DNA of 37,506 nt from a virus. Its lineage: Duplodnaviria; Caudoviricetes. The DNA lies in IMG/VR virus record IMGVR_UViG_3300039918_000045, positions 1-37,506 of that record; one strand, written 5' to 3'. Position 1 is the first letter of the stretch. Each line of letters starts with the position of its first letter. Below the pieces are notes generated by a model that worked only from the letters and a program-made list of their open reading frames with translations, did not search any database and was not told where the DNA came from. Of the stretch, positions 1 to 37,506 are shown one piece after another. A program made the position numbers and the translations under genes.

Positions 1-3
1 GTC

Positions 4-474
4 CTAGAACGGGATACGGTCGTCCATGTCCTCGAACCCATCGGACGGGGGAGGGGCCTGACGCTGGCCGCGGTTGCCTTGCGGCCGATCAGAGCCACCG
101 TTGCGAGACGCCGCGCCGCGGTTGCCGTCGCTGTCGCCGCCGCGGCCGCCGAGCATCTGCATCTGGTCCGCGACGATTTCGGTGCTGTACTTGTCCTGGC
201 CGGACTGGTCCTGCCATTTTCGGGTGCGGATCCGCCCCTCGATGTAGACCGACGAGCCTTTGGACAGATACTGGCCCGCAATCTCAGCCAGCTTCCCGAA
301 GAAATTCACGCGGTGCCACTCGGTGGACTCCTTAAACTCGCCGGACTGCTTGTCCTTGTAGCGGTCAGTGGTCGCCAGTCGGATGTTTGTGACCGCGTCG
401 CCGTTCGGCATATAGCGGGTCTCCGGGTCGGCGCCGAGGTTGCCGACGAGAATTACCTTGTTGACGGATGCCAT
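4..474 (-). CDS. ssb: Single-stranded DNA-binding protein
   Basis: Canonical SSB N-terminus ([18 protein letters not shown]...TEWHRV...[12 protein letters not shown]) and acidic C-terminal tail DDRIPF. Confidence 0.98.
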
Positions 475-477
475 GCC

Positions 478-1197
478 TTATCCCTGCTGTTGCTGCTGCT
501 GGTTTAGTTGGGCGCGCCGCTTCTTGAACGGCACTGCCAGCCTCTTTTGATCGGCCTCGGACACGCCGACCGACGCTTCCGCCCACAGCTGCTCCAGCGC
601 CTCGTGCGTTGCGCACTTCTCGGCCTTCCTGGCGGTCTCGTTGATGTGTTTGCCGAGCGCCTGGCCGGTCAGCATGCCGTCGGCATTGCCGCCGCTGGGT
701 TGCTGCCCCTCGCCGTGCCCGAACTTGGCGCGCATGTCGTTGACGTACTTGCTGTCGTCGTACAGACCCATGTGCACGTCGGCCGAGAAGCCCAGCCAGG
801 ACAGCGCCTTGCCGATTGCGTCGGTCAGGGATTTCTTCGGCGCTTCCTCGTCGGTGTAGGTGCCCTTGCTGTTCCGACCGACGAATGTGGTCTGGCCGAA
901 AGCTGGCACAGTGCCGCCCGGATAGCGAAGTTTGATCTGCACGCAATGCACCGACTCGTGCCCGACAACCTGGCTATTCACGACGATCGGCGCGCCGAGC
1001 AGAATCTGCTCGCTGACGATCTCCGGGCCCCATGCGCTGCCCATCGGACCCCACAGCTCGGTCGCCTTTTTGATGAGGTACAGCGGATTGATCGCCGTCC
1101 CCTTGAACCCGCCAGAGCGGGCGAATTCCTTCGTGTGGGCTGGGTCTGTCGCAAACACCGAATCCCACAGCTTCATTGTTTCAGCGGCCTGCTCCAT
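478..1197 (-). CDS. Sak/Rad52-like single-strand annealing recombinase (putative)
   Basis: Motifs GTAINPLY..KATELWGPMG..WG and EAPKKSLTDAIGKALS resemble the Rad52/Sak core, and the gene is adjacent to ssb. Start moved to ATG 1197 because GAGGAG precedes it. Confidence 0.7.
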   Translation of the reverse strand: MEQAAETMKLWDSVFATDPAHTKEFARSGGFKGTAINPLYLIKKATELWGPMGSAWGPEIVSEQILLGAPIVVNSQVVGHESVHCVQIKLRYPGGTVPAFGQTTFVGRNSKGTYTDEEAPKKSLTDAIGKALSWLGFSADVHMGLYDDSKYVNDMRAKFGHGEGQQPSGGNADGMLTGQALGKHINETARKAEKCATHEALEQLWAEASVGVSEADQKRLAVPFKKRRAQLNQQQQQQG

Positions 1198-1252
1198 CGC
1201 ACTCCTCGTATTCCTGTTGGCGCCCAACTTCCTCGAACCACTGTTGATCCAT
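1181..1252 (-). CDS. 23-aa small protein MDQQWFEEVGRQQEYEECDGAGR
   Basis: ATG preceded by AAGAGGA. First ORF after the leftward promoter, overlapping the recombinase start. Below the ORF-track cutoff. Confidence 0.5.
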   Translation of the reverse strand: MDQQWFEEVGRQQEYEECDGAGR

Positions 1253-1279
1253 GATCCTCTTTTCTATGGCTCGCTAAGT

Positions 1280-1399
1280 AGCCATAAATGCATATGCGGA
1301 AGCAAAATAATCGCCGGGGGATTGCCGCCGGCGCTTTCCGCATATGGTGTGAGGGGAATACTAGAGCATGGATGCACTTTGTGCAAGCCATTTATGCAT
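1280..1399. promoter_or_regulatory. Operator cluster OL (14-bp imperfect palindromes)
   Basis: AGCCATAAATGCAT 1280-1293, GAGCATGGATGCAC 1364-1377, AGCCATTTATGCAT 1386-1399. Confidence 0.75.
1358..1386 (-). promoter_or_regulatory. Leftward early promoter (PL-like)
   Basis: Minus strand TTGCAC (1386-1381), 17 nt, TAGTAT (1363-1358). Overlapped by operator copies at 1364-1377 and 1386-1399. Confidence 0.7.
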
Positions 1400-1771
1400 A
1401 TTTCCGCCTCGACCTTCTGTGAGGTCTTTCGTTGCATGTAATGACGCTGGTAGGCTGGCTGCCATGGCTGGCCAGTGAATCGTATCGACGTAAAGGTACG
1501 TCAGGAACAGGGCAATGCAAGATGCAGTTTTCGCCGCGTCAAGGAACGCGACTAGCCTGGCCGACATCTCCGACATCGCCTGAAGCATGATGGGCACATG
1601 CGACGGCTTGATGTGGGTTGCGCTGTCGATCAGCTCTCCATCTTTGATCGAGAAATGGATCTCGGGGACGGCTTCTTCCGGTGGTTTGTGTTTTTCGCGG
1701 TAGGCCGCAAGGCTGATGACGTTATCCAGCTTTGCGTCGCTTGACCCCTCGCGAGATTGGTGTTTTTCCAT
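1361..1771 (-). CDS. Hypothetical protein downstream of the repressor
   Basis: 136-aa ORF overlapping the repressor 3' end by 50 nt. Contains NVISLAAYR, a phrase common in small phage proteins, and a hydrophobic stretch CIALFLTYLYV. Confidence 0.55.
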   Translation of the reverse strand: MEKHQSREGSSDAKLDNVISLAAYREKHKPPEEAVPEIHFSIKDGELIDSATHIKPSHVPIMLQAMSEMSARLVAFLDAAKTASCIALFLTYLYVDTIHWPAMAASLPASLHATKDLTEGRGGNMHKWLAQSASML

Positions 1772-2204
1772 TGCTGTTGAATGTCGGGCTCTCCGGTCCT
1801 TCCGCTTTCTTTAAGCTTGTTGCGACAGGCGTCCGGTTCGCGTGATTGAACTCTCGCTGCTCTCTCGCTGAGACAGCGTCGTATTCTCGAATGATGTGTT
1901 CTATGTAGCTTTCAACGCGAGACTTTTCCTCCTTTGGAAGCTTCGAATACTTTGCTCTGTCGTATGCAATCTCTGCCGCAGAGTTATATGCAGTGTTGAT
2001 CATCTCGCCTGTGGTTTTGCCAAAGGCGTTTGCAATGTTCTCCACGTTGTCCAACGTTGGCGAGACATCGCCTCGCAGAATCCGACCGACGGTGGTTTGG
2101 GCCACTCCAGATGCTTGGGCCACCTTTACCTGCGTGTCGAGGTCTGGCCGCACGGCCATGAGCCTCACTAAGTTCGCAGAAAAAACCTTCCCTGCTTTGT
2201 TCAT
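1722..2204 (-). CDS. XRE-family HTH repressor (CI-like) without S24 peptidase domain
   Basis: HTH TQVKVAQASGVAQTTVGRILRGDVSPTLDNVENIANAFG, RBS GGGAGAGG, divergent from a Cro-like gene. Confidence 0.88.
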   Translation of the reverse strand: MNKAGKVFSANLVRLMAVRPDLDTQVKVAQASGVAQTTVGRILRGDVSPTLDNVENIANAFGKTTGEMINTAYNSAAEIAYDRAKYSKLPKEEKSRVESYIEHIIREYDAVSAREQREFNHANRTPVATSLKKAEGPESPTFNSNGKTPISRGVKRRKAG

Positions 2205-2238
2205 AGAAGTCCTCTCCCAAGGATGTCAAAAGTCCAAT

Positions 2239-2274
2239 ATGCGTTGACGCACTACTTACAATGCATATGTGCCT
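2239..2274. promoter_or_regulatory. Operator pair in the repressor/cro intergenic switch
   Basis: ATGCGTTGACGCAC 2239-2252 (contains TTGACG) and ATGCATATGTGCCT 2261-2274, 22 bp apart. Confidence 0.7.
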
Positions 2275-2311
2275 AGTTTAGATGGCTTCTGTAAAAAAGG
2301 AAAGAGCGATT

Positions 2312-2557
2312 GTGACTGAGAATCAACTAGAGTTTGTTCGGGCCAAGTTGAATGAGATGCGCACCACAGAGTGGAAGGCGCTGTCGAAGGCTACCGGGGT
2401 GCCGTACGGGACGATTTACAACATTGCCTATGTAAACCGATCGAAGGACCCGGGGTACGGCAATGTATACGCGCTGTATACGCACTTAAAAGCGAAGCGT
2501 AAGCCCTATCAGCAGCGCCCCCGTACCGTGGAAACCACGGAAACCGCCGTCGCATAG
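2312..2557 (+). CDS. Cro-like HTH regulator
   Basis: HTH WKALSKATGVPYGTIYNIAY...DPGYGNVYALY. GTG 2312 follows AAGGAAAG; alternative start ATG 2282. Confidence 0.8.
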   Translation: MTENQLEFVRAKLNEMRTTEWKALSKATGVPYGTIYNIAYVNRSKDPGYGNVYALYTHLKAKRKPYQQRPRTVETTETAVA

Positions 2558-2565
2558 CCAGCGAT

Positions 2566-2606
2566 ATGCATAAACGGTTTACGGAATAGGCATATAAGCG
2601 TAAACT
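2566..2606 (+). promoter_or_regulatory. Operator-overlapped promoter for the replication operon
   Basis: TTTACG 2578-2583, 17 nt, TAAACT 2601-2606. Operators ATGCATAAACGGTT 2566-2579 and AGGCATATAAGCGT 2588-2601. Confidence 0.7.
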
Positions 2607-2688
2607 GTGTCCGTGGCCTCACTCCCAAATGGTCCACAGTCCAAGCCCGGGCGCCTTTGCAGGGTGCTCGGATAACGCTTACACAAAT

Positions 2689-2770
2689 GCGCTCGCGGAG
2701 GGGCTGCGTCACCGGCAACGGCCGCACCCCGAATTTGTGCGGGGCTGCAAAGCTCCCTCTCCGCGAGCGC
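2689..2770 (+). ncRNA. C4-like antisense RNA cloverleaf upstream of the replication gene
   Basis: 12-bp closing stem 2689-2700/2759-2770, GCAA-capped hairpin, and hairpin with loop AATTTGTG. Single-stranded CTGCAAAG. These are complementary to upstream CACAAAT (2682-2688) and CTTTGCAG (2655-2662). Confidence 0.7.
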
Positions 2771-2784
2771 GGAGGGTCAATGTA

Positions 2785-3498
2785 GTGGCAATTCTCCGTG
2801 CACCGCGTCCGCGGTCGAACTTCTACGTCTTAGACAAGCAGATCAGTGAGGACTCGCGCCTATCGTGGGGTGCTCGCGGCATGCTCGTCTTCCTGCTTGG
2901 CAAGCCTGACCACTGGCAGGTCAGCGTCCAAGCGCTCATCAACGAAACTGAGGGGCCGCGATCGAGTGGGCGGGACGCCGTCTACGCGATGATCAACGAG
3001 CTATTGGCGGCCGGCTACATGCGCCGGGCAAAGCTGTCCTCGGGGTCAGTTGAGTACGTCGTCTGCGAGACCCCTAATACGGATGATCCGGATGTGGGCC
3101 CGGAGCCTCATCCGGAAAACCCAGATCCGGGAAACCCAGATCCGGAAAATCCGACAGTAGTAAGTACTGATCTCAAAGCAAATACTGAGACTAAAGCAAA
3201 GACTGAGCGCCGCGCGTCGCGGCTGCCGGACGACTGGCAACCCGACGAGGAAATGATCGCGTGGGCATTGGGGGAGCAACCGACCTGGAACCCCGCCCAT
3301 GCGCGCAAGGTTGGCGAGATCTTCCGCGACTACTGGATCGCGCAACCGGGCGCCAAGGGCCGCAAGACGAATTGGCTCGCCACATGGAAGAACTGGGTTC
3401 GCCGCGAGAAGCCCCTACGCGCCGCCTCCTCGACCGAACTGTCCGCCGCTGGCCAGCGCACCATGCAGGCCGCCGAGGAATGGCTGCGGGAGGGCTGA
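2785..3498 (+). CDS. Replication initiator (O-like, N-terminal winged HTH)
   Basis: N-terminus AILRAPRPRSNFYVLDKQISEDSRLSWGARGMLVFLL, internal iterons, C-terminal FRDYW...NWLATWKNWVRR. GTG 2785 follows GGAGG. Confidence 0.85.
   Translation: MAILRAPRPRSNFYVLDKQISEDSRLSWGARGMLVFLLGKPDHWQVSVQALINETEGPRSSGRDAVYAMINELLAAGYMRRAKLSSGSVEYVVCETPNTDDPDVGPEPHPENPDPGNPDPENPTVVSTDLKANTETKAKTERRASRLPDDWQPDEEMIAWALGEQPTWNPAHARKVGEIFRDYWIAQPGAKGRKTNWLATWKNWVRREKPLRAASSTELSAAGQRTMQAAEEWLREG
3075..3207. repeat. Replication origin: iterons plus AT-rich repeats inside the initiator gene
   Basis: Three tandem 15-mers ATCCGG(A/G)AAA(C/T)CC.. at 3110, 3125 and 3140. Then 18-mers TACTGATCTCAAAGCAAA 3165-3182 and TACTGAGACTAAAGCAAA 3183-3200. 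Matches the lambda-type ori layout. Confidence 0.8.
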
Positions 3499-3501
3499 TC
3501 C

Positions 3502-4248
3502 GTGACCGAGGACGACAAGCAACGTTTCGCGTCCTGCGCCATGGCCTGTGCCGAGACCTATGGCCGCGACTTCAGCAAGGCGCAACTCCGCCTGTACTTC
3601 GGCGCGCTGCAGGCCCTACCGATCGAGGCGGTCGAGTTGGCCGTCCAGCGCCACATGGCGGACCCCGAAGCGGGGAAGTACTTCCCGAAGCCCGCCGACC
3701 TGCTGGCCCAGGCGCAGGGATTCCGCGGCGGCGACAACCGGCCGGGCGCAGACGAGGCATGGGCGCTGGCGCTGCGGTGCCGCGATGAATCCGACACTGT
3801 GGTCTGGACGGCAGAGATCGCCCAGGCGTTCGCCATCTGCCGCGCCGTGCTTGACGCGGGCGACAAGATCGGCGCGCGCCAGGCGTTCAAGGGCGCATAC
3901 GAGCGCATCGTGCATACCGCCCGCGAGGCGCGGCGGCCGGTCGCGTGGACCGTGTCGCTGGGCTGGGACGTTCAGCGGCGCGACGCAGAGCTCGCGCGCG
4001 CCCAGGCGGCCGGCCTGCTGACCGACGACGTCGTCGAGGCGCTGCTGCTGCCGGCGCCGAAGGAAACAGATCCCACGCCGCCAGACAAGGCGCGGGAGAA
4101 TCTGACCCGCCTGCGTGCCGAGCTGGCGAAGCTGGAATCGCCCAGCGCCAAGGCGGAAAGGATTCGCGTGCAGCGGCTGGAGGCTGACCGCGAAGCGACC
4201 GAGCAGAGGAAGCGCGACATTGCCGCGCAAGTTTCCGCTCGCCTTTGA
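3502..4248 (+). CDS. Helicase loader/inhibitor-like replication protein (P-position, DUF6475-like)
   Basis: Directly follows the initiator. Motif YFGALQ..PIEAVELAVQRHM...FPKPADLL, then ADEAWA. Confidence 0.65.
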   Translation: MTEDDKQRFASCAMACAETYGRDFSKAQLRLYFGALQALPIEAVELAVQRHMADPEAGKYFPKPADLLAQAQGFRGGDNRPGADEAWALALRCRDESDTVVWTAEIAQAFAICRAVLDAGDKIGARQAFKGAYERIVHTAREARRPVAWTVSLGWDVQRRDAELARAQAAGLLTDDVVEALLLPAPKETDPTPPDKARENLTRLRAELAKLESPSAKAERIRVQRLEADREATEQRKRDIAAQVSARL

Positions 4249-4250
4249 AT

Positions 4251-4264
4251 ATGCATAAATGGCT
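4251..4264. promoter_or_regulatory. Operator
   Basis: ATGCATAAATGGCT, a perfect consensus copy in an intergenic gap. Confidence 0.75.
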
Positions 4265-4277
4265 TACGAGGATCCCA

Positions 4278-4601
4278 ATGAACGCTACAGGTGCAGAACT
4301 GCGGGACGCCGGCATTGAGCGTGCGACCGACAACGCAGAGGCGGCCGCGCCCGGCTGGGCCGACCAGGCGCTCGACTACGTGAAGTGGTTCGCCAAGCAT
4401 GGCGGCCGTTTCAAGGCTGAGCATGTCCGCGATTACGCGATGAAGCAGGGCTTGCCGAACCCGCCGCACGCGCGGGCTTGGGGCGGGGTGATCCGCCGCG
4501 CCGCTGCGCTGGGTCTGATCGAGCGCGTGGGATTCGCGTCGTGCACGAACCCGGCGGCGCACTGCGCGCCCGTCGGGGTGTGGCAGGGGGTGTCCCAGTG
4601 A
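4278..4601 (+). CDS. Hypothetical phage protein
   Basis: RBS GAGGA then ATG. Contains PPHARAWGGVIRRAA, typical of a common phage family. Confidence 0.75.
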   Translation: MNATGAELRDAGIERATDNAEAAAPGWADQALDYVKWFAKHGGRFKAEHVRDYAMKQGLPNPPHARAWGGVIRRAAALGLIERVGFASCTNPAAHCAPVGVWQGVSQ

Positions 4602-5029
4602 AGACCGCCGAACTGTCCGGCGTCCAGCTCGACTACTGGGTGGCGCACATCGACAAACGGTGCGGCGGCCTGCGCTTCGAGTGGCGCGGCGAGCATTGGG
4701 TCGGGCTGGGCGACTTCGACGGCAAGACCGAGGTTGTCATCGCTGGCGCGAAGCCCGGCTTTCGCGCCTTCCTGGCGATACGCAAGCAGTACGGTCTCTC
4801 GGAGCGGGACATCTACCAGCCGTCGCGCGACTGGGCGCATGGCGGCCCGATCATTGAGCGGGAAGGAATCCAGCTATGGCCGGACACCGCAGACGACCAG
4901 AAGGACGCGGTGCCCGGTGTTTGGTTCGCCGCGGCCTGGCAGAAAGCAGAGCACCAGGGCGCGACGCCGCTGGAGGCAGCCATGCGCGCGTATGTCGCAA
5001 GCAAATTCGGAGAGGAGGTGACACCATGA
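4598..5029 (+). CDS. NinX family (DUF2591) protein
   Basis: LSGVQLDYWVA, YQPSRDWAHGGPIIEREGI and TPLEAAMRAYVASKFGEEV motifs. GTGA overlap with the upstream gene. Confidence 0.85.
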   Translation: MKTAELSGVQLDYWVAHIDKRCGGLRFEWRGEHWVGLGDFDGKTEVVIAGAKPGFRAFLAIRKQYGLSERDIYQPSRDWAHGGPIIEREGIQLWPDTADDQKDAVPGVWFAAAWQKAEHQGATPLEAAMRAYVASKFGEEVTP

Positions 5030-5226
5030 TTGCACTGGACGAAGCAGGCATGCCGATGCTGGCCGTTCCGACGGGTGGGTCGTTCGACCTGCCGCGCTGG
5101 CAAAGCTGCGCGAACCCCGAGCACGAGCCGCCCGGCCTGCTGCATATCCCGGCAGGGAAGGGGTACCGGCACGTGTGCCCAGGCTGCGGCGCCGTGCGCA
5201 TCATCACGAGCCCCGCCACGCTCTGA
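5026..5226 (+). CDS. Small zinc-binding protein
   Basis: ATGA coupling. C..PEHEPP...HVCPGCG motif. Confidence 0.7.
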   Translation: MIALDEAGMPMLAVPTGGSFDLPRWQSCANPEHEPPGLLHIPAGKGYRHVCPGCGAVRIITSPATL

Positions 5227-5253
5227 CCTGCGCAAATGCTTGGCTTCAGAAAT

Positions 5254-5308
5254 ATGCATAAATGCCTTGACACGAAGCCGCGCGCCACTACAATAGCCAT
5301 AAATGCAT
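5254..5308 (+). promoter_or_regulatory. Strong sigma70 promoter flanked by two operators
   Basis: TTGACA 5267-5272, 16 nt, TACAAT 5289-5294. Operators ATGCATAAATGCCT 5254-5267 and AGCCATAAATGCAT 5295-5308. Confidence 0.85.
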
Positions 5309-5325
5309 ACGACATGGAGCCAAGC

Positions 5326-5550
5326 ATGAAGACCCTGATTCAGAACCTGGCCCGCGCCATCGCTAACACCGTGCGCGAAACCCTGAAACCGTACCGCGTG
5401 GTCGTGCGCGGCAACGCCTTCGACGGCCACACGCACCGCGCGTGGTCGTTCGATGACGCGCTGACCTGGGCGAAGTGCTACCCGCGCAGCCTGGCCCGCG
5501 AGATCACCGTCACCACCCGCTTTGGCCGCTTCGTTGGGCGCGTGCGCTGA
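5326..5550 (+). CDS. Hypothetical protein
   Basis: GGAG then ATG directly after the promoter, 74 aa. Confidence 0.7.
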   Translation: MKTLIQNLARAIANTVRETLKPYRVVVRGNAFDGHTHRAWSFDDALTWAKCYPRSLAREITVTTRFGRFVGRVR

Positions 5551-5551
5551 C

Positions 5552-6025
5552 ATGCCGGGCACCAAGAAGCCGCGCAAGCCGTACCGCCCGCGTGGCATTG
5601 ACGGCGCCGCCCGGGCGATCGTCGGTTTGACGATGGCGAAAGTCCGGGCGTGCGGCATCACTGACACGGAAGCCGCGGCGCTGGAAACGGCAGTGCTGTC
5701 CGGTCTGGAGGAGATGCGCAAGGGCACGGCCACGCCGAACGAGTGGAACAGCGTCGCGCGTGGCATCAACCATGCGTGGACGCTGGCAAAGATGGGCGTC
5801 GGCGAGGAAGCGCTGCCGACCATCACCGAGGCCGAGGCCGGCATGAAGCGCGCCGAGGCCCGATACAAGGCGACGGGGCGCCTGGTGCTGGATGGCAACG
5901 GACTGAGTGCCGTGCGTCTAGCTCTGGAGCTGTGGGGTCAGCAGCTCCGCATGTGCACCGTCGGGGAAGTGGACCGCGCGACCCGGTTGGTCGAGCAGAA
6001 GTACTGGGAGAAACAGGCATCATGA
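5552..6025 (+). CDS. Hypothetical protein
   Basis: Basic N-terminus MPGTKKPRKPYRPR, high GC3 codon usage, coupled to neighbouring genes. Confidence 0.75.
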   Translation: MPGTKKPRKPYRPRGIDGAARAIVGLTMAKVRACGITDTEAAALETAVLSGLEEMRKGTATPNEWNSVARGINHAWTLAKMGVGEEALPTITEAEAGMKRAEARYKATGRLVLDGNGLSAVRLALELWGQQLRMCTVGEVDRATRLVEQKYWEKQAS

Positions 6026-6420
6026 AAACGATCGAGATCAAGGGCTGGATCTTCGCGCGCCCGACATGGGACGCGGAAGGCGTCAACTTCGAGTTCAGCA
6101 CTCACGACTACACGGAGTGGGCAAAGAACCGTTCTATCGACACCGACGGCGCCTACAAGTCGTATCGCAAGGTGTGCGATCACGTCATTCGTATGGATGT
6201 CCCCGAGTTCGACCCGAAAACGATGATGGTCGAGGCGTTGGAAGCGGAGAAGATCGCACTACGTGCCGAATTCACCCGCCGGGTAACTGAGATCGAAGGT
6301 CAGATCAGCAAGCTGCTCGCTCTACCTTTCGTGCCTACAGCGGAAGTCGAACCTGCGCCCACCCGCGTGGTGGGTGACGTCTCCGACGTCGTTTTTGACG
6401 ACAGCGATCTGCCACTCTGA
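6022..6420 (+). CDS. Hypothetical protein with coiled coil and acidic C-terminal tail
   Basis: ATGA overlap. Ends FDDSDLPL. Confidence 0.75.
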   Translation: MKTIEIKGWIFARPTWDAEGVNFEFSTHDYTEWAKNRSIDTDGAYKSYRKVCDHVIRMDVPEFDPKTMMVEALEAEKIALRAEFTRRVTEIEGQISKLLALPFVPTAEVEPAPTRVVGDVSDVVFDDSDLPL

Positions 6421-6436
6421 CCCCAAGGGACTGACC

Positions 6437-6865
6437 GTGAGCGAAAAGCAAATCTACCGTCTGGTGCACGGCCAGGCCCGCGCCGGCGCGATGGCCGCGA
6501 TCAAGGCGGCGCCCGACGGCTTCATGGTGACGATCCAGCCGCCGACCCGCACGCTCGAGCAGAACGCTCGCATGTGGGCGATGCTGTCCGATGTGTCGAA
6601 GCAGGTCGTGTGGCACGGCCGCAAGCTGTCGCCCGAGGAATGGAAGCACGTCTTCTCCGCGGCGCTGGACAAGCAGGACGTCGTGCCGGGCATCGAGGGC
6701 GGCTTCGTGGTGCTGGGCAAGAGCACGAGCAAAATGTCGATCCGCGAGATGACCGCGCTGCAGGAGCTCATGTCCGCCTTCGGCGCGGAGCGCGGCGTGC
6801 AGTGGAGCGAGCCTGGCCTGCAGGGGTACGAGGATCTGGCGGCCAGCGCGCGGAGGGCCGCGTAA
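6437..6865 (+). CDS. ninB: NinB family recombination protein
   Basis: RTLEQNARMWAMLSDVSKQVVWHGRKLSPEEWKHVF...STSKMSIREM...FGAERGVQWS. Confidence 0.92.
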   Translation: MSEKQIYRLVHGQARAGAMAAIKAAPDGFMVTIQPPTRTLEQNARMWAMLSDVSKQVVWHGRKLSPEEWKHVFSAALDKQDVVPGIEGGFVVLGKSTSKMSIREMTALQELMSAFGAERGVQWSEPGLQGYEDLAASARRAA

Positions 6866-7239
6866 TGCTGGCGCGCCGCACGCCGATGAAACGCACGTCG
6901 GGCCTGAAGCAGGGCGGCCAGATCGCGCGCACCGCCTGGAAGAAGAAGGGCCCGAAGCGCAAGCCCAAGGCGAACCGCGACCACATGGGCGCTGTCGCCG
7001 CGCTGCCTTGCGTGGTCTGCCTGCGGCTTGGGATCACAACCTACGGGGTGCAGGTGCACCACCTGAAGGAAGGGCAGGGCACCGCGCGCGCCAGCGACTT
7101 CGACACCATGCCGTTGTGTGAGCCGCACCATACCGGCGATCTTGGCGTGCATGGCTTGGGCACCAAGGGTTTCCCGAAGCATTACGGTTTCACAGAACGC
7201 GATTTGCTTGCTGACACGCGCCGTTTGCTCGGGCTATAA
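6865..7239 (+). CDS. Ref-like (DUF968-type) HNH nuclease
   Basis: Basic N-terminus and LPCVVC...VHH...PLCEPHH...GVH zinc/HNH pattern. TAATG coupling. Confidence 0.8.
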   Translation: MLARRTPMKRTSGLKQGGQIARTAWKKKGPKRKPKANRDHMGAVAALPCVVCLRLGITTYGVQVHHLKEGQGTARASDFDTMPLCEPHHTGDLGVHGLGTKGFPKHYGFTERDLLADTRRLLGL

Positions 7240-7254
7240 TATGCACAAATGGCT
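7211..7254 (+). promoter_or_regulatory. Promoter with operator
   Basis: CTGACA 7211-7216, 18 nt, TATAAT 7235-7240. Operator ATGCACAAATGGCT 7241-7254 covers the start site. Confidence 0.7.
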
Positions 7255-7270
7255 TAACCGGAGTGCGAAC

Positions 7271-7525
7271 ATGCTTTGCGCGGATCTGGACGATTTCCAG
7301 CCGGGCGAGACGGTCATCACGCCGTCGGGCCGGTTGGCAGAGGTGAAGAAGCTGCTTGCGGGCACGAGCAAAAAGGACTGCTTCAGTCGCCTGACGTGCC
7401 GGTATCTGGACGGCGGCCCGCGCGACTTGGTCACACTGCAGCCGCATCAGGTCCGCAAGGCGCCGATCGTGGAACGAGAGACCGACCCGCGGCAGTTGGA
7501 TTTGTTCGCGGTCAAATATGCGTAA
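7271..7525 (+). CDS. Hypothetical protein with C-terminal QLDLF (clamp-binding-like) motif
   Basis: GGAG then ATG, 84 aa, ends DPRQLDLFAVKYA. Confidence 0.7.
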   Translation: MLCADLDDFQPGETVITPSGRLAEVKKLLAGTSKKDCFSRLTCRYLDGGPRDLVTLQPHQVRKAPIVERETDPRQLDLFAVKYA

Positions 7526-7553
7526 ATGGCTCGCACGATAGCCATAATGATCA
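7518..7553 (+). promoter_or_regulatory. Operator pair with -10 element
   Basis: ATGCGTAAATGGCT 7518-7531 and half-conserved AGCCATAATGATCA 7540-7553, which contains CATAAT 7543-7548. Confidence 0.6.
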
Positions 7554-7554
7554 C

Positions 7555-8055
7555 ATGAGCGAAGTAACGAAACCAGCGCGGACGCGCAGCCAGATCGGCA
7601 GGAGCAACAGAGCTAAGGGCCAGGTGGGTGAGCGGCAGATCGCGCGCATTCTCTGCGACTTGCTGGGGCTCGACATCCGCCGGCGCGTGCGTAACCACGC
7701 TGGCGAGTCGGACCTGACTGGCATGCATGGCTGGTCGATCGAAGTGAAGCACTGCCAGCGCCCGACGATTCGCGCCTGGTGGGAACAGACCGTCGCGCAG
7801 GCCAAGGACGGCGACATCCCGGTCCTGTTCTACCGGTTGCCGCGCCAAGACTGGCGGGCCGTCGTGCACGTGTCGACGTTCACCGGCGGCGAGGCGCCAG
7901 CGCACTTCGACTTCACGGTGGAGATGGGCGTGCAGGCGTTCGCGGAACTGTGGCGCGAGGTGGAGAGCAAACGAATTTTGGACCGGGCCCGTGCACAGCA
8001 CGTCGCGCAGTCCGAAAAGAACCTGGCCGTGATGGCTGGGCAGTCTGTGCAGTGA
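7555..8055 (+). CDS. PD-(D/E)XK Holliday junction resolvase-like nuclease
   Basis: RAKGQVGERQIA...SDL....WSIEVK...WWEQ...PVLFYR pattern of Hjc-like phage resolvases. Confidence 0.8.
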   Translation: MSEVTKPARTRSQIGRSNRAKGQVGERQIARILCDLLGLDIRRRVRNHAGESDLTGMHGWSIEVKHCQRPTIRAWWEQTVAQAKDGDIPVLFYRLPRQDWRAVVHVSTFTGGEAPAHFDFTVEMGVQAFAELWREVESKRILDRARAQHVAQSEKNLAVMAGQSVQ

Positions 8056-8079
8056 CTACAAAAAATACGCGAGGAATAG

Positions 8080-8472
8080 ATGAAGCTGAACAAGACAAAC
8101 CGAGAGGGATGGGGATTCGACCCCGCAAAGCTGCTGGCGATCATCGCATTGCGTGTCTGGATCGGCCTGCTGCGCATCGAGCGGGCCGCCCGCCTCGACG
8201 CCACTCTGACCACGTACGGCGCCTGCCCCGAGAAGCTGACCGCCGACCTTGTGCGCGAGGTGCTGGCCGACGTCGATACCGACATCGCCCGGGCGCAGGC
8301 GCGCGTCGAGACGTTGCGTGCCGACCGCCGCGAACCTGGCACGTCGCCGGTATGGCCGGTCTGGCTGCTAGCCGGCGGCCTGTTGCTGGTACTCATTGCG
8401 CTGCACGCCTGGTACAACACCGGCGCGCCCGCCGCCCAGAAGCCGCAAGCCATCGTGTGGAGGTACGCATGA
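8080..8472 (+). CDS. Hypothetical membrane protein
   Basis: RBS GAGGA. Transmembrane-like segment WPVWLLAGGLLLVLIALHAWY. Confidence 0.7.
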   Translation: MKLNKTNREGWGFDPAKLLAIIALRVWIGLLRIERAARLDATLTTYGACPEKLTADLVREVLADVDTDIARAQARVETLRADRREPGTSPVWPVWLLAGGLLLVLIALHAWYNTGAPAAQKPQAIVWRYA

Positions 8473-9968
8473 TGAAGCAAAGCATCCACGCGCTGATCGC
8501 CGGCGCGCTGTTCGATTTCATGGGGCACCTGACATGCCGTGAGGAGCGCCTTACGCTGTCGTCGCGGGATCTGGCGACGCCGGCGGTCGCAGCGCTCGGC
8601 GAATGGGCGAAGAAGCGCGGCCTCGACCTGAACGTGGCGGACGTGCCCGATTGGCACAATGCCCTCGTTGCCCCCTCGCTCCCAGCGGGGGATGGGCTGA
8701 CGGATGAGCGCCAGCTTGATCTGTACGACGAAATTGAATGCGACCTGCCTGCGCTATTTGGCCGCGCATCGCTTGAAGGCCACGAGTCGGGGCAGCGACT
8801 GGCAAAACAGGTGCAGGACAAAATGCGCGTCGCACGAGCGCAATATTCCGCCCCTGCTGCGTACATCCAAGGCGATCAACTAGCCCATGCACTCAAAGGC
8901 GCGCATTTGTGCAGGGTGGAGGCTAAGCACCGCGAAGGCTTCGGTATGGTGCCAATTTGGACCGCCCCTCGCCAGCCTGGGGAAATGGGCGCGAGGGTGC
9001 CGGATGGCTGGAAGCTGGTGCCTGTTGAGCCGACCGACGCAATGACGTTCGTTGGACAGAAGCACCGCTATGACTCCGCGTGGAGTATTGGCGCTATCTA
9101 CCGCGAAATGCTGGCTGCCGCCCCTCGCCAGCCTGGGGAAGTGGGCGCGGGGGTGCCGGAAGACGTGACGCCAGATTTGAACAGCAAAGGCGTACACGAG
9201 CCGACAGAGGGTATGTATCTATCTGCGGAAGATGTGAAATTCCTCGCTACGCGCCTGCGCCGACTGTTTGCCCACTTCGATTACCAGCTTCCGAAGTTTG
9301 CCGAAGATAGTCGTCATCTGATTGGTATTGCGCCGTCATGTATTGGTGCTGTGTTGGCGAACTCCGCCGCATCGGCGCAGCAGGATGAGCGCGAGGCGCA
9401 AATGCGCGATGCCGCTATGCGAACTGTTCAAGCTATGGGCTATACGTACTCTGGCGGTGATCGCTGGCGTCCGCAGATTTTCGGCCAGCAGGTACAGGCC
9501 GATGCGGGGGCGGTGGACACGTTTGCCCGTGCCAAGGCCATTGTTGAAACGTGGCCGGGGTGGAAGCGGGAATTCACGCTGACACCTTATAGCCCTGCAG
9601 CAGAGAGCGACAAGAGGGATACGGTAGCGAAGATGACTGAAGGCGCGGCATTTCAGCAATGGGCATGCGCTACCGGCTGGAGCGAAAACGCGATTGGCTA
9701 CAGCGGGGCTCGGGAAGTGTGGGCACGTGCCTGTGAATGGCAACGATCCCAACAGGTCACGGAGGACAGCGCCATGCTGGACTGGCTCGTGCAGCATGAA
9801 GCGTGGATTGCGTGGGGTCAAGACGGCGAAACATGTCGCGTATTTCACCGCGATGACGATGGTGATGCGCTGCCGTTCATGGGTTGGAAATGCCCACGGT
9901 TCGACAACGCTCGTGACGCTATCCGCGCCGCCATGTCCCGCGAGCAGTCGGGAGGGGATCGTGGCTGA
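8469..9968 (+). CDS. Mosaic multi-module hypothetical protein (Ea22/DUF551-like patchwork)
   Basis: GGAGG and ATGA coupling at 8469. Contains module VPDGWKLVPVEPT..M...YREMLAAAP, lower-GC internal modules and linker repeats. Confidence 0.7.
   Translation: MMKQSIHALIAGALFDFMGHLTCREERLTLSSRDLATPAVAALGEWAKKRGLDLNVADVPDWHNALVAPSLPAGDGLTDERQLDLYDEIECDLPALFGRASLEGHESGQRLAKQVQDKMRVARAQYSAPAAYIQGDQLAHALKGAHLCRVEAKHREGFGMVPIWTAPRQPGEMGARVPDGWKLVPVEPTDAMTFVGQKHRYDSAWSIGAIYREMLAAAPRQPGEVGAGVPEDVTPDLNSKGVHEPTEGMYLSAEDVKFLATRLRRLFAHFDYQLPKFAEDSRHLIGIAPSCIGAVLANSAASAQQDEREAQMRDAAMRTVQAMGYTYSGGDRWRPQIFGQQVQADAGAVDTFARAKAIVETWPGWKREFTLTPYSPAAESDKRDTVAKMTEGAAFQQWACATGWSENAIGYSGAREVWARACEWQRSQQVTEDSAMLDWLVQHEAWIAWGQDGETCRVFHRDDDGDALPFMGWKCPRFDNARDAIRAAMSREQSGGDRG
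8962..9160 (+). repeat. 43-bp direct repeat pair flanking an in-frame module
   Basis: 8962-9004 and 9118-9160 differ at 2 positions. Period is 156 nt (52 codons). Confidence 0.9.
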
Positions 9969-10216
9969 CTTCGACTTTACCTTTGAGGAGCCGCCAGAAT
10001 CGACTCGGAAAGCCCTCGACGCGGCTTGGGAACGGATGCGCGCCATCAAGATTGAGTCCGGTCATGCAGACCGATACAAGTGTGTGCGTGATGGATTTTG
10101 GTGGCGCATCAAGAGAACGGATGGTTCTCCAATTGCAGCGCGCATTCGGGGAAGGAATCTACGTCGCGTGTCGGCCAGACGCGGAGCGCGCCAGCACAGA
10201 GGGAGAAACAGAATGA
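9961..10216 (+). pseudogene. Probable frameshifted small gene, now read-through-fused to the next ORF
   Basis: Starts at GTG 9961 after GGAGGGG. After WWRIK the frame becomes Arg-rich and junk-like, while another frame (ERMVLQLQRAFGEGIYVA...) ends at TGA 10216, coupled to the next ATG. Confidence 0.45.
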
Positions 10217-10476
10217 GCGAGAAGCTGATCCCGACATGGAAAGAGCGCCTTGCGCACTTGGACAAGCCAACCGACTTCGCTGAAGCTCAGGCCGCGAAAA
10301 TGGAAGCCGCCGAACTTCGCCGATACATCCGCGAACTGGAGAGCGCCAGACAGCCTGGGGGCGGCGAGGCTGTGGCAAAGATCGTCGGTGTCGATGAATA
10401 CGGGCCACAGATTCAGTGGTCGAAGCATTGGGTCGAACTGAACGGCCGCACGCTTTACGTGAAGGACGAGCAATGA
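10213..10476 (+). CDS. Hypothetical protein (MSEKLIPTWKERL...)
   Basis: RBS GAGGGAG and ATGA coupling. Contains the RQPG linker also seen in the mosaic gene. Confidence 0.7.
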   Translation: MSEKLIPTWKERLAHLDKPTDFAEAQAAKMEAAELRRYIRELESARQPGGGEAVAKIVGVDEYGPQIQWSKHWVELNGRTLYVKDEQ

Positions 10477-10736
10477 TCGAGCAAATCGCAATCGGCCTGT
10501 TCGGCGTGACAGCCATCTTTCTCAGCCAAGACAACCGTTCTGACTGGCGCCGCTGGGCCTGCGTTTTCGGCCTGATCGGGCAACCGTTTTGGTTCATGGC
10601 TGCCATCAAGGCGCAACAGTGGGGAATCCTCGCGCTGTGTTGCCTGTACACCATATCGTGGGCACGCGGCGTCTACACCAACTGGCTCGCCGCCCCGTCT
10701 GCGGGGAATGGCGGGGCGGAGGGGGAAACGCTATGA
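10473..10736 (+). CDS. Small three-helix membrane protein (PnuC-like fragment)
   Basis: Three hydrophobic segments, with GLIGQPFW and QQWG motifs. Confidence 0.7.
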   Translation: MIEQIAIGLFGVTAIFLSQDNRSDWRRWACVFGLIGQPFWFMAAIKAQQWGILALCCLYTISWARGVYTNWLAAPSAGNGGAEGETL

Positions 10737-10930
10737 CTGCCACGATCCACAAGCTGAAGATCGCGCCGTTGCTACCCGATCACCTGGCGGTGCGTAGTCC
10801 GCTGGTGCATTCCTGCGGCAGTCTCAATTTCAACCTGACTAAAGAGGGCGATGTGTTCTGTGCCAAGTGCAGCGCGTCCGTCGAGAGCGTTGTTGTGTCG
10901 GATCGTGCGGCACCGGAGGTAGTGGTATGA
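10733..10930 (+). CDS. Small zinc-ribbon-like protein
   Basis: HSCGS...CAKC motif, ATGA coupling. Confidence 0.65.
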   Translation: MTATIHKLKIAPLLPDHLAVRSPLVHSCGSLNFNLTKEGDVFCAKCSASVESVVVSDRAAPEVVV

Positions 10931-11124
10931 CCAGCGCAGGACAGAAACTTATGTTCGCCGCCGCCTTCGCGCTGGCTGCTGCCTCGGCTTCTACGGTGCC
11001 CGCTGCGACGCCAGGCTACGGCCGCCAGACTCCGGGTGCCGGCGTGAAGCCGAACCCGGCCAAGGGCAAGCGCCGCGCCGCCAACAAGGCCGCTCGCAAG
11101 GCACGCAAGCAGGGGAGGAAATAG
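10927..11124 (+). CDS. Small basic protein with hydrophobic N-terminus
   Basis: GGAGG RBS and ATGA coupling. Ends KRRAANKAARKARKQGRK. Confidence 0.65.
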   Translation: MTSAGQKLMFAAAFALAAASASTVPAATPGYGRQTPGAGVKPNPAKGKRRAANKAARKARKQGRK

Positions 11125-11128
11125 GTTC

Positions 11129-11677
11129 ATGGCAAAGGCGGGCGCACTTACCCCGAAGCAGGAGCGATTCGTCGCCGAATACCTGATCGACCTGAACGCC
11201 ACGCAGGCGGCGATCCGGGCGGGCTACAGCGCGAAGACGGCGCAGGAGCAGGGTAGCCGTCTGCTATCGAATGTTATGGTCGCAAGTGCCGTGCAAGGCG
11301 CGATCGACGCGCGTGCCAAGCGCACTGAGATCACGGCTGATCGTGTGCTAAAGGAGCTTGCCCGCCTGGCGTTTTTCGACATTCGGAAGATCTACAACGC
11401 CGATGGCAGCCTGAAGAATCCAGCCGAGTTGGATGACGACGCGGCTGCCGCGCTCGCTGGCATTGATGTAGTCGAGATGCAGGGCGGCGCCGAGTTCGAC
11501 GAGGACGGCGAGATGAAGCACGTGCCGATGTTCACCAAGAAGGCCAAGACGTTCGACAAGAAGGGCGCGCTTGAACTGGCGATGCGCCATCTGGGCATGC
11601 TGAAGGACAAGACTGAGGTCTCCGGCCCGGGCGGTGGCGCGATCCCTGTGTTGAATCTGCGTATCGGAAAGAAATGA
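11129..11677 (+). CDS. terS: Terminase small subunit
   Basis: LTPKQERFVAEYLIDLNATQAAIRAGYSAKTA...DKKGALELAMRHLGM. Confidence 0.96.
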   Translation: MAKAGALTPKQERFVAEYLIDLNATQAAIRAGYSAKTAQEQGSRLLSNVMVASAVQGAIDARAKRTEITADRVLKELARLAFFDIRKIYNADGSLKNPAELDDDAAAALAGIDVVEMQGGAEFDEDGEMKHVPMFTKKAKTFDKKGALELAMRHLGMLKDKTEVSGPGGGAIPVLNLRIGKK

Positions 11678-11796
11678 TGCTATCCATTCTCGAATTCATC
11701 TTCAGCAGCTTTTGGCACTGGCTCGGCACGTTGCTGCTGGTGGCAGTTGCTGGCACCTCCATCGGCTCAGTATTCGCCGCACTGCGAGGCAAATGA
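11674..11796 (+). CDS. 40-aa membrane peptide MMLSILEFIFSSFWHWLGTLLLVAVAGTSIGSVFAALRGK
   Basis: ATGA overlaps at both ends (terS stop and terL start), hydrophobic. Not in the ORF track. Confidence 0.7.
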   Translation: MMLSILEFIFSSFWHWLGTLLLVAVAGTSIGSVFAALRGK

Positions 11797-13229
11797 CGCT
11801 CGAAGCCGCGCTCGACATCGACCTGCACCCGAAGCAGGGCGTCGCCTTCGAGAGCCAGGCGACCGAGATCCTGTACGGTGGCGCTGCCGGCGGCGGAAAG
11901 TCGTTCTTCATGCGTGCCGCTGCGATCATCTGGTGCGCCATGATTCCCGGCCTGCAGGTCTATCTGTTCCGCCGCACCTACGACGACCTGATCAAGAACC
12001 ACATCGAGGGGTCGAGCGGCTTCCGCGTGATGCTCGCGCCGTGGGAAGCCGCAGGGCTGGTGAAGATCGTCGAGACTGAAATCCGATTTTGGAACGGCGC
12101 GAAGATTTACCTGTGCCACTGCGAGCACGAGAAGCACCGCTTCAAGTATCAGGGCGCCGAGATCCATGTGCTGCTGATCGACGAACTGACACTGTTCACC
12201 GAGATTATTTATCGCTTTCTGCGCACGCGCGTGCGGATGACGTCGATCGTGGTGCCCGAGCAGTTTGCCGGCGCCTTCCCGCGCATCCTGTGCGGCAGCA
12301 ATCCTGGCAACGTCGGGCACGCGTGGGTGAAGTCCACTTTCGTGCAGGACGGCGACGAGAAAGTCACGCCGCTTGCCATCCGCCAGATGCCGCCCGAGGA
12401 AGGGGGCATGCGCCGCCAGTACATTCCGGCCACGCTCGACGACAACCCGACGATGGCCGTGGACGACCCGACGTACCGGGACCGGCTGCGCGGCCTGGGC
12501 AATGCCGCCATGGTGAAGGCGTTCGAACGCGGCGACTGGGATGCCGTTGTCGGTTCGTTCCTCGAAGGCATTTGGGATGACGACGAGGTGATCGTCGATC
12601 CGTTCCCGATCCCGGCGACGTGGAAGGTTTGGCGCGCCATGGATTGGGGATTCGCGAAGCCATACGCGATCTACTGGCTTGCGCTGGACCAGGACGGCGT
12701 CTATTACGTGTGGCGCGAGTTGTACGGCTATGGCGGCAAGGCGGACGTTGGCACGCGAGAGGACGCCACCGCAGTCGCGAAGAAGGTCAAGAAGCTCGAG
12801 GAGCACGATGAGCGTATGGGTTACGAGTACCGGTATAACCCGGCTGACTCGGCCATCTTCGCCGAGCAAGGGCACGAGAAGACCGTCGGAAAGATGTTCC
12901 GCGACGAGGGCATAAAGTGGGTCGAGTGCTTTAAAGGGAAACGGTCTCGCGCCAACGGCGCGCAAGAAATCGTCGCGCTGTTGAAGGCTGGAAAGCTGAA
13001 GGTCTTCCGAACCTGCAAACACCTCATCCGGACCGTGCCGGCATTGATGCCGAACGAGAACGACCCGGAAGATGTGAACACGAAGATGGAGGATCACGCA
13101 TGGGACGCCCTTCGGTATGGCGTGCAGTCGCGTCGCCGCCCGCCAGATGAAGAACAAAAATCCGACGAGGAGGGCAGCGACGTCGATACTTCCGACGGTA
13201 CCCATCGCATGCACGCACGCACAGCCTAA
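11793..13229 (+). CDS. terL: Terminase large subunit
   Basis: Walker A GGAAGGGKS, Walker B LLIDE, SNPG, nuclease MDWG and DHAWDALRY. Start at ATG 11793 after GAGG. Confidence 0.96.
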   Translation: MTLEAALDIDLHPKQGVAFESQATEILYGGAAGGGKSFFMRAAAIIWCAMIPGLQVYLFRRTYDDLIKNHIEGSSGFRVMLAPWEAAGLVKIVETEIRFWNGAKIYLCHCEHEKHRFKYQGAEIHVLLIDELTLFTEIIYRFLRTRVRMTSIVVPEQFAGAFPRILCGSNPGNVGHAWVKSTFVQDGDEKVTPLAIRQMPPEEGGMRRQYIPATLDDNPTMAVDDPTYRDRLRGLGNAAMVKAFERGDWDAVVGSFLEGIWDDDEVIVDPFPIPATWKVWRAMDWGFAKPYAIYWLALDQDGVYYVWRELYGYGGKADVGTREDATAVAKKVKKLEEHDERMGYEYRYNPADSAIFAEQGHEKTVGKMFRDEGIKWVECFKGKRSRANGAQEIVALLKAGKLKVFRTCKHLIRTVPALMPNENDPEDVNTKMEDHAWDALRYGVQSRRRPPDEEQKSDEEGSDVDTSDGTHRMHARTA

Positions 13230-15226
13230 TGAATATGCAAATGCAGCCAGAACAAACGCCCGCACCCGCCATGCAGATCGGCGCAGGGGAGGCTGCGACC
13301 GCCTCAGGCGAGGAGGCAAAGTACAAGCCGGAGCCCGAGGCGGACGAACTTGCGAAGAAGTGGAACGCCCGGATCGCCGGCGCGCGCAAGCATTGGGAAA
13401 AGTTTCACAAGCGCGTCAAGCACAACCGCAAGACCGTGGCGGGGTTCGATTGGAACAAGGACCCCGATAGCGACGATTTCTACAAGCTGCGCGCCAACCT
13501 GATCCACGGCACGATCACGGCGATCCTGCCGAACATCTACGCGCGCAACCCGGAGATGTCTGTCACTGGCCTGCACAAGGGCAAGCCGCTGAAACAGTTC
13601 TGCGAGACGCTGCAGACCGTCACGAATCGCGAGTTGGTACGCGCCAGGCTGAAGACCCGCGCGAAGTCGACCGTCCGCGCGGCTCTGACCGTGTCCTTCG
13701 GCGTCGTGAAGGTCATGTACCAGCGCGACATCAAGAAGGACCCGTTGATCGTCGCCCGCATCAACGACACGCAAGACAACATTCAGCGCGTCGAGAAACT
13801 GATCATGGACCTGAAAGACGAGCAGCAGCGCTCTGATCAGGAAGCCACGAAGGCCGAACTGCAGGAGACGATGCGCGCGCTTCAGGAAAAGGTCGAAGTC
13901 ACCGCAGCCGAGGGGCTTGTGATCGATCGTGTCCTGACCGACCAGCTTCTGCTCGACCCGACGCTCGCCGAACTGCAGGATTACTACGACAGCGACTGGA
14001 TGGCGCAGGTCATCCCCATGAAGAAGTCGCTCGCCGAGGCGCAGTATCGCTACAAACTGGACGGGGCGAAGCGCTATCGCGACGTCACGACGGCTGCGCG
14101 CGGGGACAGCAATCGCATTCTGTCCGGCGGCGAGGATAAGGCCAACGACGACGACGACTGCCAGATTGCCATTATCGAGATCTGGGACAAGCGCAGCCAG
14201 ACCGTGTACACCATGGCCGAGGGCTGCAACTGGTGGTTGCGAGAGCCGTACAGCCCGCCCAAAGCCGGCGAGCGCTGGTACCCATTCTTCATCCTGCCGT
14301 TCCAACTGGTCGATGGCGAGGTAATCGGCCCGTCGCTGGTCGATCTGACCGAGAAGCTGCAGGGCGAACACAACAAGGCGCGCGACAAGTTCAACGAGCA
14401 CCGCGAGCTTTGCGAACCCGGCTGGATCGCTGGCGACGACATCAACGAGAAGACCGTAAAGCGATACCGTGATGCGACGCTGGGCGAGATCACGATTGTG
14501 GGTACCGACGGCAAGCCGCTGAATCAGGTCATTATCCCGAAGCAGCATCCGCCAATCGACCCGCAGGTGTACGACACGTCGGCCGTCCGCTTCGACTGGG
14601 AGCAGGTCACAGGCATGCAAGATGCCGCGCGCTCGACTGTGGTGCAGGCGAAGACCGCGACCGAGGCCAACATCCAGCAGCAGGCGCTCTCCGGTCGCGT
14701 GAGCGAGTTCCGCGACCAAGTCGAGGACTTCCTGCAGGACATCAGCCAATACGCCGCGCAAATCCTGATCATGGAACTGACGCCGCAGCAGGTTGAACGC
14801 ATCATGGGCGGCCCGACCATGCAGACAGTGCCGTCCCCTGTGCCGGGCATGCCGGCAGTGGAGGTATTGGTGCCGTCGTTCGACTGGCCGGAACTGACGC
14901 GCGACCAGGTCTTCGAGATGATCGAATTGCGCATTCGCGCCGGCACGACAGGGGAGCCGAACCAGATCGAGCAGCAAGAGGTCTGGATCAAGATGATGCC
15001 GGTGATTCAGCCGCTAGTGCTCCAGATCATGCAGGTCAAGGCCACCGGCCAAGACGCTGGCCCGCTGGAGGCGCTGCTGCGCGAGACCATCACCCGCTTC
15101 GACGAAAAACTCGACTGGGAACAATTCATTCCGAAATCACCGGCCGCGCCGCCCTTAATGCCTGCCATGCAGCCCGGCGCCGGCGTGCCCACATCCGCAC
15201 CAGCAGTACAACCCCAAGGAGCTTGA
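13229..15226 (+). CDS. Portal protein
   Basis: 665 aa directly after terL. IIEIWDK and KTATEA motifs, Pro/Gln-rich tail. Confidence 0.88.
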   Translation: MNMQMQPEQTPAPAMQIGAGEAATASGEEAKYKPEPEADELAKKWNARIAGARKHWEKFHKRVKHNRKTVAGFDWNKDPDSDDFYKLRANLIHGTITAILPNIYARNPEMSVTGLHKGKPLKQFCETLQTVTNRELVRARLKTRAKSTVRAALTVSFGVVKVMYQRDIKKDPLIVARINDTQDNIQRVEKLIMDLKDEQQRSDQEATKAELQETMRALQEKVEVTAAEGLVIDRVLTDQLLLDPTLAELQDYYDSDWMAQVIPMKKSLAEAQYRYKLDGAKRYRDVTTAARGDSNRILSGGEDKANDDDDCQIAIIEIWDKRSQTVYTMAEGCNWWLREPYSPPKAGERWYPFFILPFQLVDGEVIGPSLVDLTEKLQGEHNKARDKFNEHRELCEPGWIAGDDINEKTVKRYRDATLGEITIVGTDGKPLNQVIIPKQHPPIDPQVYDTSAVRFDWEQVTGMQDAARSTVVQAKTATEANIQQQALSGRVSEFRDQVEDFLQDISQYAAQILIMELTPQQVERIMGGPTMQTVPSPVPGMPAVEVLVPSFDWPELTRDQVFEMIELRIRAGTTGEPNQIEQQEVWIKMMPVIQPLVLQIMQVKATGQDAGPLEALLRETITRFDEKLDWEQFIPKSPAAPPLMPAMQPGAGVPTSAPAVQPQGA

Positions 15227-15229
15227 TAG

Positions 15230-16357
15230 ATGTCCGATCGCGAGGATTTCCTGAACAGCATGAGCCCGGACACCGGGCCGACCGACGCGCCGGAGCCGCA
15301 GGAGGCGCCGGACGTCATTGTCCCGAACGAATCGGGCGATGGTGATACGCCGGCCGCTGCATCGCCGACCGAAGTCGATCCACTGGCGAGCACAAAGTCA
15401 TTCCTCGACAGCCTGACCAATCCGGATCCGAACGCAGCGCCCGCCGCGGCACCGGTCCCCGCGGCGGCTGGCGCGCCGTCGGATCAGCCCGGCACGCCCG
15501 CAGCGGCAGCGCCCGGCACACCGCCCGCAGACGCTGCGCAAAAAACGCCGGAGCAGGAGGAGGCGGAACTGCTGGAGGGCGTGAAGTCCGAGCGCGGCAA
15601 GGAGCGAATTCGCGAGAAGCTGGCCGAGCTGCGCACCACATCCGAAGAACTGGACGCAACGAAGTCGGACCTGACCGAGTTTCGGACGATGGTCCTCGAG
15701 GCGTATCAGGATCCCAACGACTTTGCCCGCGCGCTGGAATTCGGCCGCCTCGTGGCCGCCGGCGACGACAACAGCCTGAGCACCGCGCTCGCCATGCTGG
15801 ATGAGCAGCGCAACGCGATCGCCTTGCGGCTGGGCGTGGATGTCGCCGGTGTCGACCAGCTTGCCGATTTCCCTGAGTTGAAGCAGGCGGTCGACAATAT
15901 GGAGATCACGCGCGAGTACGCGGTGAAACTCGCCAAGGGCCAGCGGCAGGAGCGCATGCAGACGCAGCAGCGCCAGGCCGCGCAGCAACAGCAGCAGGAG
16001 GTCGAGCAGTCGCGGCGCGAGTATGAGGCGCAAATCACTGGGCTGACCGACCAGGCGACCAAGTATTTCAGCACCCGCGCGCATGAAGTCGACTATGCGG
16101 CGAAGATGGAGGCGATCAAGGCGCACTTCAGCAAGCCCGGCGAGATCGAGAAGTTCGTGCAGACCTTTCAGCCGAACCAGTGGCTCGCGCAATTCCAGTT
16201 CATGTACGACAACGTTCGTACAGCGCCGGCGGCGCGCGCCAGCGCACACCAGCAACCGCTGCGCGCCCGTTCGGTGATGTCCGGCGCGCCGGCGACCAAC
16301 CCGAACGCTTCCAGCGTCGACCGCATGGCGTCGATTCTGGACGGCATGGGCATCTAA
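15230..16357 (+). CDS. Head scaffolding protein (putative)
   Basis: Acidic, Pro/Ala-rich N-terminus plus coiled coil, located between portal and capsid. Confidence 0.7.
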   Translation: MSDREDFLNSMSPDTGPTDAPEPQEAPDVIVPNESGDGDTPAAASPTEVDPLASTKSFLDSLTNPDPNAAPAAAPVPAAAGAPSDQPGTPAAAAPGTPPADAAQKTPEQEEAELLEGVKSERGKERIREKLAELRTTSEELDATKSDLTEFRTMVLEAYQDPNDFARALEFGRLVAAGDDNSLSTALAMLDEQRNAIALRLGVDVAGVDQLADFPELKQAVDNMEITREYAVKLAKGQRQERMQTQQRQAAQQQQQEVEQSRREYEAQITGLTDQATKYFSTRAHEVDYAAKMEAIKAHFSKPGEIEKFVQTFQPNQWLAQFQFMYDNVRTAPAARASAHQQPLRARSVMSGAPATNPNASSVDRMASILDGMGI

Positions 16358-16392
16358 GCAACGGGCCGCACGGTCCATTCACGAGGAATAGC

Positions 16393-16833
16393 ATGCATAC
16401 CAAGTACAGCGCTGCGCCCGCAACGGACGCCAGCATCGAAGCCGAGATCGTCGCCAAGGGCAAGACTGCGCCGCGGGTCACGCCGGACGACGTCGAGGCA
16501 AACATCGCCGCCGAGCACTTCTTCACCGCCTCGCACGGTGTCGAAGGCGCTATCGCTCGCGGCGAGTGTTGGGCCACGGTGAAGGAAGTCGACACACTGG
16601 CCGGCGAGCGTGCCGTTGTGCCGCCGCTCCACTTGCTGACCTTCTGCGTTCTGACGCTGCGCAATGGCTTCACGGTGACGGGTGAATCGGCATGCGCCAG
16701 CCCGGAAAATTACGACGCCGAGATCGGTCGAAAGATCGCGCGGCAGAACGCAGTCGCCAAGATTTGGCCCCTGATGGGCTATGGCCTGCGCTCGCAGTTG
16801 GCCGCTGAGGCGCAACAGTTTGTCCCTGTGTAG
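16393..16833 (+). CDS. N4 Gp49/Sf6 gp66 family protein (candidate Acb4-like nucleotide sponge)
   Basis: APRVTP, LTFCVLTLRNGFTVTGESACASPENYDAEIGRKIARQNAVAKIWPLMGY family signature. RBS GAGGA. Confidence 0.85.
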   Translation: MHTKYSAAPATDASIEAEIVAKGKTAPRVTPDDVEANIAAEHFFTASHGVEGAIARGECWATVKEVDTLAGERAVVPPLHLLTFCVLTLRNGFTVTGESACASPENYDAEIGRKIARQNAVAKIWPLMGYGLRSQLAAEAQQFVPV

Positions 16834-16870
16834 CCAAAAATGCTTTACGCACGAGCCATATTGGTATAGT
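16832..16870 (+). promoter_or_regulatory. Extended -10 promoter with a degenerate operator pair upstream of the capsid gene
   Basis: TGGTATAGT 16862-16870. AGCCAAAAATGCTT 16832-16845 and AGCCATATTGGTAT 16854-16867, 22 bp apart. Confidence 0.6.
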
Positions 16871-16875
16871 GCGAT

Positions 16876-17148
16876 TGCCTTACCGCGACAGGTGAGGGCG
16901 AGCAGTCGAGGAAAAGCCGCGTGTAACTGAAGTCACGCCCCAGCCAGGCAGCCCGCCCGTCACCAGTCGCACCCACACCTCAATTGTCGCTGTATCGCCG
17001 GGGTCGCGTCCGGTAGCGCAGTCGATGAAGGCCAAAGTCGCAGAAGCCGAGCGTCGCGCACGGCAGGCCCGAGTCGAGAACATTCGGCCTTGCGTCCCGA
17101 AACGGTGTGAGCAGGAGAGCGAACCCTACTCATATTCCGGAGCGACAT
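16876..17148 (+). ncRNA. Putative structured 5' leader of the major capsid gene
   Basis: About 270 nt without a credible ORF. Several hairpins and periodic GTCG boxes. Confidence 0.5.
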
Positions 17149-18195
17149 ATGCCCATTTCCGCCCCCGACCTTGCCTATCTGGGCAAGGTTTCCCTCGACG
17201 AATACATGCGTAACACTCCGGTCGATCAGATCGGCGTGGAGCATCCCCTGCTGAAGAAGCTGATGAGCAAGCGAAAGCTGTTCCTCGGCGCGAAGCAGAA
17301 CGTCGTCGTGAACATCCGCAAGTCGTACGACAGCAACTTCGCCTGGGCGTACGGTGAATCCGCAGTGTCGTTCAACAAGCGCCAGACGACCGAGCAGGCC
17401 GCATTCCCGTGGCGCCGGGCCGTGGATGGCTTCTACATCCCGCACGACACGCTGTTCGGCAACGGCATCAAGGTTCGCGAAGGCGAGCGTGGTCAGTTCA
17501 AGCTGGAGCAAAACGAGAAGGTCCAACTGCTGAACCTGCTCGACGAGCAGATGGAGTCGTTCAAGCTGGGCTTCTTCGAGAAGCTGGACCTAGAACTGCA
17601 CCGCAACGGCACGGCTTCGACCGACGCTGTGACCGGCCTCGATGGCCTGATCACCACCGCGCCGGCGACCGGTACCGTCGGCGGCCTTGACCGCGCGACT
17701 GCCACCTACTGGCGCAACAACGCCGCGACGGCCATCGCCTCGGGCACGGCCGGTGCGCTGGCCGACGCCATGGAAAAGCAGTGGCGCGCCTGTATCCGCA
17801 ACGGCGGCACGCCCGACTTCATCCTGGCCGGCTCGGACTTCATCGACGCGTATCGCAAGATCGTGACGCTGACGCAGAACACCGACGCGGGCAAGGCGAA
17901 GACGATCGATGCTGGCGTCGGCACTGGTGCTGACACGGGCCTGTTCTACAAGGGCGTGCCCATGGTGTGGGATCCGAACTTCTCGACGCTCGACGCACTC
18001 GACGCGCCGACGATCCCGTGGGAGAAGCGTTGCTACTTCCTCAACACGAAGCATATCGAGCTGCGCGACGACGACATGGACATCGTGACGCCGACCCGCC
18101 CGTACAACATCCTGGCGCTGTACCAGATGATCAACCTGCGCCTCGCCCTGGTGCTGAAGCGTTCCAACGCGCATTCGGTGCTGTCCATCGCTTGA
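17149..18195 (+). CDS. Major capsid protein
   Basis: 348 aa after the scaffold with strongly biased codon usage. GLDGL..TGTVGGLDRA...YWRN motif and a downstream terminator. GGAG RBS before ATG 17149. Confidence 0.92.
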   Translation: MPISAPDLAYLGKVSLDEYMRNTPVDQIGVEHPLLKKLMSKRKLFLGAKQNVVVNIRKSYDSNFAWAYGESAVSFNKRQTTEQAAFPWRRAVDGFYIPHDTLFGNGIKVREGERGQFKLEQNEKVQLLNLLDEQMESFKLGFFEKLDLELHRNGTASTDAVTGLDGLITTAPATGTVGGLDRATATYWRNNAATAIASGTAGALADAMEKQWRACIRNGGTPDFILAGSDFIDAYRKIVTLTQNTDAGKAKTIDAGVGTGADTGLFYKGVPMVWDPNFSTLDALDAPTIPWEKRCYFLNTKHIELRDDDMDIVTPTRPYNILALYQMINLRLALVLKRSNAHSVLSIA

Positions 18196-18202
18196 TCCTC
18201 GC

Positions 18203-18257
18203 GGTCGTCGAAAGGCGACCTTTACCCGGCTGGCCGAAAGGCTGGTCGGGCTTTTCT
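18203..18257 (+). terminator. Tandem GAAA-capped hairpins, the second an intrinsic terminator
   Basis: GGTCGTC-GAAA-GGCGACC 18203-18220, then CCCGGCTGGCC-GAAA-GGCTGGTCGGG 18225-18250 followed by CTTTTCT. Confidence 0.8.
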
Positions 18258-18287
18258 CCAGATTCGTACAACACGTCGAGGTAACAG

Positions 18288-18665
18288 ATGCCCAAGCTCT
18301 CCGTTTATTCCGTTGTCGTCCGCCGTGACGCCAGCACGTCCACCCCGGTCGAGGTGCCCGAGCACGAGATCGCTATCCTGCAAACGATCTTCGGCGAGGA
18401 GCACGTTCACAACCTGCGCCACCAATCGATAGCCGATGCCGGCCTGACCGATGACGACATCGTGGGGGAACTGGAGTTCGGCGACGGTGAATTCGATCGC
18501 CTGGCTGCCAAGTACGGCGGCAATGACGAAGGTCTGATTGTCGAGCAGGTCTTCGGAAAGAAGGCGACCAAGGGTCTCGAAACCGCCATGGCCGCCACCG
18601 GCAAGCCCAAGAAGAAGGGCGCCGCAGGCAAGGCGAGCCAGGCCGCCGAGAACGACCCGCAGTAA
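18288..18665 (+). CDS. Hypothetical virion-associated protein
   Basis: GAGG RBS, position after the capsid gene. Confidence 0.75.
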   Translation: MPKLSVYSVVVRRDASTSTPVEVPEHEIAILQTIFGEEHVHNLRHQSIADAGLTDDDIVGELEFGDGEFDRLAAKYGGNDEGLIVEQVFGKKATKGLETAMAATGKPKKKGAAGKASQAAENDPQ

Positions 18666-18693
18666 CCAGTAATCCATATAGGAGCGCGCGAGA

Positions 18694-20253
18694 ATGCCGC
18701 AGCCGCCCAAGTACCAGCGCACCAAGGACTTCACCGTCGACTACGGTGATAACACCGACCACAATGCGCTGAATGCTGAACTCGACTCGGCTGCGGCCTC
18801 GATCAATGCGATCCGCACGAATCTGGCGTTGCTGCAGCGCGACGACGGCAAGCTGAAGCAAGGAGTCGTCACGGCTGATTCCGTGTCGCAGGACTTTCTC
18901 GACGAGATCAGCGCCGACGTCGTGACAGAGGTGCAGGGCTACGCGTCGGACGCGCAGGCGTCTGCCGTTTCCGCCAACGCTGCGGCCGCGACATCGGTAT
19001 CGGCGTCGAACACCGCTGTCACAGCGCGGGATACCGCGGTGACCAGTTCCAATACCGCGGCCCTGGCTTCGCAGTCTGCCGCCGCGAGCGCCGCTGCCGC
19101 GCAGACGTCGCAAACCGACGCCGCCGCGTCCAAGGCCGCAGCCGCCGCATCGCAGGGCGCGGCCGGTACGTCTGCGACCAATGCGGCCGCTTCTGCCACA
19201 GCGGCCGGCAACAGCGCCACCACCGCCACAACGCAGGCTGGCATCGCAACCACGAAGGCAGGCGAGGCATCCGCTAGTGCCGCCAGCGCGGCTGCGTCGC
19301 TGAACGACCTGAAGGGCCGGTATTACGGCCCCCTGGCATCGGATCCGACGCTCGATCCGAACGGCAACCCGGTCGACAACGGCGACCTGTATGCCAACAC
19401 GACGACTGGGGAGCTGCGCCGCTACAACGGTACCGCGTGGGTCACGGCCTTTGGCGGGATCCCGAACGACGGCACGGTCACGATGTCGAAGCTCGCGGCG
19501 GATGTGACGGCGAAGCTCGGCAAGAACCGGATCATCAACGGAAACTTCCGGATTAACCAGCGCGCCGTGGCCGGCACCGTGACTTTGCCCGCGGGCACCT
19601 ATGGGCACGACCGATTCAAGGCTGGCGCTGCGGGCTGCACATACACCTTCGTGGCGTCCGGAAGCAGCGTCGTGATCACGATCACCGCAGGTTCGCTGAT
19701 GCAGGTGATCGAGGACGTGAATATCGAAGGCGGCGCCTACGCTCTCTCGCACGAGGGCACGGCTAATGCGCGCATGGCGATCAACGGCGCGGCCACCAGC
19801 GGCGCGTATGCGCCAGCGACGAAGGCTTCGCCCCTCACTACCGCGGTGGCGAACGCAAACCAGTCGATCACCGTCGAGTTCTCCACCGGCACGGTCTCGC
19901 GCGTGCAACTGGAGCCAGGGTTGGCGGCCACAGGGTATGACTTTCGTCCGCCCCCGTACGAGCTATGGCTTGCCCAGCGATACGTCGAGTACGTCAACAT
20001 CACGAACACTGTCGCTGGCGTCTATGCGTCCGGCTTCTGCGCTGTGGCGCACGTGAGTTTCAAGAACACCAAGCGCACGACACCATCGGCCGCGATCACC
20101 ACGGCGCCGACCGGCACGGGCATCGCGAACATCGGCTTCTCGGGGAATGCGTACCCGTCGCTCGACCAGTGCGGCTTTGCGTTCACGACGACATCGCCGG
20201 TGGGCACGAACGGCTTCGTGTCGTTCGCCGCCGCGTTTAGTTCCGAGATCTAA
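18694..20253 (+). CDS. Tail fibre protein
   Basis: Attachment N-terminus and Ala/Ser/Thr-rich shaft. NRIINGNFRINQR and VQLEPG..AT.YDFRP...EL..AQRY distal motifs. Confidence 0.88.
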   Translation: MPQPPKYQRTKDFTVDYGDNTDHNALNAELDSAAASINAIRTNLALLQRDDGKLKQGVVTADSVSQDFLDEISADVVTEVQGYASDAQASAVSANAAAATSVSASNTAVTARDTAVTSSNTAALASQSAAASAAAAQTSQTDAAASKAAAAASQGAAGTSATNAAASATAAGNSATTATTQAGIATTKAGEASASAASAAASLNDLKGRYYGPLASDPTLDPNGNPVDNGDLYANTTTGELRRYNGTAWVTAFGGIPNDGTVTMSKLAADVTAKLGKNRIINGNFRINQRAVAGTVTLPAGTYGHDRFKAGAAGCTYTFVASGSSVVITITAGSLMQVIEDVNIEGGAYALSHEGTANARMAINGAATSGAYAPATKASPLTTAVANANQSITVEFSTGTVSRVQLEPGLAATGYDFRPPPYELWLAQRYVEYVNITNTVAGVYASGFCAVAHVSFKNTKRTTPSAAITTAPTGTGIANIGFSGNAYPSLDQCGFAFTTTSPVGTNGFVSFAAAFSSEI

Positions 20254-20263
20254 AGGGGCGACC

Positions 20264-20776
20264 ATGTACCAGAAGCAGGCCGACCAAGATGGCAACTGCA
20301 TCAGCATCCTGCGCACGGCCGACAGCACGTGCATCCCGCTCGACGAAGGGAACAGGGACTATCAGGGCTATCTCGCCTGGGTGGGTGCAGGCAACACGCC
20401 GACCGAAGACCCGAATTTCAGCATCGCCGGCCTGAGGGCCCGGAAGAACGAGCAGATCAATCGGTGGCGTCTCAAAGCAAACCGCAGCACGTTCATCCAT
20501 GGCGGACACCAGTTCGCGTGCGATGACCTCAGCCGCAGCGACATCGACGGCACGACGAATACGGTCTTGCTGACCGGGCAATTTCCGCAACCGTGGCCCG
20601 GCTACTGGAAGGCGATCGACAACACGCAATTTGCGATCACGACGGTCGATGACTGGAGCGCATTCTACGCCAGCATGGGCGCCGCCGGGGCCGCGAACTT
20701 CGCAAAGTCGCAGGGGCTGAAGGCGCAGCTTGCAGCCGCCACCACGATCGAGCAGATCAACGCAATCACCTGGTAA
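20264..20776 (+). CDS. Tail fibre assembly protein (DUF4376-like)
   Basis: IPLDEGNRDYQ.YLAWV..GNTP N-terminus, and WKAIDN...AATTIEQINAITW C-terminus. Confidence 0.8.
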   Translation: MYQKQADQDGNCISILRTADSTCIPLDEGNRDYQGYLAWVGAGNTPTEDPNFSIAGLRARKNEQINRWRLKANRSTFIHGGHQFACDDLSRSDIDGTTNTVLLTGQFPQPWPGYWKAIDNTQFAITTVDDWSAFYASMGAAGAANFAKSQGLKAQLAAATTIEQINAITW

Positions 20777-20785
20777 GGGGAGTCG

Positions 20786-21229
20786 ATGCGCGTCGCATTC
20801 TACAAGGGGACACGGCCTGGCATCGCCGGGATCTATAGCCGCATCACGCGACTGTGGATGCGCGGCCCGTACTCGCACTGCGAAGTGGTTTTCTCCGACG
20901 GCATGGCCGCATCGTCGTCGTTTGAAGATGGCGGCGTGCGCTTCAAGGCCATCGACTTCGATCCAGTCCGTTGGGATCTGGTCGATCTGCGGGGGTTCGA
21001 CGAGGCGGCGGCGCGCGAATGGTTCACCGCGCACGAGGGCCAGGCATACGACCTCTTTGGCCTGGTCGGCTTCGTCATGCGCCCGTTCACAGGGGGCAAA
21101 CGCAACTGGGTGTGCTCCGAGTCCGTGGCGGCCGCGCTCCAGTATGCGGACGGCTGGCGCTTTGATCCGAATGCGCTGTATGCCGTGCTGACCCGCGCAC
21201 AGGCCAAAAGTCCGGCCGCGGTGTCGTGA
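20786..21229 (+). CDS. Permuted NlpC/P60 papain-like hydrolase
   Basis: His before Cys: YSHCEV ... YD ... WVCSE. Confidence 0.75.
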   Translation: MRVAFYKGTRPGIAGIYSRITRLWMRGPYSHCEVVFSDGMAASSSFEDGGVRFKAIDFDPVRWDLVDLRGFDEAAAREWFTAHEGQAYDLFGLVGFVMRPFTGGKRNWVCSESVAAALQYADGWRFDPNALYAVLTRAQAKSPAAVS

Positions 21230-21263
21230 CGCACAACAATACTCGAAACAAGGGAAAGGGGTT

Positions 21264-21614
21264 ATGGAGCCGACAACCACCGCAGGCGGAATCCTAGGCG
21301 TGAAGTACGCGACGCTGGTCGCCGGCTTCTTTGGCGGCGTGGCTTCGCTGTCGTACGTACGTGAGCTCACCCGGTCGCAGATGGCGGTCGCGGTCTTCAC
21401 TGGCGCTGTGACGGCGGGCTACATGACGCCGCTGGCAAACAAGTATCTCGGCCTATTCATCGCTACAGGGCCGGAGCTGGAGGGCGCGTGCGCGTTTCTC
21501 ATTGGGGTAACGGCGTTAAACATCATTCCGGGGTTCATTCGTTTGTCCGCCATGTTCAAGAAGAACCCGGCGGGCTTCCTGAAAAACGGAGGCAAGGATG
21601 CTGACCCTAGCTAA
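21264..21614 (+). CDS. Holin (putative)
   Basis: Three hydrophobic segments, VAGFFGG and AFLIG motifs, charged C-terminus. Confidence 0.7.
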   Translation: MEPTTTAGGILGVKYATLVAGFFGGVASLSYVRELTRSQMAVAVFTGAVTAGYMTPLANKYLGLFIATGPELEGACAFLIGVTALNIIPGFIRLSAMFKKNPAGFLKNGGKDADPS

Positions 21615-21870
21615 CGCACTGTTTGCGGCAATCATCGTGTGGCATTCGCTGACTGTGCTCAACGCTATGAGCCGGTCCACGGCCATGGTGCCGCGCATCG
21701 GCTTCGTGCTGATGGCTGGCGGCGCGTTCTCTTTCCTGCTGGCGCCGTTCTACAAGGCGCCGGCGCCAGATCTCGGCACTGTGATGATGACGGCGGGCGT
21801 CGCCGTCTGGTGCCTGTATCGTTCGTATCGGAGGAAGCATGGCGCAGCCAACCGCGTACACACGCACTAA
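21598..21870 (+). CDS. Second membrane protein (holin or antiholin)
   Basis: Three hydrophobic segments and basic tail RSYRRKH. Overlaps the holin. GGAGG/AAGG upstream. Confidence 0.65.
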   Translation: MLTLANALFAAIIVWHSLTVLNAMSRSTAMVPRIGFVLMAGGAFSFLLAPFYKAPAPDLGTVMMTAGVAVWCLYRSYRRKHGAANRVHTH

Positions 21871-22846
21871 GAACTTCCTCAACAACAATCCGGATCGCAC
21901 CGACCACGGGGCAATCAACGCCGAGCTCGACGCGGTTTCGCTGACGACCGGCCAGATCCGCGAGAACCTGGCGCTGATTCAGGCTGACGACGGTTCACTG
22001 GCACCGCACTCGGTCGGCATCAACCAGCTTACGGCGGAGGCCGCTACGCTGCTCGGTACGCCCGGCCCACCAGGCGCACAAGGCGTGCAGGGTGTCGCCG
22101 GTCCCCAGGGGGCGACCGGCCCACAGGGCGCCGTCGGCGCGACATTCGACGCTAACGTGCGGGATGTGGCCGCGAATCGGTCGCTGTATGACACGCAGCC
22201 AAAGGGCTTTTCGTTCCTTGCCATCGATACCGGCAAGATGTACTTCAAGCTGACGAACGCGTCCGGCAACTGGTCGAGCGCGTTCGACTTCGGCATTGGC
22301 CCAGTGGGTCCGCAAGGTGCTACGGGCCCCCAAGGGGCTACGGGCTCGCAGGGTCTGCAAGGCCCCCAAGGTCTCCAAGGGATAACGGGCGCCACTGGCG
22401 CCACCGGCCCGGCGGGTGCGGTCGACTACGGCATCGCGATCCGCAAGGACACGTCCAGTGCGCAGTCGATGGTGGGGCAACTGCAAAGCCCGTCCTTCGT
22501 GTCGAAGCAGTTCTCCAGCGCGCCGGAGTATCGCTTCGAAGGCTTCACGCTGAAGATGATCCCGAGCGGCGAACGTATTCGCGCATCGCTCACGGATGGT
22601 TCGCAGAAGCGGGACTACGAGGCTCGCGCCTTCTATTCAGACGGCGCAGCGGCTGGCAACACCGGCTACAAGCTGGCGAACGGTACCGACATCGGTACGC
22701 TGTTCGACCCGGCTGGATCGGCGGCAGCCAAGCTCGATACGGTCGACACCGTCACGAAGACCGCCTCTCTGACTGGGAAGACGTCGGTCTCGGTAACGCT
22801 TGTGCGCACCGGCAACCAGATCTCCATTCAACTGACGACGGCATGA
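21839..22846 (+). CDS. Collagen-like second tail fibre or whisker
   Basis: N-terminus paralogous to 18694. Two G-X-Y runs at about 22055-22141 and 22298-22423. Confidence 0.8.
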   Translation: MAQPTAYTRTKNFLNNNPDRTDHGAINAELDAVSLTTGQIRENLALIQADDGSLAPHSVGINQLTAEAATLLGTPGPPGAQGVQGVAGPQGATGPQGAVGATFDANVRDVAANRSLYDTQPKGFSFLAIDTGKMYFKLTNASGNWSSAFDFGIGPVGPQGATGPQGATGSQGLQGPQGLQGITGATGATGPAGAVDYGIAIRKDTSSAQSMVGQLQSPSFVSKQFSSAPEYRFEGFTLKMIPSGERIRASLTDGSQKRDYEARAFYSDGAAAGNTGYKLANGTDIGTLFDPAGSAAAKLDTVDTVTKTASLTGKTSVSVTLVRTGNQISIQLTTA

Positions 22847-23550
22847 GCGGACTCCAATCTCGCTACAAGACACTCGGACAACTGCGCACCGATCTTCGGA
22901 TCCGCCTCGGCTTCATCGCGCAGGGCCCGGCCGCCGCGAACAATCAGGCGACGCTCGACTCGTTCCTGCAGGAAGCGCACGACTATGTCTACGGGGAACT
23001 GAACCCTTCGCCAGCGCGGCACAAGTCGATCATCCAGCTTCAGCCGGGCGAAGTGGCGTACGACTATCACGACGATATTCTCGACGAGGACATCGACCCT
23101 GGCAACATTATCTCAGTGTGGGTGAAGATCAGCGACACGATTCGCCAGGAACTCGCGCAGGGGATAACGGAATACGACCGCTCGATGGCGGACTTCCGTT
23201 CGTGGCCGGAACGGTACGACACACTTGCCGGGCAGATTGAGCTTTACCCGGTCCCTGATCAGGCGTACGACCTGATAATCGAGCACATCCGCCTTCAGGG
23301 GCGATTCGAGCAGGATGCAGACCGCCCGAGCGTGCCGCATCGCTTGGTGTTTCAGTACGCGCTCGCAAACGCAAAGGCGCACTACCGGCACCCGGACGCC
23401 CAGGCCGCAGCAACCACGTTCACGAACATGCTGGCGCGCGAGAAGGGCAAGCAGCACGAGGGGCGCCGCTACATCAAGCCGACCGGTGCCGCGGAGTTGT
23501 GCGAGCCGCAAGTCGTGCTTACCGCCGGCGGCTACCGGCTGAGGACCTGA
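22843..23550 (+). CDS. Head-tail adaptor (podovirus tail tubular protein)
   Basis: TLGQLR..LR N-terminus and IELYPVPDQAY motif. Position before the nozzle gene. Confidence 0.7.
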   Translation: MSGLQSRYKTLGQLRTDLRIRLGFIAQGPAAANNQATLDSFLQEAHDYVYGELNPSPARHKSIIQLQPGEVAYDYHDDILDEDIDPGNIISVWVKISDTIRQELAQGITEYDRSMADFRSWPERYDTLAGQIELYPVPDQAYDLIIEHIRLQGRFEQDADRPSVPHRLVFQYALANAKAHYRHPDAQAAATTFTNMLAREKGKQHEGRRYIKPTGAAELCEPQVVLTAGGYRLRT

Positions 23551-23551
23551 C

Positions 23552-24949
23552 ATGGGTTCGATCACTTTTGATCGCTTCGACCTCGGCATCGATCTGCGCA
23601 AGGGCGCCAGCGTCTCGGACGCGAACCGCCTGCGCGAGATGATGAACGCGTACGTGACGACCGGTCTCGCCACGCAGAAGCGGCCCGGACTGGTAAAGGT
23701 CACGACGCTGGAGCCAGGCACGAAGGGCCTGTTCCCTGCATTTGGCAAGCTGCACACGTTCTACGGGGTCGGGACGATCGTCCACGCAGACAGCCGTTTT
23801 CAGGCGAACAAGACTCTCTACTACTCGGGTGAGCAGCGCGCCGTGCTTGACGTCCAGTTTGCGGACGTGTTCAACGGCTATATCTATGCCTCCATCATGT
23901 ATGACAACCGGGACGTGCGGCACCATTACCTCGACGGTACGGCCGACTCCGGTATCGTTGACGCGAATTGCCCGCACAGTTCCCAAGTGCTGAAGCTTGC
24001 GTCCAAGATCTACGCCGCCTCGCGGTCTGGCGACATTGTCCGCTACAGCAAAACGGGCAACCCGCGCGACTGGTCGACGATCAATGACGCCGGGTTTTTG
24101 CCCACTGGGCTGAATGCGCGAGGCGACCGCGCTACCAACGCCCTAGGCGTGTATCAGAACAAGCTCGTCGCGCTGGCCCGGGATGGATCGCAGGTGTGGT
24201 TCGTGGACCCGGATCCCAGTGCGAACAAATTGGAAGACATCGTCGAGAACGTGGGCACGTCCTATCCGCGGACGGTAGCGACCGTGGCCGGCGATCTGTA
24301 CTTCCTATCGGACTTCGGCTTTCGCTCGATCACGACGCTGCAACTGGTGTCGAAGCTGGCCGACGTGGACATCGGTTCTCCGATCGACTCTATCGTGAGG
24401 CCTGCGACCAAGAACAGCGGCTATGTGCCGCGCGCCGCCTACTACTACGGAACCGGCCAGTATGTGTGTGCAATTGGCGAGCAGCTTTTTGTGTACTCGA
24501 TATCGCGCACAGCCAAGGTGGCCGCCTGGTCGCGCTACATCCTGCCGTTTCCGGTTGACGCGCTCGCCGAGCTGCAGGGCGTGCTCTACATCCGCGCTGG
24601 CGACAACATCTACCAGCTGAGCGACGCGGTCAGCGCGGACGACGGGCAGCCGTTCGAAGTGATGCTCGAACTGCCGTACATGGACTTTAAGAGCCCGGGC
24701 CAGACGAAGCGCGTCTACGGCGTGGATCTGGTCATGGAAGGCCAATGCGATTTCTCGATCGCTTTCGATGTCAGAAATCCGGACGCCTACACACCGCCCG
24801 TTACAGTTCGTGGCAACACCCGTGGTGGCGGCGTTATTCCGATCGAATGCGCCGGCACGGAATTCTCGCTGCGCTTCCGCAACTTCGATAACAAGCCCTT
24901 CAGGCTGGATGCGGTGACGGTCTACTACGACAACCTGGGCGCCATATGA
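23552..24949 (+). CDS. Tail nozzle/hub protein (P22 gp10-like beta-propeller)
   Basis: KRPG near the N-terminus, beta-rich 465 aa, AWS motif, podovirus synteny. Confidence 0.75.
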   Translation: MGSITFDRFDLGIDLRKGASVSDANRLREMMNAYVTTGLATQKRPGLVKVTTLEPGTKGLFPAFGKLHTFYGVGTIVHADSRFQANKTLYYSGEQRAVLDVQFADVFNGYIYASIMYDNRDVRHHYLDGTADSGIVDANCPHSSQVLKLASKIYAASRSGDIVRYSKTGNPRDWSTINDAGFLPTGLNARGDRATNALGVYQNKLVALARDGSQVWFVDPDPSANKLEDIVENVGTSYPRTVATVAGDLYFLSDFGFRSITTLQLVSKLADVDIGSPIDSIVRPATKNSGYVPRAAYYYGTGQYVCAIGEQLFVYSISRTAKVAAWSRYILPFPVDALAELQGVLYIRAGDNIYQLSDAVSADDGQPFEVMLELPYMDFKSPGQTKRVYGVDLVMEGQCDFSIAFDVRNPDAYTPPVTVRGNTRGGGVIPIECAGTEFSLRFRNFDNKPFRLDAVTVYYDNLGAI

Positions 24950-25362
24950 AAGTGCTGTTCCTCAATTCCCCGCAGCTCGTCGAGGAGCACTTCGAGAGGG
25001 CCGCGCCGTTGCTGGCGCAAGTGATCGCTGAGGCGGCGCATGGGGAATTCACTATCGCGGATCTCCGCGCCATGGCGCTCGACGGTCGGGTGATCGTCTG
25101 CATCGTCGAGGACGACGACGGGGTGCGGGTGGCGGGCGCTATCGAATTTAAGCATTACCCGCAGATTCTGGCGCTGAACATCATGGCCGTGGCCGGCCGC
25201 GACTTTGTGGACATCGCCGCGGACCTGCTAGCTCCGCTGTGCGAGGTGGGGCGAGCAGCCGGCGCCACCGTTATCGAAGCGTCGTGCTCGCCGGCGATGG
25301 CGCGCCTTCTCGCTCAATACAGTTTCGCGGACACCTATCGCGTGGTCCGGCTTGCTTTGTGA
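24946..25362 (+). CDS. GNAT-like virion assembly protein (P22 gp14 position)
   Basis: LNIMAVAG...GRAAGATVIEA pattern, located between nozzle and ejection genes. Confidence 0.6.
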   Translation: MKVLFLNSPQLVEEHFERAAPLLAQVIAEAAHGEFTIADLRAMALDGRVIVCIVEDDDGVRVAGAIEFKHYPQILALNIMAVAGRDFVDIAADLLAPLCEVGRAAGATVIEASCSPAMARLLAQYSFADTYRVVRLAL

Positions 25363-25369
25363 GGTGACT

Positions 25370-26092
25370 ATGAACCGTGACGACTTGAATGCCCAGCTTT
25401 CTTCCGAGTTCGGCGGCCCGGCGATCGACGCATGGCCGACCCGGCCGGGTGGGCGTTTGCGTCCACACAAGGGCGGCGATGGTGGCGCGGCCCAGGCCAA
25501 GCAGCAGGAAGACGATCGCCAGGCGCGCATTAAGGCGGCAGTCGACACAATCAACTCTGTGTTCGATGGCAATGGCGGTCGGGACTCAATGTATGCCGAC
25601 CAGAAACAGGCCGTCACGGACCTGAATCGCCGCGAGGTGGACCGACAGTACACGGAAGCCGAGCGGGCCAACCGCTTCGCCCTGGCGCGCAACGGTCTGC
25701 TTGGTGGCTCGGCCGACGTCGATAGCAATGCCGACCTGCAGCGTCGCACGAATGAGGGCATTGCGCAGGCGGTTGCACTTGGCGACCAGGCAGGCGCGGA
25801 TCTCCGCACGTCCGACGAACGCACCAGGCAGAGCCTGATCTCGATGGCCCAGTCGGGTATCGACACCGGGACGGCGCAGCAGACCGCGCTTGCGGGCCTG
25901 AATGCAAACTCGCAGGCGGCAGCCGGTGCGCGCGGCGGCGCGACGGTCGGGAATCTGTTCAGCGATCTGTCGCAGGCATATCTCGCGAATCAGGTTGCCG
26001 CCGGACGTGCTGCTGCTCCAGGGATGACGGGGCAACAGTGGTTTGGTGTTTCGGATCCGCGTAGCGGGTCGAATGGCTCTACCTCTCGGTAA
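25370..26092 (+). CDS. Ejection (DNA injection) protein 1
   Basis: GAGGTG RBS, Gly/Ala/Gln-rich, LARNGLLGGS. Leader ends in PHKGG. Confidence 0.7.
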   Translation: MNRDDLNAQLSSEFGGPAIDAWPTRPGGRLRPHKGGDGGAAQAKQQEDDRQARIKAAVDTINSVFDGNGGRDSMYADQKQAVTDLNRREVDRQYTEAERANRFALARNGLLGGSADVDSNADLQRRTNEGIAQAVALGDQAGADLRTSDERTRQSLISMAQSGIDTGTAQQTALAGLNANSQAAAGARGGATVGNLFSDLSQAYLANQVAAGRAAAPGMTGQQWFGVSDPRSGSNGSTSR

Positions 26093-26101
26093 GGAGTCCC
26101 G

Positions 26102-26866
26102 ATGACTGGTTTTGAGATCGCCGCCGTTATTGCCATGCTGGCCGGCGCCGGCATGCAGTACAAGGCCAACACGGACGCCCAGGCGCGCCAGCAGCGCGAG
26201 ATTCAGGCTTCGCTCGCGAGGCAGCGTGATTTGCAGTTGGAGTCCGAGAAGAAGGCCATGGACACTGCCAAGCAGTTCGCGCCGGAAGATCGGAAGCAGG
26301 AGCAGGCCGGCGTCGAGCAGCAGATCACCGACGCTATCCAGGCGCCGGTGCAGAGTGCGCAGCAGATCAACAACACGCAGAGCACCACGCAGGGCAACGT
26401 GTCGAACGACTACGTCGCCGCGAAGGCGGCCTCGGATGTCAACCAGCTGAAGCAGGCCGAGTCGCTGGCGCGCCTGCTGGGCAAGACCACAGCCGCCGGT
26501 CGGCTTCGCACGAACGAGGCAGTCCGAGTCGCGGATGCCGCAGCGGGCATTGACCGGCTCAACAACTTCTCGCGTGGCCGGGCGGCTGCTGACGAGATCG
26601 GCATCAATGCCGCAGGCCGGCAGGACGCCGGCATGGTGCTGGGCGGACAGGTGCTGGGCGCGCTTGGAGCGGCGGGTCTCGCGGCGGCAGGTAATGCGGG
26701 CAATGCCGCCACGGCAGCGAAGTACGGCACGACGGCCGGATCAGAGCAGACCGCAATGCTGGCCGCACAGGATGCAGGCATGGGCATGACTGCGAGCGGC
26801 GGATTCTCGCCAGTGTGGGCCGGCACGGTCGGCAAGCTATTCCAGGGTGTGGGAGCACGTCGATGA
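26102..26866 (+). CDS. Ejection protein 2
   Basis: AAGGAG RBS, hydrophobic Gly/Ala ends, Gln-rich coiled coil. Confidence 0.7.
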   Translation: MTGFEIAAVIAMLAGAGMQYKANTDAQARQQREIQASLARQRDLQLESEKKAMDTAKQFAPEDRKQEQAGVEQQITDAIQAPVQSAQQINNTQSTTQGNVSNDYVAAKAASDVNQLKQAESLARLLGKTTAAGRLRTNEAVRVADAAAGIDRLNNFSRGRAAADEIGINAAGRQDAGMVLGGQVLGALGAAGLAAAGNAGNAATAAKYGTTAGSEQTAMLAAQDAGMGMTASGGFSPVWAGTVGKLFQGVGARR

Positions 26867-27894
26867 AATTCACTCTGAACCCTTCCGGCGCCGAGCCTAT
26901 GGCCCAAGGCATTGCCAATGCTATCAAGACGGCGGCGTTGGCGCCGATAGCTCGTGAGCAGGCCGAACAGGCTGCCACGCTGCAGAACGCGCGTGTCTAT
27001 GCCGCGAACATGGCTGGCAACAAGGCTGGCGCGGAAGCCGAGAATTCCCGCTACACGCTCGCGCAGCGCCAGGGCGTCGAGGACCTGATCAGCAAGAATC
27101 CGCAGTTCGCCAGCAACCTGCAGACTGCTATCCGCCTTTTCGGACTGACCGGCGACGACAACATCGAGCGCCTAGCACGCGCGAGCGGTGAGATTCAAAC
27201 GCAGGGCATCCGAGACCAAGCCGTCGCCGCGGTGGACAACGTCGACCGCATGAACCGGCTGAACACGCTGGCGAAGCCGGGAGACACGTACATGCCGTAC
27301 GACAACGTCGGCAATACCGGTGTGTCGCTGAACAAGGCGACCGGCTCGCAGGTGTCCGCGAATCCAGTGCTCGCCAAGATCTATCAGGCTGTGCAGGGCT
27401 CGATGGTCAATGAGAACAACGCCCAGGCCGGCGCCGCCGGCGCGTCCGCTGCGCTTTCGAACGAACGTCGCCGCGCGATCCAGCAGGGCGACGTGCGCGA
27501 CGGCTCGGATGCCGACGGCAACCCGATTGCATACCGCGTTGGCACGGCCGGGAAGGTGGAAGTGCTGGACGGCGTCGCGCCGCGCGCGCGTTCCAGCGGA
27601 GCGGATGCGGCCGCCACGAAGGCCCGTGCTCGCATCGCCGAACAGGTCGCCAAGGATCCCATGATCGCGCCGGAAGATCAGGAGGCGGAGGTCGAACGCC
27701 GCATGCGCCTGGCCACCGGTCCGAGCGTACGCGACTACATGGCCGCGGCGAAGAATCCGTCGGGAGGGAAGGGCGGCTCTAACATGGATTCCGACATGCC
27801 CGCCGGCATTCCTGCCGGTTCGAAACAGATCGGCACGGCCAAAGGCAAACCGGTCTGGCAGGCACCTAACGGCAAGCGATATATCGTGGAGTGA
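26863..27894 (+). CDS. Ejection protein 3
   Basis: ATGA coupling, Ala/Asn/Gln-rich. C-terminal IPAGSKQIGT..GKPVWQAPNGKRY. Confidence 0.7.
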   Translation: MKFTLNPSGAEPMAQGIANAIKTAALAPIAREQAEQAATLQNARVYAANMAGNKAGAEAENSRYTLAQRQGVEDLISKNPQFASNLQTAIRLFGLTGDDNIERLARASGEIQTQGIRDQAVAAVDNVDRMNRLNTLAKPGDTYMPYDNVGNTGVSLNKATGSQVSANPVLAKIYQAVQGSMVNENNAQAGAAGASAALSNERRRAIQQGDVRDGSDADGNPIAYRVGTAGKVEVLDGVAPRARSSGADAAATKARARIAEQVAKDPMIAPEDQEAEVERRMRLATGPSVRDYMAAAKNPSGGKGGSNMDSDMPAGIPAGSKQIGTAKGKPVWQAPNGKRYIVE

Positions 27895-27900
27895 TACAGG

Positions 27901-30900
27901 ATGGCGGTTCGAGAGTTTTCCGGGCAGTTGGACGGTGTGCAAGAGTTCGACGGTCTGCTGGATTCCGAACTGCCGCCCGATCGGGCAGCGTTCGGCGCAT
28001 ACCGTACGCCGAAGCAGAAGCGCGCGCCGGCACGCCCCGACATTGGCGTCATGGGCGCCGCCACGCCGGAGCCTGCCGCTCCACTCAGCCCGGCTACGCA
28101 GGCCGTCGTCGACCGCTGGCAGGACCGCCTTACTCGGCCGGTAGAGGCCGGTACGATCGGTCCGATCCAAGGGCCCGAGCCTTCCGTCGGTAGCGTCGTT
28201 TCCGGCCTCGTGAATTCCGTCGTGTCTGGCGGACAGAAGACCCGCGCCGGCATGCGCACCATCATTGCTGACATGATCGGCTCGCCCGACGCCACGGCTA
28301 CTGCCCGGCGTGAGGTCGCCGACGCCCAGCTTCGCGACGCCACCACCACCCCCGCATTCGAGAGCCCGACCGCCGCCGGTATCTATGGCGGTGTCGCGAG
28401 CACGCTGCAGCAGATTCCCGCCGTGGCCGCCGGCCTGGCAACGCGCAGCCCCGCAGTCGCTACTTCCGCCATGGTCGCGCCGCTCGTGCCGCAGCAGTAT
28501 GGCGTGTACCGCGGCGCTGGCGCTGACCCGCTGACCGCTGGTGCTGGCGCTGCCGGGTATGCAGGTATCGAGTACCTGACCGAGCGCCTGCCGATGGGCG
28601 TGATTGTGAACAAACTGGGCAAGGTTGGCGCGATGAAGCTGCTAACCGACTGGATGGTCAAGGAAGGGCTAGGCGAGCAGGCCGCAACTATCGGGCAAGA
28701 TGCCATCGACAAGGCGATCGCTGAACCTGACAAGACATGGGGCGATTACCTGCGCGAGCGCCCTAGCGCGGCATACCAGACGCTACTCGCTACGATGACG
28801 CAGGGCGGCATTATGGGCGGCGTCAATCATGGCATTCGCGCCGTGCAGCGCGCAGAGGACCGCGCCGTCGCAGAGGATGCACGGCAGGTCGCACTGACCA
28901 AGGCCGCCGACTTCTTCAAGCCGCCCGTCGGCGTCGCGCGCGAGCTGCCCGCCGATGTTGTGCTGGACGGCGAGGCGCCGCCTGCTGCCCCGGCCGTTCC
29001 GCCTGTCACCGTGCCGCCGGCCCCGGTGCCCGCACCCATCGCCGCCGCACCGATGCCCGCGCCGCAGCCCGTTGTGCCGTCGCCGCTGGAGCAAGCCGCG
29101 CCGGCCGTGGCTGACATCGTGACGCCGCCAACCGCACCGAATCAGCCGGCCGAGGTTCTGGCCGAGCCGATCGAGCAGGAGATCCGCGCGACGCAGGGTA
29201 TGCAGCAGCGCCCGGTGTCGCAGTGGACTGATGCCGACTACATCGGCCAGGCCGAGACTGCGCCGGAAATTGTTCCTGCCATTGAGCAGCCAGCCGCACG
29301 GCAACAGGTGCCGGCTGGTGCGCCGGACCCGGTGCCGTCGCCGCAGCCGACAGCTACCCAGAATCTGCAAGCCGCTCAGGTCGCGGCCGCGGCGCAGGAT
29401 CAACATGCCGTGAATCATCCGGCGATGCTCTCCGATAAAGCGATGCAGATAACGCAGCCGTCGGAAGGCTTGCGTCCCGGCGATGTGGTGGCCGCCACAG
29501 GCAGGCCGTTCGCCACCCAGGCGCAGGCCAAGGCCGAAGCGAAGAACGCCGGCCCGGGCTGGCGCGTAGCGCGCGGCGGTGGCGGGTTCGTTGTCCGCTA
29601 CCAGCCGCCCAGCGAGCGGCAGATCGCCAACGCAAAGCGCCTGGCGGAGCGCCAGACCAGCATCGATAGCGAGCGCGACAGCATGTTTGCAGCGATCGCG
29701 AAGCTGGGCGGCATCAGCCGTGACGAGGTCGTCAGCAAGTGGGGCATTGACCCTGCAGAACTGAAGGGCCTGTTTGGCGCGGGCATCAAGCGCGTTGCCA
29801 CCGGTGGCGGAATGTCCATCGACGCTATGGGCGAGGCGCTGGCCGAGTACGGATACCTGTCGCGCGACGAGCACGGCAAGCACGACACGCGCGAGTTGGA
29901 GGAGCTTTTCGACTCCGAACTGCGTGGGGAGAAGCACTATACTCCGCAAGGATGGGAGCAGGCGCTGCGCGACCGCCAAGCTGCCGAGTACGAGGAATAC
30001 CTGAATCAGCAGGATCTCGAAGCGGCCGGCGCCGGCAACTTCACCGACGAACAGATGGATGCGCTCGACGCCATCCTTGGCAGCCCTGCCGAGGATGATG
30101 CGGTATCGGCGTTTCTCCACAGCATCAGCGAGGCCGACAATGCCCAAAGCCCAACCGCCGAAGAAGACGTCGGCAACGCTGCCGCCGCAGAGGCAGCAGC
30201 AGATCAAGCAAGCACTCGGGAAGCTGTCGCCCCAAATGAAGAAGGAAGTCATCGAGGCGGCGCAGAAGCTGATCGAGACCCGCAAGGCGCGGATAGCGCA
30301 GGACAACGCGCCACTGACTTTGCCCTCGGCTCCGAAACCTTAGACGAGGCGCGGGCCCGCACCCAGCGCGAAGACCAACAGCGCGCCGACCAGGCACGCC
30401 AGCGCCGCGAGGATGACCGCCGCGCGCAGGCCGATGCCATGCGCGACGACTTTGTCCTGACCGGCAGCGATCGCGACGCCGACCAAGCTGCAGCACGCGG
30501 ACAAGAAGCATTGTTCTCCCGATCGGCTATGAAGTCGGTCGACGCGAACATCCGCCGCGGAACCGACGCTATGCAGAAGGCGATTACGGAGCAGCGCGAC
30601 GTGCATCGGGCCATGTATCGGTCGGATCTCGGGTGGATTGACTTCGTATGGGGTGACTCGAAGCGGGGGATCGCGCACGTCATCCGTCAGCGCATGGCGA
30701 AAGATGGAATGTCCGCCTCTGATGTGAAGCGCATGCTGACGTCGGAACTCATCGAGGCGATTGCCCGCGGGGAAGAGGTCTCCCGCCGCCAGTCCGGCGA
30801 GATGAAGTCCGTGCGCATTGAGCACAACGGGTTCGCCGCTATCCTGATCAAATGGCCGGGTAGCAACGGCTGGCTGATGAACGGCTATGAGGTTGTGAGC

Positions 30901-33900
30901 AAGGAAGAAGCCCTTGCCCGCAAGAAGAAGGGGGGGAACCCAGGTGCGACGCCGGCCGGTTCTGATGCACGGCGTCCTACGCACGAAGACACTACGCTTG
31001 CCCGTGTCGACGCGGGAGCTGGATTCGTGGCCTCCGATTCGACCGCACCAGCCAAGACCGATGCCGCCGATACGCAGCGGGACACTACAGAGAGTGGCAG
31101 CCCACAGGGAGCGGATGACGATTCCATTGTAGCGCCAAATTCGCATAGGGATATGTCCCGCGGCGCGGCCCGTGGCATTTCTGCCGAATCGGTTCGCGAG
31201 GCCATAGCCGACGACATCTACGGCCACGATGTCGACGTCTACAACAGCATGGACGACGCGCCCGACTACGTGCGCGAGCAGGCTGCAGGCGAGGGCGCCG
31301 AAAACATCGAAGGATTCTGGGATAGCCGCGCCAATCGCGTCGCCCTGATCGCCTCGAACATCGATTCGCCGGAGCGCGCAGTGCAGGTCGCCCGTCACGA
31401 ACTGCTTGCCCACTATGGTCTAGAGAACATGCTAGGCGCGGAGGAGATGGGCCGGCTGGCGCAGCGCGTCATCACTGCCGAGAAGGACGGGAACAAGGCG
31501 ATCGCCGAGGCCGCGGCCAAGGTAGACCGCACGCAGCCCGGCCTGACGCCGGAGCGCCGCGCGCGCGAGATCGTTGCAGTCATGGCCGAATCGGGCGCGC
31601 ACAATAGCATCGTGCGCCGCGTGCTAGACGCTATCCGCCAATTCCTGCGGAAGGTCGGCTTCGTCAAATCAGACGCCACCGACGCCGAGATCGCGAAGCT
31701 GTTGCGCGAAACGCAGACGTACCTGCGCGAGAAGGGTGCAGAGCGCTCCGCAGAATCGGGTACGTTGTTCTCCGGTCGGGACCGCATCGACTACAGCCAG
31801 GACGAATTGAACTTCGGCGCGCGCCAATCGTTCGAGGTGCCCGAGCCGCGCCTGTGGGACAACATCGTCCGCGCGCTGCAGGACAACAAGATCGACCTAA
31901 AGCGCGTACAGGATGCCATTCGCAAGGCTGGCAATACGATTCGTGAGCGCTCGGACGCCTACCTGAATGAGGAGCTGTATCACGGCCGCGTGTCCGCCCA
32001 GGTCGACGATCTGGTGGACCGCCGCGTTACGCCGCTGCTGAAGGCGGTGCATGAATCCGGCCTGTCGCTGGCCGAGGTCAACCGGTATCTGTTCGCGCGA
32101 CACGCGCCGGAGCGAAACGAGCAGCTTGCGAAGATCAATCCGCACCGCCGCCACAACCAGGCGCTGTCCGGCATGAGCAACACCGAGGCCGCCGGGATCC
32201 TTGGCGCGTTCCGCAACGAGGGGAAGACCGAGAAGCTGGAGCGCATCGCGGCCATGGTCGACGCGATCACCAAGGAATCGCGCCGCCGCATCGTGTCGTC
32301 GGGGCTGGAGCAGCGCGACGTCGTGGATGCGTGGGAGGCAGCGTATAAGAACTACGTGCCGTTGATGCAGGACATGCCTAACCACGGCCGCCGCAAGGTC
32401 GGCGGGTTCGACGTGCGCGGTCCGGAGTCGCAGCGCTCGCTAGGCCAGTCCGACAGCAACATCGCGAAGGCGGCCATCCAGCAGGACATCATCGCCAACG
32501 TTATTGCCCAGGCGCAGACCACGATCCAGCGCGCCGAGAAGGCGAAGGTCGCGCGGTCACTGCTGGACCTGGCCCGCGAGTTCCCGAACGACAAATTTTG
32601 GCGCGTCGACCAGCCGCCGAAGAAGAAGCGCATCAACCCCGACACGGGCCTTGTGGAGCTGGCTGACGATCCGAACTTCAAGGCGAAGGAAAATGTCCTG
32701 ACCGTGAAGGAGAACGGGGTCGAGCACTTCATCGTGTTCAACGAGCGCGACGAGCGCGCTATGCGCCTGGCCGAGGCGATGCAGAGTCTCGACGCCCCGC
32801 AACTTCCGTGGGCGATCGAGGCATTCGGCAAGGTGACGCGCTACCTTTCCCAGTGGATCACCGCGCGTAACCCGCTTTTTTGGATCACCAACTTCGCACG
32901 CGATGTTCAGGGTGCAGCCTTCAACCTGCAGAACACGCCGATCGCCGGCAAAGAGGCCAAGGTGCTCGCCAGCATCCCGAAGGCCATGGCCGGCTATTGG
33001 AAGATCGTGCGCGGCGATGGCACCGGCCAGTGGGCGGACTACGCGCGTCAGTTCAAAGAAGACGGATCCGAGACCGGCTATGTAAAACCGTTCGAGAACC
33101 CCGCCGAGCGGATGGCCGACCTCGAAAAGCAGGTCGAGGACATGAAGCAGGGTAAGGCCGATCCGCGCCGCCTGGCCCGCTCGCTGGTCGAGATGGTCGA
33201 CGACTACAACAACATCGTCGAGAACGGCGTGCGCCTGGCGGTCTATCAGACGGCGCGCGATGCCGGCGTCAGCAACCGGCAAGCGGCCAGCCTGGCGAAG
33301 AACATCACGGTCAACTTCAACCGCCGCGGCTCGCAGACCGTTTTCGCGAATTCCCTGTACATGTTCTTCAATGCGAACGTGCAGGGCAACGCGCGCTTCC
33401 TTGGCTCGCTTGCGAAGAACCGCCGTGCGCAGGTGGTGGCCGGGGGGCTGGTCGCGATGGGCTTCGTAATGGATGCCGTGAACCGCGCCGTCGGCGGGGA
33501 TGACGACGAGACCGGCAAGAAGAAGTACGACGAGATTCCCGACTTCGAGAAGGAGCGCAACTGGTTCATCATGTCGCCATCCGGCAAGTACGTGAAGGTG
33601 CCGCTGCCGATCGGCCCCCACGTCATGGTCAACGCCGGCCGCCTCATGTCCGAAATGATCTTCAAGAAGGGCGGCGGGGTGCTGGACAAGGGCGCGAGCA
33701 TGACCCGCGTCGCGCTGGACGCTTTTAACCCGATGGGCTCGCCAGGCTCGTTCTCGCAATTCTGGCTGCCGTCGGTGGTGAAGCCGCTGGCCCAGGCTGC
33801 CGAGAACAAGAGCTTCGCCGGTGGCCCGGTCTACCGTGAGGGCGATGACCGTAGCTACACTGGCCCGGCATACGATCGCGCCTTCCGCTCAACGGGCGAC

Positions 33901-34458
33901 CAATGGAAGGCGGCGTCGAAGCTGCTGAACGACGTCACCGGCGGGGACAGCGTCAAGCCTGGCGCGATTGACGTGCCGCCGGAAGTGCTGCGCCTGATGT
34001 TCACCAGCTACCTATTCCCCGGTCTGACCCAGACGGCCGACAAGGCAATCACGACCGCGAGCGATTCGGCCAAGGGAAAGAAGGTCGAAGCGTCGCAGAT
34101 CCCCGCGCTGTCGCGGTTCTATGGCGAGGCGCCGGAGGAGCGGGCGCAGGAGCGCGCTTTCTACGAGGAAACGAAGAAACTGAAGCAGACCGTCGGCCAG
34201 GCCAAGCGCTATGCGAAGGACGGCAACCGCGAGGGCATGGAGCGCGTACTTACCGAACTGGGTGACGGCGATATTGCCGCCGGCAAGAAGCGGATGGGCG
34301 AATTCGACGCTGCGGAAAAGGCGCTGCTGAACCTGAACAAGGCCCGGAAGCGCATCGAGACGGACAACAAGCCCGACGCCGAACAGCGAGAGCAGTTGAA
34401 CGAGATCGAGGACCGACGCATGAAGGTAATGCGCCGGATCCTCGCGGGGGCAAAATAA
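27901..34458 (+). CDS. Large polyvalent ejection protein with PBECR-type RNase domain, zincin-like HExxxH domain and LPD38-like C-terminus
   Basis: 2185 aa. LGWIDFVWG..KRGIAHVIRQR...WLMNGYE at about 30510-30900, ARHELLAHYGL at about 31390-31420, and EIPDFEKERNWFI...YVKVPLP at about 33530-33610. Confidence 0.85.
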   Translation: MAVREFSGQLDGVQEFDGLLDSELPPDRAAFGAYRTPKQKRAPARPDIGVMGAATPEPAAPLSPATQAVVDRWQDRLTRPVEAGTIGPIQGPEPSVGSVVSGLVNSVVSGGQKTRAGMRTIIADMIGSPDATATARREVADAQLRDATTTPAFESPTAAGIYGGVASTLQQIPAVAAGLATRSPAVATSAMVAPLVPQQYGVYRGAGADPLTAGAGAAGYAGIEYLTERLPMGVIVNKLGKVGAMKLLTDWMVKEGLGEQAATIGQDAIDKAIAEPDKTWGDYLRERPSAAYQTLLATMTQGGIMGGVNHGIRAVQRAEDRAVAEDARQVALTKAADFFKPPVGVARELPADVVLDGEAPPAAPAVPPVTVPPAPVPAPIAAAPMPAPQPVVPSPLEQAAPAVADIVTPPTAPNQPAEVLAEPIEQEIRATQGMQQRPVSQWTDADYIGQAETAPEIVPAIEQPAARQQVPAGAPDPVPSPQPTATQNLQAAQVAAAAQDQHAVNHPAMLSDKAMQITQPSEGLRPGDVVAATGRPFATQAQAKAEAKNAGPGWRVARGGGGFVVRYQPPSERQIANAKRLAERQTSIDSERDSMFAAIAKLGGISRDEVVSKWGIDPAELKGLFGAGIKRVATGGGMSIDAMGEALAEYGYLSRDEHGKHDTRELEELFDSELRGEKHYTPQGWEQALRDRQAAEYEEYLNQQDLEAAGAGNFTDEQMDALDAILGSPAEDDAVSAFLHSISEADNAQSPTAEEDVGNAAAAEAAADQASTREAVAPNEEGSHRGGAEADRDPQGADSAGQRATDFALGSETLDEARARTQREDQQRADQARQRREDDRRAQADAMRDDFVLTGSDRDADQAAARGQEALFSRSAMKSVDANIRRGTDAMQKAITEQRDVHRAMYRSDLGWIDFVWGDSKRGIAHVIRQRMAKDGMSASDVKRMLTSELIEAIARGEEVSRRQSGEMKSVRIEHNGFAAILIKWPGSNGWLMNGYEVVSKEEALARKKKGGNPGATPAGSDARRPTHEDTTLARVDAGAGFVASDSTAPAKTDAADTQRDTTESGSPQGADDDSIVAPNSHRDMSRGAARGISAESVREAIADDIYGHDVDVYNSMDDAPDYVREQAAGEGAENIEGFWDSRANRVALIASNIDSPERAVQVARHELLAHYGLENMLGAEEMGRLAQRVITAEKDGNKAIAEAAAKVDRTQPGLTPERRAREIVAVMAESGAHNSIVRRVLDAIRQFLRKVGFVKSDATDAEIAKLLRETQTYLREKGAERSAESGTLFSGRDRIDYSQDELNFGARQSFEVPEPRLWDNIVRALQDNKIDLKRVQDAIRKAGNTIRERSDAYLNEELYHGRVSAQVDDLVDRRVTPLLKAVHESGLSLAEVNRYLFARHAPERNEQLAKINPHRRHNQALSGMSNTEAAGILGAFRNEGKTEKLERIAAMVDAITKESRRRIVSSGLEQRDVVDAWEAAYKNYVPLMQDMPNHGRRKVGGFDVRGPESQRSLGQSDSNIAKAAIQQDIIANVIAQAQTTIQRAEKAKVARSLLDLAREFPNDKFWRVDQPPKKKRINPDTGLVELADDPNFKAKENVLTVKENGVEHFIVFNERDERAMRLAEAMQSLDAPQLPWAIEAFGKVTRYLSQWITARNPLFWITNFARDVQGAAFNLQNTPIAGKEAKVLASIPKAMAGYWKIVRGDGTGQWADYARQFKEDGSETGYVKPFENPAERMADLEKQVEDMKQGKADPRRLARSLVEMVDDYNNIVENGVRLAVYQTARDAGVSNRQAASLAKNITVNFNRRGSQTVFANSLYMFFNANVQGNARFLGSLAKNRRAQVVAGGLVAMGFVMDAVNRAVGGDDDETGKKKYDEIPDFEKERNWFIMSPSGKYVKVPLPIGPHVMVNAGRLMSEMIFKKGGGVLDKGASMTRVALDAFNPMGSPGSFSQFWLPSVVKPLAQAAENKSFAGGPVYREGDDRSYTGPAYDRAFRSTGDQWKAASKLLNDVTGGDSVKPGAIDVPPEVLRLMFTSYLFPGLTQTADKAITTASDSAKGKKVEASQIPALSRFYGEAPEERAQERAFYEETKKLKQTVGQAKRYAKDGNREGMERVLTELGDGDIAAGKKRMGEFDAAEKALLNLNKARKRIETDNKPDAEQREQLNEIEDRRMKVMRRILAGAK
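30140..30343 (+). CDS. Probable overprinted 67-aa protein in the +1 frame of the giant gene
   Basis: GAGG 30130-30133 then ATG 30140. This frame has host-like G/C-ending codons while the host frame is A/T-ending and low-complexity over the same stretch. Confidence 0.6.
   Translation: MPKAQPPKKTSATLPPQRQQQIKQALGKLSPQMKKEVIEAAQKLIETRKARIAQDNAPLTLPSAPKP
30936..31119 (-). ncRNA. Two tandem ~90-nt structured RNA units, antisense within the giant gene
   Basis: Units 31119-31030 and 31026-30936, each closed by a terminal stem with G-U pairs favouring the minus strand. Shared boxes at 93-nt period. TACAAT at 31131-31126. Confidence 0.6.
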
Positions 34459-34537
34459 TGCATTTACGCATTGAAAAATAAGCGTATGCGCATATATAAT
34501 TGCCTGGCTTGACAAAGTCCCCGAGCGCCAATAATCT
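34458..34537 (+). promoter_or_regulatory. Tandem promoters of the c4/antirepressor operon, the first overlapped by an operator pair
   Basis: TTGAAA 34471-34476, 18 nt, TATAAT 34495-34500, with operators at 34458-34471 and 34480-34493. TTGACA 34509-34514, 17 nt, TAATCT 34532-34537. Confidence 0.85.
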
Positions 34538-34565
34538 ACCGGTACCGTTGAAACAGCAGCGGTAC

Positions 34566-34635
34566 GGGCTTGGTCGCTCGGTACACAAAGGCGCACGATA
34601 AGCCGCGCCGCATCTTTGCTCGCGGCTTTTTGTTT
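34566..34635 (+). terminator. a1/b1 target element followed by an intrinsic terminator
   Basis: a1 TTGGTCG 34570-34576 in a hairpin loop and b1 CACAAAGG 34584-34591. Stem AAGCCGCG/CGCGGCTT 34600-34628 followed by TTTGTTT. Confidence 0.8.
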
Positions 34636-34655
34636 GCGCACGCTTGGCACTCCTA

Positions 34656-34730
34656 TGGTGGGCCGGGCGGGGACCCCGGAAGGGGTGCCGGTTCCTTTGT
34701 GCCGGTCGACCAACCCTGTTCGGTCCACCA
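34656..34730 (+). ncRNA. c4: C4 antisense RNA (P1 C4 / P4 CI type)
   Basis: 17-bp closing stem and ACCCC-GGAA-GGGGT hairpin. Loop b' CCTTTGTG 34694-34701 and a' CGACCAA 34707-34713. Targets upstream and downstream (a2 34737-34743, b2 34767-34774 over the RBS). Confidence 0.92.
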
Positions 34731-34781
34731 CCCCGTTTGGTCGCGGGGTGGCGGGTTTAGATCCGTCACAAAGGAGTAACC

Positions 34782-35426
34782 ATGTCCCATACCCTTACCT
34801 TCAATTTCTGCGTCTCGTCCATTCGCGTTGTCATGCTCGACGGCAACCCGTGGTTCGTCGCAGCCGACGTTTGTTCTGCGCTGGAGATCATCAACGTGGC
34901 TCGCGCAATGTCCAGGCTGGACGATGATGAAAAGGGTGTTCACACTGTGAATACCCTTGGTGGCAACCAGCAAATGACTGTTGTGAGCGAATCGGGGCTT
35001 TACAGCTTGACGCTTACCAGTCGGAAGCCGGAGGCCAAGAAGTTCAAAAAGTGGGTAACCTCAGAAGTTCTCCCATCGATCCGCAAGACGGGCGGCTACT
35101 CGTCGACGCCTGCAGCGATGCCGCGGTATGTCATCCCTCAGCGCGATAGCCAGCACATCAACGCTCGAATTCGCCTATTCGCCGCGCCATGGCGATACTC
35201 CGGCTCCGTGCGGGCCGCACTACGTGACGCGCTGCGGGATGTCTCCGGTGCAACATCTGTGACGATGACACCCGTTGAGAGTCTTACCGCCGTCCACTCC
35301 GAGATAGAGCGCCTGGCCGAACGCAGCGAGACGGCGCTGCAATGGCTGGCCGATGCCGAGGAGCAGGCGCTAGCCTGGGTTTTCGGAAAGATTGACGTGC
35401 TCCCCGCTGCGCGCTTCCACCGATAA
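34782..35426 (+). CDS. Bro-N domain antirepressor
   Basis: IRVV..DGNPWFVAADVC.AL...TLGGNQQM..VSESGLYSL..SRKPEAKKFKKWVTSEVLPSIRKTGGY. AAGGAG RBS. Confidence 0.92.
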   Translation: MSHTLTFNFCVSSIRVVMLDGNPWFVAADVCSALEIINVARAMSRLDDDEKGVHTVNTLGGNQQMTVVSESGLYSLTLTSRKPEAKKFKKWVTSEVLPSIRKTGGYSSTPAAMPRYVIPQRDSQHINARIRLFAAPWRYSGSVRAALRDALRDVSGATSVTMTPVESLTAVHSEIERLAERSETALQWLADAEEQALAWVFGKIDVLPAARFHR

Positions 35427-35427
35427 G

Positions 35428-36054
35428 CTAGTAGCAGGACGTGACCAGCGTGCCGCCTTGCACGTGAGAAAGGCAATTCGAGCGGGCGGCGGCTGGTGCG
35501 ACGGGGTAGTTACGGAATGCATTGCCGATGCCCTGAAGCGCGCCAGCCACCGCGCCGGCACGTACGGACGCATTTGCTGCTTCCTGTTGCGTGGCGACCG
35601 CTGCTAGCGCTTCCTGCCGGCGGCGCTCGTCCTCAATCCTGGCAATGTCGCGCGATTGAGCATCAGCCTCTTTTGCAGCAGCAGAGGCCATATATTTATT
35701 GAGCGCCTCGGCGGCCTTGTATCGATATTCTTCGGGGGAAATCTTGCCCTTCGCTAGCTGCGTTTCAAGGAGCAGCCGGTATTCAAGAAGGGTGTGCAGC
35801 TCGAAATCGGATGGCATGAACTTCTTGCCGAGGGATGCCCGCCGCTCCGCTGCCTCGACTGGAGAAATACACCCCTGCGATTGGTCTGCGGCGACGATGT
35901 CTAGCGCCGCGTCGAGCGTCGTGGCCTTGTCCCACGAAGCATCCATTTGGACCGCGCACGGGGAAATCTCTTTCACCCTGCCGCTCTTCTGCTCGCTAGC
36001 CATAGCAGCGCTTGACGCTGCGGCGATGAGCGCCGCCACAATAATGCGTTTCAT
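35428..36054 (-). CDS. Exported hypothetical protein (moron, lysogenic conversion candidate)
   Basis: Signal peptide MKRIIVAALIAAASSAAMA, opposite strand to its neighbours. TATACT at 36092-36087. C-terminal C....G...SCY. Confidence 0.75.
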   Translation of the reverse strand: MKRIIVAALIAAASSAAMASEQKSGRVKEISPCAVQMDASWDKATTLDAALDIVAADQSQGCISPVEAAERRASLGKKFMPSDFELHTLLEYRLLLETQLAKGKISPEEYRYKAAEALNKYMASAAAKEADAQSRDIARIEDERRRQEALAAVATQQEAANASVRAGAVAGALQGIGNAFRNYPVAPAAARSNCLSHVQGGTLVTSCY

Positions 36055-36145
36055 GCTGGCCCCTTCTCGATTGTTGTTCTGGCAAGAGTATAGACCCTGA
36101 GCCAAAAATCCAGAGGCCCGGCCGCGCGTGCCTATGCTCACAAGC

Positions 36146-36691
36146 ATGAACGCATTCGACAAAGCTTTCGAGCACACCGTCGGCCTTGAAGGCGGCTACT
36201 CCAATAACCCTGCGGACCGTGGCGGCCCCACCATGTGGGGCATCACCGAGCGGGTGGCGCGCGCCAACGGGTACCAGGGCGCCATGCAGGCCATGCCGAT
36301 CGACATCGCTAAGGCGATCTACCGACGCCAGTACTGGGATATCAACCGGCTGGACGCCGTTGCTGCCGTGTCGGAGTCCGTCGCGCTAGAGATGTTCGAC
36401 ACCGGCGTGAACTGCGGCACCTCGGTCGCCGGACTGTTCCTGCAGCGCAGTCTGAACGTGCTGAACCGCCAGGGTAAGGACTTCGCCGACCTGCTGCCCG
36501 ACGGGGCCATCGGCCCGATGACAGTGTCGGCGCTGTCCGCCTTTGTCGCAGTGCGCGGGATTGCCGGGCACCGGGTTCTGCTGACCATGCTGAATTGCCT
36601 GCAGGGCGCCAAGTACATCGAGATCGCCGAGCGCAACCCGTCGCAGGAGGCGTTCGTCTTCGGCTGGATCTCGAGCCGCGTTTCGATCTAA
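36146..36691 (+). CDS. Endolysin, glycoside hydrolase family 108 with PG-binding domain
   Basis: EGGYSNNPADRGGPTMWGIT, FDTGVNCG, DGAIGPMT and FVFGW..R motifs. Confidence 0.95.
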   Translation: MNAFDKAFEHTVGLEGGYSNNPADRGGPTMWGITERVARANGYQGAMQAMPIDIAKAIYRRQYWDINRLDAVAAVSESVALEMFDTGVNCGTSVAGLFLQRSLNVLNRQGKDFADLLPDGAIGPMTVSALSAFVAVRGIAGHRVLLTMLNCLQGAKYIEIAERNPSQEAFVFGWISSRVSI

Positions 36692-36700
36692 GGAGCCTCC

Positions 36701-37003
36701 GTGGCAACTCTCTACATTACCGAATTTGAAGGCCGCACCCAAGGCCATGCCGGCAACATCTCCGAGGCGCTGCCGCTACCGCCAGTGGCGCAGCAGACGG
36801 TCGCCATTGGTGCCGGCAGTGTCCTGTCCGGAGCGCTGGGCGCGAGCACCCGCTATGTGCGCGTGATCGCTGACGCGGTTTGCTCGATCGACGTCGGCGT
36901 GGCGCCGGTTGCCGCAGCCACGAAGATGCGTCTTGCCGCCAATGTCCCGGAAGTGTTCAGCGTGACGCCCGGCCACAAAATCGCCGTCATCACGAACACC
37001 TGA
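36701..37003 (+). CDS. Hypothetical beta-rich protein
   Basis: AAGGAG RBS then GTG, 100 aa, located between endolysin and Rz. Confidence 0.75.
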   Translation: MATLYITEFEGRTQGHAGNISEALPLPPVAQQTVAIGAGSVLSGALGASTRYVRVIADAVCSIDVGVAPVAAATKMRLAANVPEVFSVTPGHKIAVITNT

Positions 37004-37506
37004 TGCTGCGCGACATCGTTCTACCGCCTTGGGTCAAGTGGGCAGTGCTGGCCGCTGCGGCGCTGGCGCTGTACCTGCTCGGTCGGCTGGACGGCGAGCG
37101 CATCGAGGGCGCCAAGTTCTCCGCCTATGTCGCAGAGCAGGCCAGCAAGGTGACCCAGGTTGCCCAGGCGCGCGAGCGCGTGGTGACGAAGGTCGAGATC
37201 CAGTATCGCGACCGGATCCAGATCGTCCGCGAGAAGGGCGAAACGATCGTGAAGGAGGTGCCTGTCTATGTCTCTGCTGAGACTGATCGCCGTTTTCCTG
37301 TGCCTCGCGGCTTTGTCCGCGTGCATGACGCCGCCGCCGCTGGTGAGCCTGCCGGAGCCCCCGCCGAGTCTGATGGAGAGGCCGCGGGTGTTGTCGCCTC
37401 TGCCGCCGCCGAAACCATCGCTGGCAACTACGCCGAGTGCCGCAAGTGGCGCGAGCAGGTGATCGGTTGGCAGGACTTTTACCAGCAGATCAAACGTACT
37501 GAGTAA
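37003..37506 (+). CDS. Rz: Inner-membrane spanin
   Basis: N-terminal transmembrane segment, IVKEVPVYV..D....P.GFVRVHDAAA and NYAEC motifs. TGATG coupling. Confidence 0.85.
   Translation: MLRDIVLPPWVKWAVLAAAALALYLLGRLDGERIEGAKFSAYVAEQASKVTQVAQARERVVTKVEIQYRDRIQIVREKGETIVKEVPVYVSAETDRRFPVPRGFVRVHDAAAAGEPAGAPAESDGEAAGVVASAAAETIAGNYAECRKWREQVIGWQDFYQQIKRTE
37268..37462 (+). CDS. Rz1: Outer-membrane spanin lipoprotein embedded in Rz
   Basis: Lipobox LSAC, Pro-rich mature part, AGGAGG upstream, +1 frame inside Rz. Confidence 0.85.
   Translation: MSLLRLIAVFLCLAALSACMTPPPLVSLPEPPPSLMERPRVLSPLPPPKPSLATTPSAASGASR

Follow-up and report, generated by a model that had tools for sequence, protein, structure and literature searches.

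The window, by which we mean the whole 37.5-kb stretch analysed here, is a provirus record of IMG/VR. Genes for terminase, portal, major head and tail-fibre proteins lie upstream of a polyvalent protein gene on the plus strand (27901-34458, an open reading frame of 2185 aa), with which the virion gene block of a temperate phage closes. In its product, Pfam recognises a PBECR1 domain and an LPD38 domain, the latter at 33520-34107 (plus strand, aa 1874-2069, E 1.2e-37). The PBECR1 domain, a predicted RNase, occupies 30517-30894 on the same strand, with the Pfam match itself at 30610-30894 (aa 904-998). The E value of 1.5e-12 bears out the first-pass annotation, which had placed a PBECR-type domain before the units described below, and the score of the PBECR1 profile (PF18809) is 48.4 bits vs a cut-off of 27.6. 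Pfam reported nothing besides PBECR1 in this region of the window, and no PADLOC match was obtained there. The polyvalent protein is probably packaged in the virion. Packaging, injection and RNase activity of PBECR domains are predictions (Iyer 2017, PMC5512222), and the status of the present protein as packaged, injected and ribonucleolytic rests on that prediction together with the gene context. The passages of that paper on these domains propose mRNA or crRNA as targets and mention neither a partner RNA nor an immunity factor.

A structural model of the domain (pLDDT 87.9) offers a further view of the predicted enzyme. The conserved GxxH histidine, H926 (30676-30678), a residue of catalytic type, falls in helix 51-63 of the model; it is invariant in the domain alignment, and 117 of 120 domain-unit pairs retain it. 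The top five fold matches are all BECR/RelE toxins (CDI BECR toxins, RelE and colicin D), each with Z below 8. The best of them, 7m5f, is weak (Z 6.2, rmsd 4.2, 96 residues aligned), and 6cp9 follows with Z 5.5; the E value by Foldseek is 3.3e-3. The first of these structures is a BECR-fold toxin (PMC8616854), and immunity proteins of CDI BECR toxins block the active site (PMC9086364).

Two units antisense to the polyvalent gene

Directly after the domain, the minus strand holds two units of 89 nt each, measured from P1 to P1. The first-pass annotation had described two minus-strand units at a 93-nt period with a set of shared boxes and a TACAAT sequence at 31131-31126, and all of these are present in the sequence. 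With the unit length of 89 nt, the two units lie 4 nt apart rather than 3. The domain-proximal unit 2 (31025-30937, minus strand) is of the standard type and forms 22 of 27 consensus pairs; it scores 73.6 bits with the covariance model R1, whose training alignment includes it. Its P1 (31025-31019 with 30943-30937) is followed by CUCC (31018-31015), P2 (31014-31006 with 30990-30982) closing L2 (31005-30991, with the variable part GGCAAGC), the connector CGUAG (30981-30977), P3 with L3 UCAGAACC (30965-30958) and finally CAC (30946-30944), all on the minus strand. The pair between L2 and L3 is G-C in this unit, which is likely the cognate RNA of the window PBECR1 domain.

Unit 1 (31118-31030, minus strand) is distal to the domain and proximal to the promoter signal. 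It likewise forms 22 of 27 consensus pairs and scores 32.8 bits with R1 (E 7e-7), in this case from outside the training set. It belongs to a subtype, the 'UCUCU' class, of which the sample holds 15 distinct copies, all of them distal or orphan and none domain-adjacent. This class has a closed L2 helix and a variable P3, and its alignment displays compensatory changes (CTCT/AGAG, CACT/AGTG, CATT/AATG). The two window units are unlike at 14 of 15 loop positions and represent different types, which leaves the earlier picture of an array of equivalent repeats unsupported.

Comparison with the family also redraws the inside of the units. The 18-nt segments had been taken for private hairpins of each unit; their first 8-9 nt are instead the 5' strand of P2, pairing with GTGTC plus four nucleotides, and the rest is L2. 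Among the boxes, GCUCCC, ACG..GUAG, GCGUAG and CAYC are conserved throughout the family, whereas TGTC, GCATC, GGCYGG and GTCG are freely varying stem strands. Neither window unit, folded singly, exceeds chance (z -0.97 and -1.31); the structural significance comes from the homologues. A repeat finder run over 29500-33000 did not list the two units, and a comparison with Rfam at E up to 10 gave no match to either.

The RNA family, its fold and its expression signals

The first sign of a family was a recurring peptide trace within 30 residues after PBECR1 in homologous proteins. In an Acinetobacter phage gene that stops right after PBECR1, the same motif lies in non-coding DNA. Scans with a 14-row domain alignment gave 80 (the best 80 of 116 in the viral scan), 54 and 63 loci, which reduced to 116 distinct downstream regions. 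A DNA profile seeded from those regions finds an antisense unit in 114 of the 116 and a sense-strand unit in none, about 0-45 nt from the end of the PBECR1 domain, and the covariance model later recognised a unit in both misses. By the same profile, 92 of the 116 loci hold one unit and 22 hold two. Proteins with several PBECR1 domains carry a unit after every one of them (three domains in L208, two each in L089 and L106).

To avoid circularity, IMG/VR was also scanned with DNA patterns that are blind to the protein. With a first pattern, PBECR1 adjoins 33 of 35 loci; a looser one gave 69 loci, of which 60 lie beside PBECR1, seven are orphans and two are chance matches. At the peptide level, a relaxed form of the trace is present in 126 of 146 library domains with at least 40 residues following and in 0 of 113 control stretches. 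A strict peptide pattern covers 76 of 146 representative domains of the library, and the clear misses of the trace are mostly distant, weak-scoring PBECR1 domains. A single-protein scan and the exact box pattern of the window had no matches in IMG/VR, and the strict pattern had none in 401 genomes of one class, with four for the control. The covariance model, with 27 candidates scored per genome, gave two matches in 151 genomes of one family, one of them an orphan. Helicobacter phage loci gave no R1 match, and a weak model match at L252 was discarded as a low-complexity run of Ala codons. By sequence comparison, the two window units are members of an undescribed family of predicted antisense 89-nt RNAs with a three-way junction, tied to PBECR1.

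Of 80 non-redundant units, 67 were aligned; the other 13 were set aside for insertions, deletions or ends out of place. The alignment is gapless over 98 columns at a mean identity of 46%, and mutual information lays out P1 (7 bp), CUC, P2 (about 10 bp) with L2, YGUAG, a bulged P3 with an L3 of 8 nt, and CAY. In this alignment, 85% of the cells in stem columns are paired vs 57% after shuffling and 39-44% after sliding, in a structure derived from those same rows, and the covariation score is 0.718 vs 0.223 for shuffled rows. For 33 held-out units, selected with a pattern that leaves every counted column free, 81% of the cells are paired vs 51% shuffled. Together with the antisense placement in 114 of 116 regions, this corroborates the central proposal of the first-pass annotation, a structured antisense RNA linked to the PBECR domain.

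The strand of the RNA can be read from its wobble pairs. G-U combinations outnumber A-C ones by 196 to 44 in the training set and by 83 to 27 in the held-out units, indicating that the minus strand is the RNA strand, in line with the G-U pairs that the first reading had recognised as possible on that strand only. The contact between L2 and L3 (columns 28-70) has a Watson-Crick pair in 59 of 67 training units, with 14 double changes. In the held-out units it is Watson-Crick in 12 of 33 (null 6.9), and 11 combinations there are C-A, from one subfamily. An extended kissing helix between the loops was rejected, nothing being found beyond this one pair (3.51 vs 3.54 shuffled). Fixed third codon positions had been claimed as well, and two fourfold-degenerate ones are indeed fixed in 55/55 and 54/55 coding units while the encoded residue varies among P, A, S and T. 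All 86 coding-context units share one reading frame; the non-coding ones are spread 5/4/4.

The TACAAT box on the minus strand lies 7 nt before P1 of unit 1, and a consensus scan of the window sees no full sigma70 promoter, no -35 element and no terminator, in agreement with the earlier description of a -10 box that lacks a good -35. Across the family, 54 of 103 loci have a TAnnnT box ahead of their most upstream unit, compared with 11 of 103 control windows, and the non-coding Acinetobacter unit stands behind TTGAAA-17-TATTAT. The homologous Acinetobacter locus (L033) is absent from four raw-read RNA runs. Contig sets of four RNA runs span the Acinetobacter unit at flat depth with no high-depth break, contigs carrying neither strand nor level; the stretch upstream of the unit breaks into very deep contig pieces. 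These depths give no support for a transcript and speak, weakly, against high abundance in standard libraries. From its sequence, the unit is likely made as an 89-nt minus-strand RNA from its own promoter.

Loop types, distal units and orphans

The loops of 97 units fall into 73 types, and they do not follow a quick tree of the domains. Identity over the whole domain barely predicts them (rho 0.13): the same or nearly the same loops recur beside domains that are 26-45% identical, and close domains may carry different ones. A clearer relation emerges when the domain is divided. Where the C-terminus is at least 60% identical but the N-core less than 70%, 17 of 30 pairs share their loops, with stems 43% identical vs a background of 35%. 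Where the N-core is at least 70% identical but the C-terminus less than 50%, loops are shared in only one of 82 pairs. Likewise, nearest-neighbour prediction of the loops in 94 units reaches 0.62 from the C-terminus, 0.54 from the N-core and 0.52 from the RNA stems, vs 0.44 at random. The coupled segment comprises the last 38 residues, which form the beta-sheet of the domain model. The coupling may reflect physical linkage in part, the pairs not being independent. In 22 units beside near-identical domains the loops are invariant and five stem columns vary. A residue-to-base code between the last aromatic residue (F/Y/W) and L3 base 67 failed on 28 new rows and on independent pairs, and column-wise mutual information between protein and RNA is dominated by kinship.

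The variable segments had been regarded as guide-like at first pass. The loops, however, show no excess of complement or identity to 61 tRNAs (from the hosts of two relatives and E. coli), to E. coli 16S and 23S rRNA or to their own coding region, and their invariance beside near-identical domains likewise tells against that description. Mimic and complement tests against anticodon loops, the tRNA 3'-CCA and rRNA were null in 19 of 20 cases, at free loop segments of 5-7 nt, a length that limits the power of such tests. The only nominal result, L3 in the same sense within 23S (p 0.005), was set aside as scattered and driven by repeated loops.

Distal units differ from the proximal unit of their own locus at no fewer than five of 15 loop bases in 18 of 19 cases. 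Out of 35 distal and orphan units, 16 differ by no more than two bases from a type found as the proximal unit of another phage (null 6%), and 19, including unit 1 of the window, have no close cognate type in the sample; one row of this comparison is out of register. Eight records hold units with no PBECR1 match (G006, G007, G411-G415 and G512), in a search for which G000 and G005 served as positive controls. Most of the orphan records may be incomplete. One of them (G413), a 13.7-kb record with terminal repeats, encodes an integrase, a replication initiator and a helicase, with no capsid detected, and appears from its sequence to be a satellite-like circle. Taken together, the distal and orphan units suggest a role in cross-immunity. 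One orphan (L275) adjoins a CRISPR-like mini-array. Other orphans (L245, L247 and L402) lie in polyvalent-protein linkers after other domains.

Possible roles and comparison with known systems

In the reading that we favour and regard as somewhat probable, the unit is the cognate RNA immunity factor of a virion-delivered RNase, and orphan copies confer cross-immunity. It draws on the family, its fold, strand and placement, the loop typing, the C-terminal coupling and the distal and orphan units. The antisense 89-nt RNA would bind and block the adjacent predicted ribonuclease as a matched antidote. Its fixed junction (CUCC, YGUAG, CAY) would hold L2 and L3 side by side, and the two loops would present the surface read by the beta-sheet of the enzyme. 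Late in infection, the RNA could shield the cell that makes the polyvalent protein; the injected enzyme would be shut off by the RNA upon the start of phage transcription, and in a lysogen the RNA would neutralise incoming enzyme. The C-terminal half and the RNA would swap as a cassette, with the displaced RNA remaining as a distal unit, and enzyme-less elements, namely other phages and the satellite-like circle, would retain units as cross-immunity. Of the roles named at first pass (antitoxin, decoy or guide), the first two persist as leads, with cross-immunity suggested by the distal and orphan units; guide-like variable segments are not supported by the comparisons with tRNA and rRNA or by the loops beside near-identical domains.

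As a guide or activating cofactor, the RNA would form a nuclease complex with PBECR1 in which L2 and L3 select the target RNA and tandem units widen the range. The fixed 89-nt geometry with two variable loops is compatible with this, as are the 73 types in 97 units, the difference between tandem units, and the alike loops beside distant domains and unlike loops beside close ones. We nevertheless consider it improbable, given free loop segments of only 5-7 nt, no excess of complement to tRNA, rRNA, anticodon loops, tRNA 3' ends or the own coding region, and loops that are invariant beside near-identical domains and track the protein C-terminus. Orphans in enzyme-less elements would moreover need extra assumptions. 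Similarly improbable is that the RNA itself is the effector, either as a decoy that engages a defence protein of the host or as a substrate matured by PBECR1, and that it accompanies the domain because the two target one host system. A near-obligate one-to-one placement at PBECR1 ends and a coupling of the loops to the PBECR1 C-terminus are unexpected of an independent decoy, and the RNA resembles no Rfam family. In favour of an effector, one may cite the own promoter and hence likely early expression, as well as orphans beside the CRISPR-like mini-array, in the satellite-like circle and in linkers after other domains of polyvalent proteins.

The position of the RNA raises the further prospect of a cis-antisense silencer, similar to a type I antitoxin, which would pair with the polyvalent mRNA and lower leaky expression of the toxic domain in the lysogen. 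The RNA is a perfect complement of that mRNA, its promoter is convergent and its 3' end lies at the last codons of the domain; where the Acinetobacter gene stands alone, the overlap is with sequence immediately past the stop. Pairing in cis, however, requires no conserved junction, fixed length or loop types, non-coding orphans have no cis target, and second units of a foreign type would add nothing, which leaves this reading more doubtful than the two before it. That there is no RNA gene at all, and that the motif reflects a conserved peptide linker or a structure at the DNA level, we regard as very improbable. The single reading frame of all 86 coding-context units and the non-significant single-sequence folds would agree with it. 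Third positions are fixed while the amino acid varies, the motif is kept in non-coding copies, and the one-strand G-U bias comes with an upstream -10 box, all of which argue for an RNA.

Extended beyond the single locus, the antidote reading would describe RNA-based polymorphic toxin-immunity in phages: each virion-injected BECR ribonuclease would have, antisense within its own gene, a dedicated RNA of tRNA/Alu-like architecture whose two loops encode enzyme specificity, and prophages and satellites would collect these RNAs as a library of cross-immunity. We put this forward tentatively, as falling a little short of probable. In its boldest form the loops may also direct the enzyme, making a compact RNA-programmed RNase of about 125 aa and 89 nt. 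To our knowledge, no partner, target or mode of control has been described for PBECR domains since they were predicted in 2017, and the immunity factors of delivered polymorphic effectors known so far are proteins. A dedicated RNA at nearly every PBECR1 end makes the function of the domain directly testable. If the RNA is an antidote, a delivered polymorphic effector would have an immunity factor made of RNA, and RNA antitoxins would gain a second fold class; a conflict among phages and satellites would moreover lie within coding regions, which screens for intergenic RNAs pass over. The natural pairs of enzyme and RNA, dozens of them differing in their loops, could then serve as orthogonal pairs of RNase and inhibitor. 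If it is a guide, the system would be a very small RNA-directed nuclease.

In the literature, searched mostly through open-access papers, we came across no RNA described in connection with PBECR. The PBECR passages of a BECR preprint (10.64898/2026.08.28.747851) never mention ncRNA, non-coding or small RNA. Six supplements of Fremin 2023 (PMC10690425) do not contain the unit, and an unnamed candidate of that study could overlap the non-coding copies. A supplement of PMC6182133 yielded no match to the unit.

TIGR and CRISPR arrays and RNA anti-CRISPRs also have units of fixed length beside a nuclease, in which boxes are conserved and other segments variable. In the PBECR1 units, as a difference, most of the variable bases belong to paired stem strands, and the loops are short, fall into types and go with the protein. 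In architecture only, the units resemble the SRP Alu domain, a tRNA-like three-way junction in which a UGU(A) connector joins two hairpins with touching loops, as described in PMC4231752; here the connector between P2 and P3 is YGUAG, or UGUAA in Helicobacter phages. The units differ from SRP RNA, with its loop-loop pseudoknot of 3-5 bp, in having no Rfam SRP match and no multi-pair loop-loop helix.

Parallels exist with polymorphic toxins and CDI. The modelled PBECR1 domain weakly matches the BECR folds of 7m5f, 6cp9 and colicin D, and in the CDI systems treated in PMC9086364 and PMC8616854 the partner follows directly after the toxin, C-termini are exchanged and displaced or orphan partners are retained. 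Exchange of the C-terminus with retained orphan partners is found here as well, in the 82 pairs alike in the N-core only and in the distal and orphan units. In contrast to CDI, where immunity is a protein and delivery relies on a secretion system, the candidate partner of PBECR1 is an RNA and delivery would be by the virion. No immunity protein gene stands right after the toxin: PBECR1 is internal to the 2185-aa open reading frame, and what is conserved next to it is the antisense RNA.

With type III toxin-antitoxin systems, the PBECR1 units share the combination of an endoribonuclease, here a predicted one, and a short structured RNA, sometimes in tandem non-identical copies, that would bind the enzyme. 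As outlined in PMC12283969, the RNA of toxIN, cptIN and tenpIN precedes the toxin gene on the same strand, separated from it by a terminator, and these systems combine an H-type pseudoknot antitoxin with a ToxN-like toxin. The PBECR1 units show none of that layout, pseudoknot or toxin family. They lie downstream and antisense, often inside coding sequence, are built as a three-way junction beside a predicted BECR domain in what is probably a virion protein, and their tandem copies are of different types. Most likely, the PBECR1 unit would work like a type III antitoxin while standing outside toxIN, cptIN and tenpIN.

Antisense junctions beside distant PBECR1-like domains

The distant PBECR1-like domains of Helicobacter phage jhp1044-like proteins end at L332:5363, L332:7412, L333:5351, L334:4321, L335:5354 and L338:3351, and the antisense strand 3' of them carries a -10-like box together with an AT-rich three-way junction of the form P1-UUU-P2-UGUA(A)-P3. 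A scripted search recovered this junction on the antisense strand of 7 of the 11 distant domains, including a doubtful parse at L336, and on the sense strand of none of the same 11. By eye, the loci L337, L340 and, from Pseudomonas phage Itty13, L339 likewise have a three-armed appearance. The covariance model of the unit family (CM R1) missed the Helicobacter-type junctions. They are likely to represent a diverged sister family of the 89-nt units, lying beyond the reach of this model.

Units without an adjoining PBECR1

Orphan units occur within genes for polyvalent proteins. One provirus, lacking any PBECR1 match, carries units at L263:1495-1839 and G411:29237-29334; its polyvalent gene houses three in frame, each of a different type, and a fourth lies 3.7 kb from these. 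In record G512, likewise devoid of a PBECR1 match, an LPD3-containing ORF holds in its tail a unit (L402:1504-1592) whose type, CGUAGGU/UCAAAUCC, is a common one; this unit converges on a umuC-like gene.

Three satellite-like elements, L322 (G413, 13.7 kb, with terminal repeats), L266 and L283, harbor 1-3 orphan units each at a site common to all. They encode an integrase, a replication initiator, a DnaB helicase, a PmgG-like protein and a transglycosylase, and a scan of 16 ORFs gave no capsid match. In a prophage (record G415), TTGACA-17-TAAAAT precedes two orphan units (L275:1390-1583), directly followed by a CRISPR-like mini-array of seven type I-F-like repeats (1610-2030); a block of Hdf-like and LPD1 genes lies upstream of this arrangement.

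Surroundings of PBECR1 in Acinetobacter and in the window

In Acinetobacter, contig depth at L033:600-776, approximately 750 nt upstream of the PBECR1 match, reaches 4000-8000, compared with 30-80 around it (two RNA runs from two studies), possibly reflecting an abundant prophage small RNA.

In the window, a Lys/Glu-rich insert of 14 codons (30895-30936) separates the PBECR1 domain from unit 2, giving a domain-to-unit offset of 43 nt, whereas most loci show 1-16 nt. On the minus strand, this insert reads as a pyrimidine run after P1. The domain following the units, for which no Pfam match was obtained, bears a HELLAH motif (31394-31420) resembling that of the zincin metallopeptidase (MPTase) found in polyvalent proteins.
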